Of a stretch of 41,011 bases of DNA, positions 1 through 41,011 are shown one piece after another. Below the pieces are notes generated by a model. The model ran no database searches. It was not told the origin of the DNA and worked only from the letters and a program-made list of their open reading frames with translations. This stretch comes from a virus (taxonomy: Duplodnaviria; Heunggongvirae; Uroviricota; Caudoviricetes), in the IMG/VR virus record IMGVR_UViG_2563366930_000002, positions 1 to 41,011 of that record; one strand, given 5' to 3'. Position 1 is the first letter of the stretch; the number at the start of each line of letters is the position of its first letter. The position numbers were made by a program, and so were the translations under genes.

Positions 1-1254
1 ATGCTGGAACAAATGGGCATTGCCGCGAAGCAAGCCTCGTATAAATTAGCGCAACTCTCCAGCCGCGAAAAAAATCGTGTGCTGGAAAAAATCGCCGATG
101 AACTGGAAGCACAAAGCGAAAGCATCCTCAACGCTAACGCACAGGATGTTGCAGACGCGCGTGCCAATGGCCTTAGCGAAGCGATGCTTGACCGTCTGGC
201 ACTGACGCCCGCACGGCTGAAAGGCATTGCCGACGATGTGCGCCAGGTGTGCAATCTCGCCGATCCGGTGGGGCAGGTAATCGATGGCGGCGTACTGGAC
301 AGCGGCCTGCGTCTTGAGCGTCGTCGCGTACCGCTGGGGGTGATTGGTGTGATTTATGAAGCGCGCCCGAACGTGACGGTTGATGTTGCTTCCCTGTGCC
401 TGAAAACCGGTAACGCGGTGATCCTGCGCGGCGGCAAAGAAACCTGTCGCACTAACGCTGCAACGGTAGCGGTGATTCAGGACGCCCTGAAATCCTGCGG
501 CTTACCGGCGGGTGCCGTGCAGGCAATTGATAATCCTGACCGTGCGCTGGTCAGTGAAATGCTGCGTATGGATAAATACATCGACATGCTGATCCCGCGC
601 GGTGGGGCTGGTTTGCATAAACTGTGCCGCGAGCAGTCGACAATCCCGGTGATCACAGGCGGTATAGGCGTATGCCATATTTACGTTGATGAAAGCGCAG
701 AGATCGCTGAAGCCCTGAAAGTAATTGTCAACGCGAAAACTCAGCGTCCGAGCACGTGTAATACGGTAGAAACGTTGCTGGTGAATAAAAACATCGCTGA
801 TAGCTTCCTGCCCACATTAAGCAAACAAATGGCGGAAAGCGGCGTGACGTTACACGCTGATGCAGCCGCGCTGGCGCAGTTGCAGGCAGGCCCCGCGAAG
901 GTGGTGGCTGTTAAAGCCGAAGAGTATGACGATGAGTTTCTGTCATTAGATTTGAACGTCAAAATCGTTAGCGATCTGGATGACGCCATTGCCCATATTC
1001 GTGAACACGGCACGCAACACTCCGATGCGATCCTGACCCGCGATATGCGCAACGCCCAGCGTTTTGTTAACGAAGTGGATTCCTCCGCTGTTTACGTTAA
1101 CGCCTCTACGCGTTTTACCGACGGCGGCCAGTTTGGACTGGGGGCGGAAGTGGCGGTAAGCACACAAAAACTCCACGCGCGCGGCCCAATGGGGCTGGAA
1201 GCACTGACCACTTACAAGTGGATCGGCATTGGTGATTACACCATTCGTGCGTAA
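1..1254 (+). CDS. proA: Gamma-glutamyl phosphate reductase, complete 417 aa
   Basis: Full-length ORF from window position 1; translation matches my recollection of enterobacterial ProA; chromosomal GC content. Confidence 0.95.
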
Positions 1255-1368
1255 ATAAAACCGGGTGATGCAAAAGTAGCCATTTGATTCACAAGGCCAT
1301 TGACGCATCGCCCGGTTAGTTTTAACCTTGTCCACCGTGATTCACGTTCGTGAACATGTCCTTTCAGG

Positions 1369-1444
1369 GCCGATATAGCTCAGTTGGTAGAGCAGCGCAT
1401 TCGTAATGCGAAGGTCGTAGGTTCGACTCCTATTATCGGCACCA
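1369..1444 (+). tRNA. thrW: tRNA-Thr (anticodon CGU), prophage integration target
   Basis: 76 nt GCCGATATAGCTCAGTTGGTAGAGCAGCGCATTCGTAATGCGAAGGTCGTAGGTTCGACTCCTATTATCGGCACCA; anticodon loop reads tt-CGT-aa; ends CCA; lies just after proA as thrW does in E. coli. Confidence 0.95.
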
Positions 1445-1458
1445 TTTAAATCAATAAG

Positions 1459-2622
1459 TTACACATCATTAGTACCTTCCTTATTTTTTGACTGGGACAA
1501 ATTTGGGACCGATGGGTTCAGGATCGAGTCTATTTGCCGTGCGTGTTCGGTAAGGTGATTAGGTGCAAGGTGAGCATATCGACGAACCATTTCGATAGAC
1601 TCCCAGCCTCCCATTTCCTGTAACACTGACAACGGGACTCCGGCTTGAACCAGCCAACTTGCCCAGGTGTGTCTCAAGTCGTGAAATCTGAAATCATCAA
1701 TACCAGCCCGTCTCAGCGCCGCTTTCCAGGCTGTGTTTGCGTCATACCGCATCTTCCTTACTGTTGGCGCTTTCGTTCCGTCTGGTTTGGTACAGCTTTC
1801 CTTGTACACAAATACCCAACGGTGATGATTCCCGATTTGTTTTTTCAAAACGCGACATGCAGTATCATTCAGCGCAACGCCGATTGCGCGGTTTGATTTA
1901 CTCTCTTCCGGGTTTATCCATGCCACCCGGCGCTGCATATCTATTTGTTGCCATTCAAGGTTGATGATGTTCGAGCGTCTTAAGCCTGTTGCCAGTGCAA
2001 ATTCAACAACAGACTTTAATGGCTCCGGACATTCATCAATCAGCCTTTGTGCTTCATGGGGCTCCAGCCAGCGGATCCGTTTATTCTTTGGTTGAGGCAC
2101 TTTAATAATTGGTGCCTTATCCAGCATTTTCCATTCACGCTCTGCGGCTCTTAGTAGGGCCTTTATAAATGAAAGATGCGTAGCCTTCGTTGCAACGGAC
2201 GCTGGTTTTGGCGTGTATTCTGGAACAGGTTTCCCTTTTTTTCTGCATGCTTCTGCCCTGAGTTTCCAGTTTTCCTCATGACGCCGGTTCGTCATTTTCT
2301 GCATTGCTGAATAAATTTTTGATTCAGTAATGTCTCTTAGTTGCATTCCTGCGAAATGTTGAAGCCAGAATCCGATCCGGCTTTTGTCATCGTCCAGTGA
2401 TTTTTTATGTGCTTTCTCTTCAAGCCACCTGACACACGCTTCCTCGAACGTTATATCAGGTATTTCACCAAGTTTGCTGACCCGCCATGCTTCAGCCTTT
2501 AGCTTGTCATGGAGTTCTGTCGCCTGCCTTTTGTCCTTTGTTCCAAGAGACTGTTTAAATCTTTTACCGTTCGGCAATGTGAAACTGGCGTACCATATTT
2601 CACCTCTGCGGAAGAGTGACAT
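1459..2622 (-). CDS. int: Tyrosine site-specific integrase, 387 aa
   Basis: N-terminus [14 protein letters not shown] and C-terminal [10 protein letters not shown]...VLQEMGGW...RYAHL are typical of lambda-family integrases; sits 15 nt from the tRNA 3' end. Confidence 0.95.
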
Positions 2623-2849
2623 TTTCTTTCCTCTGTTATGCCATCACCCGCGCTCACCTGGACAGTATGCAGCGGAGACTGAAGAGCCGCAATGCAGGCT
2701 TGTCGTGTTGTGAGGTAAGGAGATTTATTCTTAGTGGGATCTTTGCGTGTTGCCTGAAGACGCCCTGTGCGTATCCAGTTAATGGCAGTCGGTCTGGATA
2801 TCTTGAGAAAATGACAGGCCTCATCGAGTGTGAGGCTGTATGGCTCCAT
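2499..2849 (-). CDS. xis: Excisionase-like (Xis/AlpA-type) DNA-binding protein; start at the internal Met MEPYSL
   Basis: [29 protein letters not shown] resembles an excisionase helix-turn-helix; start overlaps the upstream stop (TAATG); 3' end overlaps int by about 124 nt so the true C-terminus is uncertain. Confidence 0.6.
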
Positions 2850-3154
2850 TATTTCACCTCTTGCTGTGACATTGTTGAAAAATGGATACCAGCTCGTTGC
2901 TGCCAGACGATCCAACCGAGAGTCATATCCCATTCCATGTATTCGTTATCGCCGTTTTTTGCTCTCCGACGATCTACTAAGTCACCGAAACGCTTTTCCA
3001 TGAATAATTCATAAGCTTCGCGTTCATCTGGTTCTACTTCCAGAGATAGGAGTGCGATTTCATAAGCACGGCGCTCAATATCGTCTCGCACGTCAAGGCT
3101 GCTGATACGCTCTTTAATTTCTTTAATCAGTTCTTTGTCGGTAAAAGTGGTCAT
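2849..3154 (-). CDS. Hypothetical early protein, 101 aa (YfdT-like position)
   Basis: Acidic ORF translationally coupled to its neighbours; position matches the CPS-53 yfdT slot. Confidence 0.55.
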   Translation of the reverse strand: MTTFTDKELIKEIKERISSLDVRDDIERRAYEIALLSLEVEPDEREAYELFMEKRFGDLVDRRRAKNGDNEYMEWDMTLGWIVWQQRAGIHFSTMSQQEVK

Positions 3155-3516
3155 TATGCTCCAGCCTCCGGTGCTTTTGGCATTACTGCCCAGTGAGTGA
3201 TATTGACGTTTTCAAGGTCCCCGACCTGAAATGTCCACTGCCATTCTCCGGTTTCTTTTTGTCCCCAGGTGTACCAGAGAGAACGCCAGCCAATTAGCCA
3301 GCCTTCTCCGTTAGTATCGAATAACAAAACACTTTCATTTGCTGGTGGCAGTTCAGTTGACACTGGTATTACTTTGTTTTCCTGTGCTGCACATTTAGCT
3401 TCAAGCGCATCGAATTTACGCACCAGGTATTCAGCATCTGTTTCATTTACTTTCAGATCTCGCGGTACACATCTCCCACGAAGAAACCCTTCCATTTCGA
3501 AAACATTCATGCGCAT
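3154..3516 (-). CDS. Hypothetical early protein, 120 aa (YfdS-like position)
   Basis: ORF with start/stop overlap to both neighbours; same operon. Confidence 0.55.
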   Translation of the reverse strand: MRMNVFEMEGFLRGRCVPRDLKVNETDAEYLVRKFDALEAKCAAQENKVIPVSTELPPANESVLLFDTNGEGWLIGWRSLWYTWGQKETGEWQWTFQVGDLENVNITHWAVMPKAPEAGA

Positions 3517-4070
3517 TTGCGTAACTCCGATAACTCGTTAAAGCGTTCCATAAACATCCCGTAGGCATGGCCCGGTGCCAGTGGAATCACGTTGAACATC
3601 TCTGTTGCCGGGATACCTTCCAGTACAGGCCAGAAAGAGCCATCATCAAGCCCGAGATCGCGGCGTTCGGTTGCCAGCATGATGAGATCGGCATATTTCA
3701 CGGGCGTACTCATAACCGGGGGTAACCCGTATTTCTCACGGATTACGGCGTCTATTTTTTCTTCCATTTGTTTATAGTCAGGAAGAAGGCGTTTCAGTGA
3801 TGCGGGAATGTCCTGGCAATACGCTTCTGTTGCATCATGCATTAACGCTTCAAAAGCAAATTCCTGCGGCACCAGCTGGCTGCAAAGAACCGCATGTTGG
3901 GCGACGCTGTAGAAGTGCGAAAGATGACCGGCAAAGCGACAGATATTTGAAAGGGAAACCGCGATATCGTTAATCACGATGTCGTCTTTATTTATCTTGT
4001 CATAATAAAAATGCTTCCCGGAAAAAGTTTTAATAAATGACATTTTGTTCTCCACGTATATGCGCTGCAC
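3507..4070 (-). CDS. HD-domain phosphohydrolase (YfdR-like, 5'-deoxynucleotidase family)
   Basis: H...HD...H...D metal-binding pattern (HAVLCSQLV, LMHDATEAY); true start may be the internal Met MSFIKTF at 4043. Confidence 0.75.
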   Translation of the reverse strand: MQRIYVENKMSFIKTFSGKHFYYDKINKDDIVINDIAVSLSNICRFAGHLSHFYSVAQHAVLCSQLVPQEFAFEALMHDATEAYCQDIPASLKRLLPDYKQMEEKIDAVIREKYGLPPVMSTPVKYADLIMLATERRDLGLDDGSFWPVLEGIPATEMFNVIPLAPGHAYGMFMERFNELSELRKCA

Positions 4071-4170
4071 CGCGCTGAGTTTGGGTAAAAGGAAGCCCTC
4101 ACCATCCGGTGATTATTGAGTTAATTACGTTTCCATAAATGCCCCCGCAGGGGCATTTGCAGTAATGAAA

Positions 4171-4995
4171 TCAGGCGGTGAAAGTACCAATAAAGGTTTC
4201 TACTTTGCTGTCTTTGAATTTCTCAACAAGCAGATCACGAAATTCGTTAGCCATATCTTCCTGCACCGCTTCCAGCTGAATAATGCGCAGAACCAGTACA
4301 GGACGATCGCCAGTGATAATGCTGAGGCGTAATTTAAACGGACGTTCTTTCAGACCTTCAAACGGAACGCATTTAAATTCAAATGCCACTGGCATAATGT
4401 CTTTGGTCTTCGCTTCGACAGATTCCATCAGGGAGCGTTTGCCGCTGAAGTCATTATCTTCAAAATCAGCGGTCTGGTTTGCTTCAATCGTGATTTTACG
4501 GATTGCCGCAGCCGCTTTTGTTGCCTGAATGGCGTCACCATTAGCATCAAAGCCCACAAGGTAGTCGGCCCAGTCTTCAATCCATTCTGCCAGTGATTTC
4601 TGGGAGTTACGCTCGCCGTTAACAGACAACAGGGCAGAGAACGGTGCTGTCTTTTTCAGTTTGAGAGTGGCGGTGTTATCTGCGTGACCTGGTTCATCAA
4701 TAGTACCCAGGTTAAGCACACTGACGGCACGCATATTATCAGCATCGATAAAGCAGCGGGTGCCTTCATCTGCAAGATCTTTAGAATAACGGGTAAAGTC
4801 ATCGATGCTGGCAGTGGAAAGCGCACCACGGAAACGGAAGCGATTTAAATTAAATTTTTCCAGATCATGAATGCGGAAATTCTCAGGCAATGCCACAGCA
4901 TCGGCACCAATCTTACTGATAATTTCATTAACACCCTGAGCAGAAATAAGGGCATGGATTTGATTAATTGCGGTTGCGTCTAAGTTCTGAGACAT
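4171..4995 (-). CDS. YfdQ-like protein (DUF2303 family), 274 aa
   Basis: Length and sequence match my recollection of CPS-53 YfdQ; function unknown. Confidence 0.75.
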
Positions 4996-5060
4996 AATAA
5001 GTCCTCACTATATTAAGATATTCAGTGATGAGATAAATAATCAGTTAATTAAGAACGATA

Positions 5061-5423
5061 TTAATGACCTGCTGCGCGGAGTTTTCCGTCAGGCTCACCG
5101 GCAAGAGTCAGTAATTGTCCCTGGTCTTCCTGCAGAATAGTCAGGCGACCACCGCGATTGACATACATCGGCGTTTCGGTGGTGTCTTCTTCGGAAATTT
5201 TCCCACGGTTAGTCGGGCGAACATATGAGAGTTTGTGTTTGATTTTCACACGGTTCTCATCAAATGGTTCGATTTCCAGGTTGAGTGAGACCTTACCTTT
5301 GGTTTTCGTGTTCATCACACCGGAAGCGACTTCACTGAGAACTGCGCCGATTTTGGTTTCAAATACGCCGCCGTCCAGCTCCCCGATAAATGCCTGCACA
5401 TCAGTACTGCGTTCGCTAGCCAT
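5061..5423 (-). CDS. Hypothetical protein, 120 aa (YfdP-like position); start trimmed to MASERSTD
   Basis: GAGGAG Shine-Dalgarno 8 nt upstream of the ATG at 5423; the longer ORF to 5741 has an implausible Arg/Cys/His-rich N-terminus. Confidence 0.7.
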   Translation of the reverse strand: MASERSTDVQAFIGELDGGVFETKIGAVLSEVASGVMNTKTKGKVSLNLEIEPFDENRVKIKHKLSYVRPTNRGKISEEDTTETPMYVNRGGRLTILQEDQGQLLTLAGEPDGKLRAAGH

Positions 5424-5860
5424 TTTGCTGCTCCTCATCATATCGACCCTGCAAGGCCGATTAGTTTCTCCACAAAACAGAGAAGAACACCTGCGGTGGC
5501 AGCCGCCCGGATGGATTGGGTTATGAGCCCGTCGTCCGGTGATGCTCTTCTCTGTTTTGTAAAAAGGACGGTACCAGCCGGAAGCAAGGGTACAAACTGG
5601 TACCGCCAGGACTACACACAGCATAAAGTTGTGGTGCCGGGTGCCTCCCGGTGCCTGGCGAAGGTTGCACACCAGACGGGTGGGTATCCACAGAAGGTCG
5701 ACTGTCAGCCTCAACCTTAACCCGCGTGCGCTGAGCCGCATTCACCACAACGCTAAGGATTCTCTTTGGTTGAAAATACTTAGCTGTTATGTGCCTGTCT
5801 TTTCACCACTTCAGGCTCGGTGGTATCCTTTTAAGCCCGTATACATAAAAGGAAAATCAA
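5424..5860. other. GC-rich, ORF-poor, hairpin-dense region; candidate structured RNA or cis-acting DNA site
   Basis: 15 bp perfect inverted repeat ACAAAACAGAGAAGA (5473-5487 / 5546-5560); GGTACCAG/CTGGTACC stem (5570-5604); CCGGG/CCCGG hairpin (about 5636-5652); no ORF with credible composition or signals. Confidence 0.4.
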
Positions 5861-6106
5861 ATGACTTTTGATGAAAAAGAACTTGATAATGCAATTAATA
5901 AAATCATCGTAACGTCGCTCTTTTCCTGTCTCAGCGACACTCAGCAGAAACAGTTCTACGAATCGGCTTTCAACATGATCGAGCGTTGTTGTTTCTGCGA
6001 TGCCGACGAGTTACCTGAAAAAATCAGGAAACAGTTGGCTGATGCTCTTCGAGTGCGACTTTCTGACCAATTTTCTGAAATGTGCTCTCCGAATTTGGAC
6101 AAATAG
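5861..6106 (+). CDS. Hypothetical small protein, 81 aa, opposite in orientation to the surrounding early operon
   Basis: AAGGAAA Shine-Dalgarno 7 nt before ATG; protein-like composition. Confidence 0.45.
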   Translation: MTFDEKELDNAINKIIVTSLFSCLSDTQQKQFYESAFNMIERCCFCDADELPEKIRKQLADALRVRLSDQFSEMCSPNLDK

Positions 6107-6299
6107 AAAAAGGCCATTTCCATTCAGGGGCTGATGGAAATACTTCAGCCTGTTCCAAAGCACGGCGTAAAGAGAACACAACTCCAGCCATAATCTGATG
6201 TTTCCCATTGGTCCAGCTATCGCCGCTCTGATCTACAGGGGCGGCTATGTCGTATGACCAAACGACTTCACAGTTATTGTTTAAAATCTGGACTTTCAT
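6024..6299 (-). CDS. Hypothetical small protein, about 91 aa from internal Met MKVQIL; 3' end overlaps the convergent ORF
   Basis: AGGTG Shine-Dalgarno 7 nt upstream of ATG at 6299; C-terminal 80 nt overlaps 5861-6106, so one of the two ends is probably wrong. Confidence 0.35.
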   Translation of the reverse strand: MKVQILNNNCEVVWSYDIAAPVDQSGDSWTNGKHQIMAGVVFSLRRALEQAEVFPSAPEWKWPFSICPNSESTFQKIGQKVALEEHQPTVS

Positions 6300-6427
6300 T
6301 TCATACACCTGCTTTAACATGAGTGCCTAGTGGCACAACATGACTCAACGAATCATCCTGGACTTCATATGCCCCAGGCGGCTACTTCGTGGGCGTCCTG
6401 CCTGTTCGTTGTCGGTAAAATGATATT

Positions 6428-6467
6428 GCTACTTAAAGTTGCAAAAATCAACTACAAAAAGTAGAAG
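6428..6467. promoter_or_regulatory. Putative OL operator cluster
   Basis: CTACTTAAAGT and ACTAC-n5-GTAG half-sites related to those between repressor and cro; lies in a 450 bp AT-rich gap. Confidence 0.4.
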
Positions 6468-6770
6468 TTAAGGGCATAAAAACGCATTTTGAAATTAATT
6501 CATTGAATTTACAGGTAAAATATTTTGGGGGCTATGATCAAAAAATTATATTGTGAAGTTAGCTGAGTTGTAGAACGTGATGGATTGTTTCATTGTGGCT
6601 GAGATCAGTATGTGATCTAGTTAATCATCAAGTGGGGAGAAGTCAATCATGAGAGTATTGTTGAGTTTTTGGAGGCTAAGTGTAAAACGGTAGGGAATTT
6701 ACTACTCAATGGATTGTGTGATTTAGCCTCGATAGTAAGAAAACTAGGGCAGGTCATAGTCAAAAACTTA

Positions 6771-7178
6771 TCAAAACATAAATTTGGCGAGACCTAAAAT
6801 CGCCAAGCCTGTTGCAACAGTCCATGCGATCTGTTTATTTACGGCTGATGAAATAGCGCTGTTGACTTCACTTAGGCTAGGTTTTTTTGACAACTTTTCA
6901 TCTATATCTATTTGTTTTTGAAGGATAACAGCGACATCGCGTCGGGTGTCGGAGAGAGCGTTTCGCAAATCACGAATGTCAGCTCTCATCTCTGCGAGAT
7001 TTGTTTTTATATCCTCAACATTCGCTTCTAACTTAGCGACTCGGGCTTCAAGCATGTCATCACCTCCGCCATCTCCACCGTGTCTTCTAATTGTGGGAAG
7101 TTCACTATTAAATGGTACTACATTATTTTGCGGCGTCGGCATTTTTTTCATCTTCCGTTTTTGCTGGGAACTTTTCAT
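6771..7178 (-). CDS. Coiled-coil protein with C-terminal transmembrane anchor (tail-anchored), 95-135 aa depending on start
   Basis: Predicted coiled coil (LEARVAKLEANVEDIKTNLAEMRADIRDLRNALS) and hydrophobic C-terminus IAWTVATGLAILGLAKFMF; AT-rich; start ambiguous (7178, 7151, 7142 or 7055). Confidence 0.6.
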   Translation of the reverse strand: MKSSQQKRKMKKMPTPQNNVVPFNSELPTIRRHGGDGGGDDMLEARVAKLEANVEDIKTNLAEMRADIRDLRNALSDTRRDVAVILQKQIDIDEKLSKKPSLSEVNSAISSAVNKQIAWTVATGLAILGLAKFMF

Positions 7179-7470
7179 TTACCCAGTTCAAAACTGAAAA
7201 CGCATTTATATGAATTTCATTTCCACAATTGTTGCATATTAGTGAAAAGTAATACTGGTTAGCAGTATCAGAATAAATGCTTTTTTCAGTAAAAACATTC
7301 ACATAACTACCAAGTTTCATAGTACATGGCATGCCCACATTCGCGCTGACTTGAGGCACAGTCAATCTGTCGTGTCCACATAGTGTACATTTTAGATATA
7401 TATTCTTTTCTGAGAAATAAGAGACCAACATATCCATGTTAATCTTTTCGAATCCCTGCTCACTAGCCAT
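7123..7470 (-). CDS. Zinc-ribbon-like protein, 115 aa, directly downstream of the repressor
   Basis: Two CxxC pairs (CTLCGH, CNNCGNEIH); 16 nt downstream of the repressor stop on the same strand; AT-rich. Confidence 0.6.
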   Translation of the reverse strand: MASEQGFEKINMDMLVSYFSEKNIYLKCTLCGHDRLTVPQVSANVGMPCTMKLGSYVNVFTEKSIYSDTANQYYFSLICNNCGNEIHINAFSVLNWVNEKFPAKTEDEKNADAAK

Positions 7471-7485
7471 TATATGCCCTTAGAA

Positions 7486-8190
7486 CTATAACCGATTGTA
7501 TTTTATTGACTCATGAATCAACGCCTTGCCCATTACATAAAGCTGATCCTGCGATTTTTCATCGATGTACCATTTCTCATAGGCAGGGTTATCCGAAAGA
7601 ACGGCTAGCTTGTCACCTTGCATTTGAAGACGTTTAACATGAAAAGTCTTACCGTAAACGAAAGAGTAAATTCCATCAGTCTGGAAGTGACGAACAGAAA
7701 TGTCGACAAACAGTCGATCTCCGGAAACGAGAGTAGGGGACATACTATCGCCATTTACAGTCATAACCTTAATATCATCCTGAGAACGGTTACCGAAAAG
7801 AGAACGGGCATGTTCTGTTGTGAACTCAATGGCGTAGAGCACATCAACATAGTCTGAAAGCATATAGGTTCCAGGTCCTGCGCTAACGCTAAGATCTAAA
7901 ACTTCTATCCTGTATACGTCGGGTTTTGTTGGATTGGGGATGCTTGCCATTTCCTTACATCCTTCTCTCTCGCCAACACCATATTCTAAATATGAAGCCG
8001 ATACCCCCAGAGCCAACGCAAGTTTATTCATGACAGAGGCACGAGGCTTCGCTGCGCCGATTGTGTATCGCCGCGCCATTTCATATGTAACGCCAACAAG
8101 ACTTTTGAGTTGGGTGACAGAAATTCCCTTGTTTGTCATTAACTCGTTTAGTCTCTTGGCGAAATCTGGATACTTCTGTTCTTCTACCAT
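7486..8190 (-). CDS. cI-like prophage repressor (XRE helix-turn-helix plus S24 LexA-like peptidase domain)
   Basis: N-terminal helix-turn-helix (KRLNELMTNKGISVTQLKSL); C-terminal S24 signature (VNGDSMSPTL with Ser, later Lys in HVKRL); longest ORF runs to 8247 but overlaps the operator, so start set at MVEEQKY (8226 also possible). Confidence 0.85.
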   Translation of the reverse strand: MVEEQKYPDFAKRLNELMTNKGISVTQLKSLVGVTYEMARRYTIGAAKPRASVMNKLALALGVSASYLEYGVGEREGCKEMASIPNPTKPDVYRIEVLDLSVSAGPGTYMLSDYVDVLYAIEFTTEHARSLFGNRSQDDIKVMTVNGDSMSPTLVSGDRLFVDISVRHFQTDGIYSFVYGKTFHVKRLQMQGDKLAVLSDNPAYEKWYIDEKSQDQLYVMGKALIHESIKYNRL

Positions 8191-8230
8191 AGGTAGAAGA
8201 TTACTCACATCACATACGCTCGTCATTTCT

Positions 8231-8265
8231 ATTTTAAGTAGTTGCAATTCGCTACTTTAAGTAGC
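8231..8265. promoter_or_regulatory. OR-like operator region between divergent repressor and cro
   Basis: Repeated and palindromic TTTAAGTAG / CTACTTTAAGTAG motifs in the intergenic region. Confidence 0.55.
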
Positions 8266-8297
8266 ATTATCCCCTCTGGATTTCAGAGGAGAAAGAT

Positions 8298-8561
8298 ATG
8301 TCATCTCAAAACTACACCGAGAAAGCAGTAAAGGCTGCGGGAAAGTCTTTATCTGAAGTAGCTCGTCGCTTTGGTTTTAAATCTACTCAATCTGTCGCTA
8401 ATTGGGTAATTAACAATCAAGTCCCGTCGGAACGAGTTTTACAACTTTGTGAGCTGGGGAACTGGTCCGTAACCCCCCATGAGCTGCGTCCTGATATTTA
8501 TCCAAATCCAAATGATGGATTACCAGAGTGCTATTCAAAAGTTAGCGGTTCAGTTGCGTAA
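8298..8561 (+). CDS. Cro-like helix-turn-helix regulator (YdaS-like)
   Basis: Divergent from repressor; GAGGAGAAAG Shine-Dalgarno; helix-turn-helix segment KSLSEVARRFGFKSTQSVANWV. Confidence 0.7.
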   Translation: MSSQNYTEKAVKAAGKSLSEVARRFGFKSTQSVANWVINNQVPSERVLQLCELGNWSVTPHELRPDIYPNPNDGLPECYSKVSGSVA

Positions 8562-8589
8562 ACGTAACCACAGAAACGAGGAGTTAACC

Positions 8590-9141
8590 GTGGGTAAGCA
8601 TCACTGGAAAGTAGAAAAACAGCCTGAGTGGTACGTGAAAGCTGTCAGAAAAACTATCGCGGCGTTGCCGGGTGGTTACGCTGAAGCTGCTGACTGGCTG
8701 GATGTAACAGAGAACGCATTATTTAACCGCCTTCGTGCCGATGGCGATCAGATTTTCCCGCTGGGATGGGCAATGGTTTTACAGCGCGCAGCTGGCACTC
8801 ACTACATTGCGGATGCTGTCGCACAGTCTGCTGGTGGGGTGTTCGTATCGCTTCCTGAAATTGAGGAAGTAGAGAACGCCGATATAAACCAGCGCCTGCT
8901 GGAAGTCATCGAACAGATCGGGAGTTACTCAAAGCAGATTCGTTCGGCAATCGAAGATGGGGTAGTGGAGCCACACGAGCAGACAGCAATTAATGATGAG
9001 TTGTATCTGTCAATTTCGAAGCTCCAGGAGCATGCAGCACTGGTCTACAAAATCTTTTGCGCTCCAGAAAAGAGTGACGCCCGCGAGTGTGCAGCTCCGG
9101 GCGTCGTGGCGTTTTGTGTCTGTGGAGAAACTAACGCATGA
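8590..9141 (+). CDS. CII/YdaT-like early regulatory protein, GTG start
   Basis: GAGGAG then 6 nt then GTG at 8590; follows cro as in lambdoid immunity regions; family assignment tentative. Confidence 0.55.
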
Positions 9142-9476
9142 ACAGTTTAACAACACACTACCGTCGCTCGCAACTGATTGCGCTTCCTGTACCGGGTGGA
9201 AAAGCGAAGGTGGAGTATTGCTATGCAGTAAATGTACCAGGTGACAGGGTAATTGTAACCCACAGCTTTGCAGAGTGGGCTGTGGGTGATTTCAACCGGC
9301 AAAAGGAGACAGTCCTTTGCGACAAGTTAACCGCTGGTTCAAAGATCACTACGGAGTACCCGTCAGAGTCATTCGTTGGGAGCCGGAAACACAACGGGTT
9401 ATCTACCTCCGCGAAGGCTATGAGCATGAATGCTTCAGTCCGCTCGAACAGTTTCGTCGTAAATTCAGGGAAATAG
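9138..9476 (+). CDS. Hypothetical protein, 112 aa; C-terminal half may be a frame artefact
   Basis: ATGA overlap with upstream gene; N-terminal 50 aa look protein-like, but from about 9290 another frame looks better. Confidence 0.4.
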
Positions 9477-9496
9477 AGGTCGGTCATGAGCACTAA
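9317..9496 (+). CDS. Small basic protein, 59 aa, TTG start (not in ORF track); alternatively the frameshifted C-terminus of the upstream gene
   Basis: AGGAGA 7 nt upstream of TTG at 9317; translation [59 protein letters not shown]; stop overlaps the next gene's start. Confidence 0.35.
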
Positions 9497-10427
9497 ATTA
9501 ACCGGCTATGTATGGGATGGTTGCGCAGCGTCAGGCATGAAATTATCCAGCGTGGCAATTATGGCCCGCCTGGCTGATTTCAGTAATGACGAAGGTGTGT
9601 GCTGGCCATCAATTGAAACCATTGCCCGCCAGATTGGCGCGGGGATGAGTACCGTCAGAACGGCTATCGCACGGCTGGAAGCAGAAGGCTGGTTAACGCG
9701 TAAGGCGCGTCGCCAGGGTAACCGCAATGCGTCGAATGTTTATCAGCTTAACGTTGCGAAGCTTCAGGCAGCGGCATTTTCTCAACTGTCAGATTCTGAC
9801 CCGTCAAAATCTGACGCATCAAAATCTGACCCGTCAAAATTTGATGCGTCGAAATCTGGCAAAAAAGCGGGTTTTCACCCGTCAGAATCTGGCGGGGATC
9901 CGTCAGTAAAATCAAAACATGATCCGTCAGATAAAAAACCTTCTCGTCCGGACGCTTCGCAACCGGACACGCAGACGGCTGAACAGGATTTTTTAACTCG
10001 CCATCCTGATGCGGTTGTATTCAGCCCTAAAAAGCGCCAGTGGGGAACGCAGGATGATTTGACCTGCGCACAGTGGCTCTGGAAAAAAATCATCGCCCTG
10101 TACGAGCAGGCCGCCGAATGTGACGGCGAGGTGGTTCGTCCCAAAGAACCGAACTGGACAGCCTGGGCAAACGAAATTCGCCTGATGTGTGTGCAGGATG
10201 GTCGTACTCACAAACAAATCTGCGAGATGTACAGCCGCGTCAGCCGCGATCCGTTCTGGTGCCGTAACGTGCTCAGCCCGTCGAAGCTGCGGGAAAAATG
10301 GGATGAGCTTTCCCTGCGCTTATCGCCGTCCGTCAGCACGTACACCGAAAAACGCGAAGACCCGTACTTCAAAGCCAGTTACGACAATGTGGACTACAGC
10401 CAGATCCCGGCAGGATTCAGGGGGTGA
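9486..10427 (+). CDS. Replication initiator (lambda O-like replisome organiser) with N-terminal winged helix-turn-helix
   Basis: N-terminal helix-turn-helix (MSTVRTAIARLEAEGWL); internal low-complexity SKSD repeat encoded by iterons; position after cro/cII. Confidence 0.8.
   Translation: MSTKLTGYVWDGCAASGMKLSSVAIMARLADFSNDEGVCWPSIETIARQIGAGMSTVRTAIARLEAEGWLTRKARRQGNRNASNVYQLNVAKLQAAAFSQLSDSDPSKSDASKSDPSKFDASKSGKKAGFHPSESGGDPSVKSKHDPSDKKPSRPDASQPDTQTAEQDFLTRHPDAVVFSPKKRQWGTQDDLTCAQWLWKKIIALYEQAAECDGEVVRPKEPNWTAWANEIRLMCVQDGRTHKQICEMYSRVSRDPFWCRNVLSPSKLREKWDELSLRLSPSVSTYTEKREDPYFKASYDNVDYSQIPAGFRG
9788..9936. repeat. Iteron array inside the replication gene; candidate phage origin
   Basis: At least five copies of CCGTCA(A/G)AATCTGAC-like units followed by an A-rich tract (ATAAAAAACC). 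Confidence 0.6.
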
Positions 10428-10918
10428 TCATGAGTCTTTTGAATGAAGTTCAGAAATTCATTGAAGCCCATCCGGGGTGTACTTCCGGAGACATTGCGGA
10501 TGCTTTTGCTGGTTACTCACGGCAGCGCGTTCTGCAGTCAGCAAGCAAGTTACGTCAGAGTGGGCGTGTGGCTCACCGTTGTGAAGGAGATACACGCAGA
10601 CATTTCCCGCGCCTGACTGAGAGAGCGCAGGATCCGGAACCACAACCAGTTCGTGAAACCAGACCTGTGCGCAATTTCTATGTCGGCACTAACGACCCGC
10701 GGGTGATTTTGTGCCTGACCCGCCAGGCGGAAGAACTGGAGTCCAGGGGCTTATACCGTCGTGCTGCAACGGTGTGGATGGCGGCATTCCGTGAAAGCCA
10801 CTCCCAGCCAGAACGAAACAATTTTCTGGCGCGTCGTGAACGGTGTTTACGGAAAAGCAGTAAGCGGGCTGCATCAGGTGAAGAGTGGTATCTCTCAGGG
10901 AATTACGTGGGGGCTTAA
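10424..10918 (+). CDS. Hypothetical regulator with PerC-like C-terminal region
   Basis: C-terminal LESRGLYRRAATVWMAAF resembles the PerC/Pch family from memory; ATGA overlap with upstream gene. Confidence 0.5.
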   Translation: MIMSLLNEVQKFIEAHPGCTSGDIADAFAGYSRQRVLQSASKLRQSGRVAHRCEGDTRRHFPRLTERAQDPEPQPVRETRPVRNFYVGTNDPRVILCLTRQAEELESRGLYRRAATVWMAAFRESHSQPERNNFLARRERCLRKSSKRAASGEEWYLSGNYVGA

Positions 10919-11571
10919 TGAGTAATAAATATTGCCAGGCGCTGGTGGAACTGCGGAACAAACCAGCCCATGAACTGAAGGAAGTGGGCGATCAGTGGCG
11001 CACGCCGGACAACATTTTCTGGGGAATTAACACCCTGTTTGGCCCGTTTGTTCTGGATCTGTTCACTGACGGTGATAACGCCAAATGTGCTGCGTATTAC
11101 ACGGCGGAAGACAACGCGCTGGCGCATGACTGGTCAGAACGCCTTGCGGAGCTTAAAGGTGCTGCCTTTGGTAATCCCCCATACAGCCGCGCCAGTCAGC
11201 ATGAGGGGCAATACATCACCGGCATGCGTTACATCATGAAGCATGCCAGTGCCATGCGTGATAAAGGCGGGCGCTATGTTTTCCTGATCAAAGCTGCCAC
11301 CAGCGAAGTGTGGTGGCCGGAAGATGCAGATCATATTGCTTTTATTCGCGGGCGTATTGGTTTTGAACTGCCTGCCTGGTTTATCCCGAAGGATGAGAAG
11401 CAGGTGCCGACAGGCGCTTTCTTCGCTGGTGCTATTGCTGTTTTCGACAAGACCTGGAAGGGACCGGCAATCAGCTACATCGGGCGCGATGAACTTGAGG
11501 CGTGTGGTGAGGCCTTTCTGGCGCAGGTTCGCCAGCAGGCAGAAAAACTGGTCAGGGAGATGGCGGCATGA
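10918..11571 (+). CDS. Phage DNA N6-adenine methyltransferase (Dam family)
   Basis: FGNPPYSR catalytic motif; start at MSNKYCQ overlaps the upstream stop (TAATG). Confidence 0.9.
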   Translation: MSNKYCQALVELRNKPAHELKEVGDQWRTPDNIFWGINTLFGPFVLDLFTDGDNAKCAAYYTAEDNALAHDWSERLAELKGAAFGNPPYSRASQHEGQYITGMRYIMKHASAMRDKGGRYVFLIKAATSEVWWPEDADHIAFIRGRIGFELPAWFIPKDEKQVPTGAFFAGAIAVFDKTWKGPAISYIGRDELEACGEAFLAQVRQQAEKLVREMAA

Positions 11572-11894
11572 CGACGTTAACTCAATGCCAGCAGCAGGTG
11601 CTGGATATGCTGATTTCTTATCAGAAAGAACGTGGCGTCCCGCCAACCAATCAGGAGGTGGCAACCATGCTGGGATACCGTTCGGTGAATGCAGCGGTGG
11701 AGCATCTTCGCGCACTGGAGAAAAAAGGCGTCATCACGATAAAGCGTGGTGTGGCCCGGGGGATCACTCTTCATACCGTGGTGAAGGTCGACGACAGTGA
11801 GGCGGTCGGGATTATCCGCTCACTGCTTGCCGGTGAGGAAAACGCCAGGCTGCGTGCAGCCCACTGGTTACATGAGAGGGGCCTGAAAGTATGA
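11568..11894 (+). CDS. LexA N-terminal DNA-binding domain protein lacking the peptidase domain
   Basis: QQQVLDMLISYQKERGVPPTNQEVATMLGYRSVNAAVEHLRALEKKGVI closely parallels the LexA N-terminal winged helix; only 108 aa. Confidence 0.75.
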   Translation: MTTLTQCQQQVLDMLISYQKERGVPPTNQEVATMLGYRSVNAAVEHLRALEKKGVITIKRGVARGITLHTVVKVDDSEAVGIIRSLLAGEENARLRAAHWLHERGLKV

Positions 11895-12280
11895 AGCTGA
11901 TCCTGCCTTTTCCGCCCAGCGTGAACACGTACTGGCGACACCCCAACAAAGGGGCGTTTGCTGGTAAGAGCCTGATAAGCGCGGCGGGGCGAAAATTCCA
12001 GAGCGCGGCGTGCGCAGCAATAGTTGAGCAGTTACGTCGTCTGCCGAAACCAACGTCGGCACCTGCTTCAGTGGAGATCGTGTTGTTTCCTCCGGATAAC
12101 CGGATCCGCGATCTGGACAACTATAACAAGGCGCTGTTTGACGCCCTGACCCACGCGGGTGTGTGGGAAGACGACAGCCAGGTGAAAAGAATGCTGGTGG
12201 AGTGGGGGCCGGTTATCCCGGAAGGGAAGGTCGAGATCACTATCAGTAAGTACGAGAAAACGGCGGGTGCAGCCGCCTGA
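11891..12280 (+). CDS. rusA: Holliday junction resolvase RusA
   Basis: FPPSVNTYWR and DLDNYNKALFDAL signatures; about 129 aa. Confidence 0.9.
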   Translation: MKLILPFPPSVNTYWRHPNKGAFAGKSLISAAGRKFQSAACAAIVEQLRRLPKPTSAPASVEIVLFPPDNRIRDLDNYNKALFDALTHAGVWEDDSQVKRMLVEWGPVIPEGKVEITISKYEKTAGAAA

Positions 12281-12299
12281 TTAAGAGGAGAAACGAAGT

Positions 12300-13097
12300 A
12301 TGAATAATCTGATGGTCATTGATGGTATTGAAGTTCGTCGTGATGCTTATGGGCGTTACAGCCTGAACGATCTGCACAGGGCTGCTGGTTCTCTGGATAA
12401 GCATAAGCCTGCATTCTGGCTCCGCAATGAGCAAACTGAGCGTTTAATAAGCGAGTTGCAGATTTGCAACTCGGTCAATATAGAGCCAGTTAACGTTATT
12501 CGTGGCGGAAATAACCAGGGGACGTATGTCTGCAAAGAACTGGTGTATGCCTATGCAATGTGGATCAGCCCGTCATTCCATCTGAAGGTGATCCGTACTT
12601 TCGACATGGTAACCAGCGCACCGGAAAAATTATCCGGACAGGCTGCTGACAAGATGCAGGCTGGTGTGATTCTGCTGGACTTTATGCGCCGGGAATTAAA
12701 CCTGTCTAACTCTTCAGTGCTTGGTGCCTGTCAGAAACTCCAGGAGGCTGTTGGCTTACCGAATCTGGCACCGCGCTATGCCATTGATGCTCCTGCTGAC
12801 GCGCCTGATGGCTCAAGCCGCCCCACGCTGTCACTGAGTGCACTGCTGAAGCAGTATGGTATCCGCCTGACAGCTAATCAGGCATATCACCAGATGGTGA
12901 AGCTGGGGATCGTCGAGCAGCGCGAACGATACAGCCGTACCGCGATTAACAACATCAAAAAATTCTGGTCGCTGACGGCGAAAGGCTGCATGTTCGGCAA
13001 GAACATCACCAGTCCCGCAAATCCGCGCGAGACGCAGCCGCATTTCTTCGAATCCCGATTCCCTGAGCTGTTAAAGCTACTCGATACCGTTCATTGA
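12300..13097 (+). CDS. KilA-N domain protein (antirepressor-like)
   Basis: N-terminal KilA-N pattern (YSLNDLHRAAG...KPAFWLRNEQTERLI...YVCKELVYAYAMWISP). Confidence 0.8.
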   Translation: MNNLMVIDGIEVRRDAYGRYSLNDLHRAAGSLDKHKPAFWLRNEQTERLISELQICNSVNIEPVNVIRGGNNQGTYVCKELVYAYAMWISPSFHLKVIRTFDMVTSAPEKLSGQAADKMQAGVILLDFMRRELNLSNSSVLGACQKLQEAVGLPNLAPRYAIDAPADAPDGSSRPTLSLSALLKQYGIRLTANQAYHQMVKLGIVEQRERYSRTAINNIKKFWSLTAKGCMFGKNITSPANPRETQPHFFESRFPELLKLLDTVH

Positions 13098-13098
13098 G

Positions 13099-14094
13099 GT
13101 GACCGTGAGAGCACTACTGACCCCTGAAATTGCCCCGCGTATGGGGATCGTATTGTTCAGGCCAGGTTCAGAGCTGATGCCCCTGTTTATGCAGGGGCGT
13201 GTCCTGCTGGAGCCAGAGCCGGAACGTTATTCATCTTTCGCCAGTGGTGCCGTTCCGGCGGCATCACAACCGCTGGCGGATGATCCTGCCGTTCGGACCG
13301 TGTTCCGCAATGAGGCAGTGATCCGTCGTGCTGGTGGCGTGGAATGTCTTGAAAGCTGGTTACTTCGTGAAAAGGGCTGTCAGTGGCCTCATTCTGACTG
13401 GCACAGCGAGAACATGACCACAATGCGGCACGCTCCGGGAGCAATTCGTCTGTGCTGGCACTGCGATAACCAGCTGCGTGACCAGTTCACGGAACGGCTG
13501 GAATCAATGGCAACGGATAACTGTGCCCGCTGGGTGTTGTCTGTCGTGCGTCGGGATCTCGGTTTTAATGACAGTCACGTTGTGACAATGCCGGAACTGT
13601 GCTGGTGGCTGGTTCGTAATGATCTGGCGGATGCCTTACCGGAAAGTGCAGCCCGTAAGGCACTGAGATTACCGAAGCCTGTTGTGCCATCTGTCACCCG
13701 GGAAAGTGACCTTGTGCCTTCGGTTCCTGCCACCAGCATCATCCAGGATAAAGCGAAAAAGGTGCTGGCGCTGAAAGTGGATCCGGAGTCGCCGGAGTCT
13801 TTTATGTTACGCCCAAAACGTCGCCGCTGGGTTAATGAAAAGTACACGCGCTGGGTTAAGACGCAGCCGTGTGCATGTTGTGGAAAGCCTGCTGATGATC
13901 CCCACCACCTGATAGGCCACGGTCAGGGTGGGATGGGTACAAAAGCGCATGACCTCTTTGTGTTGCCTTTGTGCAGAAAGCATCACGACGAGCTGCATGC
14001 GGATACCGTGGCATTTGAAGAGAAGTATAGCTCCCAGCTGGAGCTGATATTTCGTTTTATCGATCGTGCGCTGGCAATTGGCGTGCTGGCCTGA
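13099..14094 (+). CDS. DUF968-family phage protein (YdfU-like), GTG start
   Basis: C-terminal Cys/His cluster CACCGKPADDPHHL...CRKHHDELH; Nin-region position. Confidence 0.7.
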   Translation: MTVRALLTPEIAPRMGIVLFRPGSELMPLFMQGRVLLEPEPERYSSFASGAVPAASQPLADDPAVRTVFRNEAVIRRAGGVECLESWLLREKGCQWPHSDWHSENMTTMRHAPGAIRLCWHCDNQLRDQFTERLESMATDNCARWVLSVVRRDLGFNDSHVVTMPELCWWLVRNDLADALPESAARKALRLPKPVVPSVTRESDLVPSVPATSIIQDKAKKVLALKVDPESPESFMLRPKRRRWVNEKYTRWVKTQPCACCGKPADDPHHLIGHGQGGMGTKAHDLFVLPLCRKHHDELHADTVAFEEKYSSQLELIFRFIDRALAIGVLA

Positions 14095-14111
14095 TTTTGT
14101 GGAGAAAGTTG

Positions 14112-14456
14112 ATGCGTGATATGTATGAAGTATTGGACCGCTGGGGAGCATGGGCTGCAGCAGATAACAGTGGCGTGGACTGGCAGCCGATAGCAGCAGG
14201 CTTCAAGGGGCTTTTACCTCATGGCAAAAAGTCACGGATTCAGTGTGATGATGACGAAGGCATTATGATAGACAGTTGTGTGGCTCGGTTGAGAAGGTAT
14301 AAACCAGAGGAATATGAGCTCATCATAGCCCACTTTGTTATTGGTATCTCATTACGCACTATTGCCAAAAAGAGAAGGTGCTCTGATGGCACTATTAGGA
14401 AGGAGTTGCAAACCGCAATCGGTTTTATAGAGGGGGTTGTAAGTATACTTGTGTAA
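14112..14456 (+). CDS. Late-gene antiterminator Q (QuuD-like)
   Basis: MRDMYEVLDRWGAWAA...IAAGFKGL...CDDDEGIMIDSCVARL matches my recollection of DLP12 QuuD; GGAG Shine-Dalgarno 7 nt upstream of ATG 14112. Confidence 0.85.
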   Translation: MRDMYEVLDRWGAWAAADNSGVDWQPIAAGFKGLLPHGKKSRIQCDDDEGIMIDSCVARLRRYKPEEYELIIAHFVIGISLRTIAKKRRCSDGTIRKELQTAIGFIEGVVSILV

Positions 14457-14463
14457 AATAATA

Positions 14464-14483
14464 AAAGGCGGTAGTACCGCCTT
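14464..14483. terminator. Hairpin with flanking A/T runs; likely terminator of the minus-strand three-gene operon
   Basis: AAGGCGGTA-G-TACCGCCTT perfect stem between convergent Q and the 205 aa ORF, with AATAATAAAA on the plus side. Confidence 0.5.
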
Positions 14484-15096
14484 AATGATCGAATCGTTGT
14501 ATGTTTTCATGGAATCTACAAAAGTGAATAGATATTTTGAATAGTAAAATGTAGAAACCAACTTGACTTAAAGTTATGGCTTTGCATTTATCATTCAAGA
14601 GTTTTTGTAATTCTTCCGTTGGTAATTGGTATACATCATCAAGAAAAACGATGCATTCTTCTAAGTTGTCTGATTCAGGAAGATAAAAAATATTAGTAAT
14701 TAACTGCTTCCTTATAGCATCAATTTTGCTATCTATTGAAGTCTTAGAAACTCCGTTGGAGAGAAGAATAGCTTCGAACTTAGATAAACTTACTAACGGA
14801 GCAAAGACTGCACGCATTGGCACATCACGATTATTACTTGTATCTATATCGCAACTGTTGCTTAATATAATGCCTCGTGTTTTTTTAGTCCCTTTAATTG
14901 AATATACTGTAAGCTCCTTAAATATATCTCCCTGAAGTGCAGCATTTTTCAGATCATCATGATAATTGCTAAGGTAGTAGTTAGTGTTTTCAGGGAAATC
15001 TCTAAGTGCATTTATTAGTCCTTCTTTTTGAGGAGCTGTTAAATAATATGGAATTTGATCTTTGAATTTCTCGATATCAAAAATGTTATTACTCAT
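14482..15096 (-). CDS. Hypothetical protein C, 204 aa, third gene of the AT-rich operon; no recognised domain
   Basis: Long ORF in about 30% GC DNA; ATG 4 nt after the upstream stop; soluble, Asp/Asn/Lys-rich. Confidence 0.7.
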   Translation of the reverse strand: MSNNIFDIEKFKDQIPYYLTAPQKEGLINALRDFPENTNYYLSNYHDDLKNAALQGDIFKELTVYSIKGTKKTRGIILSNSCDIDTSNNRDVPMRAVFAPLVSLSKFEAILLSNGVSKTSIDSKIDAIRKQLITNIFYLPESDNLEECIVFLDDVYQLPTEELQKLLNDKCKAITLSQVGFYILLFKISIHFCRFHENIQRFDH

Positions 15097-15099
15097 CAC

Positions 15100-15444
15100 T
15101 TAATCCAAGTATAAATCCCACAGTGAAGCATGAACGACTTTATTTATTTCACTGCCTAAAGACACCTGGTTTGTTGATAATTTTTCATAAAAGTTTGTCA
15201 TCGAGACTGCAAGTCTTTGATCAACTGAGATTGTGCTCCCTGCTTTATATGTTTGTGTGATGGAATGAACTGAATCGGTAGTTGAAGACTTATACTCCAA
15301 AGCGTGATTTTTGACGATTAAACTTTGTTGAGGACCATGCTGTTGATTTTGGGCAATGTCTGTTAATGCAGTTATATGCAGACTATATAAAACCAAAGTT
15401 AATACTTGAAGTTGAGCTCGATAAACATGATGAGACGGATACAT
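15100..15444 (-). CDS. Hypothetical protein B, 114 aa, middle gene; N-terminal hydrophobic segment
   Basis: ORF 15 nt downstream of gene A's stop and abutting gene C; hydrophobic LQVLTLVLYSLHITAL. Confidence 0.55.
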   Translation of the reverse strand: MYPSHHVYRAQLQVLTLVLYSLHITALTDIAQNQQHGPQQSLIVKNHALEYKSSTTDSVHSITQTYKAGSTISVDQRLAVSMTNFYEKLSTNQVSLGSEINKVVHASLWDLYLD

Positions 15445-15459
15445 ATCATACCACCATTT

Positions 15460-16209
15460 CTATTTGTAGGATGGTTCTAGTTCTTGAATTGTTGACTCTT
15501 TAAGGCAACTAAAGAAAGCTAATTTATTACAGGCGTGAAGATCATCAAGAATTTTTTTGGGTTCGTTTTTAAACTTATCTATTTCATCAGTATTAGTGAT
15601 TTGCCTAATGCTGTCTATGTCTAGGATTAGTCCTTTTTTATTAAATTCTCCATTATCTGACATGACTAAAGCATGAGATAATATTTGAATTATATTTAGA
15701 AATGCGCCTTCATTTTTATCGATTCTGATATTGATCGGATAATTAGACATAGACTCGCCAGCCATATTTAAGCTGACGTTTAGCTTATCAAATAAATTAG
15801 AATCGTCTTCTTTTGGGAAAAAATCTACATACTTTAATGAGTAGCGGATGATGTTGTCATTTAAATTTAATTTGTTAAGCTCATTTAATACATGAATGAT
15901 TTTTTCTCTAAAATGACTCCACCCTTGATATTTGGTGCTGGTGGATACAACAACACCATGGTCACTTAGTCCAATATAGTACCCTTCGATTTCGAGGCGA
16001 CTGACAACTGCGTAATGTAATTGTTCATCTCCCTCACGAACATTTTTAGGTATTTGACTGGGTGGTAAACTAATTACTGGTTTTGTACAACCTAGAGCGT
16101 GAAAAAGAAACCCTGGAACTATTTCCGATATTTGTGTTTCTTTAGAAAAACGCATTTCGAAAGCAGCTTCGATTACTGGTTGTTTTGATAGAGATGTTGG
16201 AATGAGCAT
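15460..16209 (-). CDS. Hypothetical protein A, 249 aa, first gene; no recognised domain
   Basis: Long AT-rich ORF; no transmembrane segment or catalytic motif identifiable by eye. Confidence 0.7.
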   Translation of the reverse strand: MLIPTSLSKQPVIEAAFEMRFSKETQISEIVPGFLFHALGCTKPVISLPPSQIPKNVREGDEQLHYAVVSRLEIEGYYIGLSDHGVVVSTSTKYQGWSHFREKIIHVLNELNKLNLNDNIIRYSLKYVDFFPKEDDSNLFDKLNVSLNMAGESMSNYPINIRIDKNEGAFLNIIQILSHALVMSDNGEFNKKGLILDIDSIRQITNTDEIDKFKNEPKKILDDLHACNKLAFFSCLKESTIQELEPSYK

Positions 16210-16437
16210 TTAAAACCCATAGTATGTTTTATGAGCTGATTGGATTTTGAGCATAGCTACCGCACGAATCTTCGAGGAAGATCCAAACATGTGCCTAATG
16301 TCGCATCATGCTCAAGGCGGCATAAATTTTGTTTACTGAGTATAAGATTAACAACCATTAACTTCCATCAAAAATGCTAACGCGTACGCAAAAACTATTG
16401 TATCGTGTTAAGAGTGGTCACTTCGCCACACAGCTTA

Positions 16438-16466
16438 AACCCGCCGTCGAGCGGGTTTGTCGTTTC
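16438..16466 (+). terminator. tR'-like intrinsic terminator upstream of the lysis genes
   Basis: AAACCCGCC-GTCGA-GCGGGTTT stem followed by GTCGTTTCT, about 150 nt before the holin. Confidence 0.5.
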
Positions 16467-16609
16467 TGGACCCGGCTATTTGTTGAGCCTGGTCTATACC
16501 GCAGTTATCCATTGGCTCGGCCTCTTTTACGTTTCCGCTTCTGATTTGCGGTACATGATGTTCCCTCAATTTGCACCTCCTGTATTGGCGAGGTGAGAGA
16601 TAACTACAA

Positions 16610-16936
16610 ATGCCTCATAACCCAAATACCTGGCTGGAGTTGGTCCAGAGCTGGTGGCGTGGAGACACACCGCTGGGCGCAGTGATTATGTCGATTGTTA
16701 TGGCTGGTTTACGTATTGCCTATTTTGGCGGTGGTGGCGGCTGGAAGCGAAAAACACTCGAAATTCTACTCTGTGGCGCTCTGACGCTGACTTTTGCATC
16801 CGCTCTTGAGTATGTCGGATGGCCTAAATCACTATCTGTTGCCATTGGTGGTGGGGTGGGGCTGATCGGTGTCGATGCTATTCGTGGGGCTGCAATGCGA
16901 GTAATCGGTAACAAATTTGGTGGCTCTAAGGAGTAA
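16610..16936 (+). CDS. Holin (lambda S-like, class I)
   Basis: 108 aa with three hydrophobic segments and a charged C-terminus; immediately precedes the endolysin. Confidence 0.75.
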   Translation: MPHNPNTWLELVQSWWRGDTPLGAVIMSIVMAGLRIAYFGGGGGWKRKTLEILLCGALTLTFASALEYVGWPKSLSVAIGGGVGLIGVDAIRGAAMRVIGNKFGGSKE

Positions 16937-16939
16937 TTT

Positions 16940-17416
16940 ATGCAGGTACTAAATTCCCAGCGTAAAGCTTTCCTTGATATGGTGGCTTGGTCAGAAGGAA
17001 CGGATAACGGACGACAACCGACACGTAACCACGGTTATGACGTTATTGTCGGTGGTGAACTCTTCACTGATTACTCCGATCACCCTCGCAAACTTGTCAC
17101 GCTAAACCCGAAACTCAAGTCAACAGCCGCCGGACGTTACCAGCTTCTTTCACGCTGGTGGGATGCTTACCGTAAACAGCTTGGCCTGAAAGATTTTTCT
17201 CCAGAAAGCCAGGACGCTGTAGCTCTGCAGCAGATTAAAGAGCGTGGCGCTTTACCGATGATTGACCGTGGCAATATTCGTCAGGCAATCGACCGTTGCA
17301 GCAATATCTGGGCGTCATTACCTGGTGCAGGTTACGGTCAGTATGAACATAAAATCGGTGACCTGATTGCACGGTTTGAAGAGGCTGGTGGGGTGATAAA
17401 TGAAGTTGAGCTATAA
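16940..17416 (+). CDS. Endolysin, lambda R-type lytic transglycosylase
   Basis: NQRKAFLDM-AWSEGTDNGRQ-TRNHGYDVIVGGELFTDYSDHPRKLVTLNPKLKST-AGRYQLLSRWWDAYRKQLGLKDFSP is nearly identical to lambda R as I recall it. Confidence 0.95.
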   Translation: MQVLNSQRKAFLDMVAWSEGTDNGRQPTRNHGYDVIVGGELFTDYSDHPRKLVTLNPKLKSTAAGRYQLLSRWWDAYRKQLGLKDFSPESQDAVALQQIKERGALPMIDRGNIRQAIDRCSNIWASLPGAGYGQYEHKIGDLIARFEEAGGVINEVEL

Positions 17417-17792
17417 GCTGGTTATCGCTGCTTTCTTCGTTACTGTCATTGGTTCTTTCATCTGGTCAGCCAACCACTACTACAGCAAATATCAGTACGA
17501 AAAGAAACGTGCTGATGAGGCTGAACGAAATGCTGGATCAGCAACAGCCATTACCAATAACGTCCTGCAATCACTGCAAATCGTCAATACAGTACTGGAG
17601 GCTAACCAGCATGCAAAACAGCAGATCGCACTGGAGTCACAAAGAACCCAGGAAGATATCAAAATGGCCGTTGCGGATGATGATTGTGCTTCACGTCTTG
17701 TGCCTGCTGCCGCTGCTGAGCGGTTGCGGAAGTATGCGGACAGTTTACGTGAACACTCCGACGGTACCACTGCCAGCCAGCCTGACGGCTGA
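17400..17792 (+). CDS. Rz-like inner-membrane spanin
   Basis: N-terminal transmembrane helix (LVIAAFFVTVIGSFIW) then coiled-coil periplasmic domain; overlaps the endolysin stop. Confidence 0.8.
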   Translation: MKLSYKLVIAAFFVTVIGSFIWSANHYYSKYQYEKKRADEAERNAGSATAITNNVLQSLQIVNTVLEANQHAKQQIALESQRTQEDIKMAVADDDCASRLVPAAAAERLRKYADSLREHSDGTTASQPDG

Positions 17793-17946
17793 AACCCCTC
17801 AGCCTGATTTACCTGATCATTTTACGTGGGGCTCGAGCTTAGATCTGAATGCCGCCTTGTTGTCTGCATTGGCGCAGTGTAATACCGATAAAGCTGACAT
17901 CAGAAGGATTGAAGTTGAGCGTGGTCACATCATGCAAAAAAAATGA
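17677..17946 (+). CDS. Rz1-like outer-membrane lipoprotein spanin, overlapping the 3' end of Rz in another frame
   Basis: Signal peptide with lipobox LLSGC and proline-rich mature region; starts inside Rz and extends beyond it. Confidence 0.7.
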   Translation: MMIVLHVLCLLPLLSGCGSMRTVYVNTPTVPLPASLTAETPQPDLPDHFTWGSSLDLNAALLSALAQCNTDKADIRRIEVERGHIMQKK

Positions 17947-18038
17947 TGTTCACTTTATTTTGTTCCTTGATTTGATATGTGATGACCCAATAGATACAAA
18001 GCACCTGATTTGGGTGATTTTTTTGAAGGACTATACAC

Positions 18039-18359
18039 ATGAAAGACGGCATTTATTTTGTTGTGTTCAGAAGCGGTCATAATGATGTTGGCAATGGCAC
18101 GGTCGTTGTGAAGGATAATGCGGTTAATGGTGGTGATTTTGGGTTTACCTATCAGGGGCGTGTACAAGATGGGGTATTGAAACTTCATGTATCCCGCCAT
18201 AACCCTTCAGCACAAAACGTTATTGCAGGCCTTAACGATTATGTGATGGATCTCTCTGTGAGAGATATTGGGGATGGTTATTACCTTGAAGGTGGAATTG
18301 CTGGTGTTCCTGGTGCGACTCTGTCTGTACAGGCGAAATTTATCGGCAATTTGATTTAA
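18039..18359 (+). CDS. Hypothetical protein, 106 aa
   Basis: ORF with protein-like composition after the lysis genes, followed by a terminator. Confidence 0.5.
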   Translation: MKDGIYFVVFRSGHNDVGNGTVVVKDNAVNGGDFGFTYQGRVQDGVLKLHVSRHNPSAQNVIAGLNDYVMDLSVRDIGDGYYLEGGIAGVPGATLSVQAKFIGNLI

Positions 18360-18375
18360 ATCGATTCTCTCCTAA

Positions 18376-18403
18376 ACCGCCCACTTTCCACGGGCGGTTT
18401 TTT
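18376..18403 (+). terminator. Intrinsic terminator
   Basis: ACCGCCC-ACTTTCCAC-GGGCGGT stem followed by TTTTTTG. Confidence 0.65.
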
Positions 18404-18454
18404 GTTGCCATTACGATGGGTAGACCAGTAGTAATGATTGAAGGAGAAATTTAA

Positions 18455-18805
18455 ATGCCCCCACGAACCCCAAAAGCCTGCCGTGTTCGCGGCTGCCGCC
18501 ATACCACCACTGACCCGTCAGGCTATTGCGAAAGCCACAAAAGCGAAGGCTGGAAGCAATACAAACCTGGACAATCCCGTCATCAGCGCGGCTACGGTTC
18601 GAAGTGGGACAGTATCCGCGCGCGTGTCCTGAAGCGTGACAAAGGCCTGTGTCAGTTATGTCTGCGTTCTGGTGTGGTGCGTGAGGCGAAAACTGTTGAC
18701 CACATCATCCCTAAAGCGCATGGCGGCACTGATGCTGACAGTAATCTGCAGAGTCTGTGTTGGCCGTGCCATAAGGCGAAGACGGCCCGTGAACGGTTAA
18801 AGTGA
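18455..18805 (+). CDS. HNH endonuclease (packaging-associated)
   Basis: CxxC...H...CxxCH motifs (CQLCLRSG, VDHIIPKAHGG, CWPCH); AAGGAG Shine-Dalgarno; directly upstream of TerS. Confidence 0.9.
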   Translation: MPPRTPKACRVRGCRHTTTDPSGYCESHKSEGWKQYKPGQSRHQRGYGSKWDSIRARVLKRDKGLCQLCLRSGVVREAKTVDHIIPKAHGGTDADSNLQSLCWPCHKAKTARERLK

Positions 18806-18930
18806 TAATAATTCTCAACTGTCTGAGGGGAGGGGCGGGTCAAATCCCTGTGACCTGACGTCTTCCGGACTGCCCGCCCCATCGTTTTTTTATACCCGCG
18901 AAAAATGAAATTTAACCAGGAGTGCCGCAT

Positions 18931-19425
18931 ATGGCTGGAACGGCGGGGCGTTCCGGGCGTCGCCCCAAGCCAACGGCGCGCAAGGCGCTGGCCGGAAACC
19001 CCGGCAAGCGAGCCCTGAACAAAGATGAACCCGTTTTTACGCCCATCAAAGGTGTTGAGCCACCGGAGTGGTTCGCTGAAGAAGAGCTCCCTCTCGCCAC
19101 GATCATGTGGCAACTGACAACCAAAGAACTCTGCGGTCAGGGCCTGCTGTGCGTGACTGACCTCGCAGTGCTTGAGCGGTGGTGCGTAGCCTATGAGTTC
19201 TGGCGACGTGCTGTGAAAAATATTGCCAGACAGGGCAACACCATCACCGGTGCAATGGGCGGCATGGTCAAAAATCCGGAGCTGACCGCCAAAAAAGAAC
19301 AGGAGTCCGAGATGAGCAGTACGGGGGCAATGCTCGGACTCGACCCCAGCAGCCGCCAGCGTCTGATTGGCCTGGCGGGGCAGAAGAAAGCCACTAACCC
19401 GTTTCTGAAAATTATCGAATCATGA
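18931..19425 (+). CDS. Terminase small subunit
   Basis: GRSGRRPKP...[12 protein letters not shown]-terminal pattern; AGGAG 8 nt upstream of ATG 18931; overlaps TerL start. Confidence 0.85.
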
Positions 19426-21155
19426 GCCGGAAATCTTACCCCAACGTAAATGCTGCCAATCAGTATGCCCGGGATGTCGTGCGCGGAAAGATTGTGGCCT
19501 GCCAGTTTGTGATTCAGGCCTGCCAGCGCCATCTTGATGACCTGATGGCGGAAAAAAGTAAGTCGTTTCGTTACCGCTTCGACAAGGACCTGGCTGAACG
19601 GGCCGCCAAATTTATTCAGCTGTTGCCGCACACCAAGGGTGAGTGGGCATTCAAGAGGATGCCCATCACGCTGGAGCCGTGGCAGCTCTTTGTGATCTGC
19701 TGTGCGTTTGGCTGGGTCAATAAAGGCACCCGGCTGCGCCGCTTCCGGGAGGTGTATACCGAAATCCCCCGTAAGAACGGCAAATCAGCAATCTCTGCCG
19801 GTGTCGCCCTGTATTGTTTTGCCTGTGATAACGAGTTCGGCGCGGAAGTGTATTCCGGTGCCACGACGGAGAAACAGGCATGGGAAGTCTTTCGTCCGGC
19901 AAGACTGATGTGTAAACGCACACCCATGCTGACGGAAGCGTTCGGGATTGAGGTTAACGCCTCAAACATGAATCGTCCGGAGGATGGCGCGCGGTTTGAA
20001 CCGCTGATCGGTAACCCCGGTGATGGTTCATCACCCCACTGTGCGGTGGTGGATGAATATCACGAGCACGCCACCGATGCGCTTTACACCACGATGCTTA
20101 CCGGGATGGGGGCGCGACGTCAGCCACTGATGTGGGCCATTACTACTGCCGGGTACAACATTGAGGGGCCGTGCTACGACAAGCGACGGGAAGTTATCGA
20201 GATGCTCAACGGGTCGGTACCCAACGATGAACTGTTCGGGATCATCTATACCGTTGACGAAGGCGATGACTGGACCGACCCGCAGGTGCTGGAAAAAGCT
20301 AACCCGAATATTGGCGTGTCGGTTTATCGCGAATTTTTGTTAAGTCAGCAGCAGCGTGCGAAAAATAACGCCCGTCTGGCAAACGTCTTTAAAACAAAAC
20401 ACCTCAATATCTGGGTGTCGGCGCGTTCGGCGTATTTCAACCTGGTGAGCTGGCAGAGCTGCGAGGATAAATCACTGACCCTTGAGCAGTTCGAGGGGCA
20501 GCCGTGCATTCTGGCCTTTGACCTGGCGCGTAAGCTGGATATGAACAGCATGGCGCGACTTTATACCCGCGAGATTGACGGTAAAACGCATTACTACAGT
20601 GTGGCCCCGCGTTTCTGGGTACCGTATGACACGGTGTACAGCGTCGAGAAAAATGAAGATCGACGGACAGCCGAACGCTTTCAGAAATGGGTGGAAATGG
20701 GCGTTCTGACCGTTACCGATGGTGCGGAGGTGGATTATCGCTACATCCTCGAGGAGGCCAAAGCGGCGAACAAAATCAGCCCGGTCAGTGAGTCACCCAT
20801 CGACCCCTTCGGGGCGACCGGGTTGTCACATGACCTTGCTGATGAAGACCTGAACCCCATCACTATCATTCAGAACTACACCAACATGTCCGACCCGATG
20901 AAAGAGCTGGAAGCGGCAATTGAATCGGGGCGCTTTCATCATGATGGCAATCCCATCATGACCTGGTGTATCGGCAACGTGGTCGGCAAAACCATTCCGG
21001 GTAACGATGATGTGGTGAAGCCCGTCAAAGAGCAGGCGGAAAACAAAATCGATGGTGCAGTTGCGCTGATTATGGCGGTTGGCAGAGCCATGCTGTACGA
21101 GAAAGAAGACACGCTGTCTGACCACATTGAGTCCTATGGGATCCGCTCGCTTTAA
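19422..21155 (+). CDS. Terminase large subunit
   Basis: 577 aa with ATPase N-domain and nuclease C-domain features; immediately upstream of portal. Confidence 0.93.
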
Positions 21156-21166
21156 CTGAGGTAATT

Positions 21167-21349
21167 ATGATCATGCTGATTCTCGCGCCTCTGGTGGGCG
21201 TGCTGGGGGCGCTTTTGCTGGCGTATGGTGCCTGGCTGATTTATCCCCCGGCGGGGTTTGTTGTTGCCGGGGCGTTGTGTCTGTTCTGGTCGTGGCTGGT
21301 GGCGCGATATCTCGACCGTACACAGTCGTCTGTCGGCGGAGGTAAATAG
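21167..21349 (+). CDS. Small hydrophobic protein, 60 aa
   Basis: Two predicted transmembrane segments between terminase and portal; short and GC-rich, so it could be spurious. Confidence 0.3.
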
Positions 21350-22590
21350 TGTTCTTTTCGGGATTATTTCAACGAAAAAGTGACGCACCGGTGACCACGC
21401 CAGCAGAGCTGGCGGATGCTATCGGGTTGTCCTACGACACCTATACCGGAAAGCAGATCAGCAGCCAGCGGGCCATGCGACTGACGGCGGTTTTTTCCTG
21501 TGTCAGGGTGCTGGCGGAGTCGGTCGGGATGTTGCCCTGCAACCTGTATCACCTGAACGGCAGTCTGAAGCAGAGAGCCGCTGGCGAACGTCTGCATAAG
21601 CTGATCTCCACGCATCCCAATGGCTATATGACGCCGCAGGAGTTCTGGGAGCTGGTGGTCACCTGTCTGTGCCTGCGGGGAAACTTTTACGCCTACAAAG
21701 TGAAAGCATTTGGCGAAGTGGCTGAACTGCTGCCCGTCGATCCCGGCTGTGTGGTACCGAAGCTTAACAGTAGCTGGGAGCCGGTCTATCAGGTCACATT
21801 CCCGGATGGCTCCACGGATGTACTGAGCCAGGAGGATATCTGGCATGTGCGCACGCTGACGCTGGACGGACTGGTGGGGCTGAATCCCATCGCCTATGCC
21901 CGCGAGGCAATATCGCTGGCGGCAGCGACCGAAGAGCACGGGGCCAGACTGTTCAGCAATGGCGCGGTGACGTCGGGTGTGTTGCGTACAGAGCAGACGC
22001 TGTCAGATCAGGCTTATGAGCGCCTGAAGAAAGATTTTGAGGAGCGTCACACCGGGCTTGGCAATGCTCACCGCCCGATGATCCTTGAGATGGGGCTGGA
22101 CTGGAAGTCGATGGCGCTGAACGCCGAGGACAGCCAGTTCCTGGAAACCCGCAAGTTTCAGCTTGAAGAAATCTGTCGTCTGTTCCGGGTACCGTTGCAC
22201 ATGGTGCAGAACACCGATCGCGCCACCTTCAACAATATCGAAGAACTGGGGCTCGGATTTATCAACTATTCACTGGTGCCGTATCTGACCCGCATCGAAC
22301 AGCGGATCAACACCGGACTGGTACGAAAAAGTAAGCAGGGCGTTTATTACGCCAAATTTAACGCCGGGGCGTTACTGCGCGGGGATATGAAGTCCCGTTT
22401 TGAAGCCTACGCCACCGGGATTAACTGGGGAATTTACTCTCCCAATGACTGCCGCGACCTGGAAGATATGAATCCGCGTCCCGGTGGTGATGTCTATCTC
22501 ACACCGATGAACATGACCACGAAACCCTCCGATGGCAGTAAAGCCGGTAAGCAGAAGGATAACGCCAATGCAGACGAAACAACGTCTTGA
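21349..22590 (+). CDS. Portal protein (HK97 family), GTG start
   Basis: 413 aa between terminase and prohead protease; GGAGG Shine-Dalgarno before the GTG. Confidence 0.9.
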   Translation: MFFSGLFQRKSDAPVTTPAELADAIGLSYDTYTGKQISSQRAMRLTAVFSCVRVLAESVGMLPCNLYHLNGSLKQRAAGERLHKLISTHPNGYMTPQEFWELVVTCLCLRGNFYAYKVKAFGEVAELLPVDPGCVVPKLNSSWEPVYQVTFPDGSTDVLSQEDIWHVRTLTLDGLVGLNPIAYAREAISLAAATEEHGARLFSNGAVTSGVLRTEQTLSDQAYERLKKDFEERHTGLGNAHRPMILEMGLDWKSMALNAEDSQFLETRKFQLEEICRLFRVPLHMVQNTDRATFNNIEELGLGFINYSLVPYLTRIEQRINTGLVRKSKQGVYYAKFNAGALLRGDMKSRFEAYATGINWGIYSPNDCRDLEDMNPRPGGDVYLTPMNMTTKPSDGSKAGKQKDNANADETTS

Positions 22591-23218
22591 TGTACCGCTG
22601 AGTCTGAAATCTGTCAGTGACTCCGGTGAGTTTGAAGGGTATGGCTCCGTCTTTGGTGTAAAGGACAGCCACGATGATGTGGTGATGTCCGGGGCATTTG
22701 CTGCTTCCCTGCGGGCGTGGAGTGACAGAAAAGCGTTACCTGCGCTGCTCTGGCAGCACCGCATGGATGAACCCATCGGTGTTTACACCGAAATGAAGGA
22801 AGACGATGTCGGGCTTTACGTCAGGGGACGGTTGCTTATTGATGATGATCCCCTCGCAAAACGCGCACATGCACACATGAAGGCCGGTTCGTTAACCGGC
22901 CTTTCTATTGGGTACGTCCTGAAAGACTGGGAATACGACCGGAGCAAAGAAGCCTTTCTGCTGAAAGAAATCGACCTCTGGGAAGTCAGCCTGGTGACGT
23001 TCCCGTCTAACGACGAGGCGCGGATCAGCGACGTCAAGAACGCACTGGCCCGCGGGGAAATCCCCGAACAGAAAAAAATCGAAAGAGTCCTGCGTGATGT
23101 CGGACTCTCCCGTACCCAGGCCAAAGCATTCATGGCCGGGGGCTATGGCGCACTGTCCCTGCGCGACGCTGAGGATGTGGGCTCTGCACTGAATGCACTG
23201 AAAAATCTGAACTTCTAA
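22568..23218 (+). CDS. Prohead maturation protease (HK97 family)
   Basis: Start at MQTKQRLDV overlapping the portal 3' end; N-terminal region (GYGSVFGVKDSHDDVVMSGAF) typical of the family. Confidence 0.85.
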   Translation: MQTKQRLDVPLSLKSVSDSGEFEGYGSVFGVKDSHDDVVMSGAFAASLRAWSDRKALPALLWQHRMDEPIGVYTEMKEDDVGLYVRGRLLIDDDPLAKRAHAHMKAGSLTGLSIGYVLKDWEYDRSKEAFLLKEIDLWEVSLVTFPSNDEARISDVKNALARGEIPEQKKIERVLRDVGLSRTQAKAFMAGGYGALSLRDAEDVGSALNALKNLNF

Positions 23219-23232
23219 TCAGGAGAAATACG

Positions 23233-24438
23233 ATGGCGGTTGATATTAAAGATGTGGAACAGGTCGCGCAGGAGCTGCAGCAGAAGTTTGACGACTTCAA
23301 AGCAAAGAACGACAAGCGCGTGGATGCGATTGAGCAGGAAAAAGGCAAACTTGCCGGGCAGGTGGAAACCCTGAACGGGAAACTCAGCGAGCTGGAAAAC
23401 CTCAAAAGCGATCTTGAAAAAGAGTTGCTTGAGCTGAAACGTCCGGCAGGTGGTGCGCAAAATAAACTGGCCACCGAGCATAAAGAGGCGTTTGTGTGCT
23501 TCCTGCGTAAAGGCCGTGAAGACGGTCTGCGCGATCTGGAGCGTAAGGCATTGCAGGTGGGCACCGATGAAGACGGTGGCTATGCCGTGCCGGAAGCGCT
23601 GGATCGCAACATTCTCAACCTGCTTAAAGATGAAGTGGTGATGCGTCAGGAAGCCACGGTGATCACCGTTGGCGGTTCCGACTACAAAAAACTGGTGAAT
23701 CTGGGCGGTACGGCTTCCGGATGGGTGGGGGAAACGGATACGCGATCCCAGACTGCCACCTCCAGACTGGAGCTGATTGAACCTCTCATGGGGGAAATCT
23801 ACGGTAACCCGCAGGCCACCCAGAAAATGCTGGACGATGCCTTTTTCAACGTGGAGGCCTGGATCAACAGCGAGCTGGCAACCGAATTTGCCGAACAGGA
23901 AGAAATTGCCTTTACCTCAGGCGATGGCACCAAGAAGCCGAAAGGGTTCCTGGCGTATGAATCCACTGATGAAACCGATAAGGTCCGGGCGTTCGGCAAA
24001 CTTCAGCATATTGTATCCGGCGACGCGACTGCGGTGACCGCAGACGCCATTATCAAACTGATTTACACGCTGCGTAAGGCACACCGCACCGGCGCGAAGT
24101 TCATGATGAACAACAACAGCCTGTTTGCCATCCGTCTGCTGAAAGACACCGAGGGTAACTATCTGTGGCGTCCGGGGCTGGAACTGGGGCAGCCGTCCTC
24201 TCTGGCGGGTTACGGTATCGCTGAAAACGAACAGATGCCGGATATCGCCGCTGATGCGAAAGCCATTGCATTTGGTAACTTCAAACGGGGTTACACCATC
24301 GTTGACCGTATCGGCACCCGCATTCTGCGTGACCCGTACACCAATAAACCGTTTGTCGGTTTTTATACCACCAAGCGCACCGGCGGGATGCTGGTCGATT
24401 CGCAGGCCATCAAACTGCTGAAGATTGCAGCGGCGTAA
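23233..24438 (+). CDS. Major capsid protein (HK97 fold) with N-terminal coiled-coil scaffolding domain
   Basis: 401 aa; AGGAGAAA Shine-Dalgarno; coiled-coil N-terminus then capsid domain; follows the protease. Confidence 0.9.
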   Translation: MAVDIKDVEQVAQELQQKFDDFKAKNDKRVDAIEQEKGKLAGQVETLNGKLSELENLKSDLEKELLELKRPAGGAQNKLATEHKEAFVCFLRKGREDGLRDLERKALQVGTDEDGGYAVPEALDRNILNLLKDEVVMRQEATVITVGGSDYKKLVNLGGTASGWVGETDTRSQTATSRLELIEPLMGEIYGNPQATQKMLDDAFFNVEAWINSELATEFAEQEEIAFTSGDGTKKPKGFLAYESTDETDKVRAFGKLQHIVSGDATAVTADAIIKLIYTLRKAHRTGAKFMMNNNSLFAIRLLKDTEGNYLWRPGLELGQPSSLAGYGIAENEQMPDIAADAKAIAFGNFKRGYTIVDRIGTRILRDPYTNKPFVGFYTTKRTGGMLVDSQAIKLLKIAAA

Positions 24439-24487
24439 TCACTCAGGGGCGCGGAACCGCGCCCCCTGTTCTGACGGGTGAAGAATC

Positions 24488-24688
24488 ATGATCCTGAAAC
24501 AAGATCTGAAATGGTCACCGGACGGTATGCGTGTTGAGGTCATTCGGGCCGGTGAGTATGACGACGGGGCGCTTCCTGCCCGGGTGCAGGAGATTGCACT
24601 TCAGGCCGGGTTAGCAGAGCGCGGAACCAGTGCAAAAAGCAGTAAAGCGACAAAAGAGAAAAAAGCCACGACCAGTAAAGAGGGCTGA
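24488..24688 (+). CDS. Hypothetical small protein, 66 aa
   Basis: ORF with Lys-rich C-terminus between capsid and connector genes. Confidence 0.4.
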   Translation: MILKQDLKWSPDGMRVEVIRAGEYDDGALPARVQEIALQAGLAERGTSAKSSKATKEKKATTSKEG

Positions 24689-24690
24689 GT

Positions 24691-25014
24691 ATGCTTCTGA
24701 CAATGGAAGAGATTAAAGCCCAACTCCGGCTGGATGAGGATTTCGATGCTGATGACCGCCATCTGCAACTGCTGGCCTGTGCGGCGCAAAAGCGGACGGA
24801 AACGTATCTGAACCGGAAGCTCTATGCACCGGATGAAACCATTCCGGACAGCGACCCGGACGGACTGCACCTGCCGGATGATATTCGTCTGGGGATGCTG
24901 ATGCTTATCAGCCATTTTTACGAAAACCGCTCGTCGGTTACGGAAGTGGAGAAACTCGACATGCCGCAGAGTTTTGGCTGGCTTGTCGGCCCGTACAGGT
25001 ACTTTCCGCAATGA
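24691..25014 (+). CDS. Head-tail connector (gp6-like)
   Basis: 107 aa starting MEEIKAQLRLDEDFDADD, typical of this family; position after capsid. Confidence 0.75.
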   Translation: MLLTMEEIKAQLRLDEDFDADDRHLQLLACAAQKRTETYLNRKLYAPDETIPDSDPDGLHLPDDIRLGMLMLISHFYENRSSVTEVEKLDMPQSFGWLVGPYRYFPQ

Positions 25015-25421
25015 AAATTCGTCAGGCGCAGACCAGCGCAACCTACATTCTGCCGGACCCGGGTGAACTGAATAAACGCGTCCTGATCCGCCTGCGGGTG
25101 GATATGCCCGCGGATAACTTTGGCGTGGAGCCTCAATACCCGGTTACGTTCCGGACATGGGCGAAGGTTATCCAGACCAGTGCCACCACCTGGCAGGAAA
25201 CCGCGCAGACCGGGGACGCCATCACCCATTACATCACCATTCGTTACCGCCGGAGGATCACCGCTGATTATGAGGTGGTCTGCGGTGACAGTGTGTACCG
25301 GGTGAAACGTCAGCGCGATCTGAACGGGGCGCGGCGCTTTCTGCTGCTGGAGTGTACGGAGCTGGGCGAATGTAGGCAGAGTCACGGAGGCAGCAATGGC
25401 GACTCCCTTTTTTCACGTTGA
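25011..25421 (+). CDS. Head closure / head-tail adaptor protein
   Basis: Translationally coupled 136 aa ORF in the head completion module. Confidence 0.65.
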   Translation: MKIRQAQTSATYILPDPGELNKRVLIRLRVDMPADNFGVEPQYPVTFRTWAKVIQTSATTWQETAQTGDAITHYITIRYRRRITADYEVVCGDSVYRVKRQRDLNGARRFLLLECTELGECRQSHGGSNGDSLFSR

Positions 25422-25902
25422 TGTTCAGCAGCCCGCCGAGATGCGCTTTAACCGCGCCCGTGTCCGGCGGGCGTTTGTCACGATTGGGCAGCGTCATATG
25501 CGTGATGCCCGTCGGCTGGTGATGCGCCGTGCGCGGTCGGCACCGGGTGAAAACCCCGGTTATCAGACCGGACGCCTGGCTCGTTCGATTGGTTATATGG
25601 TGCCGAGAGCCAGTAAAAAGCGAGCCGGTTTTATGACACGCATTGCCCCTAACCAGCGCAACGGGAAGGGGAACCGGATGATCTCTGGTGACTTCTATCC
25701 GGCGTTTCTGTTTTTTGGTGTCCGGGGAGGAGCAAAACGTCGTCGTAGTCATCATCGTGGTGCATCCGGTGGCAGCGGCTGGCGACTGGCTCCACGTAAT
25801 AACTTCATGGTGGAAACTCTTGAAAAGAACCGCAGCTGGACACGCTATTTTCTGGCGCGGGAATTGCGTAAATCACTGAAGCCGGAGCGACGACACAGAT
25901 GA
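25396..25902 (+). CDS. HK97 gp10-like head-tail joining protein
   Basis: 168 aa basic ORF in conserved position. Confidence 0.65.
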   Translation: MATPFFHVDVQQPAEMRFNRARVRRAFVTIGQRHMRDARRLVMRRARSAPGENPGYQTGRLARSIGYMVPRASKKRAGFMTRIAPNQRNGKGNRMISGDFYPAFLFFGVRGGAKRRRSHHRGASGGSGWRLAPRNNFMVETLEKNRSWTRYFLARELRKSLKPERRHR

Positions 25903-26459
25903 AACTGACGCCTGTTATTGCTGCGCTGCGTGCCCGCTGCCCGTATTTTGAAAACCGGGTGGCAGGCGCGGCACAGTTCAAAAATCTGCCGGAGGTCGGA
26001 AAGCTGAGACTCCCGGCGGCGTATGTGGTACCGGGTGATGACTCTCCGGGAGAAAACAAAAGCCAGACCGACTACTGGCAGGAGCTGAAAGAGGGCTTCT
26101 CCGTGGTTGTCATACTGAGTAACGGGCGTGATGAGCGCGGTCAGTTTGCCTCGTATGATGTGGTGGACGATGTCCGGCAGATGCTCTTTAAGGCTCTGCT
26201 GGGCTGGAACCCGGAAGCGTGCGGTAACCCGATTACCTATGACGGCGGCACGCTGCTGGATCTGAATCGTCATGAGCTGATTTATCAGTTCGATTTTTCG
26301 GTCATCAGCGAGCTGACTGAAGACGATACCCGCCAGCAGGATGATCTGAACAGTCTGGATGAACTGCAAACGCTGGCGATTGATGTTGATTATCTCGAGC
26401 CCGGTAACGGGCCTGACGGCGATATCGAACATCACACCGAAATAACCCTTCCTTCCTGA
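25899..26459 (+). CDS. Tail completion / tail terminator-like protein
   Basis: 186 aa ORF immediately upstream of the sheath; assigned by position. Confidence 0.55.
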   Translation: MKLTPVIAALRARCPYFENRVAGAAQFKNLPEVGKLRLPAAYVVPGDDSPGENKSQTDYWQELKEGFSVVVILSNGRDERGQFASYDVVDDVRQMLFKALLGWNPEACGNPITYDGGTLLDLNRHELIYQFDFSVISELTEDDTRQQDDLNSLDELQTLAIDVDYLEPGNGPDGDIEHHTEITLPS

Positions 26460-26467
26460 GGATCCTC

Positions 26468-26638
26468 ATGTTTGTCAAACCTGTTAAAGGGCGGTCAGTT
26501 CCTGACCCTGCCCGCGGCGACCTTTTGCCCGCCGAAGGGCGAAATGTTGACGAGAACAACTACTGGCTGCGCCGTGAAGCAGCGGGTGATATCCGGCGCG
26601 TGAATAAAAAGGTGAACACCGATGACGATAAGCTTTAA
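26468..26638 (+). CDS. Small protein, 56 aa (below ORF-track cutoff)
   Basis: GAGGA Shine-Dalgarno 6 nt before ATG 26468; translation MFVKPVKGRSVPDPARGDLLPAEGRNVDENNYWLRREAAGDIRRVNKKVNTDDDKL; 3' end overlaps the sheath start. Confidence 0.45.
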   Translation: MFVKPVKGRSVPDPARGDLLPAEGRNVDENNYWLRREAAGDIRRVNKKVNTDDDKL

Positions 26639-28118
26639 CACCATTCCGTCGAATACGCTGGTTCCGCTGTTTTATGCGGAAATGGATAACCAGGCTGCGA
26701 ATACTGCACAGGACAGCGGAGCATCGCTGCTGATTGGTCATGCCAATAACGGTGCAGAGATTGTTGCCAACAGTCTGGTGCTGATGCCGTCGGCAGACTA
26801 TGCACGCCAGATTTGTGGTGCGGGAAGTCAGCTGGCGCGTATGGTCGAGGCTTATCGCCAGACCGACCCGTTTGGTGAGCTGTATGTGATTGCCGTTCCG
26901 GAAGCCACAGGCGCGGCGGCAACGGTTACGCTGACGGTGACCGGGGAAGCAACCGAAAGCGGCACGGTGAATGTCTATGTGGGACGTACCCGCGTGCAGG
27001 CTCCGGTGACCAACGGCGATAACGTCACGACGATTGCCAGCAGTATCAAAGATGCCATCAATGCCGTTCCGGCCCTGCCGTTTACGGCTTCATCTTCGGC
27101 AGGCGTGGTCACACTGACCGCGCGTCATAAGGGGCTTTGCGGGAATGAAATTCCTGTCAGCCTCAATTACTACGGCTTTGGTGGGGGCGAAGTGCTGCCA
27201 GCGGGCGTACAGATTGCCGTGGCGACGGGTACCGCCGGAACGGGTGCTCCGGTTCTCACCGGCGCGGTGGCTGCAATGGCGGATGAGCCGTTTGATTATA
27301 TCGGCCTGCCGTTCAACGACACGGCCTCCGTTAACACGCTGGTGACCGAGATGAACGATACCAGCGGTCGCTGGAGCTATGCGCGTCAGCTGTATGGTCA
27401 TGTGTATACGGCAAAGATCGGCACGCTGTCAGAACTGGTGACCGCAGGTGACCAGTTTAACCAGCAGCACATTACCCTGGCGGGGTACGAAAAAGACACC
27501 CAGACACCTGCCGACGAGCTGGCGGCAAGCCGTACCGCCCGCGCAGCGGTGTTTATCCGCAACGATCCGGCACGTCCCACGCAGACCGGTGAGCTGGTGG
27601 GTATGCTGCCTGCGCCGAAGGGGAAACGGTTCACGATGACCGAGCAGCAGACCCTGCTGTCTCATGGCGTGGCAACGGCGTATGTCGAAAGCGGGGTGCT
27701 GCGCATTCAGCGTGATGTCACCACGTACAGGAAAAACGCTTACGGGGTTGCGGATAACAGCTACCTCGACAGCGAGACGCTGCATACCAGCGCGTATGTG
27801 CTGCGCAAACTGAAATCCGTCATTACCAGTAAGTACGGGCGTCACAAGCTTGCCAGCGACGGTACCCGCTTTGGTTCCGGTCAGGCGATTGTCACCCCGG
27901 CGGTGATCAAAGGGGAACTGCTGGCAACCTACCGTCAGCTTGAGCGTGCGGGGATCGTGGAAAACTACGAACTTTTTAAGCAGTACCTGGTTGTGGAGCG
28001 TGATGCCAGCGATCCGAACCGCCTGAACACGCTGTTCCCGCCTGACTATGTTAACCAGTTGCGTGTCTTTGCCGTGGTTAACCAGTTCCGTCTTCAGTAT
28101 TCAGAGGAGTCCGCATAA
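26622..28118 (+). CDS. Contractile tail sheath protein
   Basis: 498 aa, Mu/P2-like sheath composition; followed by the tube gene with ATGA-type coupling. Confidence 0.9.
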   Translation: MTISFNTIPSNTLVPLFYAEMDNQAANTAQDSGASLLIGHANNGAEIVANSLVLMPSADYARQICGAGSQLARMVEAYRQTDPFGELYVIAVPEATGAAATVTLTVTGEATESGTVNVYVGRTRVQAPVTNGDNVTTIASSIKDAINAVPALPFTASSSAGVVTLTARHKGLCGNEIPVSLNYYGFGGGEVLPAGVQIAVATGTAGTGAPVLTGAVAAMADEPFDYIGLPFNDTASVNTLVTEMNDTSGRWSYARQLYGHVYTAKIGTLSELVTAGDQFNQQHITLAGYEKDTQTPADELAASRTARAAVFIRNDPARPTQTGELVGMLPAPKGKRFTMTEQQTLLSHGVATAYVESGVLRIQRDVTTYRKNAYGVADNSYLDSETLHTSAYVLRKLKSVITSKYGRHKLASDGTRFGSGQAIVTPAVIKGELLATYRQLERAGIVENYELFKQYLVVERDASDPNRLNTLFPPDYVNQLRVFAVVNQFRLQYSEESA

Positions 28119-28474
28119 TGGCCCGTATCGGGGGAACCTGTTATTTCAAAATTGACGGTCAGCAGCTATCGCTGACCGGCGGCATTGAGGTGCCCATGAA
28201 CAGGACGGTCAATGATGACATCATCGGCCTGGACGGTTCAGTGGACCGCAAGGAAACTCACCGTGCGCCTTATGTTAAAGGGACCTTCAAGGTGCCGAAG
28301 AATTTTCCGGTGAGCAAAATCACCTCGTCTGATGAGATGACCATCACTGCCGAGCTGGCGAACGGTCAGGTCTATGTACTGTCGTCTGCCTGGCTGCACG
28401 GCGAAGCGAACCATAATGCCGAAGAAGGCACGGTTGACCTTGAGTTCCACGGTGAAGAAGGGGATTACCAGTGA
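28118..28474 (+). CDS. Tail tube protein
   Basis: 118 aa ORF directly after the sheath. Confidence 0.8.
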   Translation: MARIGGTCYFKIDGQQLSLTGGIEVPMNRTVNDDIIGLDGSVDRKETHRAPYVKGTFKVPKNFPVSKITSSDEMTITAELANGQVYVLSSAWLHGEANHNAEEGTVDLEFHGEEGDYQ

Positions 28475-28794
28475 TTGAGCTTGTACTTAAAAAACCGATC
28501 ATCGCCCACAAAGAAACACTGCATGTGCTGGAAATACGTGAGCCTACGTATGACGAGATTGAGGCGCTGGGGTTCCCATTCTCTGTTTCGCCTGATGGTG
28601 GTATGAAAATGGACAGTCAGGTGGCGCTGAAATATATCCCGCTTCTGGCCGGGATTCCGCGCTCGTCTGCAGCGCAGATGACGAAGCTGGATATTTTCAA
28701 GGCAGGCATGATTGTAATGCGTTTTTTTACCGGCTTGGGGACGGAAGAGACCTCAGGAAGCGATTCTACAATGTCGCGTGGTTCTGGAAATTAA
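28471..28794 (+). CDS. Tail assembly chaperone; a -1 frameshift at T_TTT_TTT (28722-28728) would extend it to 28886
   Basis: Sits between tube and tape measure; slippery heptamer in frame; the -1 frame stays open for 52 codons and ends overlapping the tape-measure start. Confidence 0.75.
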   Translation: MIELVLKKPIIAHKETLHVLEIREPTYDEIEALGFPFSVSPDGGMKMDSQVALKYIPLLAGIPRSSAAQMTKLDIFKAGMIVMRFFTGLGTEETSGSDSTMSRGSGN

Positions 28795-28878
28795 ACCCCC
28801 TTGAACTTCGCCGGACGGCTATTTCCCACTTTGCTGATCTGGAGGCAGAGGCCGTCCGTATAAATGAGGAGATGAAGC

Positions 28879-30786
28879 ATGGCTGATAATTTTCAGCTGA
28901 AAGCCATCATCACCGCCGTTGACAGGCTATCCGGCCCGCTTAAAGGTATGCAGCGTCAGCTTAAGGGATTTCAGAAAGAAGTCTCCAGCCTTGCTCTGGG
29001 CGCTGCCGGGGCGGGTACTGCAATAATGGGGGCACTGGCACTCCCTGTAAAATCAGCCATCACCCTTGAATCGAAGATGGCTGATGTCCGCAAAGTGGTG
29101 GACGGTCTGGATACGCCGGATGCATTTAAGGCCATGACGGAGCAGGTACGCGCTTTGTCTACAGAGCTTCCCATGTCTGCAGACGGGATCGCGGAAATTG
29201 TGGCGGCTGGCGGTCAGGCCGGGATTGCACGTGATGAACTGATGCAGTTTGCCACTGATGCGGTGAAGATGGGCGTGGCCTTTGATACAACGGCTGAAGA
29301 GTCCGGGCAGATGATGGCCCAGTGGCGTACTGCGTTTAATATGACGCAGGATGAAGTGGCCGGGCTGGCTGACAAAATCAACTACCTTGGTAATACCGGC
29401 CCGGCGAATGCGAAGAAAATCTCCGATATTGTTACGCGTATTGGTCCTTTAGGTGGTGTTGCAGGTGTGGCTTCCGGCGAAATTGCGGCAATGGGGGCAA
29501 CCATTGCCGGGATGGGCGTGGAGTCAGAAATTGCCGCCACAGGGATCAAGAACTTCATGCTTTCCCTGACCGCGGGAAATTCTGCGACAAAATCGCAGAA
29601 ACAGGCATTGCGTTTTCTGCGGATCAATCCGAAGAAATTAGCTGCTGATATGCAGAAAGATGCCCGGGGCACCATGCTGTCTGTACTGGATGCGATGGCT
29701 AAAGTGCCTAAAGAAAAACAGGCCGCTGTGCTGAATGCCCTGTTCGGGAAAGAGTCTCTGGGCGCGATAGCACCTCTGCTGACTAACCTTGATTTGTTGC
29801 GTACCAACTTCAGGCGGGTTGCAGATTCCCAGCAGTATGGCAGTTCGATGCAGAAGGAATATGCTTCGAGGGCAGCGACGACGGAAAACCAGCTTTTACT
29901 TCTGCAAAATCAACTTGATGCCATTTCTTCCACGCTGGGGGAAACGTTTCTTCCTGAGGTTAATGATGGTCTTGAAGCGGTAAAACCGCTCCTTGAGGAA
30001 GTGAGAACGTTTGTCCGTGAAAACCCGGAGCTCGTTAAGACCATTGCTAAAATCGGTCTGGCCTTACTGACGGTGGGAGCCGCTGCAGGCTCTTTGTCCA
30101 GAATTATGAAAGTTCTCGGCGGTGTGATGAATATGACGCCAGCTAAGGGGCTGATTGCTCTTCTGGTTGGTGGCGCTTACCTCATTATTGATAACTGGGA
30201 AACCGTAGGCCCTGTCATAAAAAAAGTCTGGCACGTGGTGGATGAAACGGCGCAGGCGATGGGGGGATGGGAAACTGTTCTGAAAGCGATTGCCCTGTTT
30301 ATGGCAACCAAATGGGTTGCTGACGTTACCAAATCCATTACCGCAGTGACCAGAGAGATGCGTACGCTGGGGAAGGTATCGGCAGAAACGGGATTGATGG
30401 GGAAAGGCCGCGACTTTATCGGGAAGGCCGGGGTATATGGTTTTCTGGGAACCCTGATGTATGAGCCGGTTAAAGATACTCTGGAAAGTGTTGTTCCTGA
30501 AGATACGGTTAACTGGCTGGATAATAAAGGGCTGTTTCTGGCTTCAGACTGGACGCCTTTTTTTGATCGTAAAGAGTACGAGCAGTATCAGGCCAACCTG
30601 AGCCAGTACAAACCCAATGTTCCGCTGTTGAATCCATCTTCTTCCATGACACAGCACAGCGAACTGAAAGTCACGTTCGAGAATGCTCCGCCAGGTATGA
30701 AGATAATTGATGTACCGGGCAAAGCCGATCCCCTGATGAAAATCACGCACGATGTGGGGTATTCCCCTTTTCGTTTTCCACGATAA
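28879..30786 (+). CDS. Tail tape measure protein
   Basis: 635 aa, Ala/Gly-rich with hydrophobic segments; follows the chaperone. Confidence 0.9.
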   Translation: MADNFQLKAIITAVDRLSGPLKGMQRQLKGFQKEVSSLALGAAGAGTAIMGALALPVKSAITLESKMADVRKVVDGLDTPDAFKAMTEQVRALSTELPMSADGIAEIVAAGGQAGIARDELMQFATDAVKMGVAFDTTAEESGQMMAQWRTAFNMTQDEVAGLADKINYLGNTGPANAKKISDIVTRIGPLGGVAGVASGEIAAMGATIAGMGVESEIAATGIKNFMLSLTAGNSATKSQKQALRFLRINPKKLAADMQKDARGTMLSVLDAMAKVPKEKQAAVLNALFGKESLGAIAPLLTNLDLLRTNFRRVADSQQYGSSMQKEYASRAATTENQLLLLQNQLDAISSTLGETFLPEVNDGLEAVKPLLEEVRTFVRENPELVKTIAKIGLALLTVGAAAGSLSRIMKVLGGVMNMTPAKGLIALLVGGAYLIIDNWETVGPVIKKVWHVVDETAQAMGGWETVLKAIALFMATKWVADVTKSITAVTREMRTLGKVSAETGLMGKGRDFIGKAGVYGFLGTLMYEPVKDTLESVVPEDTVNWLDNKGLFLASDWTPFFDRKEYEQYQANLSQYKPNVPLLNPSSSMTQHSELKVTFENAPPGMKIIDVPGKADPLMKITHDVGYSPFRFPR

Positions 30787-30810
30787 CGCAGTCCTTTTTG
30801 AGGTCAGTCT

Positions 30811-32187
30811 ATGGATTTATCCTCATTTCCCACCCGACCTTCATTACTTTCGTCGTCTTCAGGCTGGCGTGACAGACTTCAGGACGCGTCATTTCGCGGC
30901 GTGCCGTTTAAGGTTGAAGAAGAAAGTGCGGGAACCGGTCGCCGTGTGGAAACACATGAATACCCGAACCGCGACAAACCCTATACCGAAGACCTGGGGA
31001 AAATCACTTTTCGCCCGTCCATCACGGCTTATGTGGTGGGAGATGACTGCTTTGACCAGCGCGATCGCCTGATTGACGCGCTGAATAAACCCGGTCCCGG
31101 CACGCTTGTCCACCCGACATATGGTGAGCTGAAAGTCTGTGTTGACGGGGAAGTTCGGGTCAGCACATCGAAAAGTGAAGGGCGTATTGTCCGCTTTGAC
31201 CTGAAGTTTGTCGAAGCAGGAGAACTCTCTTACCCCACATCAGGTGCGGCGACGGCGCAGACGCTGATGTCATCCTGTTCTGCACTGGATGACTGCATCA
31301 GTGACAGCTTCAGCGGTTTCAGTATCGATGGTGTGGCGGATTTTGTGCAGAACGACGTCGTCGGTAATGCCAGCACAATGCTTGGGTATGTTTCTGATGC
31401 GATGAAAGTGGTGGATTCTGCCGTATCGGATGCTGCCAGGCTGTTGCAGGGGGATATCTCGGTACTTCTGCCGCCACCATCGTCAGGCAAAAATTTCGTT
31501 GAGCAGGTGCAGAAAATGTGGCGTACCGGGAAACGCCTTTATGGTAACGCCAGCGACCTGGTCACCATGATCAAAACGCTTTCCGGTGTCAGCCTCGGCA
31601 GCGATCTGCAACCGCGCGGCGTCTGGAAAACGGACAGTAAAACCACCGCCACGGCGACGCAGCAGCGTAACGTGGTTGCCAGCACCCTTCGTACGACCGC
31701 AATCAGCGAAGCGGCGTATGCCGTCACCCGATTGCCTGCGCCAACAACTTCCGCGGTGATGCAGAATGCCGCAGTGGGGCAGTCAACAACACCTGCGCAG
31801 AGCACTGGCTGGCCTTCCGTCACGCATCCGGCACTGAACAATGCACCGGCGGTGAAAAACACGGTTGAGCTGCCAACGTGGGAAGAACTGACTGACATTC
31901 GCGACACACTGAATACGGCAATTGATAAGGAGTTGTCCCGTACAACCAGTGATGCGCTGTTTCTGGCACTGCGCCGGGTGAAAGCAGATCTGAATGCGGA
32001 TATCAACACGCGCCTTGAACAGTCTGCACGGATCATTCAGCGCACACCGGATGAGGTTTTACCCGCGCTGGTGCTGGCGGCGACCTGGTTTGATAACGCG
32101 GCGCGTGATGCGGACATTATCCGGCGTAATGCCATTACGCATCCCGGCTTTGTGCCGGTGATCCCTCTGAAGGTGCCAGTGCAATGA
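30811..32187 (+). CDS. DNA circularisation protein (Mu gpN-like)
   Basis: 458 aa ORF in the Mu-like order after the tape measure. Confidence 0.75.
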   Translation: MDLSSFPTRPSLLSSSSGWRDRLQDASFRGVPFKVEEESAGTGRRVETHEYPNRDKPYTEDLGKITFRPSITAYVVGDDCFDQRDRLIDALNKPGPGTLVHPTYGELKVCVDGEVRVSTSKSEGRIVRFDLKFVEAGELSYPTSGAATAQTLMSSCSALDDCISDSFSGFSIDGVADFVQNDVVGNASTMLGYVSDAMKVVDSAVSDAARLLQGDISVLLPPPSSGKNFVEQVQKMWRTGKRLYGNASDLVTMIKTLSGVSLGSDLQPRGVWKTDSKTTATATQQRNVVASTLRTTAISEAAYAVTRLPAPTTSAVMQNAAVGQSTTPAQSTGWPSVTHPALNNAPAVKNTVELPTWEELTDIRDTLNTAIDKELSRTTSDALFLALRRVKADLNADINTRLEQSARIIQRTPDEVLPALVLAATWFDNAARDADIIRRNAITHPGFVPVIPLKVPVQ

Positions 32188-33263
32188 ACGACAATGTCAC
32201 GCTACGGGTAAATGGCCGGGAGTGGAATGGCTGGACATCGGTGCGCATCGGTGCCGGTATTGAACGGCTGGCGCGGGATTTCAGTGTGGAGATCACCCGC
32301 CAGTGGCCGGGTGATGAGGGTATCACCACGCTTCAGCCGCGCATTAAAAACGGTTCAAAAGTGGAGGTGCTGATTGGTGATGAGCTGGTGATCACCGGCT
32401 GGGTGGAGGCGACGCCCGTTCGCTACGATGCCCGTTCGGTCAGCACCGGTATTGCCGGACGCAGTCTGACCGCTGACCTGATTGATTGTGCAGCCGAACC
32501 GACACAGTTTAACGGACGATCACTGGTACAGATTGCGCAGGCGCTTGCTGCGCCCTTCGGCATTGAGGTGGTGAACAGCGGTGCGCCGTCGGGTGTTATT
32601 CCTGATGTCCAGCCTGATCACGGTGAAACGGTGATCGAGGTGATTAACAAAATACTCGGTCAGCAGCAGGCGCTGGCTTATGACGACCCGCACGGCAGGC
32701 TGGTGATTGGCGGTATTGGCTCAACGCGGGCACATACCGCGCTGGTACTCGGGGAAAACATCCTTTCCTGCGATACGGAGAAGAGTATCCGGGAGCGGTT
32801 TTCTGTTTACCAGGTGGCGGGGCAGCGTGCCGGAAACGACGATGATTTCGGTGAGGCCACCACAACTGCGCTGCGGGCCCGCACAGAGGACGCATTTATT
32901 GCCCGTTACCGTCCGATGTATATCAGGCAGACAGGGCAGGCTACGGGGGCAGGCTGTATTGCCCGTGCTGACTTTGAAGCCCGACAACGGGCGGCGCGGA
33001 CGGATGAAACCACCTATGTGGTGCAGGGCTGGCGACAGGGTAACGGTACGCTGTGGCAGCCCAACCAGCGGGTGATTGTCTTCGATCCGGTCTGTGGTTT
33101 CGACAATACCGAACTGCTTGTCTCGGAAGTCACGTTTACTCAGGACCAGAACGGCACCCTGACGGAAATCCGTGTCGGCCCACCTGATGCTTATCTGCCT
33201 GAACCCGAAGCCCCCGGCGCGCGGAAAAAGAAAAAAGCCAGAGTACAGGAGGACCCGTTCTGA
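32184..33263 (+). CDS. Baseplate hub protein (Mu gpP-like)
   Basis: 359 aa, translationally coupled, conserved position. Confidence 0.8.
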   Translation: MNDNVTLRVNGREWNGWTSVRIGAGIERLARDFSVEITRQWPGDEGITTLQPRIKNGSKVEVLIGDELVITGWVEATPVRYDARSVSTGIAGRSLTADLIDCAAEPTQFNGRSLVQIAQALAAPFGIEVVNSGAPSGVIPDVQPDHGETVIEVINKILGQQQALAYDDPHGRLVIGGIGSTRAHTALVLGENILSCDTEKSIRERFSVYQVAGQRAGNDDDFGEATTTALRARTEDAFIARYRPMYIRQTGQATGAGCIARADFEARQRAARTDETTYVVQGWRQGNGTLWQPNQRVIVFDPVCGFDNTELLVSEVTFTQDQNGTLTEIRVGPPDAYLPEPEAPGARKKKKARVQEDPF

Positions 33264-33811
33264 TGAGGACGATTGAAGCCATGCAGCGACAACTCCTCGG
33301 CCTGATTGGGCGGGCAGTGGTGAAAAGCATCAGTGCCGCCACGAAATGTCAGACCGTGGATGTGTCCCTGATTGCCGGTGAACCCAAAGCCGGGATTGAA
33401 CATCTTGAACCCTACGGTTTTACCGCAAGGGCAAACAGCGGTGCGGAAGCGGTGGTGTTGTTTCCGGATGGCGACCGTTCTCATGCGGTGGTTGTTACGG
33501 TGTCGGACCGGCGCTACCGCCTGAAAGGGCTGCAGACGGGTGAGGTGGCTGTCTATGACGATCAGGGGCAGTCTGTGACGCTGACCCGGGAGGGGATCGT
33601 GGTGGACGGTGCAGGTAAAACGATCACGTTTCGCAATGCGCCTAAGGCACGTTTTGAAATGGACCTGGAAGTGACAGGACAGGTGAAAGACCTGTGCGAC
33701 TCCGGCGGCACCACCATGTCAGCGATGCGGCTTGCCTATAACGGGCATCGTCACAGAGAGAACGGTCAGGGCAGTAACACCGACAAACCTGATAAAGCGA
33801 TGGAGGCATGA
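33263..33811 (+). CDS. Baseplate assembly protein V / spike (Mu gp45-like)
   Basis: 182 aa in conserved position. Confidence 0.8.
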   Translation: MRTIEAMQRQLLGLIGRAVVKSISAATKCQTVDVSLIAGEPKAGIEHLEPYGFTARANSGAEAVVLFPDGDRSHAVVVTVSDRRYRLKGLQTGEVAVYDDQGQSVTLTREGIVVDGAGKTITFRNAPKARFEMDLEVTGQVKDLCDSGGTTMSAMRLAYNGHRHRENGQGSNTDKPDKAMEA

Positions 33812-34236
33812 TGGAACTGTGGCTGACGGTGAACGGTAAACGCACCTGCGCCAGCGCACCGCTGGATCCGCTGACCCGCGCCGTGGTGATTTCCCTGTTT
33901 ACCTGGCGGCGGGCGGAGCCTGATGACAACGCCGACGTCCCGATGGGATGGTGGGGGGATACCTGGCCTGCGGTACAGAATGACCGTTACGGCTCCCGAC
34001 TGTGGCTGCTTCAGCGCAGCAAACTGACCAATCAGCTGGTGCAGACGGTAAGGGGATATATCCGCGAATGCCTGCAATGGATGATTGATGACGGCGTGGT
34101 GTCCCGTATTGATCTGGATATCCGCCGCACCGGGATTAATGAGCTGGGTAACAGTATCACCCTCTGGCGTCGTGATGGACCAGTAATGATTTCTTTTGAT
34201 GATCTGTGGAGTGCGATAACGCATGGCGGACAGTGA
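33808..34236 (+). CDS. Baseplate protein (Mu gp46 / GPW-like)
   Basis: 142 aa, translationally coupled. Confidence 0.75.
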   Translation: MMELWLTVNGKRTCASAPLDPLTRAVVISLFTWRRAEPDDNADVPMGWWGDTWPAVQNDRYGSRLWLLQRSKLTNQLVQTVRGYIRECLQWMIDDGVVSRIDLDIRRTGINELGNSITLWRRDGPVMISFDDLWSAITHGGQ

Positions 34237-35281
34237 ATTTCAGCGCCCGACGCTGGCAGAAAATATCAGTATGCTCCGTAACGATTTATTCGCCAGGCTG
34301 GACGTCAGCGACACGCTCCGGCGCATGGATGAAGACGTGCGGGCAAAGGTGTATGCGGCGGCGCTGCATACGGTTTACGGTTACATCGATTATCTGGCAA
34401 TGAACATGCTGCCTGACCTGTGCGATGAGTCCTGGCTGGCGCGACATGCTGCGATGAAACGGTGTCCGCGCAAGGGGGCCACGGCTGCCAGCGGGTATAT
34501 GCGCTGGGAAGGTGTCAGCGATGGCCTGAAGGTGACCGCCGGGAGTGTTATTCAGCGCGATGACCTGGTGCAGTACACGGCAACTGCCGATGCAACCAGC
34601 ACCGGTGGTGTCCTGCGCGTGCCGATCGCCTGCTCAAGTACAGGCGCGGTCGGTAATGCTGACGACGGTACGTCATTAATCCTGGTCACGCCGGTGAATG
34701 GTCTGCCGTCTTCTGGCGAGGCAGATACCCTGACAGGTGGATTTGATACTGAAGAGCTGGAAACGTGGCGCGCCCGCGTCATTGAGCGGTATTACTGGAC
34801 GCCTCAGGGCGGGGCTGACGGGGACTATGTCGTCTGGGCTAAAGAAGTGCCCGGCATTACCCGCGCATGGACATACCGACACTGGATGGGAACGGGGACT
34901 GTCGGTGTGATGATTGCCGGCAGTGACCTGATTAATCCCATTCCGGAAGAATCAACGGAAACGGCGGCAAGACAACATATCGGGCCACTGGCCCCGGTGG
35001 CAGGCTCTGATTTGTATGTATTCAGGCCGGTGGCGCATAAAGTGGATTTTCATATCCGTGTGACGCCGGACACACCGGAAATACGGGCTGCCATCACCGC
35101 CGAGTTGCGTTCGTTCCTGCTGCGTGATGGTTATCCGCAGGGAGAACTGAAGGTGTCACGTATCAGTGAAGCGATTTCCGGTGCGAACGGGGAATACAGC
35201 CATCAGTTGCTTGCACCGGCGGACAATATCTCCATTGCAAAAAATGAACTGGCGGTACTGGGGACGATTTCATGGACGTGA
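34223..35281 (+). CDS. Baseplate J-like protein (Mu gp47)
   Basis: 352 aa in conserved position. Confidence 0.85.
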
Positions 35282-35856
35282 CAAACGATGATTACATCCG
35301 TCTGTTGTCGGCACTGTTGCCACCCGGTCCGGCGTGGTCAGCCAGAGATCCGGCGATTGCCGGTGCGGCACCGTCATTAACCCGCGTTCATCAGCGTGCG
35401 GATGCCCTGATGCGGGAGCTGGATCCGCGCACCACCACTGAACTGATAAACCGCTGGGAGCGTCTGTGCGGTCTGCCGGATGAATGTATTCCCGCAGGGA
35501 CACAGACCCTTCGCCAGCGTCAGCAACGACTGGATGCGAAGGTTAACCTGGCGGGCGGCATCAATGAGGATTTTTACCTTGCACAGCTTGCTGCCCTGGG
35601 CAGACCAGACGCTACCATCACGCGATACGACAAAAGCACGTTCACCTGCTCATCTGCCTGTACTGACGCGGTGAATGTGCCGGAATGGCGGTATTACTGG
35701 CAGGTCAACATGCCAGTCGCCACCAACACCACCTGGATGACATGTGGCGATCCCTGTGATTCCGCGCTGCGCTTCTGGGGGGACACCGTTGTCGAGTGTG
35801 TGCTTAACAAACTCTGCCCGTCGCATACCTATGTGATTTTTAAATATCCGGAGTAA
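35272..35856 (+). CDS. Tail protein, DUF2313 family (Mu gp48 / e14 YmfQ-like)
   Basis: 194 aa immediately before the tail fibre gene. Confidence 0.8.
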
Positions 35857-35859
35857 TCC

Positions 35860-36510
35860 ATGCATCGTATAGACACGAAAACCGCGCAGAAGGATAAGTT
35901 CGGCGCGGGTAAGAACGGTTTTACCCGTGGTAACCCCCAGACTGGCACGCCTGCCACCGATCTGGATGATGACTACTTTGACATGTTGCAGGAGGAGCTT
36001 TGCAGCGTGGTGGAGGCATCCGGTGCCAGCCTGGAGAAGGGGCGGCACGATCAGTTGCTTACCGCACTTCGCGCGCTGCTGTTAAGCCGCAAGAATCCGT
36101 TTGGCGATATCAAATCGGATGGCACGGTGAAAACGGCTCTCGAAAACCTTGGTTTGGGAGAAGCAGCTAAAAGGAATGTAGGTACAGGGGCGAATCAGAT
36201 ACCTGATATGAGCCTGTTCGCGTCAATTAATACCGTAACGGCTGCTGCGCAAAAATTTCCGTCTGGATTAATTTTACAGTGCGGTCAGTTGAATGGTGCC
36301 CCGAATGTATCTTCAACATACGGGATGAGGTTCCCGATGACGTTCTCAAGAGTAATTGCTGTCGTAGTTACATTGAACGTTACTGGCGCGGCTGGGCAGC
36401 CGACTGTATCGGCGACAAGTGTCCAGAACACTGGATTTAATATTACTGTGTCGCCCGGTTCAGGATACGGTTCATCTGCTGATGCGTATTACATTGCAAT
36501 GGGATATTAA
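35860..36510 (+). CDS. Tail fibre protein (short, e14 StfP-like)
   Basis: N-terminus [47 protein letters not shown] is a conserved tail-fibre N-domain; C-terminus variable. Confidence 0.8.
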
Positions 36511-36514
36511 CAAA

Positions 36515-36916
36515 ATGTCATATTTTTATTCTGCATCGACAAACGGATTTTATTCGACTGAATTTCACGGCACCAATATTCCTGATGATGCAGTGGAAAT
36601 CTCGGAATCAGAGTGGAAAACACTGATTAATGCACAGAGTGTAACAAAAATGATTACCTGTGGTGAGAACGGTCATCCTGTCATTGTTGACCGTCCTTCT
36701 CCAACACCAGAACAATTAGCCTTAATAAATGATGAAAAGAAATCTGCACTGATAGCAGAGGCAACGAATGTAATAGCTCCGCTTCAGGATGCGGTTGATT
36801 TAGGTATGGCAACAGATGATGAAACGAAACTGTTACTGGCATGGAAAAAATATCGGGTGCTGCTTATGCGTGTTAATGTAGTAAAACCCGAGTGGCCTAT
36901 GCATCCAAATAAATAG
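36515..36916 (+). CDS. Tail fibre assembly protein (Tfa)
   Basis: MSYFYSASTNGFY... typical Tfa N-terminus; starts 5 nt after the fibre stop. Confidence 0.8.
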   Translation: MSYFYSASTNGFYSTEFHGTNIPDDAVEISESEWKTLINAQSVTKMITCGENGHPVIVDRPSPTPEQLALINDEKKSALIAEATNVIAPLQDAVDLGMATDDETKLLLAWKKYRVLLMRVNVVKPEWPMHPNK

Positions 36917-37659
36917 ACTTGTTAATCTAGGGTAATTGTTGGAATAATACTCATTTTTCAGTAGGTTCAGGTAGCCTGGGTATAATGCTCACTTCTACAA
37001 TGATTTCAACTTATTTTATTTAATTGATATTACGAAACTTAACTCATACATAAACAATATGACTCAATACTGTCCTAAATAGCTGCGCAGAAAAGTGCTC
37101 CACTTTCGCTCAGCCCTTGCTGGGCGAAGCATCAGGAAGGCGTTCTCAGCTAGGTTGTGTTATATCTGGCTTGAGTTTTGTTGCCCATACGCAACACATT
37201 ACCCATCTGTAAACGACAAGTGTGACAGAATTAGGTGCAGCTATTTAGACTATATCGACGCAGTAACGATAATAGATATCGAAACTGTACTAGATATTAG
37301 CTACTTATGGTTACCGGGGGGAGTCTTTTGAGCACTGGTGTTATCAATCGGCTTCAAATAATTCACCAATAAATTATATTGCGATAGCTCATCACCTTCC
37401 AGGTTGTTTATAGCCAGTTTATCAGCGTCACCACCTACTGTTTATGCTTTTATTTCTTTGATTAATAAGTATATGATATTTTAATTCATCTGGTGTATTT
37501 CTTTCTCATGTGTTGGTCGACTGAATATCTGTTCAGTGAAGGGGTAATTTTATGTTTGCACTTCGAACATTCCCTTCAGTTGCTAGGAAAGAAAACCGTA
37601 ACATTTGCGCATTAATTTTAACAGTATAATCTGAGCATAAATATGCGCTATATATCTAT

Positions 37660-37687
37660 AAAAAGGCGCAATTAATTGCGCCTTTTT
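37660..37687. terminator. Bidirectional hairpin terminator
   Basis: Perfect palindrome AAAAAGGCGCAATTAATTGCGCCTTTTT adjacent to the acyltransferase stop. Confidence 0.6.
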
Positions 37688-37688
37688 A

Positions 37689-38738
37689 TCATTTTATCAA
37701 AAATGGCCCACCGACTGTCCTCGATAGCCAATGGCCAATTTTATCTGATACATATACACAAATACAGGTATATATGATTGCGCAGATAGGATTTGGAATG
37801 GTCACGCTGAAGCCTATGATTGCTAAAGCCATAGGGATAAATAATTTGGTGATATACTCCATTCCACATATGTTAAGAGTATTTCTTCCAGCTCTTACAA
37901 TAAAGTCATTCCCACAAATTATTTTTGCTATAAAGATATTAAATATTATCAAGCCTACCGTGGTGATAATAGTATTAATAGCTTGAATATAACTACTTGA
38001 TATTATGTCTGCATTGAATATTGAGATAATCTTAAAAAGCAAAGGTTTCTGGTTAAGGAGTTGATACGCACTCATTATCGCGGTAATTGAGAAGACAATG
38101 AAACCAATTTTAGATTTTCCAAAAAACCTGTCACGTGTTAATTCTAAAAACATACATCTACCGAGAGGCAATAACCACCAGTATGCCATAGCGGAGTCTA
38201 TGTTCCAAAACCATTGAGGATCTAGTAATGGGTTATGATTGAGCACTGTTTGTGACAACATGAACGATAATAGTGATATGATTAAAATCACTATATTGTT
38301 CTTGACTATTTCTTTAAAGATTGCATCAATTGCTATTATAACAAAAAGGCAGTTTATAAACCATATTGTTCCTACAAATTGGTTGTTTCTAACACCATAT
38401 ATTATATCATAAATGTGGCTATATATATAATCAATCGTCTCACCTGAGTTAATTGTGTTTATTATTAATATAGTAAATGCAAAAGTGAAATATGGAATCA
38501 TTAATCTGTAAAACTTTGACTTGATATAATCGAAAATAGATAAGTCATTTTTTTTGATAGTAAAAAAACCAGCAGCGAAAAAGAATAGTGGGACGTGATA
38601 ACTAAAAACAAAAGGATACAATTTGCCAGCCCCCAAACCAAGGTGACCTAAATATATAGCAAAAATACCGAGAAATTTTAAAGCATCAACCCAATCATGC
38701 CTTGTTTTTCTGTTGTTGTCGATTTTGTTATTATACAT
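37689..38738 (-). CDS. Integral-membrane acyltransferase (acyltransferase family 3, OafA/Oac-like O-antigen acetylase)
   Basis: 349 aa with about 10 hydrophobic segments; N-terminal motif RHDWVDALKFLGIFAIYLGH; about 28% GC. Confidence 0.85.
   Translation of the reverse strand: MYNNKIDNNRKTRHDWVDALKFLGIFAIYLGHLGLGAGKLYPFVFSYHVPLFFFAAGFFTIKKNDLSIFDYIKSKFYRLMIPYFTFAFTILIINTINSGETIDYIYSHIYDIIYGVRNNQFVGTIWFINCLFVIIAIDAIFKEIVKNNIVILIISLLSFMLSQTVLNHNPLLDPQWFWNIDSAMAYWWLLPLGRCMFLELTRDRFFGKSKIGFIVFSITAIMSAYQLLNQKPLLFKIISIFNADIISSSYIQAINTIITTVGLIIFNIFIAKIICGNDFIVRAGRNTLNICGMEYITKLFIPMALAIIGFSVTIPNPICAIIYTCICVYVSDKIGHWLSRTVGGPFLIK

Positions 38739-41011: not shown

Follow-up and report, generated by a model that had tools for sequence, protein, structure and literature searches.

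A structured RNA upstream of yfdP in an SfV-like prophage, probably a divergent branch of the STnc100/PasD superfamily

In this SfV-like prophage, the gap that precedes yfdP holds no broken gene; it encodes a genuine structured RNA, one whose type is already known in part. Within the window (the entire 41,011-nt stretch of DNA analyzed here), nt 5424–5784 of the minus strand probably encode an RNA of several separate parts that belongs to the STnc100/PasD superfamily of small RNAs from lambdoid prophages, as a divergent branch that has not yet been annotated (Table 1). Its locus is in the early-left operon, flanked by orf33 and yfdP. The RNA has been missed by annotation pipelines because it scores under the Rfam threshold and PGAP calls a broken gene in its place.

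Organization of the Module

A sequence-only reading of nt 5424–5860 had described this region as GC-rich, ORF-poor, and dense in hairpins. The first of these descriptions holds (GC of 0.52–0.58 vs. 0.38–0.48 in the flanks), and all three stems that it listed are present. These are a 15-bp perfect inverted repeat with arms at nt 5472–5486 and 5546–5560 (the left arm had been placed one nucleotide off, at 5473–5487), which can be extended to 25 nt at 84% complementarity (nt 5472–5496 and 5536–5560), a 9-bp perfect stem (CGGTACCAG/CTGGTACCG, nt 5569–5577 and 5597–5605), and the CCGGG/CCCGG arms at nt 5637–5641 and 5647–5651. A long-range helix of 9 perfect base pairs (nt 5628–5636 and 5743–5751) had been overlooked. 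The stems exceed chance expectation. When nt 5424–5860 were shuffled 300 times with dinucleotides preserved, the longest perfect inverted repeat averaged 7.4 bp (maximum 11 bp) and none reached 15 bp. A single further perfect inverted repeat of at least 12 bp (gap ≤120) is present anywhere in the 41-kb window. The minus-strand RNA of nt 5424–5570 folds at −62.5 kcal/mol (z = −5.96), which none of 200 shuffles equaled, and nt 5555–5780 fold at −82.6 kcal/mol (z = −2.05), equaled by 6 of 200. While the hairpins are real, they are not diffusely spread, but form three separate parts of one module, comprising a core, a terminator, and a long hairpin.

Several of the pairs are G-U and workable on the minus strand only, in line with an RNA on that strand; the U-G pairs of P4, for example, would give A-C mismatches on the opposite strand. 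The hairpin that precedes P1 is an insertion relative to the copy in a Klebsiella phage and is missing in L231, the P1 of which is 14 bp long. The 437-bp region as a whole was found in 2785 of 5426 complete E. coli genomes (about half) and also in SfV-type, Stx-converting, and other lambdoid phages; it is not discussed in the SfV/SfIV literature.

Table 1. Coordinates of the RNA module and of neighboring features.
Feature	Position (nt)	Strand	Description
Core structured RNA domain, STnc100/PasD-type fold	5628–5751 (124 nt)	−	P1, P2, P4, P5, and pseudoknot; matched by Rfam STnc100 and R1
P1 5′ strand, GUUGUGGUG	5743–5751	−	Pairs with CACCACAAC at 5628–5636; 9-bp perfect long-range repeat
P2 hairpin	5724–5739	−	GCG 5739–5737/CGC 5726–5724; two more inner pairs in the minimum-energy fold; from the R1 alignment
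Pseudoknot 5′ strand, AAGGUUG	5712–5718	−	Seven contiguous pairs with CAACCUU 5667–5661 in the P4 loop
P4 hairpin, GUCUGGUG/CGCCAGGC	5653–5677	−	9-nt loop is the pseudoknot 3′ strand
P5 hairpin, CCGGG-AGGCA-CCCGG	5637–5651	−	Directly adjoins the P1 3′ strand; the CCGGG/CCCGG hairpin of the sequence-only reading
Linker UUUAUGCUGUGUGUAGUCCU, candidate seed	5608–5627	−	Unpaired in the minimum-energy fold
Linker motif (A/U)UGCUGUGU, here AUGCUGUGU	5624–5616	−	Recurs ahead of the terminator in L032, L056, and L067
Intrinsic terminator, followed by CUUUUU	5561–5607	−	13-bp stem 5607–5567, of which 9 bp perfect (CGGUACCAG/CUGGUACCG); previously read as the GGTACCAG stem
Long hairpin, 23–27 bp	5469–5563	−	23 continuous pairs (5563–5541/5491–5469) closing a small branched tip; contains the 15-bp repeat
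Optional 5′ hairpin before P1, GCUAAGUAUUUUC.../...GAGAAUCCUUAGC	5752–5784	−	Inverted repeat and minimum-energy fold
Small 8-bp hairpin	5442–5461	−	Separates the long hairpin from the yfdP ribosome-binding site; from the fold
yfdP ribosome-binding site, GAGGAG	~5430–5436	−	AUG at 5423
yfdP-like gene, 120 aa	5061–5423	−	Next gene after the RNA module; SfV orf32; PGAP "protein YfdP"
orf33, gene in N position	6024–6320		No Pfam match; annotated "unknown" or hypothetical

Family Identity of the Core

A covariance-model search matched Rfam STnc100 (RF02076) at nt 5558–5773 on the minus strand over the full length of the model (positions 1–206), with a score of 39.5 bits (E = 6.6e-7). This lies under the gathering threshold of 47 bits, as do the scores of all window-type relatives (23.7–45.8 bits), and the match is missing from a scan of the window at that threshold. 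With a covariance model constructed from 17 late-region members only (R1), the core scored 50 bits over its full length (E between 3e-11 and 1e-13) on the minus strand, whereas the plus strand scored 5.5 bits. In the R1 alignment of the core, the innermost pair of P2 alone is marked as non-standard.

For the genome-wide search, the pattern CCNGGAGGCACCNGGCAC was too short and returned mostly chance matches in GC-rich bacteria, and we used only those matches that the covariance model confirmed. The relatives thus defined are restricted to Enterobacterales, except for one 388-nt contig carrying another label. No Rfam riboswitch family was matched in the search of the window. A tRNA-like cloverleaf was also set aside, as no tRNA model matched in nt 5200–6200 at E ≤ 10 and the P5 loop is 5 nt long (AGGCA) and no T-loop.

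Covariation and Pseudoknot

Compensatory changes among homologues, which the sequence-only reading had proposed as a check, are abundant. In an alignment of 88 distinct relatives (A4), 95% of base-pair cells are able to pair, and covariation is seen in 19 of 25 pairs, a result matched by none of 500 shuffles. In a second alignment (A3), 92.5% of cells are paired, compared to ~45% when partners are slid, and both bases change in 16 of 30 pairs. Within A4, both-sided change is seen in seven of the eight P1 pairs, all eight P4 pairs covary, and the canonical C-G pairs of P2 are replaced in compensatory fashion by G-C pairs in window-type sequences (columns 15/50 and 17/48). P5 shows the same behavior in relatives of the K-12 Qin type, where CCUGG/CCAGG marks a compensatory change from G-C to U-A. 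Of the two earlier suggestions, a structured non-coding RNA and a cis-acting site in the DNA, the first is supported by the covariance-model match on the minus strand, the covariation, and the G-U pairs.

The pseudoknot, formed between the strand following P2 and the loop of P4, covaries in four of its five pairs in A3. Since its register differs between subfamilies, we replaced column-wise counting with a test of the complementarity of each strand to its own loop against shuffled loops. A pseudoknot of at least 6 bp was present in 84% of 69 distinct strand/loop combinations, compared to 12% with shuffled loops, and the duplex is made up of at least 42 different sequences across the family. 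This covariation-supported pseudoknot is neither mentioned in the 2026 Pas sRNA preprint nor part of the Rfam consensus structure.

Among 33 close homologues, the minor-allele fraction is 0–0.003 in most core elements, reaching 0.033 in the 5′ strand of P4 and 0.041 in the linker. With the core nearly invariant and the linker, or presumed "seed", more variable, selection appears to be centered on the core. This core-centered conservation seems to be left unexplained by a small RNA (sRNA) model and points to a further function, one that is testable in E. coli K-12.

Linker, Terminator, and Long Hairpin

A terminator is carried by 63 distinct family members, in most of which it lies 17–32 nt after P1. 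The terminator in the window begins 20 nt after P1, within this most common spacing. Three relatives (L032, L180, and L088) have unrelated terminator stems followed by the same CCUUUUUACA tail.

Variants of the long hairpin keep their pairing through changes from G-U to A-U and from G-U to G-C, in addition to one double change from G-C to A-U in L032 and L223. At the equivalent place, L180 and L088 as well as L056 and L067 carry hairpins of 20–24 bp that are unrelated in sequence; hairpins of similar length but unrelated sequence at the same position indicate selection for structure, not sequence. The 23 continuous pairs exceed the length associated with RNase III-type substrates (a near-perfect duplex of at least 20 bp, about two helical turns). 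By analogy, the long hairpin is most plausibly a candidate RNase III-type processing or insulating site for read-through transcripts, with cleavage predicted solely from the length of the stem. [quoted passage not shown]

Upstream of the module on the minus strand, no sigma-70 promoter was found at the scan threshold, and a dedicated promoter of this type was therefore rejected. The best candidate by eye (AAGACA-17-TATTTT) has 8 of 12 consensus matches. A 46-nt block at nt 5784–5829 that is conserved in Klebsiella phages was also considered as a minus-strand promoter; it reads better as a plus-strand promoter.

Possible Function and Alternative Explanations

Leftward transcription of the module would occur within the early-left transcript or start at a weak promoter nearby; when it stops at the terminator, an RNA of ~190–210 nt would be released. 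The 3′ hairpin, U-tail, and single-stranded linker of this RNA may allow Hfq binding and base pairing in trans with mRNAs, as in the published relatives. [quoted passage not shown]

Two explanations dispense with an RNA function altogether. That the region is a decayed protein-coding gene with incidental stems might be taken from PGAP, which at the position equivalent to nt 5438–5748 calls a pseudogene labeled "frameshifted hypothetical protein", and from open minus-strand ORFs of 49–106 aa. "ORF-poor" was indeed too strong a description, with ORFs of 49–80 aa on both strands, yet none of the ORFs matches a Pfam family and no frame is conserved in homologues, so that a degraded gene with conserved codons was sought here and not found. 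Seven of 12 homologues have stops in all three sense frames, homologue lengths (122–143 nt) differ by non-multiples of three, substitutions are compensatory in helices and without codon periodicity, and the ORF translations are rich in Arg, Cys, His, and Pro. We consider the decayed-gene reading largely refuted and its probability close to nil, and rejected a coding gene. A purely DNA-level role, as a protein-binding palindrome or a conserved "linker" for recombination between mosaic phage modules, would account for the module boundaries being mosaic junctions, as nt 5424–5608 are shared at ~96% with the Stx2c, mEp460, and cdtI phages, which differ upstream, and three different genes follow the long hairpin in other contigs. 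It would not account for the G-U pairs, for covariation that is strand-specific in every helix and in the pseudoknot, for a covariance-model match on one strand only, or for the unrelated hairpins at the same position described above, and arms 39–58 nt apart are atypical of a protein-binding site. We regard such a role as very improbable.

The remaining explanation retains the RNA but changes its purpose, holding that the core is mainly a cis-acting leader of phage operons, acting on the processing, stability, translation, or elongation of its own RNA, with the terminated sRNA as a by-product. Against a small RNA, the copy in the window lies in the early-left operon, while canonical members lie in the late region straight after a strong promoter, and the same core occurs without a terminator in K-12 Qin and in a Klebsiella phage, where it runs directly into a coding gene. 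Cores of this kind, terminator-less and ahead of coding genes, are more what one would expect of a cis-acting leader than of an independent sRNA. The core is located inside operons in three settings, namely ~28 nt ahead of the dicB start codon in Qin, before small ORFs upstream of kil in the Klebsiella phage, and between Q (PF03589) and the holin/lysozyme genes in late operons; it is also better conserved than the linker, and a pseudoknotted multi-helix fold with invariant junctions exceeds the needs of a base-pairing sRNA. One version of this explanation invokes modification of RNA polymerase for processive antitermination, like that by HK022 put RNA, by which early-left transcription could pass the terminator at nt 5607–5561 in a phage without a recognizable N protein; orf33, in the N position, is by eye not arginine-rich like N. 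However, lysogens accumulate short, terminated RNAs of this family, making efficient read-through of the put type unlikely, and Q already supplies antitermination to the late-region copies. HK022 itself lacks the core motif in nt 20000–30500 and an R1 match in nt 20000–40578 of its 40,751-bp genome, and put RNA differs in size and fold; we thus rejected a put-like element. Nor do core and terminator share a conserved alternative pairing (6.0 bp vs. 5.5 bp with a shuffled terminator strand, in 63 distinct members), a result that also set aside a riboswitch with an antiterminator. Taken as a whole, the cis-acting explanation is in our view rather unlikely.

Beyond membership in the STnc100/PasD superfamily, we tentatively entertain the possibility that the pseudoknotted core of ~125 nt functions as an RNA domain in its own right, for example, as a binding site or decoy for a protein of host or phage or as a module for processing or stability, and that lambdoid Enterobacterales prophages have put it into early-left and late operons (including the K-12 dicF-dicB spacer), with variable Hfq-dependent 3′ tails as add-ons. 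If true, STnc100, PasD, and the window locus would be three faces of one larger, unrecognized RNA class in which the function of the core is not base pairing.

Comparison with Known Systems

The closest known system is STnc100 (RF02076), which overlaps the Hfq-bound EcOnc27/sRNA103 of E. coli O157:H7 (PMC12711010). In strain EDL933, all 11 annotated STnc100 copies are covered by transcriptome reads, and a Northern blot confirmed one of them (PMC5331693). The window RNA shares with STnc100 the core fold (P1, P2, P4, and P5), the invariant P5 (CCGGG-AGGCA-CCCGG) stacked on P1, the GUGGUGAAU 5′ strand, an intrinsic terminator ~20–30 nt after the core, and residence in Enterobacterales prophages. 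It differs in P2 and the region that follows (GCGGCUCAGCGCACGCGG vs. CCCCCUGUGCGGAGGGGCG in STnc100), in having no strong promoter immediately 5′ of P1, in the long hairpin after its terminator, and in location. Canonical STnc100 copies are found downstream of Q or stx, with lysis or nanS-p genes following them, either between the PF03589 Q gene and holin/lysozyme or before a PF03629 esterase gene, whereas the window copy is in the early-left region upstream of yfdP. With this copy, the family would no longer be confined to the late region but also reach into the early-left operon.

PasD1 and PasD2 of enteropathogenic E. coli are Northern-verified, Hfq-stabilized RIL-seq hubs (PMC8550237), and PasD and STnc100 have been judged homologous with a shared fold (bioRxiv 10.64898/2026.05.13.724894). 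Going by their description, the PasD RNAs resemble the window RNA in being prophage-encoded and terminator-ended; PasD is Hfq-dependent, lies in late regions near Q and lpxR, and has a seed that is reportedly unlike that of STnc100.

Transcripts of canonical members begin immediately past a TTGACA...TAAATT promoter situated between Q and the lysis genes, and a terminator ends them. This is where the pR′-tR′ transcript lies, and the lambda 6S RNA and the StxS of Stx2 phages are likewise short promoter-proximal late transcripts used as sRNAs; the window copy differs from both in lying outside the late region. The lambda late leader has the common GUGCUCUUUCCGUUGUGCUGAAU, a P1-like helix, and flanking sequence, but was rejected as a member with no R1 or Rfam STnc100 match.

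The put RNA of HK022 is, like the window RNA, a structured RNA in the early operons of an N-less lambdoid phage with terminators after it. At ~70 nt and two stems (PMC9378689), it differs from the window core of 124 nt with four helices and a pseudoknot, and termination in members of the family is efficient enough for short RNAs to accumulate.

In genetic setting, the nearest counterpart is the dicBF operon of the Qin prophage, likewise an early-left operon in which an sRNA ending in a terminator occurs together with a long hairpin of the RNase III type and a core. The terminator half UGGCGGUACCAGUUUGUAC in the window resembles UGGCGGUAUCAGUUUUAC of DicF; however, the DicF model (RF00039) scored 15.7 bits (E = 1.9) on nt 5566–5620 of the minus strand, against a gathering score of 48 and 76.7 bits for the true K-12 DicF, and there were no DicF matches in other window-type loci, so we rejected DicF membership. 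No target of the window RNA was found; in a crude test, its duplex energy with the ftsZ leader was no better than that of shuffles, and the same was seen for DicF itself. The order of parts differs between the two operons, with hairpin, DicF/terminator, core, and dicB in Qin, and core, linker/terminator, hairpin, and yfdP in the window. The core in the K-12 dicF-dicB spacer (NC_000913.3, ~1649454–1649581) is nonetheless of the window type, scoring 45.6 bits with R1 and 34.4 bits with Rfam STnc100, and thereby gives structure to a spacer for which none is described in the dicBF literature we examined.

The locus and its inverted repeats

The GC-rich interval 5424-5860 is 100% identical to positions 24617-25053 of the Shigella phage SfV (U82619.2), where it is flanked by orf32 (yfdP-like) and orf33 and where its sole annotated feature is part of a 'putative terminator'. 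The RefSeq (PGAP) annotation places a 'frameshifted hypothetical protein' pseudogene over the equivalent of 5438-5748, and the 437-bp region is present in 2785 of 5426 complete E. coli genomes. We rejected a protein-coding gene, given that no ORF of the region matched Pfam, all three sense frames are interrupted by stops in 7 of 12 homologues, and the length of the structured core (122-143 nt among homologues) differs by values that are not multiples of three.

The 15-bp perfect inverted repeat described in the sequence-only reading exists, at 5472-5486 / 5546-5560 (its left arm had been placed one nucleotide off), and can be extended to 25 nt; it is far beyond chance, with the longest perfect repeat among 300 dinucleotide shuffles being 11. 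The CGGTACCAG / CTGGTACCG stem and the CCGGG / CCCGG hairpin were also recovered (5569-5577 / 5597-5605 and 5637-5641 / 5647-5651, respectively), alongside a fourth element that had been overlooked, a 9-bp long-range helix (5628-5636 / 5743-5751). Folding of 5424-5790 gave -159 kcal/mol for the minus strand versus -139 kcal/mol for the plus strand. Within the 41-kb window, just one further perfect inverted repeat reaches 12 bp or more (37658-37671 / 37676-37689; 14 bp, 4-nt gap), probably a terminator.

Assignment to the STnc100 family

At curated thresholds, an Rfam scan of the window returned one tRNA and nothing else (1369-1441, plus strand, 71.8 bits); this tRNA gene presumably provides the attachment site of the SfV-like prophage. 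A permissive scan gave a full-length match to STnc100 (RF02076; gathering score 47) at 5558-5773 on the minus strand (39.5 bits, E 6.6e-7). The best-conserved stretch, CACCGGGAGGCACCCGGCACCA, includes the CCGGG hairpin (P5), and searching viral contigs with 20 nt of it yielded 120 loci (117 distinct variants, 35 clusters). All variants follow a common plan, in which GUGGUGAAU leads into a short hairpin and then variable hairpins, another hairpin sits immediately 5' of CA-CCGGG-AGGCA-CCCGG, CACCAC follows directly and pairs back to the start, and an intrinsic terminator occurs ~20-30 nt further on. The invariance of P5 in this set is by construction, an exact match being the search requirement; an independent second search that started from the window's P2 sequence brought up relatives in which P5 reads CCUGG/CCAGG, the change being compensatory.

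The covariance model R1, built from 17 late-region members alone, matched the window at 5628-5751 on the minus strand (50 bits, E 3e-11) and reached only 5.5 bits on the plus strand. R1 also matched every relative resembling the window copy (window-type; 36.9-60.9 bits), and had no match in lambda or in HK022 20000-40578. The window-type copies all fall under the Rfam STnc100 threshold (23.7-45.8 bits) and are therefore missed by standard annotation. By its fold the window element belongs to a known family of prophage sRNAs, as a new, sub-threshold variant that occupies a new genomic position.

A covarying, pseudoknotted core

The structure written down for the alignment of the 17 late-region members comprises P1 (the closing helix), P2, P4, P5, and a pseudoknot in which the P4 loop pairs with the segment following P2. 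In this alignment 92.5% of cells are paired, against 43-47% with partners slid 1-3 columns, and both sides have changed in 16 of 30 pairs, including four of the five pseudoknot pairs. The R1-based alignment (92 hits, 88 distinct) is biased towards the model's structure, with 95% of cells paired and 19 of 25 pairs covarying (reached by no shuffle); the slid-partner control nonetheless gave 42-48%. The register of the pseudoknot varies between subfamilies, and it was therefore tested sequence by sequence. At least six contiguous pairs form in 84% of 69 distinct strand/loop combinations, compared to 12% when the loops are shuffled and 25% when they are taken from other members, and the duplex takes 42 different sequences across the family, that of the window being AAGGUUG (5718-5712) with CAACCUU (5667-5661). 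It is this covarying, pseudoknotted minus-strand domain that supports the earlier proposal of a structured non-coding RNA in 5424-5860. The pseudoknot is absent from the Rfam consensus and is not mentioned in the 2026 Pas sRNA preprint (bioRxiv 10.64898/2026.05.13.724894), and relative to these its covariation-supported form appears to be new.

Anatomy of the module

Elements of the window module, in minus-strand order
Feature	Position	Strand	Remarks
Optional hairpin	5784-5752	minus	
Core	5751-5628	minus	
Single-stranded linker	5627-5608	minus	carries AUGCUGUGU
Terminator	5607-5567 (stem)	minus	13-bp stem, then CUUUUU
Long hairpin	5563-5469	minus	23 continuous pairs; z = -5.96
Small hairpin	5461-5442	minus	
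Shine-Dalgarno sequence, then yfdP start codon	5423 (start codon)	minus	

This architecture is retained in relatives despite differing sequences. The terminator stems of three relatives (L032, L180, and L088) are unrelated to that of the window and have an identical CCUUUUUACA tail, while L180/L088 and L056/L067 carry unrelated 20-24 bp hairpins adjoining the core or terminator. Variants of the long hairpin keep pairing (G-U to A-U, G-U to G-C, and one G-C to A-U double change), with disruption in one or two singletons. The long hairpin travels with the RNA module rather than with yfdP, and three different genes lie 3' of it in other contigs. In Stx2c-type and mEp460 phages the terminator and long hairpin are ~96% identical to those of the window, with a more diverged core in the same place (R1 scores of 10.6 bits in Stx2a_WGPS2 and 18.6 bits in mEp460). 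Upstream of the Stx2a_WGPS2 core copy, in the early-left region (AP012537.1; L229 ~1900-1930, minus), we noted a GGTTCAATTCC fragment resembling a tRNA T-loop. Minimum-energy folding of the read-through RNA predicts pairing of UCCUU in the terminator tail (5564-5568) with the yfdP Shine-Dalgarno GAGGA (5432-5436), which could mask yfdP translationally.

Genomic settings and promoters

Canonical members lie in the late region, between the PF03589 Q antiterminator and holin/lysozyme genes or just 5' of a sialate esterase. In many of them a TTGACA...TAAATT promoter stops just a few nucleotides short of P1, and this is the pR'-tR' short-transcript position. Tandem arrays of 2-5 STnc100-like cores, ~250 nt apart, occur in five viral contigs (L019, L027, L064, L010, and L081). 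The window-type branch is located in early-left operons, before yfdP (window), dicB (K-12 Qin), or small ORFs upstream of kil (Klebsiella phage); in the latter two settings the terminator is missing and the coding gene begins 25-40 nt after P1. The K-12 window-type core occupies the dicF-dicB spacer (NC_000913.3 ~1649454-1649581; L227 1155-1282), scores 45.6 bits with R1 and 34.4 bits with Rfam STnc100, and ends ~28 nt short of the dicB start codon. Among 100 genome contigs matching a short pattern, 24 had R1 hits, all Enterobacterales except one 388-nt contig labelled Prolixibacteraceae (genera include Escherichia, Salmonella, Klebsiella, Raoultella, Kosakonia, Enterobacter, Citrobacter, Cedecea, and Pantoea); GC-rich chance matches of the pattern among these contigs gave none.

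No minus-strand promoter passed a sigma-70 scan of 5750-5900, the best candidate by eye being AAGACA (5801-5796), 17 nt, TATTTT (5778-5773), with 8 of 12 matches. A pL-like promoter (minus; TCTACA-18-TATAAT) is predicted at 6574-6545, so the early-left transcript may be the source of the module RNA. Downstream of this promoter, orf33 (6024-6320, minus) occupies the 'N position'; it had no Pfam match and was not arginine-rich by eye, and we recognised no antiterminator of the N type in this operon. A 46-nt block (5784-5829) is 95% identical in several Klebsiella phages, where it likewise has a divergent, unannotated small ORF on one side and a copy of the core on the other. The block is read more convincingly as a promoter on the plus strand, serving the divergent small ORF (candidate TTCACC, 5802-5807; 16 nt with an ACCAC...GTGGT palindrome; TGgTATCCT, 5824-5829) than as a minus-strand promoter. 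That 81-aa ORF (5861-6106, plus) has protein-like composition, is unannotated in SfV and by PGAP, and is convergent with and overlaps orf33.

Possible modes of action

Transcripts stopping at the terminator would yield an RNA of ~200 nt, whose linker and terminator/U-tail would, by analogy, work as in Hfq-dependent sRNAs. In read-through transcripts the long hairpin would form instead, and RNase III could plausibly act there to part the sRNA from the yfdP-int message. This sRNA model explains neither the elaborate core nor its conservation, which exceeds that of the linker: among 33 close homologues the minor-allele fraction is 0-0.003 in most core elements versus 0.041 in the linker. Given this conservation and the copies that lack a terminator ahead of dicB and of ORFs in the kil region, a core acting in cis, controlling stability, processing, translation, or elongation, stays alive as the main rival, at a fairly low probability. 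A put-like antiterminator is unlikely, as short terminated RNAs of the family accumulate and HK022 displayed no similarity over 20000-40578; a riboswitch-type antiterminator was not supported.

Comparison with known systems

Some window-type relatives (L180, L088, L067, L032, and L229) and the lambda late leader share GUGCUCUUU(C/U)CGUUGUG(G/C)UGAAU at or just before P1, the lambda copy lying between tR' and S (NC_001416 ~44850-44935; L125 1048-1150). The lambda leader also has a P1-like helix (GUUGUGCUG/CAGCACAAC), yet matches neither R1 nor Rfam STnc100. UGCUCUUU corresponds to the core of rrn boxA, and the window copy lacks the octamer.

Among published relatives, the EPEC RNAs PasD1/2 have been verified by Northern blot, are stabilised by Hfq, and have numerous RIL-seq partners (PMC8550237), and a common ancestor of PasD and STnc100 has been concluded (bioRxiv 10.64898/2026.05.13.724894). 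EcOnc27/sRNA103, which is bound by Hfq, overlaps the STnc100 copy downstream of stx2B, and its overexpression led to higher fimZ and espA transcripts (PMC12711010). EDL933 has 11 annotated STnc100 copies, all with transcriptome reads and one with Northern confirmation (PMC5331693). [quoted passage not shown]

Follow-up and report, generated by a model that had tools for sequence, protein, structure and literature searches.

We identify two small convergent genes, here termed A and B, in a 41,011-nt stretch of viral DNA (the window, meaning the whole stretch that was analysed). They probably form one conserved module, in which B is the first gene behind the early-left promoter PL, A occupies the counter-oriented sieB slot together with a sas-type antisense element, and the two genes would be expressed in opposite phases; we put the probability of this reading at about 0.6. 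The window is an SfV-like, lambdoid-regulated E. coli prophage, whose region 5700–6412 matches phage SfV at 99.4% identity and occurs in approximately 380 complete E. coli genomes. The two genes are strictly co-inherited and represent new cargo within a known architecture. No regulatory neighbourhood of temperate phages is better known than the N/sieB position in which they lie, and genes there tend to govern exclusion, self-immunity and the lysis–lysogeny transition. The pair and its translation signals are located as follows:

5861..6106, plus strand: gene A, 81 aa, matching phrog_3311
6024..6299, minus strand: gene B, 91 aa, corresponding to SfV orf33 and phrog_3195
5849..5853, plus strand: Shine–Dalgarno sequence of A (AAGGA)
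6306..6310, minus strand: Shine–Dalgarno sequence of B (AGGTG), 6 nt 5′ of the ATG at 6299
6024..6106, no strand: coding overlap of the 3′ ends, 83 nt, A codons 55–81 against B codons 65–91

A preliminary description of this DNA had noticed an 81-aa plus-strand ORF with a good ribosome-binding site running against the early-left operon, and an overlap of about 80 nt between its 3′ end and that of a 91–98-aa minus-strand ORF with a ribosome-binding site of its own. The plus-strand ORF is gene A, with AAGGA spaced 7 nt from its ATG, and its orientation was correctly read: it is the key feature of the locus, with A in a sieB-type counter-oriented slot. The overlap was confirmed and measures 83 nt. 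The minus-strand ORF and its ribosome-binding site (AGGTG) also held, in the shorter of the two forms. The longest minus-strand ORF spans 6024–6320 (98 aa) and contains an internal ATG at 6299 that yields 91 aa; because MKVQ is the N terminus of every B homolog and homology with many loci stops at 6301, the start of B, as judged from these comparisons, is the ATG at 6299 and not that of the 98-aa form.

The preliminary description had also allowed that one of the two ORFs might be spurious, and had proposed a conservation and substitution analysis of each frame across related prophages. Existing annotation is consistent with a shadow ORF, since each pipeline calls just one of the two: the SfV record (orf33) and PGAP annotate B only, and A is the only one annotated in phage vB_EcoM-720R4 and in Klebsiella, Salmonella and Yersinia records. 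In addition, B occurs in 122–162-aa forms that are true shadow read-through over A. Most database relatives were uninformative because they are at least 90% identical, and two apparent divergent homologs of B (P0050, P0043) were rejected as frameshifted copies of near-identical DNA. The informative comparison set consisted of loci L004–L007, which are colinear with window positions 5792–6301 at approximately 70% nucleotide identity. Against L004, differences by codon position were 14/4/30 in the A-only part (pN 0.18, pS 0.83, zero stops) and 17/8/37 in the B-only part (pN 0.19, pS 0.86), whereas the remaining five frames carried stops and had pN equal to or above pS. Averaged over six lineages, pN/pS in the unique parts was 0.22–0.30 for A and 0.30 for B, the non-overlapping parts of both frames were free of stops in 6–8 lineages, and every divergent locus contained intact A-like and B-like ORFs, even where gene callers had missed one. 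Because third-position-biased change and pN far below pS were confined to the A and B frames, A and B are, by their substitution pattern, both genuine protein genes. Conservation of both frames at the protein level, rather than of only one, refutes the reading of either as a spurious shadow of the other. This settles the annotation conflict: public records list one gene where both are real, so that a gene is missing from the annotation of hundreds of prophages in E. coli, Klebsiella, Salmonella and Yersinia.

Both proteins belong to families of unknown function. A and B were each matched end to end by a PHROG of this kind, the only matches in searches of Pfam, PHROGs, NCBIfam and PADLOC, and homology to proteins of known function or to defence, anti-defence or toxin–antitoxin (TA) families was looked for and not found. 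A is acidic (net charge approximately −5) with a conserved CC(F/Y)C motif, and AlphaFold predicted a three-helix bundle (pLDDT 82) for which fold comparison returned generic helical-bundle matches only. B is acidic and Trp-rich; its core (residues 1 to approximately 65) was modelled by AlphaFold as a β-hairpin followed by a long helix, and its C-terminal third, which coincides with the overlapping part, was of low confidence. The B family comprises only 20 clusters among 1.84 billion representatives. Two scans of species-representative genomes gave zero matches. Matches of the B N terminus to β-propellers (P0066–68) were rejected as repeat noise. Some B homologs (L100 3001–3579; P0059, P0061, P0063) carry an extra N-terminal domain of approximately 85 aa (MEFKDLP...), which also stands alone in other viral contigs (L097–L099).

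A profile search detected A homologs of 58–64% identity in Klebsiella, Salmonella and Yersinia, and tblastn revealed an uncalled convergent, overlapping B homolog in each of these loci. Distant B homologs (L100 and L101/L102; 35–47% identity) were accompanied by an uncalled convergent A-like ORF, of 44–50% identity in L100 and approximately 30–37% in L101/L102, with an A/B overlap of 137–140 nt. Prophages of E. coli, Klebsiella, Salmonella and Yersinia thus carry the two genes together in this convergent, overlapping form, with protein identity falling as low as approximately 30–35%; all loci retrieved via B (L004–L007, L100–L102) contain A, and all loci retrieved via A (L090–L096) contain B. 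The starts of A and B lie 439 nt apart in six lineages and 436 nt apart in L101, a spacing maintained over protein divergence of up to approximately 50%. Intact 81/91-aa pairs were present in 108 of 123 module instances. Over these instances we tested for a TA-style asymmetry of gene decay and found none, the defects hitting either gene: B is frameshifted in L003 and L008 and interrupted by a nonsense codon in L095, and A has lost its start (ATG to ATA) in L225 and has a mutated Shine–Dalgarno sequence in L044. Because A and B are always found together, while sieB pairs with different and unrelated first genes (N, gene 24 or ydaF), the linkage suggests functional coupling of the two products; it could partly stem from the physical overlap and from the conserved, recombination-prone flanks of the slot.

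Upstream of B, the window contains the following regulatory signals:

6423..6451, minus strand: candidate PL promoter (TTGATT-17-CAATAT), predicted start approximately 6416, embedded in OL
approximately 6429–6441 and 6452–6464: OL operators, CTAC-N5-GTAG
6343..6412, minus strand: conserved leader of the PL transcript, approximately 70 nt, between PL and B

An inverted repeat (6422–6478/8215–8271) pairs OL with OR, and PL was assigned as TTGATT-17-CAATAT by analogy with PR in OR (TTGCAA-17-CATTAT). With OL and PL mapped by this inverted homology, B is the predicted first gene of the early-left operon, after PL/OL. The immunity boundary is at 6412, where homology to SfV stops. In Yersinia L090, TTGACA-17-TACATT flanked by repeated operators lies directly 5′ of B, and in all loci B is located directly downstream of a CI-type repressor. 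The leader (6343–6412) starts at the predicted PL transcript start and is kept in many lambdoid phages, from E. coli, Klebsiella, Yersinia, Citrobacter and Salmonella; it lies 5′ of B in L093 and L094 and beyond A in Yersinia L090. By size and position it resembles HK022 putL, a two-stem RNA of approximately 70 nt that begins at the PL transcript start (PMC9378689). Comparison with the HK022 PL region detected no sequence similarity, the fold was not significant and Rfam gave zero matches, so that a put-like identity was not supported by sequence. The leader may correspond to the induced non-coding RNA STnc1310 reported beside the ST64B CI gene (PMC7067206). Between the leader and the element at approximately 5790–5830 that precedes A, the slot is mosaic, with whole cassettes swapped: mEp460 has one gene here, and in SfII (L103 1663–2022) SfII_36 (plus strand, 63 aa) converges, with a 39-nt overlap, on an unannotated 68-aa minus-strand ORF, the SfII junction keeping a 15-codon remnant of B (MKVQILNNNCEVVWA*).

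Directly before A, and over its translation start, lies an element homologous to the sas antisense RNA of phage P22, the homology covering the 75 nt that precede A, with the following parts:

5775..5865, minus strand: sas-like antisense RNA element on the PL strand, RNA ends inferred from P22 sas
5826–5833/5846–5853: hairpin S3 of the element, its 3′ arm being the Shine–Dalgarno sequence of A
5805–5809/5820–5824 and 5793–5797/5812–5816: helices S2 and S1 of the element, interleaved

The element has the motif GCCTG..ACCAC..CAGGC..GTGGTATC and, after it, a hairpin that ends in the Shine–Dalgarno sequence. The window and L004 share it at 100% conservation and it occurs also in the distant L100, and the same element is found upstream of sieB in P22 (L233 2637–2763), lambda (L234 approximately 445–582) and Rac (L231 approximately 9540–9671). 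P22 sas (PMC13397905) is the exact reverse complement of the P22 element region (L233 2637–2763); its 5′ end is antisense to the sieB AUG and Shine–Dalgarno sequence, while the conserved element makes up its 3′ body. The core of the window element is identical to P22 sas at 33 of 39 positions (sequence from PMC13397905 Table 2), its helices are conserved, and its 5′ part is complementary to the AUG and Shine–Dalgarno sequence of A. Because the P22 sas sequence matches the reverse complement, we read the element as an antisense RNA on the PL strand. The same sequence led us to reject the element as a promoter or 5′ untranslated region of A (a pseudoknot or riboswitch-like leader, or a boxA-like or ops-like motif). 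Fold energies gave no strand assignment, the minus strand being slightly more stable, and the fold energy of the single window element was not significantly below that of shuffles. For A, a simple sigma-70 scan yielded no convincing promoter; an extended −10-like motif, TGgTATCCT (5821–5829), is a candidate and would leave the anti-Shine–Dalgarno arm untranscribed.

The sas RNA is reported to switch translation of sieB mRNA during P22 lytic growth (Ranade & Poteete 1993, summarised in PMC12197685 and PMC7067206), and in the searchable literature sas is discussed for P22 sieB only. A pattern scan of viral contigs (L109–L228) located the element 31–36 nt 5′ of the ATG in more than 25 unrelated small ORF families of lambdoid prophages, encoding products of 58–156 aa that include zinc-ribbon proteins and a membrane protein. 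Of 22 element-bearing ORF families, 18 had a convergent partner ORF abutting or overlapping the 3′ end, by a mechanical count of unvalidated ORFs. The hairpin arms vary between cassettes yet remain complementary, and S1 exists in three compensated variants (GCCUG/CAGGC, GCCGG/CCGGC and GCCCG/CGGGC). Pair counts showed 84% of cells paired, and the covariation of S1 and S3 exceeded that of all 500 shuffles and all slid controls, with S2 and most of one S1 arm being fixed by the search pattern. Given this spread over more than 25 unrelated ORF families, control by sas-like antisense RNA does not seem specific to sieB: it looks like a module in general use for counter-oriented accessory genes, and would offer a general mechanism by which such genes are switched off as the lytic programme starts. 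The early-left region of Yersinia L090 contains a second convergent pair (2534–3326), made up of a plus-strand ORF of 78 aa, likewise preceded by a copy of the sas-like element, and a minus-strand gene of 193 aa; the two overlap by 26 nt.

The arrangement found here, PL/OL at 6423–6478, B as first gene and a counter-oriented A converging on it, is that of P22, where the layout c2 ← PL ← 24 → ← sieB also has a repressor, PL, a first early gene converging on a counter-oriented gene, and the element. In lambda, N and sieB converge with a 0-nt gap (N → ← sieB), and in the Rac prophage of K-12 sieB is counter-oriented in the leftward operon and overlaps ydaF by 4 nt (ydaF → ← sieB). By position, B holds the place of lambda N and P22 gene 24, and A that of sieB. 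The cargo is different. P22 SieB has approximately 190 aa, whereas A is an 81-aa soluble, acidic, helical protein and not a SieB homolog; SieB family members are membrane proteins of approximately 160–190 aa, whereas A had no Pfam, NCBIfam or PADLOC match and by inspection is unrelated to Rac SieB. The P22 gene is sieB-esc, and an Esc-like internal start is not evident in A. P22 further has a second hairpin and approximately 60 extra nt with the mapped sieB promoter, both of which are lacking before A; the annotated promoter of P22 sieB, like its RNA start, is downstream of the element. Gene 24 is unrelated to B and is separated from sieB by a 20-nt gap, in contrast to the 83-nt A/B overlap. 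Likewise, the proteins of lambda N/sieB and Rac ydaG–ydaF/sieB differ from A and B, and the 0-nt gap and 4-nt overlap of these pairs contrast with a real dual-coding overlap of 83 nt. Unlike in lambda, there is no nutL/boxA–boxB before B: we looked for the features of an N- or gene 24-type antiterminator and found for B no Arg-rich RNA-binding motif, no nut site and no family match, and no boxA-like sequence or Rfam match was seen in the leader at 6300–6416.

Two further systems bear partial likeness to the pair. The lambda oop RNA is a 77-nt non-coding RNA that is convergent with cII and overlaps its 3′ end; the A/B pair shares with it convergent transcription across the 3′ end of an early gene, but the partner is a conserved protein gene rather than a non-coding RNA, and the overlap is weakly constrained. 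BstA/aba of BTP1 is a prophage defence gene with cognate self-immunity next to the repressor. The A/B locus resembles it in its immunity-proximal location and, as predicted, in an accessory function expressed in the lysogen and a built-in way out for the carrier phage; it differs in that there is no homology and any defence role of A would be hypothetical.

Antisense regulation, which the preliminary description had placed at the overlapping 3′ ends and an imperfect hairpin there, is probably right in spirit, although the evidence points to the sas-type element at the 5′ end of A (approximately 5775–5865, minus strand) and not to the 3′ overlap or the hairpin. The hairpin has an 8-bp stem (6116–6123/6134–6141) that lies outside the overlap, to its right, in B-only coding sequence; on the plus strand it was no more stable than shuffles (z = −0.6; −1.9 on the minus strand), and it was not conserved in divergent loci, and on both counts we rejected it. 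Within the core overlap, pN/pS was 0.57 in the A frame and 1.31 in the B frame, with no clear coding signature in the latter. Because synonymous divergence of A falls from 0.63 to 0.39 inside the core overlap, the data hint at a weak second constraint. The position of the B stop is variable (91, 122 or 162 aa), which sets the overlap at 83 to 281 nt; where long B tails run over A the B frame is unselected (pN/pS 1.64), identifying these tails as shadow read-through. The 83-nt overlap is best understood as tight packing taken to an extreme, combined with drift of the B stop codon over the conserved C-terminal helix of A, and not as a regulatory device in its own right.

These features can be combined into a conditional scheme of how the module might work. 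In the lysogen, PL would be repressed and A made, the A transcript running antisense into B. Upon induction or infection, transcription from PL would express B and cross A in antisense; read-through from PL would yield the sas-like RNA, which, by analogy with P22, would block the translation start of A, and convergent transcription may also interfere with transcription of A. The PL switch, the sas-like RNA and convergent interference would together place expression of A and B in opposite phases. Functional coupling of the products could then take the form, for example, of a lysogen-expressed factor and its early-expressed counterpart.

How far the two proteins depend on one another is where explanations diverge. 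Coupling at the protein level would make A an exclusion factor of the lysogen, harmful to infecting phages or to some process, and B its early antidote, which would let the phage evade its own factor, following the logic of SieB and Esc, or else B the harmful product and A the safeguard. This is compatible with the one-module reading favoured above, to which it adds the coupling of the proteins. The strict co-occurrence of A and B in both search directions, down to approximately 30% identity, would fit such a pair, in contrast to sieB with its unrelated partners; both proteins are small and acidic with no enzymatic signature, and the position is that of a known exclusion gene with built-in self-immunity (PMC12197685, PMC7067206). 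Set against this, no homology to defence or anti-defence families was found, the linkage may be structural (overlap and cassette flanks), and the rare variants with a single broken gene go both ways and give no genetic hint of dependence; on balance we regard a cognate pair as rather unlikely. Equally doubtful is the view that A is a counter-oriented moron and B an ordinary early gene, unrelated neighbours that overlap incidentally through tight packing and are kept together by recombination in their flanks. Such neighbours would be expected from a slot that is bounded by two conserved elements and whose cassettes are swapped whole, that harbours another convergent pair in SfII and that resembles the convergent arrangement of 18 of 22 leader-bearing ORF families; the unselected tail of B over A would also fit. 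However, the pair persists where the flanks do not: PL immediately precedes B in Yersinia, a 105-aa gene comes before B in L004, and the L100 form of B has an additional domain fused to its N terminus. The 439-nt geometry, free of indels over approximately 40% protein divergence, is moreover unusually rigid.

The preliminary description had further raised a TA-like pair, which could be a 3′-overlapping type I module acting through the antisense overlap or a convergent type II module. The genes are indeed small, convergent, overlapping and prophage-borne, and B is sometimes inactivated with A intact (L003, L008, L095), yet A-defective variants with intact B exist as well (L225, ATG to ATA; L044, mutated Shine–Dalgarno sequence), so that gene decay shows no asymmetry. 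Purifying selection acts on both partners, which are soluble proteins, unlike in type I systems, and the overlap is the least constrained region and varies from 83 to 281 nt. Unlike in type II systems, the genes are convergent and not co-transcribed, and A is acidic and has neither the fold nor the charge of a DNA-binding antitoxin. With no match to TA or defence families, a TA-like module gained no positive support and is quite unlikely. A bolder version of the one-module reading would make A and B a cognate two-protein system, comprising a lysogen-phase factor and an early-phase antidote or the reverse, whose exclusive expression is secured by convergence together with the sas-type RNA, the element then being a portable 'lysogeny-only' switch; we offer this tentatively, as a possibility whose odds, if slightly better than those of the cognate pair, are still clearly below even.

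Other small features flank the module in the window. Between cI and PL, two small genes (6771–7470, minus strand) occupy the rexA/rexB position. One encodes a 115-aa CxxC protein (phrog_4293) and the other a 135-aa coiled-coil protein with a hydrophobic C terminus (phrog_3556), with weak 'hemolysin'-type PHROG matches; both are likely lysogen-expressed accessory genes co-transcribed with cI. On the other side, the minus strand at 5558–5773, over which PGAP annotates a frameshifted pseudogene, gave a full-length sub-threshold match to the prophage small RNA family STnc100 (39.5 bits against a gathering score of 47, E = 2.6 × 10⁻⁶). The match follows immediately on the predicted 3′ terminus of the sas-like RNA, an arrangement suggesting that several small RNAs are processed from the PL transcript.

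What the first reader, a model, noticed from the sequence alone, without database searches (positions are those of the whole stretch)
6771..7470. Zinc-ribbon protein plus tail-anchored coiled-coil membrane protein in the rexAB-equivalent position
Directly downstream of the cI-like repressor on the same strand, before the OL-like gap, lie two AT-rich genes: a 115 aa protein with two CxxC pairs and a protein with a predicted coiled coil and a single C-terminal transmembrane helix. This is exactly where lambda carries rexA-rexB and other lambdoid phages carry lysogen-expressed exclusion genes. A soluble sensor-like zinc-ribbon protein with a membrane effector fits a two-component abortive-infection architecture, but neither protein matches a family I know.
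Basis: partly seen in the sequence, partly recalled or inferred. Interest (0 to 1): 0.65.

Follow-up and report, generated by a model that had tools for sequence, protein, structure and literature searches.

The report
Two-gene membrane module beside prophage repressor
Right after the repressor of an E. coli prophage sit a small zinc-binding protein and a membrane-anchored coiled-coil protein; together they belong to a widespread, unstudied two-gene family that probably protects lysogens against other phages, though this has not been tested.

Summary
ORF1 (7123-7470, minus strand, 115 aa) has four invariant cysteines. ORF2 (6771-7178, minus strand) is a continuous coiled coil with a C-terminal membrane helix. 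With the cI-like repressor they fill the whole immunity region between OL- and OR-like operators.

Comparison of about 100 loci added four findings:
- ORF2 belongs to a broad family of temperate-phage proteins. Its layout is a variable N-terminal peptide, a glycine-rich linker, a conserved MLEARVAKLE motif, a coiled coil and a C-terminal anchor.
- The gene is almost always preceded by a small partner from one of at least four unrelated families. ORF1's zinc-ribbon family is one of them. The N-terminal peptide co-varies with the partner, while the anchors shuffle independently.
- An exact GGAGG lies 7 nt before a conserved internal ATG, maintained at synonymous sites. This predicts two nested isoforms.
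- A sister clade scores as XhlA, a holin-associated lysis protein.

Relatives occupy the rexAB slot of phage HK544 and of the Stx1 prophage of O157 Sakai.

No known defence family matches and no experimental data exist. The best reading is a lysogen-expressed, Rex-like exclusion module built from unrelated parts. Its function remains inferred.

The parts
7486..8190 (-). cI-like prophage repressor (HTH_3 + Peptidase_S24); first gene of the presumed maintenance transcript
   Evidence: Pfam Peptidase_S24 at E 8e-17 and HTH_3 at 2e-5. RefSeq annotates a 705-nt XRE family regulator.
8184..8271 (.). OR-like operator cluster between the repressor and the cro-like gene: three palindromes of the type CTAyTTTAAGTAG
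   Evidence: the repeat finder D11, D5 and I1.
7123..7470 (-). ORF1, a 115-aa zinc-ribbon partner protein (phrog_4293 family). Cys codons lie at 7387-7389, 7378-7380, 7234-7236 and 7225-7227. It has an acidic C-terminal tail.
   Evidence: AF2 model pLDDT 83.7. AAGGG lies 6 nt before the ATG.
6771..7142 (-). ORF2 long isoform, 123 aa from M13. The longest ORF reaches 7178; RefSeq starts at 7151.
   Evidence: GGAAG lies 9 nt upstream of ATG 7142. Homologues begin MPTP.... phrog_3556 at E 1.5e-47.
7077..7142 (-). N-terminal adaptor peptide (MPTPQNNVVPFNSELPTIRRH), predicted to bind ORF1
   Evidence: It co-varies with partner subtype across loci. It is under purifying selection, omega 0.12-0.45.
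7056..7079 (-). Glycine-rich linker (GGDGGGDD) that also carries the internal Shine-Dalgarno GGAGG at 7063-7067
   Evidence: GGAGG or AGGAGG lies upstream of the internal ATG in 45 of 60 distinct homologue DNAs, exactly 7 nt away in most of them. Codon -4 is GGA in 46 of 57 cases, against 50 of 249 elsewhere in the linker.
6771..7055 (-). Predicted short isoform, 94 aa from the internal ATG at 7053-7055 (M42): coiled coil plus membrane anchor, XhlA-like
   Evidence: The ATG is conserved in 60 of 60. In sister-clade proteins the XhlA Pfam match begins 0-3 residues after this Met. Many databases already annotate the short form.
6882..7052 (-). Continuous heptad coiled coil, residues 43-99, including the family signature LEARVAKLEANVEDIK
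   Evidence: Heptad scan. Family alignments.
6774..6830 (-). C-terminal transmembrane anchor, residues 117-135. The protein ends inside or just after the helix.
   Evidence: Kyte-Doolittle 1.70. At least three interchangeable anchor types occur in the family.
6422..6478 (.). OL-like operator cluster that closes the immunity region
   Evidence: Its arms are 75% complementary to 8215-8271, and copies of the OR palindrome lie at 6429-6441 and 6452-6464.
8298..8561 (+). cro-like regulator (YdaS/HTH), divergent from the repressor
   Evidence: Pfam YdaS_toxin at E 4.6e-11 and phrog_35.

Best explanation
ORF1 and ORF2 form a two-component accessory (moron) module of the prophage immunity region. It is probably transcribed with the repressor in lysogens, and it most likely acts as a phage-exclusion or abortive-infection device at the inner membrane.

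ORF2:
- It is a tail-anchored, cytoplasm-facing coiled-coil protein of the XhlA-like (holin-associated) type.
- It appears to be made as two nested isoforms.
- The long form carries a short N-terminal adaptor peptide and a flexible glycine linker.
- The short form starts at a conserved internal ATG and lacks the adaptor.

ORF1 and the proposed mechanism:
- ORF1, a small zinc-ribbon protein, is proposed to dock on the adaptor peptide and act as the specificity or sensor subunit.
- Mixed coiled-coil oligomers of long and short forms would sit inert in the membrane.
- An infection cue acting on the partner would then let them permeabilise or otherwise disturb the membrane, or act on an incoming phage at the inner face.

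What is shown by sequence comparison:
- the gene pair and its position
- the modular family architecture
- co-variation of partner and adaptor
- conservation of the internal SD and ATG
- purifying selection on the adaptor

What is inferred:
- co-transcription with the repressor
- translation of both isoforms
- physical binding of partner to adaptor
- membrane topology
- the anti-phage function
For: Position:
- The pair lies within the OL-OR immunity region, on the repressor strand, 15 nt after its stop.
- Of 31 representative upstream genes at homologous loci, drawn from 57 distinct ones, 20 are HTH repressors, 14 of them with an S24 domain.
- Siblings fill the rexAB slot of HK544 and of VT1-Sakai. 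In VT1-Sakai an annotated pRM terminator follows.

Swappable cassette:
- Only 17 of 5426 E. coli genomes carry this pair.
- About 190 carry the same repressor without this pair. The two examined (L002, L003) carry another zinc-ribbon plus coiled-coil/TM pair.
- G+C is 37-39%.

Modularity:
- Partners cluster as 34 zinc-ribbon, 34 family B, 9 family D and 11 family C or C2.
- The adaptor tracks the partner subtype. One example is 'YLRAV' with the EFxDFxxxFKKP partner, on two otherwise unrelated effectors.
- The membrane anchors shuffle independently.

Dual start:
- GGAGG lies 7 nt before an invariant ATG.
- GGA codon bias at position -4 gives p about 1e-17.
- The adaptor is under purifying selection.

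Membrane-effector character:
- Sister-clade proteins give XhlA matches at E 8e-7 to 8e-6 and a PHROG holin match at 2e-6. Databases name them XhlA family.
- hhalign of the two short forms gives 85% probability.
- XhlA is reported as essential for PBSX lysis (PMC6834076).
Against: - There are no expression or phenotype data.
- No PADLOC model matches.
- Window ORF2 itself does not reach Pfam XhlA even at E<=1. The profile-profile link covers only 34 columns.
- No canonical terminator follows ORF2.
- In Salmonella SPN3UB- and S107-like phages the module sits among tail genes and antirepressor genes, not next to cI. Expression there may be lytic.
- The interchangeable anchors argue that the transmembrane helix may be only a tether rather than a pore-forming element.
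- The codon statistics are not corrected for shared ancestry.
Confidence: 0.42

Rival explanations
1. Injection-site exclusion rather than cell suicide. The coiled coil is only a membrane tether and spacer. It holds the exchangeable partner at the cytoplasmic face of the inner membrane. There the partner binds an incoming phage component, such as the tape measure, ejection proteins or the DNA end, and blocks genome entry without killing the cell.
For: - The anchors are interchangeable, and coiled-coil length varies widely through tandem repeat expansions, giving proteins of 94 to 221 aa. This fits a tether or ruler.
- Several copies lie directly upstream of tape-measure genes.
- Membrane-anchored, cytoplasm-facing defence at the injection site has a precedent in SNIPE (PMC13190303).
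Against: - No nuclease or other enzymatic domain occurs in any partner.
- The most conserved element is the start of the coiled coil, not the partner.
- The XhlA/holin affinity of the sister clade points to membrane action.
Confidence: 0.17
2. A device serving the phage's own life cycle: a holin-accessory or antiholin-like lysis-timing factor, or a modulator of the lysis-lysogeny switch. RexA is now thought to be such a modulator. On this reading the module is not a defence against other phages.
For: - XhlA is a lysis-cassette protein.
- Dual-start motifs are typical of holin/antiholin pairs (established knowledge of lambda S105/S107).
- RexA modulates the lambda switch (PMC11077077).
- Tail-region copies could be expressed late.
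Against: - The gene is not in the lysis cassette.
- In most loci it lies where transcription comes from the maintenance or establishment promoters, which are silent late in lytic growth.
- Rapid cassette swapping behind one and the same repressor is unusual for a core life-cycle function.
Confidence: 0.16
3. A toxin-antitoxin-like addiction or stress module. The short membrane isoform is toxic. The partner, the long isoform, or both neutralise it. The result is stabilisation of the prophage or altered host physiology, for example membrane stress or persistence.
For: - It is a two-gene operon with overlapping, probably translationally coupled genes.
- It encodes a small membrane protein with holin-like relatives.
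- TA modules are common in the same regions of lambda-like phages (PMC4553209).
Against: - There is no similarity to any known toxin or antitoxin family.
- Four unrelated 'antitoxin' families, each matched to an adaptor peptide, are more easily explained as specificity subunits.
- Many TA systems are themselves defence systems, so this rival overlaps the main reading.
Confidence: 0.1

Closest known systems
Phage lambda RexA-RexB exclusion system
   Same: - It is a two-gene unit directly downstream of cI, on the same strand, inside the immunity region.
- It pairs one soluble and one membrane protein.
- A sibling of this module replaces rexAB in HK544, a phage with lambda-like PRM, PR and PL.
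   Different: - There is no sequence or profile similarity.
- From general knowledge, RexB is a four-helix membrane protein. RexA is a DNA-binding dimer (PMC11077077).
- Here the parts are a 115-aa zinc ribbon and a single-pass, tail-anchored coiled coil with an internal start.
XhlA family (Pfam PF10779), membrane protein of the Bacillus PBSX lysis cassette; named 'hemolysin XhlA family' in annotations
   Same: - Both have a short coiled coil followed by a C-terminal transmembrane helix.
- A sister clade with the same adaptor, glycine linker, internal Met and zinc-ribbon partner carries PF10779 on record. It scores E 8e-7 to 8e-6 in my scans.
- Mannheimia lambda-like phages have an 'xhlA' gene listed next to cI (PMC4553209).
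   Different: - Window ORF2 gives no PF10779 match at E<=1.
- The profile-profile link is 85% over 34 columns only.
- The module sits in the immunity region with a partner gene, not in a lysis cassette with a holin and an endolysin.
P22/lambda SieB with its nested Esc product, and holin/antiholin dual starts (lambda S105/S107)
   Same: In both, a phage membrane protein gene has an in-frame internal start that gives a shorter isoform. In the known cases that isoform modulates the longer one (general knowledge, not checked in the literature here).
   Different: - No homology was tested or is expected.
- Here the extra N-terminal part is a partner-specific adaptor of 20-95 residues joined by a glycine linker. 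It is not a two-residue extension or a membrane domain.
SNIPE, a membrane-anchored cytoplasm-facing defence nuclease
   Same: Both are inner-membrane anchored proteins with the functional part in the cytoplasm. SNIPE acts at the site of phage genome injection (PMC13190303).
   Different: SNIPE is a single protein with an N-terminal anchor, a DUF4041 domain and a GIY-YIG nuclease. None of these is present here.
CpXC (PF14353) and TFIIS/Rpb9-type zinc ribbons
   Same: Both have two CxxC pairs on beta hairpins. There are weak fold matches to Rpb9, TFS4 and TFIIB and a weak CpXC match.
   Different: - The CpXC score of 18.3 bits is below the 25.4 cutoff.
- This family adds an N-terminal helix, a C-terminal helix with an invariant Trp, and an acidic tail.

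Membership tests
RexAB (lambda) | Proteins homologous to RexA and RexB | tested here: not met
   Pfam scan at E<=1 and PADLOC scan at E<=1 list no Rex family for either protein.
RexAB (lambda) | Location between cI and OL/PL on the cI strand | tested here: met
   Operator copies flank the cI-ORF1-ORF2 block. A sibling pair lies between the repressor and PL in HK544.
XhlA (PF10779) | Score at or above the Pfam gathering threshold of 34.7 bits | tested here: not met
   Window ORF2 gives no match at E<=1. Sister-clade proteins reach 26-30 bits in my scans, although PF10779 hits are on record for them.
XhlA (PF10779) | Remote homology of the coiled-coil/TM core | tested here: inconclusive
   hhalign of A6 against A5 gives probability 85%, E 6e-6, over 34 columns. 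PHROG 'hemolysin' families match ORF2 at E 0.004-0.006.
Zinc-ribbon proteins | Four conserved Cys in two CxxC knuckles on beta hairpins | tested here: met
   C28, C31, C79 and C82 are invariant in 32 sequences. The AF2 model has strands flanking both knuckles, pLDDT 83.7. Metal binding itself cannot be tested here.
CpXC (PF14353) | Score at or above the gathering threshold of 25.4 bits | tested here: not met
   18.3 bits, E 0.0025.
Tail-anchored inner-membrane proteins | A single hydrophobic helix at the extreme C-terminus and no signal peptide | tested here: met
   The only hydrophobic segment is residues 117-135 of 135. The N-terminal part is hydrophilic and charged. Topology and insertion cannot be tested here.
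Dual-start (nested isoform) phage membrane genes | A conserved in-frame internal start codon with its own ribosome-binding site | tested here: met
   ATG is present in 60 of 60. GGAGG or AGGAGG lies upstream in 45 of 60, exactly 7 nt away in most. Codon -4 is GGA in 46 of 57. Actual initiation cannot be tested with these tools.
Known anti-phage defence systems (PADLOC-DB 2.0.0) | A significant match to any system component | tested here: not met
   The best matches are coiled-coil noise: LmuB at 9e-5 over the coiled coil and PDC-S64 at 0.008.
Abortive-infection systems in general | Infection-triggered death or growth arrest that lowers phage yield | not testable with these tools
   This needs phage challenge and viability assays.

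The most novel reading that the evidence does not exclude
This is the founding example of a widespread, modular class of prophage exclusion systems.
- A holin-like, tail-anchored XhlA-type protein is made as two nested isoforms from a conserved internal ribosome-binding site.
- It is wired through short, exchangeable N-terminal adaptor peptides to at least four unrelated sensor proteins.
- The class occupies the rexAB slot of many lambdoid prophages of Enterobacterales, including the Stx1 prophage of E. coli O157:H7 Sakai and phage HK544.
Probability: 0.35. Interest if true: 0.8.

Novelty: new variant of a known kind. Interest (0 to 1): 0.62.

Why it matters
- If the module is a defence system, it would name the function of several PHROG families now marked 'unknown': phrog_3556, 12602, 6324, 6136, 4293, 5893, 12039 and 4231.
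- It would explain what replaces rexAB in many lambdoid prophages, including a Shiga-toxin prophage.
- It would give a compact model for how one membrane effector is re-targeted by swapping a short adaptor peptide and its partner.
- The conserved internal ribosome-binding site hidden in glycine codons is a directly testable case of nested isoforms.
- It also warns that current annotations split this gene family inconsistently into 'long' and 'short' proteins.

Tried and rejected
- Megablast of 6400-8300 against cultured phage genomes gave no match.
- PADLOC gave only coiled-coil noise.
- Profile searches of PDB sequences returned only generic coiled coils and zinc-binding proteins.
- NCBIfam gave nothing above its cutoffs.
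- The search for related loci with the ORF1 family alignment failed because it had no conserved stretch. I used the ORF2 family instead.
- Tai tail-assembly-interference systems were considered because HK544 appears in that paper. They are unrelated; the paper makes no mention of transmembrane or coiled-coil features.
- The e14 gene ymfJ, downstream of the e14 repressor, is unrelated in sequence and architecture.
- The paper on lambda-immunity wild phages (Degnan et al. 2007) and the paper of Brenes and Laub (2025) are not in the library. I therefore cannot exclude that either mentions or tests these genes.
- No Rfam family and no unusually stable RNA structure were found in the region 5800-8700 (Rfam) or the spacer 6470-6790 (folding).
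- No canonical intrinsic terminator follows ORF2.
- A partner-effector fusion (Rosetta stone) was looked for among homologues and not found. The longest is 221 aa, because of coiled-coil repeats.

Full report
**What is in the window**

The window is a lambdoid E. coli prophage.
- The stretch 6400-8300 is 100% identical to prophages in strain GB089 and 14 other genomes at 99% or more.
- In GB089 the prophage lies next to tRNA-Thr, downstream of proA.

Gene order on the minus strand:
- A repressor at 7486-8190, with HTH_3 and Peptidase_S24 domains.
- Fifteen bases later, ORF1 at 7123-7470 (115 aa).
- Then ORF2, whose longest ORF is 6771-7178.
- A cro-like gene at 8298-8561 diverges from the repressor.

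Operators:
- Three palindromes of the type CTAyTTTAAGTAG lie between repressor and cro, at 8184-8264.
- Two further copies lie at 6429-6464.
- 57-nt arms at 6422-6478 and 8215-8271 are 75% complementary.

So repressor, ORF1 and ORF2 make up the whole block between an OL-like and an OR-like site, as cI-rexA-rexB do in lambda. G+C drops to 37-39% over the pair.

**ORF1**

- The family is rare. A profile search of 1.8 billion representatives found 30 clusters at E<=0.001.
- In an alignment of 32 members the only invariant residues besides Met1 are C28, C31, C79, C82 and W96.
- With that alignment AlphaFold2 gives a confident model, pLDDT 83.7. It has an N-terminal helix, beta hairpins carrying the two CxxC knuckles, a C-terminal helix holding W96, and a disordered acidic tail.
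- BFVD gives one unnamed viral protein.
- Pfam CpXC is below threshold. The PHROG family, phrog_4293, has no known function.

**ORF2**

- Residues 43-99 keep one heptad register, with 14 of 17 hydrophobic a/d positions.
- The only hydrophobic segment is the last 19 residues. This is a tail-anchored coiled coil.
- It belongs to phrog_3556 and has 84 homologue clusters in Enterobacterales.

The family alignment shows a fixed plan:
1. a variable N-terminal segment of about 12 to 95 residues
2. a glycine-rich linker
3. a nearly invariant Met followed by LEARVAKLE(A/S)DVE(N/H)IK
4. a coiled coil of very variable length
5. a C-terminal anchor of at least three unrelated types

Start codon:
- The most likely start in the window is M13 (ATG 7142), with GGAAG 9 nt upstream.
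- Homologues begin MPTP....
- RefSeq's M10 has no spacer.
- With M13 the gene overlaps ORF1 by 20 nt.

**A conserved two-gene unit**

I fetched 11 loci from genomes and 79 from IMG/VR with the ORF2 family profile. I called the neighbouring genes with a simple ORF heuristic.

The partner gene:
- In nearly every locus the homologue is preceded on the same strand, overlapping or within a few tens of bases, by a small gene.
- BLAST clustering puts these partners into the zinc-ribbon family of ORF1 (34 loci), a family B of about 140-170 aa (34), family D (9), family C (8) and family C2 (3), plus a few singletons.
- None has a Pfam or NCBIfam match. All their PHROG families are of unknown function.

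The gene upstream of the partner:
- Among 31 representatives drawn from 57 distinct upstream genes, it is an HTH repressor in 20 cases, 14 of them with an S24 domain.
- The rest are mostly a second recurrent site, among tail genes next to Arc and antirepressor genes and upstream of the tape measure. This is seen in Salmonella phages such as SPN3UB and S107.

Cultured phages with the module:
- HK544 has annotated lambda-like PRM, PR and PL. Its genes HK544_041 and HK544_040 lie exactly between the repressor and PL.
- The Stx1 prophage VT1-Sakai has the same pair (ECs2991/ECs2992), followed by an annotated terminator for the pRM transcript.

**Adaptor and partner go together**

The N-terminal segment of the ORF2-type protein tracks the partner family and even its subtype:
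- ORF1-like partners go with MPTPxNVVPF.
- Partners of the RLEKVTPE...CPMCGS subtype go with FGDFPKH or LADYPKY.
- Family C goes with a 75-residue GKLxxAYSD...GVEFS domain.

The anchors, by contrast, occur with any partner.

The clearest case involves two coiled-coil proteins:
- The protein of locus L073 belongs to the ORF2 family.
- The 210-aa protein of L002 belongs to phrog_5820.
- They are otherwise unrelated, yet both begin M..YLRAV, and both follow the same EFxDFxxxFKKPxxCxxCG zinc-ribbon subtype.

L002 and L003 are E. coli prophages with the same repressor as the window but this alternative cassette. About 190 genomes carry that repressor without the window's pair; I examined only these two. 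Only 17 genomes carry the window's pair.

Zinc-ribbon partners in phages ENT1, ST101-KPC2phi6.1 and SPN3UB are likewise followed by a protein with adaptor, glycine linker, coiled coil and anchor.

The adaptor region is under purifying selection. Omega is 0.12-0.45 with saturated synonymous sites, so it is translated. From this I infer that the adaptor is a docking peptide for the partner. Binding itself is not shown.

**A hidden internal start**

- In 45 of 60 distinct homologue DNAs an exact GGAGG or AGGAGG lies upstream of the conserved Met codon, exactly 7 nt away in most. Most of the others have GGGG.
- The Met codon is ATG in 60 of 60.
- The glycine codon at position -4 is GGA in 46 of 57 cases and GGG in 9. 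GGA accounts for only 50 of 249 glycine codons elsewhere in the linker (Fisher p about 1e-17, not corrected for relatedness).
- The same holds in the divergent SPN3UB, ST101, ENT1 and HK544 proteins.
- In the window the motif is GGAGG at 7063-7067 and the ATG at 7053-7055.

Conservation at synonymous sites is best explained by a functional Shine-Dalgarno. The gene would then give two products: a long isoform with adaptor and linker, and a 94-aa short isoform with only coiled coil and anchor. Gene callers already disagree between the two. Translation of both is inferred.

**Link to XhlA**

- A sister clade has the same adaptor, linker and zinc-ribbon partner (SPN3UB_0025 and the Klebsiella ST101 type).
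- Databases name it 'hemolysin XhlA family', and it carries PF10779 on record.
- In my scans it scores E 8e-7 to 8e-6, below the gathering threshold. The match starts 0-3 residues after the internal Met.
- It also matches a PHROG holin family at 2e-6.
- The window protein itself gives no PF10779 match.
- A profile-profile comparison of the two short forms gives 85% probability over 34 columns.
- XhlA of PBSX is described as a holin-type membrane protein essential for lysis (PMC6834076).
- An 'xhlA' gene with one TM helix is listed next to cI in Mannheimia lambda-like phages, where it was read as a haemolysin (PMC4553209).

ORF2 is therefore XhlA-like in plan and probably a distant relative. 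It is not a member by the family's own threshold.

**Most likely mechanism and its rivals**

The evidence points to a lysogen-expressed accessory module:
- its position
- cassette swapping behind a constant repressor
- low G+C
- an exchangeable specificity subunit tied to a constant membrane protein with holin-like relatives

Its most probable job is exclusion of other phages. Partner-loaded long isoforms and adaptor-less short isoforms would form mixed coiled-coil oligomers that disturb the membrane when triggered (confidence 0.42).

Rivals:
- A non-lethal tether that holds the partner at the injection site, by analogy with SNIPE (PMC13190303). The variable stalk length and interchangeable anchors favour this (0.17).
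- A lysis-timing or switch-modulating function for the phage itself (0.16).
- A toxin-antitoxin-like addiction module (0.10).

None can be excluded without experiments. No PADLOC model matches, and I found no paper that tests these genes.

**Verdict**

The finding is real, and richer than first described. It is a new variant of a known kind: a two-gene module in the rex slot with a soluble and a membrane component, built from unrelated parts. Three features are unusual and testable:
- the adaptor-partner modularity
- the nested isoforms
- the XhlA-like core

The function remains inferred.

Noticed in passing
L002:4964-5955 and L003:4955-5946 (E. coli prophages with the same repressor as window 7486-8190): The same repressor is followed by a different cassette in these two of the roughly 190 genomes that lack the window's pair. 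The cassette is a 105-120 aa zinc-ribbon protein of the same PHROG as ORF1 (phrog_4293, E 1.7e-33) plus a 210-aa coiled-coil/TM protein of phrog_5820. So the slot swaps the membrane partner while keeping the zinc-ribbon family.
   Followed up: partly
window 14482-16209, minus strand: A second AT-rich island (32-34% G+C) holds three genes of 205, 114 and 249 aa. It lies just downstream of the DUF968 gene and the Q-like antiterminator gene. None has a Pfam or PADLOC match. In a related prophage the same slot holds a KwaB-like gene, so this may be another defence hotspot.
   Followed up: partly
window 37689-41011: An AT-rich island follows the tail-fibre assembly gene (36419-36916). It holds an Acyl_transf_3 protein (37689-38738, minus) and a multi-helix membrane protein with no family (39455-40312, minus). 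I suspect these are surface-polysaccharide modification genes. From reading the ORF translations at 40314-41011, the island appears to be followed by an IS1-type insertion sequence; no search was run on those ORFs.
   Followed up: partly
window 6479-6770: About 290 nt of non-coding spacer lie between the ORF2 stop and the OL-like operators. It has no canonical terminator, no Rfam match and no unusual folding energy. A promoter-like site with 10 of 12 matches lies at 6574-6545 on the minus strand.
   Followed up: partly
L090:1699-2364, L095:4923-5465, L091:4866-5435: Some family members have a coiled coil expanded by tandem 11-residue repeats (SVESSLSNKIQ and similar), giving proteins up to 221 aa. 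Others are only 94-110 aa. The stalk length is therefore highly variable.
   Followed up: no
L048:4740-5294: One homologue replaces most of the glycine linker with a run of 14 threonines. It still keeps DGGDN-Met and the GGAGG motif just before the internal start.
   Followed up: no
L007, L041-L044, L103, L105 (Salmonella phages S107, SPN3UB and relatives): The zinc-ribbon plus coiled-coil/TM module sits in a moron site among tail genes. It lies downstream of Arc-like and Bro-N/ORF6N/KilA-N antirepressor genes and upstream of the tape measure, that is, beside an immI-like region rather than beside cI.
   Followed up: partly
window 7149-7151 versus 7140-7142: RefSeq (WP_225387180.1) starts ORF2 at M10, where the GGAAG motif abuts the ATG with no spacer. 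M13 has a 9-nt spacer and matches the N-termini of homologues. Across databases the gene family is annotated inconsistently as long or short forms.
   Followed up: yes

Follow-up and report, generated by a model that had tools for sequence, protein, structure and literature searches.

Overprinted gene pairs, in which two genes are read out of frame with each other from the same DNA, are known from lambda (Rz/Rz1) and from phiX174, and translational coupling in phage operons is known to operate through overlapping or adjacent stop and start codons, as at ATGA-type junctions. The locus analyzed here can be compared with both. It occupies positions 9138 to 9496 of a 41,011-nucleotide stretch of viral DNA (IMGVR_UViG_2563366930_000002:1-41011, referred to here as the window), where it is surrounded by the early-right operon of a lambdoid prophage, and it is part of an e14-like (e14/SfIV-like) E. 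coli prophage. As with Rz/Rz1 and the phiX174 pairs, one stretch of DNA would yield two proteins in different frames, and the likeness extends to a younger frame that is compositionally biased and disordered, with the older frame carrying the constraint. Unlike in those pairs, the second frame here lacks residue-level conservation, with only its openness, composition, and stop being kept, and the N-terminal module that precedes its tail is exchangeable, with at least four types.

The described locus with which the window can be compared directly is that of the e14 prophage of E. coli K-12, which has the same gene in the same order, ymfM lying between ymfL and a replication gene. The two differ downstream, where e14 has a chimeric ymfN and the window prophage, an intact e14-like element, has a full initiator gene. 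The K-12 MG1655 record lists ymfM (b1148) as "cell division inhibitor YmfM" and lists no DUF4222 gene. When the K-12 ymfM ORF was cloned in pBAD24 by Ansari et al., cells filamented and Z rings were lost, which is the SfiC phenotype, and this filamentation was independent of SulA, SlmA, and MinC (bioRxiv 10.1101/2020.11.19.390815). Earlier library clones had spanned the 3' end of ymfL, ymfM, and the 5' end of ymfN (PMC3614548; PMC6206680). The reports of filamentation and Z-ring inhibition concern the K-12 allele only. We found no mention of a DUF4222 gene inside ymfM in the K-12 annotation or the ymfM papers, no publication on the ymfM/DUF4222 overlap, and no published work on the function of DUF4222, a family without assigned function.

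An initial annotation of the window, made from its sequence, had drawn attention to a frame conflict upstream of the replication gene and had offered two explanations, either a TTG-initiated small gene overlapping a mis-extended ORF or a gene carrying a frameshift, to be decided by alignment to related prophages and by an HMM search of the small peptide. The small gene has stood up, and neither mis-extension nor frameshift has. We consider it probable, on comparative grounds, that 9138-9496 is instead a conserved dual-coding module, from which YmfM and a DUF4222 protein would be independently initiated and in which the overprinted YmfM tail is only kept open.

Gene order and the two reading frames

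Upstream of the locus lie an S24-type repressor gene (7486-8247, minus strand), a cro-like gene (8298-8561), and ymfL (8590-9141, plus strand), whose product is a CII/CP76-like regulator recognized by Pfam Phage_CP76 and by the NCBIfam YmfL equivalog (169 bits). The ymfL start is the GTG at 8590, preceded by GAGGAG, with bounds that match those of RefSeq homologs, and its TGA stop overlaps the ATG of the following gene in an ATGA at 9138-9141. The ORF that begins at this ATG (frame 0, plus strand, 9138-9476, 112 aa) is a homolog of K-12 e14 ymfM. Its product matches phrog_1170 (E = 1.5e-68) and is identical to K-12 e14 YmfM at 108 of 112 residues; over 359 nt, the window and K-12 differ at 7 positions (352 identical), which give 4 substitutions in YmfM and 0 in the DUF4222 protein.

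YmfM itself had no match among Pfam, NCBIfam, or PDB sequences. Its AF2 model has a pLDDT of 54, too low for a fold search, with a weakly confident N-terminal strand/helix domain and values below 50 for residues 68-112. The tail of about 52 residues is hydrophilic and Ser/Thr-rich and, as judged from the model, probably disordered. Across loci, the N-terminal part comes in divergent, exchangeable types, all of which begin MNSL... and all of which run into the same tail. A fourth N-terminal type is found in the ymfM-like ORFs of SfV (orf37; L124, 1352-2188) and mEp460 (gp41; L123, 1352-2503). In both, the usual stop is missing and the frame crosses a DUF4222 gene that is intact, starts with GTG, and is 63% identical, continuing into an Ash-family domain (residues 117-213), followed in mEp460 also by a Rha domain. 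These ORFs may encode true fusion proteins, or Ash and Rha may be made from internal starts.

The second frame (frame 2) is open from 9290, after a TGA at 9287-9289, to a TAA at 9494-9496. It contains no ATG or GTG, and its sole canonical start is the TTG at 9317-9319; the Shine-Dalgarno sequence on the same strand can be read as AGGAG (9304-9308), ending 8 nt before the TTG, or as AGGAGA (9304-9309), ending 7 nt before it. All that the initial annotation had read directly from the DNA is borne out, namely, the 112-aa ORF, the open frame from 9290 with its single, well-placed TTG, and the overlap of that frame with the initiator start. The gene that begins at this TTG (9317-9496, plus strand) encodes 59 aa. 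By HMM search, the product matches Pfam DUF4222 (PF13973) with 67.3 bits (E = 8.6e-19), where the gathering score is 27 bits, with residues 2-53 aligned to profile positions 3-52 of 53, and it matches phrog_1343 at E = 2e-34, the match being full length for both models. By these Pfam and phrog matches, the protein-likeness of frame 2 is far beyond chance. RefSeq holds the same sequence with the same bounds in other E. coli genomes (WP_001250269.1), and the TTG gene itself is therefore already known from RefSeq annotation.

Comparison with relatives places the start where the initial annotation had put it. The N terminus is common to 139 DUF4222 homologs, and the start falls at one aligned residue across genera, as ATG in most, GTG in some, and TTG in Escherichia/Shigella, with a GGAG-type motif upstream of the aligned start in other genera. 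Stand-alone DUF4222 genes (60-66 aa) lie just upstream of the replication (rep) gene in Serratia, Yersinia, and two Escherichia phages, and distant members of the Pfam family are likewise stand-alone, with no overlapping ORF, unlike the window member, which is overlapped by ymfM. The AlphaFold model is confident (pLDDT 84) and consists of a five-strand barrel with a short helix, so that the protein is predicted to be a small Tudor/SH3-like beta-barrel; UvrD, CarD, and Mfd have RNA polymerase-binding domains with a Tudor-like fold. Judged by its homology, its start, and the purifying selection described below, the DUF4222 frame is a real gene.

Further observations were made around this gene. 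A 6-bp hairpin at 9302-9319 (AAAGGA/UCCUUU, loop GACAG) would pair the DUF4222 Shine-Dalgarno sequence with bases around the start, the initial TT of the TTG among them, and could tie DUF4222 initiation to the passage of ribosomes that translate ymfM; relative to shuffled sequences, the fold of the 91 nt around it is slightly but not significantly better (z = -1.4). Two loci have an internal stop in DUF4222, at Trp7 in L040 (Phytobacter sp. V91) and at a Glu codon in L023 (Kosakonia quasisacchari), and the ymfM frame is open over its full length in both. These may be decaying prophages or assembly errors or, since the ymfM frame remains open, may hint that DUF4222 is dispensable in some prophages. 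On the minus strand, a GTG-started ORF of 90 aa (9221-9493) shares the codon register of DUF4222. Its frame is free of stops in 31 of 36 loci, a plausible reason being that no DUF4222 codons other than TTA, CTA, and TCA would close it, and it is probably not a gene.

The arrangement of the two frames bears on the proposal of a frameshifted gene, in which a single ancestral gene, comprising the YmfM N terminus and DUF4222, would have been split by a frameshift mutation or a sequencing error or would be expressed by programmed -1 frameshifting. A -1 shift would fit the relation between the frames (0 to -1), and a few database proteins (P0030, P0051, P0060, and P0063) do fuse the YmfM N terminus to DUF4222 in one frame. 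Such fusions are rare, however, with junctions that differ from one another, and no indel interrupts the two-frame layout, which is the same in 40 distinct loci and in 51 distinct E. coli alleles; every one of these alleles keeps both ORFs and the TTG intact. Codon alignment shows only whole-codon length differences, in some genera, on which a frameshift mutation and a sequencing or assembly error were rejected, and a search of the ymfM frame (9138-9476) for a slippery X XXY YYZ heptamer was empty, which, with the inconsistent fusion junctions, led us to reject a programmed -1 shift. Moreover, both ORFs have conserved starts, DUF4222 has a Shine-Dalgarno sequence of its own and is found elsewhere as a separate gene, and frameshifting would not need a long open overlap. 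Given the indel-free loci and alleles, the conserved DUF4222 start, the lack of a heptamer, and the inconsistent fusions, we regard a single shifted gene as highly improbable. Sequence comparison instead shows that no frameshift is involved and that, as described below, both frames are evolutionarily maintained.

Selection and openness in the overlap

The two parts of ymfM are under different constraint, as seen from pooled Nei-Gojobori estimates of dN/dS. In the part that is not overlapped (9138-9316, plus strand, encoding the N-terminal ~59 residues), frame 0 has a ratio of 0.27 over the first ~58 ymfM codons, versus 1.2-1.4 for the other two frames, which indicates purifying selection in frame 0, and among E. 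coli alleles the polymorphic sites number 2, 6, and 14 at ymfM codon positions 1, 2, and 3, respectively. The overlap comprises 160 nt (9317-9476, plus strand), in which DUF4222 codons 1-53 correspond to YmfM residues 61-112, one base out of register. Here, dN/dS is 0.13 in the DUF4222 frame, 1.5-1.65 in the ymfM frame, and 1.7-1.9 in the third, closed frame. As the value for the ymfM frame is indistinguishable from that for the third frame, the peptide sequence of the YmfM tail is not conserved. Consistent with this, 13 of the 14 polymorphic sites in the overlap among the 51 E. coli alleles are third positions of DUF4222 codons, which are second positions of ymfM codons, so that these 13 polymorphisms always alter the YmfM tail. 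On these estimates, amino acid sequence in the overlap is selected in the DUF4222 frame only. The initial annotation had remarked that frame 0 resembles a protein only over its first ~50 codons, which agrees well with the ratios of 0.27 and about 1.5 and with the low pLDDT of residues 68-112. Rather than a frame-0 protein conserved through its full length beside an unconserved alternate frame, it is the alternate frame that proves the better conserved.

From these results, it could be argued that only DUF4222 and a short YmfM N-terminal peptide matter, with the frame-0 extension being a functionless by-product that is open by chance or through common ancestry. A tail dN/dS of about 1.5, as in a noncoding frame, the polymorphisms that alter the tail, its predicted disorder, and the practice of the NCBI pipeline, which omits ymfM in favor of DUF4222, would all be expected under such a view. 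It has to be weighed against the openness of the extension, which was followed in 38 loci from one-genome-per-species contigs (Escherichia, Shigella, Citrobacter, Enterobacter, Kosakonia, Kluyvera, Atlantibacter, Raoultella, Leclercia, Phytobacter, Silvania, Buttiauxella, and others), in 80 E. coli-type viral contigs, and in deeper relatives located via YmfM homologs. An ATG-started ymfM ORF of 108-117 aa is open in each of the 40 distinct loci, which represent about 15 enterobacterial genera, and it always overlaps the first 52-54 codons of DUF4222 one base out of register. The frame is also open in the deeper relatives, in which DUF4222 is visibly far more diverged. Over 156 nt of the overlap, the ymfM (+1) frame contains no stop in any of the 36 distinct loci compared; on average, there are 3.3 stops in the third (+2) frame and 2.5 and 6.4 in two antisense frames.

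An expectation for this openness was obtained by resampling each DUF4222 protein with synonymous codons. Under this null, for which the codon usage is approximate, the ymfM frame was open in 4% of resamples with the codon usage of the window, in 7% with that of the genes flanking the loci, and in 4-9% for the deeper relatives. Synonymous sites are near saturation across the loci (pS 0.53-0.58), and openness is therefore not simply inherited identity. The choice of codons carries the same signal: Val and Leu codons of the GTN and CTN families that precede a codon starting with A end in A or G in 0 of 125 cases, versus 44 of 95 cases where the same families precede C or T, a safe context, although the loci share ancestry and neither these counts nor those from resampling are independent observations. 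Val16, for example, is GTG or GTA solely where the following codon begins with C. A site-wise parsimony count of stop avoidance had too few qualifying columns to add power.

The end of the frame is as regular as its openness. In 39 of 40 distinct loci, the ymfM stop falls at the same DUF4222 codon, where it is formed by a rare ATA, TTA, or CTA codon together with a following A or G; in the window, it is a TAG (9474-9476, plus strand) made of a rare Ile codon, ATA, and the G with which the following codon begins. Controls are provided by DUF4222 genes that have no ymfM-like ORF ahead of them, and these do carry +1-frame stops, at codons 1, 9, 21, and 33 in Serratia phage BZS1 and at codons 1 and 6 in Yersinia phage YeP1, with such stops present also in Escherichia phages SaltyDalty and LMessi. 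Against chance or shared descent, then, stand the openness of every locus and of the deeper relatives at near-saturated synonymous divergence, the context-dependent avoidance of purine-ending Val and Leu codons, the fixed position of a stop built from rare codons, and the stops in the controls, and we consider a functionless extension improbable.

A mis-extended ORF, as suggested in the initial annotation, is thus wrong in the respect that counts, since evolution has maintained the extension; moreover, the 112-aa ORF is the established ymfM of K-12. By these comparisons, the ymfM frame is maintained to its end rather than simply running on, and its openness against an expectation of 4-7%, together with the conserved stop, makes it appear to be translated to that end, though the tail is not conserved. 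The best reading of the overlap may therefore be that the ymfM frame is selected merely for being open, for not being hydrophobic, and for stopping before the initiator ATG. Apparently new here is the finding that selection maintains both frames, for sequence in one case and, in the other, solely for openness, composition, and stop position, and the locus provides a clean natural case of selection that preserves the latter three properties of a frame but not its sequence.

The junction with the replication initiator

The conserved stop acquires additional meaning when it is placed beside the start of the replication initiator. This gene (9486-10427, plus strand) is of the HTH_36 type (Pfam HTH_36/DnaD_N), and in SfIV and other phages such genes carry the annotation "replication protein". 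In the window, the ymfM TAG at 9474-9476 is followed by the spacer AGGTCGGTC and the initiator ATG at 9486, which places the ymfM stop 9 nt upstream of that ATG. The ATG itself lies inside DUF4222 codons His57-Glu58, with the frame-2 ORF overlapping the initiator by 11 nt, and the DUF4222 stop is 8 nt downstream. In all distinct loci, the distance from the ymfM stop to the rep ATG is 6-9 nt and is constant across rep types, and at least five unrelated rep N termini begin at the same ATG within the His-Glu codons of DUF4222 (L004-L041, +169 to +175). In the deeper relatives, the order is reversed, with the DUF4222 TGA overlapping the rep ATG and the ymfM stop coming after it. The rep ATG is also a sharp mosaic junction, and DUF4222 variants of 70 aa occur where the downstream module differs.

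These distances suggest a mechanism in which translation of ymfM would begin at the 9138 ATG, linked by the ATGA overlap to the end of ymfL, and would yield a selected N-terminal domain of ~58 residues followed by a disordered tail of ~52 residues. DUF4222 would initiate at the TTG at 9317 from its own AGGAG, its coding sequence overprinting the YmfM tail. Ribosomes in the ymfM frame would cross DUF4222 to a stop 9 nt short of the initiator ATG, those in the DUF4222 frame would terminate 8 nt past it, and both streams would feed termination-reinitiation at the initiator, giving translational coupling along ymfL, ymfM/DUF4222, and rep. The arrangement resembles that of coupled phage genes both in the ATGA shared by ymfL and ymfM and in the placing of the ymfM and DUF4222 stops within 9 nt of the rep ATG. 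Unlike in usual coupling, two different ORFs here converge on one start. No significant RNA structure masking the initiator ribosome binding site was found (fold versus shuffles, z = +0.9), and a GAGG precedes the initiator as well, so that the plausibility of coupling comes solely from the geometry. That both ORFs deliver ribosomes to the initiator start is accordingly put forward as a tentative proposal, to which we would give somewhat less than an even chance. As ymfM and the initiator are in the same frame in the window, the conserved stop would also prevent a fusion of YmfM to the initiator.

The frame could be kept open for such ribosome delivery, because the phage tolerates or benefits from a hydrophilic, disordered tail, or for both reasons. 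Compared with resamples in which the frame happened to be open, the YmfM tail is less hydrophobic (mean z = -1.8, below 0 in 35 of 35 loci) and richer in Ser and Thr (mean z = +1.6, above 0 in 35 of 35 loci), a shift that arises because C is overrepresented and T underrepresented at the third positions of DUF4222 codons. It is conceivable that the Ser/Thr-rich tail contributes directly to the inhibition of division by YmfM, for instance as an interaction region or a disordered linker, and that ribosome delivery is not what keeps it open. The uniform hydrophilic composition is in line with this, as are the demonstration of filamentation with a full-length ORF construct and the continuation of the SfV and mEp460 frames into Ash or Rha domains, where the tail would be linker-like. 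The tail shows no residue-level conservation, however, and the conserved stop next to the rep ATG would be left unexplained, for which reasons we hold a working tail to be rather unlikely. It is nonetheless compatible with a dual-coding module in which the tail is kept open, differing from it only in the reason for that openness.

Annotation records, the SfiC phenotype, and the wider operon

Each tradition of records lists one of the two ORFs only. K-12/EcoCyc-style records and those of SfIV and mEp390 annotate ymfM alone, and the NCBI pipeline annotates DUF4222 alone; PHROGs holds both families, each without assigned function. The "frame conflict" is therefore a conflict of annotation practices. 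Roughly half of complete E. coli genomes match the locus (2,713 of 5,426), and on the evolutionary evidence both genes, of which each tradition shows one, are maintained in these genomes and across the Enterobacteriaceae.

The consequence for physiology concerns ymfM, which is now credited with the 40-year-old SfiC phenotype. All of the ymfM inserts described above include the Shine-Dalgarno sequence, the TTG, and at least 53 of the 59 codons of DUF4222, that is, the start and most of a second conserved protein. Because the inserts carry both frames, the inhibitor could, on the published experiments, come from either of them, an ambiguity about the SfiC/YmfM effector that likewise appears new. 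Identification of the active product, and hence the search for its target, calls for a frame-specific test. It could be speculated that the ymfM tail is a "translated spacer" of ~52 codons that brings ribosomes to the initiator and that SfiC filamentation is due wholly or partly to the DUF4222 barrel. We consider this combination unlikely; were DUF4222 the effector, the e14 division inhibitor would have been assigned to the wrong reading frame.

A search for Rfam families over 8000-11000 of the window gave no match. Downstream of the initiator, the stop/start overlaps run on along the operon: the GTG start of a PerC-family gene (yfdN-like, 10424-10918) overlaps the initiator stop in a GTGA, and a gene for a phage N6-adenine methyltransferase follows at about 10885-11571. 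Within the initiator gene, five to six direct repeats of 15 nt, of the TCAAAATCTGACSCR type, are found at 9774-9863 (and 9867-9935). They are iteron-like, comparable to the lambda origin inside gene O, and encode a repeated DxSKS motif.

Follow-up and report, generated by a model that had tools for sequence, protein, structure and literature searches.

The region at positions 9788-9954 of the DNA analysed here (the window, a stretch of 41,011 nucleotides) is, judging from its sequence, probably the site at which a temperate phage of the SfII/SfIV type starts its vegetative replication, an origin laid out on the plan of ori-lambda. In the mechanism that we propose, dimers of the N-terminal winged helix of the initiator would bind six 13-bp palindromes (9788-9893) within their own gene, the resulting nucleoprotein array would destabilise the adjoining AT-rich, GATC-containing element (9897-9938), and the replicative helicase would be loaded at that element. 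The most likely route of loading is that the DnaT-type tail of the initiator would engage the host DnaC-DnaB machinery, or another partner of DnaT, directly; we propose this route because the phage encodes no homologue of P, DnaC or DnaB and a DnaT-like tail replaces the lambda-type tail of the initiator. The origin itself would be a classic lambdoid design with a different DNA-binding domain, which is unsurprising, and we regard the observation on the tail as the only novel part of this work.

Over the 1.8 kb surrounding the array, Shigella phages SfII and SfIV and Escherichia phage Kati, among others, share 98-99% identity with the window. After the cI-like repressor gene come, in order, a cro/YdaS-like gene, a cII/YmfL-like gene, an ORF of 112 aa and the initiator gene (Table 1), and the genes 3' of the initiator are PerC/YfdN-like, Dam at 10885-11571, a protein with a LexA DNA-binding domain, and RusA and KilA-N. 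The 3' end of a small DUF4222 gene overlaps the initiator start by 11 nt, and in 58 of 73 genome loci the gene immediately preceding the initiator is a DUF4222 homologue; this gene, co-conserved with the initiator, may be part of the replication module. A promoter scan of 9000-10600 returned no sigma-70-like site. The GenBank and RefSeq records of SfII and the GenBank record of SfIV contain no origin feature, and the labels given to the initiator gene differ between records ('O protein', 'primosomal protein' and 'helix-turn-helix protein'). The genome papers of SfI and SfIV go no further than naming a 'replication module', and we found no experiments on the origins of SfII, SfIV or SfV in the literature searched.

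Table 1. Features of the putative origin and its surroundings (positions in the window)
Feature	Position	Strand	Sequence or evidence
cI-like repressor gene	7486-8247	minus	
Small DUF4222 gene	9317..9496	+	Pfam PF13973, E=4.6e-19; PHROG 1343, E=2.9e-34
Replication initiator gene, 313 aa	9486..10427	+	PHROG 391 and lambda O C-domain match
Iteron array, five 13-bp near-palindromes, exact 15-bp period	9788..9860	.	GTCARAWTCTGAC
Unit 1	9788-9800		GTCAGATTCTGAC; perfect 6+1+6 palindrome
Unit 2	9803-9815		GTCAAAATCTGAC
Unit 3	9818-9830		ATCAAAATCTGAC
Unit 4	9833-9845		GTCAAAATTTGAT
Unit 5	9848-9860		GTCGAAATCTGGC
Unit 6, proximal iteron (core)	9881-9893		GTCAGAATCTGGC, within longer palindrome CCCGTCAGAATCTGGCGGG (9878..9896)
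Conserved AT-rich element	9897..9938	.	GATCCGTCAGTAA, 11 bases, GATCCGTCAGATAAAAAA; whole, GATCCGTCAGTAAAATCAAAACATGATCCGTCAGATAAAAAA
Perfect 10-bp palindrome, just right of the AT-rich element	9945..9954	.	CGTCCGGACG
Initiator tail SQIPAGFRG	10398..10424	+	8/9 residues identical to the E. coli DnaT C-terminus SQIPPGFRG

The initiator matches PHROG 391 ('replication initiation O-like') from end to end (E=8e-136), and matches to two further 'O-like' families, PHROG 277 and 9773, cover its C-terminal part. BLASTP aligned the protein with lambda O at 31% identity over 216 residues (E=7e-26), most densely at aa 182-277; by this sequence evidence, the two proteins have homologous C-terminal domains. 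The N-terminal part belongs to another family. A Pfam scan detected HTH_36 in residues 23-70 (E=4e-11), together with GntR and related winged helices; its matches included neither PF04492 (Phage_rep_O), which lambda O itself matches at E=6e-36, nor any Rep_3-type domain. A sequence search of the PDB returned weak MarR-type matches only. The AlphaFold2 model, which was built with a 30-sequence alignment, predicts a winged helix at aa 1-98 (pLDDT about 80), a disordered linker at about aa 99-161 (pLDDT <50 for residues 102-161), a helical C-domain at aa 162-280 (pLDDT about 90) and a disordered tail at aa 283-313.

An earlier note on this DNA had described at least five direct repeats from 9788 onward, inside the initiator ORF and encoding its SKSD linker. 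Both statements hold. Besides the five units at a 15-bp period there is a sixth, which adjoins the AT-rich element; the array region translates to SDSDPSKSDASKSDPSKFDASKSGKK...DPSVKSKHDPSDKK, and the six units correspond to codons 101-136, between the winged helix and the C-domain in the stretch of low pLDDT. Taken together, the array, the AT-rich element and the right-hand palindrome encode residues 101-156. Every unit is a 6+1+6 inverted repeat, a feature absent from the earlier note. Tandem Repeats Finder described the array as period 15 with 4.3 copies (score 86) or, alternatively, as period 30 (score 100), and it is the top-scoring tandem repeat of the 41-kb window. When up to two mismatches were allowed, GTCARAWTCTGAC gave 14 strand-hits in the window against 2.9 +/- 2.1 in shuffled sequences, none of the 100 shuffles reaching 14, and 11 of the 14 fell within the 106 bp of 9788-9893. 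A degenerate-pattern scan of both strands found no second array elsewhere in the window. The single strand 9780-9945 folds far more stably than its shuffles (z=-5.6); because repeated palindromes entail such stability automatically, we gave it no weight in favour of an RNA or hairpin element. A weak terminator-like hairpin was also noticed on the minus strand between units 5 and 6.

The comparison of repeat number across related phages, which the same note had called for, revealed variation by whole 15-bp units only. Among 78 near-identical viral contigs the gene has 5, 6, 7 or 8 sites, with a corresponding protein length of 308, 313, 318 or 323 aa, and 63 of the 78 have six. Some database relatives, among them P0015 and P0029, have one or two units only, and these may be defective prophages.

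Relatives were collected from 80 genome loci (Escherichia to Providencia, Yersinia and Serratia) and 80 viral contigs. In the 63 non-redundant relatives with a class-A linker, a search allowing up to three mismatches hit the motif 375 times in the linker and 15 times elsewhere in the gene, in a single reading frame. The codons used within the repeats are strongly position-specific. Across 249 x-S-x-S units from these 63 relatives, the first serine is encoded by TCA in 222 and by TCT in none, the second by TCT in 189 and by TCA in one, and the third bases of the two codons are pairing partners in the palindrome. As a control we took 34 conserved N-domain residues with 4- or 6-fold-degenerate codons, for which the commonest codon had a mean frequency of 0.50 and pairwise third-base identity was 0.38; therefore, the serine codon bias is not due to shared ancestry. 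The peptide varies between linkers: it is S-K-S-D in class A (TCA AAA TCT GAC), S-D-S-E in L019 (TCA GAT TCT GAA), and P-E-T-E and P-D-S-G (the latter CCA GAT TCT GGA) in L086. Despite these differing peptides, CAGAWTCTG is common to all three. These comparisons show that selection acts on the DNA of the linker and not on the peptide.

The sites also differ according to the N-domain that they accompany. Three N-domain classes can be told apart by their putative recognition helices: STVRTAI accompanies the palindrome GTCAGAWTCTGAC, STVK[AS]AI accompanies GTCAANNNTTGAC and STVI[TG].I accompanies GTYCAGAWTCTGRAC. In all three, palindromes recur at a 15-bp period at the same position in the gene, and the best palindrome adjoins the AT-rich element, as exemplified in class B by L009 (GGGGTCAATGGTTGACCCC). 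What separates class A from class B is mainly a single symmetric pair of positions, and the class-B regular expression GTCAANNNTTGAC with up to two mismatches also matches class-A sites, so that these two classes were told apart by reading the sequences and not by counting matches; classes A and C separate cleanly. L087 belongs to class B and L086 to class C. Residues 1 to about 168, which comprise the N-domain and the linker, pass on together as a block. This block is joined to a lambda-O-type C-domain or, at many loci that have only these residues in common with the window protein, to the unrelated Phg_2220_C, and the genes upstream of the initiator vary among relatives. This block inheritance of N-domain and sites is the classic lambdoid pattern. 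Since physical linkage alone could yield part of the covariation between site and N-domain, we infer, and do not assert, that the N-domain binds the palindromes.

The A-rich tract that the earlier note had placed after the repeats is present, but its strength is moderate only. The 30-mer 9906-9935 is 70% A+T and the least stable 40-mer within the initiator gene is 9905-9944; against the whole window, the latter has a modest z of 1.66, with 7% of the positions in the window exceeding it in instability. The element carries two GATC sites, at 9897 and 9921. Regardless of iteron class, no other DNA of the gene is conserved as strongly. In 75 non-redundant relatives, the D-P-S-V codons are GAT in 74, CCG in 69, TCA in 66 and GTA in 68, that is, GATCCGTCAGTAA is near-invariant at synonymous sites across all N-domain classes. 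A second GATCC(A/G)TCAG follows about 24 bp further on, and the number of GATC sites in the element is two in 55 of the 75 genes and three in 12. We infer from the sequence that 9897-9938 is a candidate DNA-unwinding region. It is tempting to speculate that the paired GATC sites, along with the phage's own Dam, provide for control by methylation or SeqA. The palindrome CGTCCGGACG, in place of which Providencia relatives have TTCGTCGCAGAATTCTGACGAA, is positioned analogously to the right-hand palindrome of ori-lambda. No DnaA box (TTATCCACA, up to one mismatch) was found in the initiator gene or the origin region; within 9000-10900 there is a single DnaA-box-like site, which at 9121 precedes the array by about 670 bp. 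The IHF consensus had no match in 9000-10900.

Three other explanations of this region deserve consideration. The repeats could be a mere by-product of replication slippage in a disordered linker, where the SKSD peptide or nothing at all matters and the DNA has no role in cis. A disordered linker (pLDDT <50, aa 102-161) and a copy number polymorphic by whole units are what slippage would give. Slippage would not account for serine codons that are position-specific and complementary (TCA and TCT) across genera whose N-domains are close to saturation at synonymous sites, nor for the palindromic form of every unit, which coding does not need. Moreover, the peptide varies (SKSD, SDSE, PETE) while the DNA core is constant, and GATCCGTCAGTAA is invariant at synonymous sites. 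We therefore consider slippage alone very improbable. Hardly more credible is the idea that the segment beginning GATCCGTCAG has been conserved as a recombination joint between exchangeable modules and spread by recent exchange, instead of being an unwinding element. The N-domain/linker block (1 to about 168) is indeed joined to two unrelated C-domains, and the junction falls just past the AT-rich element. Recent exchange fits poorly with conservation that is confined to about 40 bp and gives way to synonymous divergence on both flanks, across hosts ranging from Escherichia to Providencia and Serratia; the AT-richness of the element, its paired GATC sites and its place beside the proximal iteron suit an unwinding region. 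The two roles are, besides, not mutually exclusive.

Somewhat less remote, though still unlikely, is the explanation that the palindromes are initiator sites serving mainly autoregulation or copy control (by roadblock or handcuffing), opening and loading taking place elsewhere in the genome. Plasmid iterons, as is generally known, do both initiation and control, the AT-rich element is not extreme, and DnaA and IHF sites are not nearby. What speaks for an origin instead is the order of iterons, AT-rich element and palindrome in an O-type linker, which matches the mapped ori-lambda; the AT-rich element beside the sites being the most conserved DNA of the gene in all N-domain classes; and the absence of a second array from the window. 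An origin at 9788-9954 thus appears to us the best account of the region.

That the phage lacks a helicase-loader gene, as the earlier note had stated, was borne out by our searches. We queried the window, the whole genome of SfII and 1.33 Mb of DNA from 80 related viral contigs by tblastn with P of lambda, DnaC of E. coli, YdaV of Rac and DnaB; at E<=1e-3 none of these had a match, and the SfII annotation lists no helicase or loader. The best tblastn match of lambda P in the window had E=5.5. The genes that follow the initiator in relatives form clusters. One of them, D7, matches Phage_lambda_P at E=4e-59 and has 39.5% of its residues in common with lambda P; as a query, this D7 homologue of lambda P reached no better than E=0.27 in the window. 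The gene directly 3' of the window initiator is PerC/YfdN-like, and a P-type (PF06992) loader is not there. As no phage homologue of P, DnaC or DnaB was found, the helicase and its loader must be those of the host.

How the host machinery could be reached is suggested by the extreme C-terminus of the initiator. The window protein ends ...NVDYSQIPAGFRG and E. coli DnaT ends ...EPDSQIPPGFRG, the two having in common (D/E)xSQIP(P/A)GFRG-COOH. The match extends over 9 residues (BLASTP E=0.009; hhalign probability 27%). P308, G310, F311 and R312 are near-invariant in the family alignment A1, and nearly all of about 110 clusters of DnaT orthologues end IPxGFRG or IPxGFRGAK, one ending GLRG. We rejected membership of the initiator in the DnaT family: hhalign of A1 against DnaT aligns the last 10 residues only, and the Pfam scan detected in the initiator neither the DnaT N-domain nor the DnaT DNA-binding domain PF17948, which DnaT itself matches at E=4e-21. 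The database label 'primosomal protein' derives from DnaT, which is primosomal protein I, and rests on the tail match alone. We also considered whether the rarer ...GFRGAK tail is matched between hosts and phages; this was not established, the species with such a tail differing between DnaT orthologues and phage initiators.

The type of tail goes together with gene content. Lambda-like tails (...HWNSPEAWENTL, ...NTDWIDG...; that of lambda O itself is ...TNTDWIYGVDL) are followed by a P gene in 8 of 8 initiators, whichever core C-domain they have; among about 46 initiators with ...IPxGFRG tails, none has P next door; and a third, long type of tail (ERDxAYRRFI...WNxIWK) is likewise without P. 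The motif (D/E)xxIPxGFRG is carried by host DnaT, by Rac YdaU and by HTH_36 initiators, whether their C-domain is of the lambda-O type or Phg_2220_C. YdaU of the K-12 Rac prophage, whose N-domain is DUF1376, ends ...LPDSAIPPGFRG (...SAIPPGFRG), and the next gene encodes the DnaC-like YdaV; L089, an HTH_36 relative, ends ...EPDTEIPPGFRG and is likewise followed by a DnaC-like gene, arrangements that mirror the host dnaT-dnaC operon. Where a phage loader accompanies a GFRG-type tail (Rac and L089), it is a DnaC paralogue.

The earlier note had supposed that this phage may recruit host factors differently, and the DnaT-like tail, as a candidate recruitment motif seen in the sequence, makes that suggestion concrete. 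Two readings of it can be offered tentatively: that the tail possibly contacts the DnaC-DnaB machinery and substitutes for P, and, in more general and equally conjectural terms, that (D/E)xxIPxGFRG might be a portable peptide recruiting the helicase-loading machinery of the host, be it DnaC-DnaB or another partner of DnaT. The connection between O and DnaT is not wholly new, because earlier work (Brezellec et al. 2017, PMC5509034) had pointed out HTH_36 'O' proteins and a DnaT C-terminal domain in a domesticated relative. The structural papers on DnaT consulted here give residues 154-179 no partner and state that the recruitment of DnaB/DnaC by DnaT is unknown. The initiator tails may also bear on the function of the DnaT C-terminal tail. 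If the reading is correct, SfII-type phages would replicate with a single phage protein by mimicry of DnaT, and the tail would give a lead to how DnaT, during replication restart, makes the contact for its handover to DnaB/DnaC. The family offers a natural experiment, one initiator core being combined with three alternative tails and the tail type predicting the loader, if any, as well as a testable hypothesis on how temperate enterobacterial phages without a loader obtain DnaB. For annotation, a probable origin can be placed at 9788-9954 of the window, and the label 'primosomal protein' is explained by the tail match only.

The earlier note had likened the region to the lambda origin inside gene O. 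The likeness stands for the layout and for the homology of the C-domain, but not for the family of the N-domain or the size of the repeats. The putative origin shares with ori-lambda its place midway along the initiator gene and its make-up of several dyad-symmetric sites, an AT-rich region and then a palindrome; the DNA encodes the linker between a DNA-binding N-domain and the C-domain; and the iteron number differs between relatives. The RefSeq record of lambda annotates four iterons in the middle of O, after which an A-rich stretch runs into the palindrome ATTCGTCAGAGAATTCTGGCGAAT. An origin of iterons and an AT-rich tract in mid O has been described (PMC7466680), the number of iterons being 4 for lambda and 6 for Stx phages; the Stx phages 933W and P27 have six in an origin of ori-lambda type. 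The differences are as follows: (i) the N-domain is HTH_36 in the window and Phage_rep_O in lambda O; (ii) the sites of the window are 13 bp long at a strict 15-bp period, a centre-to-centre spacing of about 1.4 helical turns that is tighter than in lambda, where sites of about 18-19 bp recur at 20-24 bp; (iii) the AT-rich element of the window has two conserved GATC sites; and (iv) the window has no P gene, and the extreme C-terminus of its initiator is DnaT-like and not lambda-like.

The replication module of the Rac prophage of E. coli K-12 (oriJ; ydaU-ydaV) occupies the same place, after cro-like and cII-like genes (ydaS and ydaT), and YdaU ends ...IPPGFRG. Rac-like prophages also contain close HTH_36 relatives of the window initiator, and there, as in L089, the next gene is DnaC-like. 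The legend of Fig. S3 in PMC3945230 reports oriJ as an active origin, and Potrykus et al. 2000 is cited elsewhere for the same activity. K-12 YdaU differs from the window initiator in having a DUF1376 N-domain and another C-domain, and its linker repeats are AAGCAGATGTTCAA. Rac, moreover, encodes its own DnaC paralogue, whereas the window phage has none.

Among phage replication modules, this type may already be included in the classification that Weigel and Seitz (2006) are said to have made. A further comparison is with iteron plasmids. In pSC101, R6K, F and RK2, one winged-helix Rep acts on tandem repeats beside an AT-rich region and uses DnaB and DnaC of the host, no loader being encoded by the element, and the iterons serve in both initiation and control. 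Iterons of these plasmids take the form of direct repeats that lie outside rep, usually with DnaA boxes, whereas those of the window lie within the initiator gene and are without such boxes. The window phage, too, has a single winged-helix initiator and no loader of its own.

In the window, the position of lambda P, directly after the replication initiator gene, was found to be occupied by a gene for a 164-aa protein carrying a PerC domain, of which the N-terminal region is weakly tied to MarR-type regulators in PHROGs. Because this gene (cluster D2) comes directly after many DnaT-tailed initiators but not all of them, the protein is unlikely to be an obligatory helicase loader.

The motif IP(P/A)GFRG at the extreme C-terminus is common to the window initiator, the host DnaT and Rac YdaU, proteins that are otherwise unrelated, and the label 'primosomal protein' given to the phage initiator in public records is apparently due to this tail alone. 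The initiator in a Serratia metagenome-assembled genome (L074) has the tail ...IPEGFNQNLPATNQGGTDDDFI, the end of which resembles the C-terminal peptide of SSB (DDDIPF), and is followed by a DnaC-like gene sharing 44% identity with E. coli DnaC. In some relatives the DnaT-like tail is replaced by a third type of extension of ~60 residues (ERDxAYRRFI...WNxIWKE...), identified at loci L013, L016-L022, L038, L054, L056, L063, L064, L071, L075, L076, L078, L081 and L082, the hosts being Providencia, Proteus, Yersinia, Rahnella, Ewingella and Buttiauxella. Near the initiators with this extension, neither a P nor a DnaC gene was found.

Positions of the features discussed, in the window or in the comparison locus named
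Feature	Sequence	Position	Strand	Remarks
YmfM-like annotated ORF	window	9138-9476		112 aa
DUF4222-family ORF	window	9317-9496	+	59 aa; PF13973 E=4.6e-19; PHROG 1343 E=2.9e-34
Weak terminator-like hairpin	window	9868-9881	minus	CGGGTGAAAACCCG then CTTTTTTGCC; between iterons 5 and 6
Extended palindrome of the sixth iteron	window	9878-9896		class-A iteron core GTCAGAATCTGGC
IP(P/A)GFRG tail	window	10398-10424		initiator
164-aa protein gene	window	10424-10918	+	PerC domain aa 100-151, E=8e-9
Right-hand palindrome	L083 (ori-lambda)	about 1690-1715		ATTCGTCAGAGAATTCTGGCGAAT
IP(P/A)GFRG tail carrier	L085 (host)	2979-3518		dnaT
IP(P/A)GFRG tail carrier	L091 (Rac)	3120-3977		ydaU

Upstream of the initiator, whose start shares an 11-nt overlap with it, lies a small DUF4222-family ORF, left without annotation in the SfII and SfIV records, which overlaps the YmfM-like ORF in a different frame. 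As DUF4222 homologues are present immediately 5' of the initiator in 58 of the 73 genome loci, some of which have no 112-aa ORF, that ORF may be spurious in its C-terminal half, and the small gene may be part of the replication module.

In an IMG/VR contig (L168), the initiator copy is frameshifted and reduced to 140 aa, and its iterons are translated in another frame as QNLT repeats, showing that, at the DNA level, the repeats can be retained even though the gene is disrupted.

In ori-lambda, the right-hand palindrome is similar to the core of the class-A iterons, the type found in the window, and three Providencia relatives (L013, L018 and L022) carry TTCGTCGCAGAATTCTGACGAA to the right of the AT-rich element, the position equivalent to that in lambda. 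This may be left over from a shared ancestry of both origin types.

Follow-up and report, generated by a model that had tools for sequence, protein, structure and literature searches.

The 41,011-nucleotide viral sequence analysed here in its entirety (IMG/VR record IMGVR_UViG_2563366930_000002, Caudoviricetes; henceforth the window) belongs to an E. coli prophage and carries three consecutive minus-strand genes, designated A, B and C in their order on that strand, in the interval that separates the antiterminator gene Q from the lysis genes. An initial annotation, made from the sequence alone, regarded the three products as unrecognisable and nominated the cluster as an undescribed system, possibly of the anti-phage defence or toxin-antitoxin type. 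Do these genes form a unit and, if so, what would such a unit do for the element that carries it?

A compact low-GC cassette between Q and the late leader

The cassette and its boundaries are defined by the following features (window coordinates):

14097–14456, plus strand: antiterminator gene Q (PF06530, 9.8e-45; RefSeq annotation of a near-identical locus), the left boundary of the slot
14457–16369, no strand assigned: low-GC cargo block, delimited by composition, which fills the slot from Q to pR'/tR'
14465–14483, minus strand: terminator-like hairpin (terminator scan and reading of the sequence)
14482–15096, minus strand: gene C, 204 aa from an ATG, or 205 aa from a GTG at 15099
15100–15444, minus strand: gene B, 114 aa
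15460–16209, minus strand: gene A, 249 aa; the identical RefSeq protein is named TIGR04255 family protein
16436–16474, plus strand (the phage late strand): two overlapping tR'-like terminators (terminator scan), kept in other lambdoid phages
16610–16936: holin gene (PF05106, verified in the window)

As initially described, the three ORFs (249, 114 and 204 aa) are tightly packed, with 15 nt between A and B and 3 nt between B and C, and lie between Q on one side and the tR'/holin region on the other, these neighbours being identified by PF06530, the terminator scan and PF05106, respectively. The GC content of positions 14457–16400 is 0.339 (0.336, 0.357 and 0.317 for A, B and C, with 0.25–0.28 at their third codon positions), against 0.527 in the left flank, 0.477 in the right flank and 0.499 in the whole window. 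The region is thus AT-richer than its flanks, as had been claimed, but the values are about 33% (cassette) and 48% (right flank), not 30% and 50%. The right edge of the block is marked by the restart of similarity to lambdoid phages (SfII, SfIV and lambda-like) at about 16369–16383, the phage megablast matches starting at query positions 2070–2106, that is, at window positions 16369–16405. Given the position of the tR'-like terminators, the cassette precedes the late leader and is not part of the late operon. At the opposite end, the hairpin said to close the operon is real and terminator-like: read along the minus strand from 14483 to 14465, it consists of AAGGCGGTACTACCGCCTT followed by a TTATTATTTT tail, forms an 8-bp stem (five G-C pairs) with a 3-nt loop, and shares sequence with the stop codon of C. 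The picture of a compact opposite-strand unit of low-GC cargo with its own terminator is thereby upheld. The term 'inserted' calls for more nuance: a contiguous match to the artificial Q/pR' junction, corresponding to a clean empty site, was found in none of 5,426 E. coli genomes, so that the term is based on composition and allelic replacement and not on an indel, the boundaries being set by composition and by the restart of phage homology.

Each of the three proteins matches a PHROG family over its full length (E-values of 4.5e-132, 2.3e-58 and 4.6e-97 for A, B and C), which, together with the conservation of the trio across phyla (see below), indicates that A, B and C are real genes rather than chance ORFs. 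All three are intact in the window and, at 99% identity or more, in 92 complete E. coli genomes, and the cassette is carried by about 1.7% of complete E. coli genomes, APEC and ExPEC strains included. We picture the cassette as a self-contained and horizontally mobile unit, which would be transcribed separately as prophage cargo, probably in the lysogen.

A, B and C are an obligate unit

In all 146 loci with enough upstream sequence, A precedes C on the same strand, with 235–475 nt between the two genes. All three proteins are covered over at least 80% of their profiles in 130 of these loci, and an improved profile found B in 145 of the 146 modules. The small gene is located directly upstream of the toxin-fold gene, with a 3-nt gap in the window and 8-nt overlaps elsewhere. 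The distribution spans at least six phyla (Pseudomonadota, Desulfobacterota, Bacteroidota, Ignavibacteriota, Verrucomicrobiota and Campylobacterota), and the C family comprises about 1,000 clusters. Conservation decreases in the order C > A >> B, with C above A in all 68 distant modules, a gradient that fits the pattern of a conserved effector associated with a variable sensor. Among the decayed copies, some of which are frameshifted, C is broken four times and A once, and no locus combines an intact C with a broken B; the first of these counts is a weak statistic, as finding four of five disruptions in C has a probability of ~0.06 from gene length alone.

Candidate regulatory elements in the leader

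Three elements were recognised upstream of A:

16256–16266, minus strand: invariant 11-mer CGTGCGGTAGC, directly 3' of the leader hairpin and ~50–80 nt upstream of the start of A
16266–16284, minus strand: leader hairpin of 7 bp (GGATCTT-CCTCG-AAGATTC), from the leader alignment and RNAalifold
16339–16344, minus strand: TATACT, a -10-like hexamer ~125 nt upstream of the start of A, in the E. coli, Klebsiella, Pantoea and Yersinia leaders

When nine enterobacterial leaders were aligned, 93.4% of the cells of the hairpin were paired and four of the seven pairs had changed on both sides, slid controls bringing the pairing down to 23–52%. The stem sequence varies between species in a compensatory manner; it includes a G-U pair, which occupies a fixed position and can form on the sense strand only. 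RNAalifold predicts the same helix as the alignment, and no Rfam family matches it. The adjoining 11-mer is found unchanged in E. coli, Yersinia, Klebsiella, Pantoea (there in a non-phage context) and the IMG/VR lineage-1 modules, is not present in the distant modules, and is a candidate operator or RNA regulatory site. TATACT is a candidate promoter element of the cassette, which would put the transcription start near 16330. We infer this role, since TATACT is not among the sites found by the consensus promoter scan; the scan returned no minus-strand site upstream of A at the tool threshold, and no convincing -35 element was found.

These observations bear on the possibility that the cassette is a fossil insertion that has lost its expression and is now decaying. 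The result of the promoter scan and the few frameshifted copies found elsewhere would agree with such a scenario, but the intact ORFs of the window and of the 92 nearly identical E. coli cassettes, an architecture kept across phyla and ~1,000 C-family clusters, and the compensatory changes in the leader hairpin make it exceedingly improbable.

A belongs to the TIGR04255 family

The contention that the proteins are unrecognisable and devoid of known domains is not borne out: A is recognised by a curated family profile, C is modelled with a known toxin fold and all three belong to PHROG families. The match of A to the TIGR04255 HMM of NCBIfam (96.4 bits, E-value 2.3e-27; cutoff 30 bits) spans residues 7–244 of 249 and profile positions 2–251 of 252, which by sequence makes A a full-length member of this family. 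The locus search with the A profile used an eight-sequence alignment. The fold of A is confidently predicted to be a two-lobed antiparallel-sheet scaffold, TBP-like or guanido-kinase-like. Judging solely by its position and conservation, we propose that A is a sensor, adaptor or regulator that constitutes the constant 'front' part of the module. A neighbour annotated as 'TIGR04255 family protein' is one of those that shift DefensePredictor in the direction of defence (PMC13092281, Table S3); the accessions of the trio are absent from the DefensePredictor tables, in which no tested unit bears the name TIGR04255, and no paper in the literature searched says anything on the function of this family.

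C is predicted to adopt a toxin fold

The predicted structure of C begins with N-terminal helices, which are followed by a MazF/Kid/CcdB-fold domain (residues ~55–192) with a two-helix insertion (104–129), and ends in a conserved Cys/His-rich 'KLSIHFCRFHEN' tail. The toxin fold, a CcdB/MazF-type SH3-like barrel, was recognised by two independent methods with a confident model, in which it is clear. As modelled, the likeness to MazF is confined to the level of the fold: C matches neither PF02452 nor PF01845, nor any other Pfam family at E≤1, and MazF is not among its matches to PDB profiles at E≤10. Sequence homology to MazF was rejected, the hhalign probability being 0.1% in a comparison with one PemK sequence and 0.44% in one with a three-sequence MazF profile, and the MazF motifs that can be picked out by eye (GD-I..., R/K-G-I-I-L-S and F-A-P) have no statistical support. 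The RNase subfamily has a catalytic Arg where strand 2 begins and a Thr or Ser behind strand 3; in C, an alignment places a conserved K/R before the invariant G75, a tentative counterpart of R29-P30 in MazF, and reveals no conserved Ser or Thr after the invariant P100. Profile searches (Pfam, NCBIfam and PADLOC v2) and PDB sequence searches with the three proteins have yielded nothing beyond the TIGR04255 match of A, and structure prediction has provided a TBP-like fold for A and the MazF/Kid/CcdB fold for C. On the basis of its modelled fold, we propose that C is a toxic effector.

The third position is a probable toxin slot

In two sister modules (L150 and L185), a relative of A and a B-like protein with another C-terminal motif are followed not by C but by a Fic/DOC protein, which matches PF02661 above the cutoff and displays the motif HPYANGNGH[MI]SR. 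At a further locus (L180), located in a P2-like hotspot, a relative of A precedes two unrelated proteins. The replacement of C by a Fic/Doc-family protein suggests that the third position is a toxin slot. Known Fic/Doc modules are built differently: Phd-Doc has two parts, one of them a Phd/YefM antitoxin, and SoFic consists of one gene only, whereas L150 and L185 keep TIGR04255 and a B-like protein, the Fic/DOC protein replacing C; the window cassette itself is without a Fic domain. Gene order and content in these sister modules suggest that a classical toxin is controlled according to a common logic.

The swap also weighs against the view that C is no toxin at all. Its barrel would then be a non-toxic nucleic-acid- or protein-binding domain, and the trio would serve the lysogen or the phage in another way, such as regulation, modification or as cargo for host fitness, with A possibly being an enzyme on a guanido-kinase/glutamine-synthetase-like scaffold. 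A Fic/Doc-family protein in the place of C, the preferential disruption of C in decayed copies and genomic contexts rich in toxin-antitoxin and mobile-element genes all argue against this view, which we deem improbable.

B combines a hydrophobic N-terminus with an acidic tail

The middle protein (PHROG 5728), in which one hydrophobic segment had been noticed, does carry it near its N-terminus (residues ~12–30 in the window protein); a hypervariable linker rich in S, T and N (also P) and a conserved C-terminal region follow. The hydrophobic 15-mer (mean Kyte-Doolittle 1.78) begins near residue 11, 19-residue means are 0.9–1.8, and the conserved hydrophobic stretch measures 12–17 residues. There is no lipobox, a positively charged N-region is usually absent, and no Pfam, NCBIfam or PADLOC domain was found. 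In alignments, the only conserved part is a C-terminal region of ~40 aa, acidic and aromatic (...LG.E.E.V...LWDLYLD), the C-terminal 40 aa having a median net charge of -5.4. When compared with canonical type II antitoxins, B possesses no N-terminal AbrB/SpoVT or RHH domain, and only its acidic tail is antitoxin-like. The B-like C-terminal motif is a different one where the third gene encodes Fic, and we propose that B is an effector-specific neutraliser or adaptor.

The N-terminus of B could be a signal peptide or a membrane anchor; the conserved tail of an exported or anchored B would be outside the cytoplasm, and C would not be neutralised there. Exclusion proteins are often encoded by prophage cargo near lysis genes, and the short hydrophobic stretch of B followed by its S/T/N/P-rich linker resembles a signal peptide or tether, so the trio might act in superinfection exclusion at the envelope, where it might, for instance, sense or block DNA injection, A and C being the cytoplasmic partners or regulators of B. 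However, the segment is shorter than expected of a transmembrane helix, usually lacks a positive N-region and has no lipobox, export signals are absent from A and C, and the conserved part of B changes along with the type of cytoplasmic effector, all of which makes such a role very unlikely.

The cassette occupies hotspots of variable cargo

Sibling E. coli prophages sharing the same DUF968-Q/holin backbone house other opposite-strand cassettes in the slot, at least five in number, which bears out the idea that the Q-to-lysis interval is a cargo hotspot. One of five is a recognised defence candidate, namely PADLOC PDC-M53, which a sibling prophage, that of E. coli DEF2, carries in the identical Q-holin slot and likewise in opposite orientation; the other four are without recognised identity. 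The trio itself is found in the Q-lysis slot of different lambdoid phages, in a second slot in Klebsiella prophages, and beside the portal gene in the P2-like Pseudomonas phage Dobby, a P2-type hotspot. In phage VW-6S it is located directly downstream of cI in the same orientation, in Pantoea in an ICE-like region, and in Trinickia between two integrases. At some loci it adjoins MazEF, HicAB, ParE, BrnT or Wadjet genes. In a census of the neighbours in 25 genomes, integrases accounted for 7 of 147 flanking ORFs and restriction-modification genes for only two or three; most flanking genes elsewhere are integrases or unrelated, with defence genes modestly represented. As to whether the trio is located like a defence system, the phage hotspots, PDC-M53 as an allele of the slot and the toxin-antitoxin, Wadjet or restriction-modification neighbours at some loci speak in favour, while the predominance of integrases and unrelated genes in the flanks and the four cassettes without recognised identity speak against a strong claim.

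Pure addiction deserves consideration at this point. MazEF, Kid/Kis, CcdAB and Phd-Doc were addiction systems when first known, and this precedent, the constant association of the trio with mobile elements (prophages and ICEs) or variable islands, and a MazF-fold or Fic/Doc third gene preceded by a small partner (the very evidence used for our preferred explanation) would equally suit a tripartite toxin-antitoxin system that stabilises its mobile element by post-segregational killing and has no anti-phage role. On the other hand, PDC-M53, a defence candidate, takes the place of the trio in the Q-holin slot of a sibling prophage, three components with a variable A are more elaborate than addiction requires, addiction and defence roles can coexist, and the hotspots in which the trio resides are known from P2-like phages to accommodate validated defence systems (PMC9122126). 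We consider addiction as the sole role to be unlikely.

Comparison with known systems

At E≤1, A, B and C match none of the 5,027 HMMs of PADLOC-DB v2.0.0 (2023), and no paper on the trio, its PHROGs or PDC-M53 was found in the literature searched; in this sense, the suggestion of an undescribed system stands. Compared with the toxins of MazEF, Kis-Kid (PemIK) and CcdAB, C is about twice as large and has N-terminal helices, a two-helix insertion and a Cys/His-rich tail. MazE, Kis and CcdA carry an AbrB or RHH DNA-binding domain, in place of which B begins with a hydrophobic segment that leads into a disordered linker, and the trio includes A as an obligatory third protein. Tripartite toxin-antitoxin systems (TAC, i.e. 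HigB-HigA with a SecB-like chaperone, and MqsRAC) resemble the trio in that they also consist of three co-transcribed genes, the third product of which may influence how stable or active the antitoxin is. By analogy, the aggregation-prone hydrophobic segment of B could act as a chaperone-addiction sequence, but the third component of the trio is not a SecB-like chaperone. Type III systems (ToxIN, AbiQ and CptIN), the toxins of which have a related fold, were rejected, as there is neither a tandem-repeat RNA array upstream of the toxin gene nor an Rfam match.

Two validated defence systems offer parallels. The validated effector of type II Gabija contains a MazF-like domain into which helices are inserted (PMC13069673). 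However, its partner is GajB, a UvrD-family helicase, and no helicase occurs in the module at the loci examined; the insertion of GajC, considered here by its description only, comprises five helices as opposed to two in C. Rst_3HP ('hp + hp + hp'; Rousset et al. 2022, PMC9122126) resides in a temperate-phage hotspot, shows no recognisable domain in any of its three genes and is validated against phage P1. It was an obvious lead, because the trio, too, is found in a P2-type hotspot, that of phage Dobby. Identity with Rst_3HP was nevertheless rejected: the best BLASTP or profile match to Hp1–Hp3 of plasmid pFR109 reached 22 bits over 28 aa, and the Rst_3HP proteins measure 333, 359 and 227 aa, compared with 249, 114 and 204 aa for the trio. 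PDC-M53 shares the Q-holin slot and the opposite orientation with the trio, the slot behaving like the P2/P4 diversity hotspots; it differs in having two genes (191 and 301 aa), the products of which do not resemble A, B or C, and is itself only a candidate.

A model for the tripartite module

A toxin-antitoxin or defence reading fits the trio best, the cassette most likely representing a new module that uses a toxin for anti-phage action or addiction. More specifically, we lean towards a tripartite mobile conflict module with A as sensor, B as tethered neutraliser and C as swappable toxin, which would provide abortive-infection defence with addiction as a by-product. In this model, C, with its MazF/Kid/CcdB fold, would be the toxic effector. 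The acidic and aromatic C-terminal helix of B would neutralise C in the way in which MazE, Kis and CcdA neutralise their toxins with C-terminal tails, while its hydrophobic N-terminus and flexible linker would fasten B to A or perhaps to the membrane. A, as the constant sensor or regulator, would decide whether B silences C. Upon infection by another phage, or upon loss of the element, B would be displaced or degraded, and the freed C would arrest or kill the cell. The analysis itself shows the anatomy of the cassette, the obligate linkage of its genes, the folds, mobility, a hotspot location and swapping of the effector; toxicity, neutralisation, sensing and the defence phenotype are what we infer from this arrangement.

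A broader proposal, which we advance only tentatively, is that TIGR04255 proteins are a hitherto unrecognised family of modular immune controllers spanning phyla, in which A would restrain interchangeable classical toxins by means of B, the C-terminus of B being matched to the effector, until a phage cue releases them. Judging from gene content, these toxins would so far include MazF/CcdB-fold proteins, Fic/Doc and at least one pair of unknown type.

Should our preferred reading be correct, the module would represent a new three-component control of classical toxin folds (MazF/CcdB-like or Fic/Doc), exerted by partner proteins unlike any known antitoxin. It would also provide a function for TIGR04255, a curated but uncharacterised family distributed from E. 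coli to Bacteroidota. The Q-to-late-promoter interval in a common family of prophages from E. coli, Klebsiella and Yersinia would, under the same reading, be a diversity hotspot, in which at least six different opposite-strand cassettes, most of them without known identity, are candidates for the discovery of defence systems. As it is present in ~1.7% of complete E. coli genomes, the cassette could affect host range in phage therapy. If the modular-controller proposal holds true, these genes would define a new tripartite architecture for abortive-infection defence, and the Q-holin slot in the lineage of E. coli prophages studied here would be a rich and mostly unexplored defence hotspot.

Organization of the cassette between Q and the lysis genes

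The low-GC cassette of this Escherichia coli prophage consists of three minus-strand genes, A, B and C, which are separated by gaps of 15 and 3 nt. Its features and the adjoining terminators are as follows:

15460-16209, minus strand: gene A, an ORF of 249 aa
15100-15444, minus strand: gene B, an ORF of 114 aa
14482-15096, minus strand: gene C, an ORF of 204 aa (205 aa from a GTG at 15099)
14483-14465, minus strand: terminator-like hairpin (8-bp stem, 3-nt loop, T-rich tail), overlapping the stop codon of C
16436-16474, plus strand: two tR'-like terminators in the right flank of the cassette

The ORF coordinates, the gaps and the hairpin confirm the three packed ORFs with a closing hairpin described in the initial annotation. 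The GC contrast reported there also stands, although its figures were slightly rounded: 14457-16400 has a GC content of 0.339 (0.25-0.28 at third positions), versus 0.527 and 0.477 in the flanks. As checked in the window, KilA-N, DUF968 and Q (PF06530) lie to the left, and the tR'-like terminators, holin, endolysin, an Rz-like gene, an HNH gene and TerS to the right, with lambdoid-phage similarity picking up again at ~16369-16383. The flanking genes and the resumed similarity place the cassette outside the late operon, in the interval that separates Q from the late-promoter/tR' region; it is a separate unit, convergently oriented and equipped with its own terminator. A palindromic block at 16375-16390, TGCTAACGCGTACGCA, inside TTTTTGCGTACGCGTTAG, is common to the Q-slot loci of E. 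coli, Yersinia and Klebsiella and absent from the Pantoea copy; it is probably part of the late-promoter/qut side of the phage and not of the cassette.

Upstream of A, the enterobacterial lineage possesses a conserved 7-bp leader hairpin (minus strand, 16284-16266) directly followed by an invariant 11-mer, CGTGCGGTAGC, the whole element spanning 16256-16284. Besides the window, it is present in loci L002, L004, L007, L103, L108 and L114-L117, and it is kept even in the non-phage Pantoea copy. In an alignment of nine leaders, pairing holds in 93% of cells, against 23-52% in slid controls, and 4 of the 7 pairs show compensatory double changes between species. The element, for which Rfam holds no family, could be an operator for autoregulation or else an RNA element. 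A conserved TATACT lies at 16344-16339, also upstream of A.

Elsewhere in the prophage, the DUF968 protein upstream of Q (13099-14094) weakly matches the HNHc_6 nuclease domain (27.3 bits, cutoff 26.6). Downstream of the Rz-like gene, in a GC dip (0.40-0.44 at ~17750-18200), a 106-aa ORF (18039-18359, plus strand) gives a sub-threshold match to the GrlR family of T3SS regulators (24.1 bits, cutoff 26.8). Its counterpart in the near-identical APEC E123 prophage is 184 aa long (L001:9734-10288), and the Rz-to-HNH segment is, judged by coordinates, ~183 nt shorter in the window.

The three genes form an obligate, mobile unit

The order A-B-C is kept in the Yersinia, Klebsiella and Pantoea orthologues, as well as in distant versions from Allochromatium, Trinickia, Candidatus Symbiobacter and a second Klebsiella lineage. 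A search with the C profile supplied further loci for comparison, 80 of them in species-representative genomes and 50 in viral contigs. A lies upstream of C on the same strand, at a gap of 235-475 nt, in all 146 loci with sufficient upstream sequence; the only three exceptions have less than 310 nt of sequence upstream of C. Essentially every A-C gap holds a B-type ORF with its C-terminal motif, and profile coverage reaches at least 80% for all three genes in 130 of the 146. The trio is an obligate, mobile unit, found in Alpha-, Beta- and Gammaproteobacteria, Desulfobacterota, Bacteroidota, Ignavibacteriota, Verrucomicrobiota, Campylobacterota and Chlorobi. An exhaustive profile search among 1.84 billion representatives returned ~1,000 clusters of the C family, nearly all of them single-domain proteins of ~200 aa.

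The cassette is found at ≥99% identity in 92 of 5,426 complete E. coli genomes, and that it is dead cargo appears hardly credible. Among the clearly decayed copies, the frameshift lies in C in four, whose A and B are intact, and in A in a single copy, and at no locus examined did an intact C accompany a broken B. If gene length alone decided where disruptions fall, at least four of five would land in C with a probability of ~0.06. Small as these numbers are, the decay pattern is compatible with C being the dangerous component.

Genomic locations of the trio

In E. coli, Yersinia and Klebsiella, the trio occupies the Q-to-lysis slot of lambdoid phages with differing holins and terminases, the position that the initial annotation proposed to check for homologues. 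Other Klebsiella prophages carry it in a different slot, between replication and nin genes. It adjoins the portal gene in the P2-like Pseudomonas phage Dobby, at the position of the P2 defence hotspot of Rousset et al. (PMC9122126); in phage VW-6S it lies directly downstream of the cI repressor, co-oriented. The Pantoea copy resides in an ICE-like region with UmuDC, ArdC and ImmA-like genes, and that of Trinickia is flanked by two integrases. In Allochromatium the trio lies next to MazEF, in Comamonas next to HicAB, and the Symbiobacter copy shares its island with ParE, BrnT, group II introns and Wadjet genes. When the three nearest ORFs per side were tallied in 25 diverse genomes, integrases were commonest (7 of 147 ORFs), followed by type I restriction-modification methylases, resolvases, Toprim primases and TniB, along with many unrelated genes. 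This is the neighbourhood of mobile cargo. Some neighbours are toxin-antitoxin or Wadjet genes, but direct adjacency to defence genes is only modest.

Between the trio and the holin gene of one Klebsiella prophage lies an IS element (DDE_Tnp_1/DUF772 transposase; L007:4674-5654); the otherwise identical L008 is without it. The same group of prophages (L007-L010) has a second variable position, near DinI and LexA-like genes, holding a 595-aa DUF7380 + EMARD_N protein in L007, L008 and L010 (10737-12524) and a DUF5677 protein in L009 (11037-12068). These alternative contents suggest that it may be another cargo slot.

Proteins A, B and C

None of the three proteins matched Pfam or PADLOC v2, in line with the initial annotation, which recognized no domain in any of them; A, however, belongs over its full length to the TIGR04255 family (96.4 bits, cutoff 30). 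Each falls in a PHROG of unknown function, and a PDB sequence search returned no relative. Alignments of 91 A and 95 C relatives were built, and AlphaFold2 gave confident models of A (pLDDT 93.5, pTM 0.90) and C (pLDDT 87.2, pTM 0.82). The relation of C to MazF-type toxins is at the level of predicted fold, outside the sequence family, and its catalytic residues are putative. A non-toxic function is distinctly unlikely in our estimation.

B consists of a short hydrophobic segment, a hypervariable S/T/N-rich linker and a conserved C-terminal region. Only an acidic, aromatic stretch of ~40 residues at the very end is conserved (…LG.EFE.VL.ENLWDLY; in Bacteroidota, …DLDPEFSKTVDENFWDLI). The protein may lie either in the cytoplasm or at the envelope; that it plays an envelope-level exclusion role seems very improbable. 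Relative to the window proteins, C has a median identity of 38%, A of 28% and B of 14%, and in all 68 distant modules C exceeds A in conservation; as read from these sequences, the order C > A >> B is the pattern of a conserved effector and a variable sensor.

Exchange of the third gene

When partners were surveyed from the A side, B and C lay downstream of most A relatives, with three exceptions. In L185 (1-1792) and in a Comamonas prophage (L150:6001-7815), A is followed by a B-like small protein and then by a Fic/DOC-family protein. The small protein has the hydrophobic N-terminus and linker of B and a different C-terminal motif (L.DFW..L..G..FN). The Fic/DOC proteins score 26.6 and 24.2 bits, respectively, on PF02661 (cutoff 24), carry the motif HPYANGNGH[MI]SR, are 39% identical to each other and are unrelated to C. 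In the third case, a P2-like contig (L180:3989-5707), A lies beside the portal gene and precedes two unrelated proteins of 174 and 150 aa. Across these partner changes, A is the part that stays constant. The third gene varies in step with the C-terminus of the small protein and on two occasions encodes a classical toxin fold.

The Q-holin interval as a cargo hotspot

No clean empty site was found in any genome searched. The identical interval is filled by five other cassettes in sibling E. coli prophages that share the DUF968-Q and holin backbone:

DEF2, L154:2836-4324, opposite strand: PADLOC candidate defence system PDC-M53 (B: 1.7e-54; A: 1.1e-30)
NT1W22, L155:1253-3411, opposite strand: trio of 211, 140 and 365 aa
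11PC, L156:2449-3452, opposite strand: pair of 247 and 87 aa
STEC2018-553, L157:3992-6383, opposite strand: 404-aa protein and NA37 nucleoid-associated protein
R4, L158:4010-5471, opposite strand: pair of 182 and 308 aa

Since PDC-M53 is the only recognized candidate among them, next to a weak partial match to PDC-S54, the hotspot argument is suggestive rather than proof. Most of the five lack any Pfam or PADLOC match, which marks the slot as an unexplored cargo hotspot. In NT1W22, the serum-survival gene iss (L155:5026-5319, opposite strand) lies just past Rz, another cargo position of the same phage family.

Relation to known systems and proposed mechanism

Toxin-antitoxin systems of the MazEF/CcdAB type offer the closest proposed way of working, to which the cassette adds a third component. 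The predicted fold is shared, but sequence-family membership and antitoxin architecture differ, and the cassette is for these reasons not placed in those families. Other candidates were rejected: the TAC system because A is not SecB-like, type III toxin-antitoxin because no repeat RNA was found, Rst_3HP because its proteins are unrelated, and any PADLOC v2 system or candidate for want of a match to A, B or C. Type II Gabija, whose validated effector is a MazF-like domain with a helical insertion (PMC13069673), was rejected because the cassette has no helicase. For known defence systems, the database comparison covered PADLOC v2 (2023). Neither TIGR04255 nor the trio proteins are mentioned in the openly accessible literature that was searched. 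In the DefensePredictor study (PMC13092281, Table S3), 'TIGR04255 family protein' features among the neighbour annotations that shift the model's prediction in favour of defence; the units tested there do not include the trio.

We lean towards a toxin-based defence or abortive-infection module. The cassette would be transcribed in the lysogen from a candidate promoter near TATACT (16344-16339), with the leader hairpin and 11-mer as a possible autoregulatory site. Given the tight gene coupling, A, B and C might form a complex, in which C would be a toxin kept inactive by the acidic, aromatic C-terminal helix of B, in the manner of the MazE, Kis and CcdA tails. B could be tethered to A through its N-terminal segment and linker, and A, judging from its position and conservation, may sense an infection cue or stabilize B. 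Infection, or loss of the element, would then free C and arrest the cell. That the module serves addiction only is an unlikely reading.

The cassette is a real, well-conserved three-gene module, apparently undescribed. Its kind is probably that of toxin-based conflict or defence systems, not categorically new biology; what is new is the partner set. The proposed effectors are interchangeable, the location is a prophage diversity hotspot, and the cassette is a good candidate for experimental validation.
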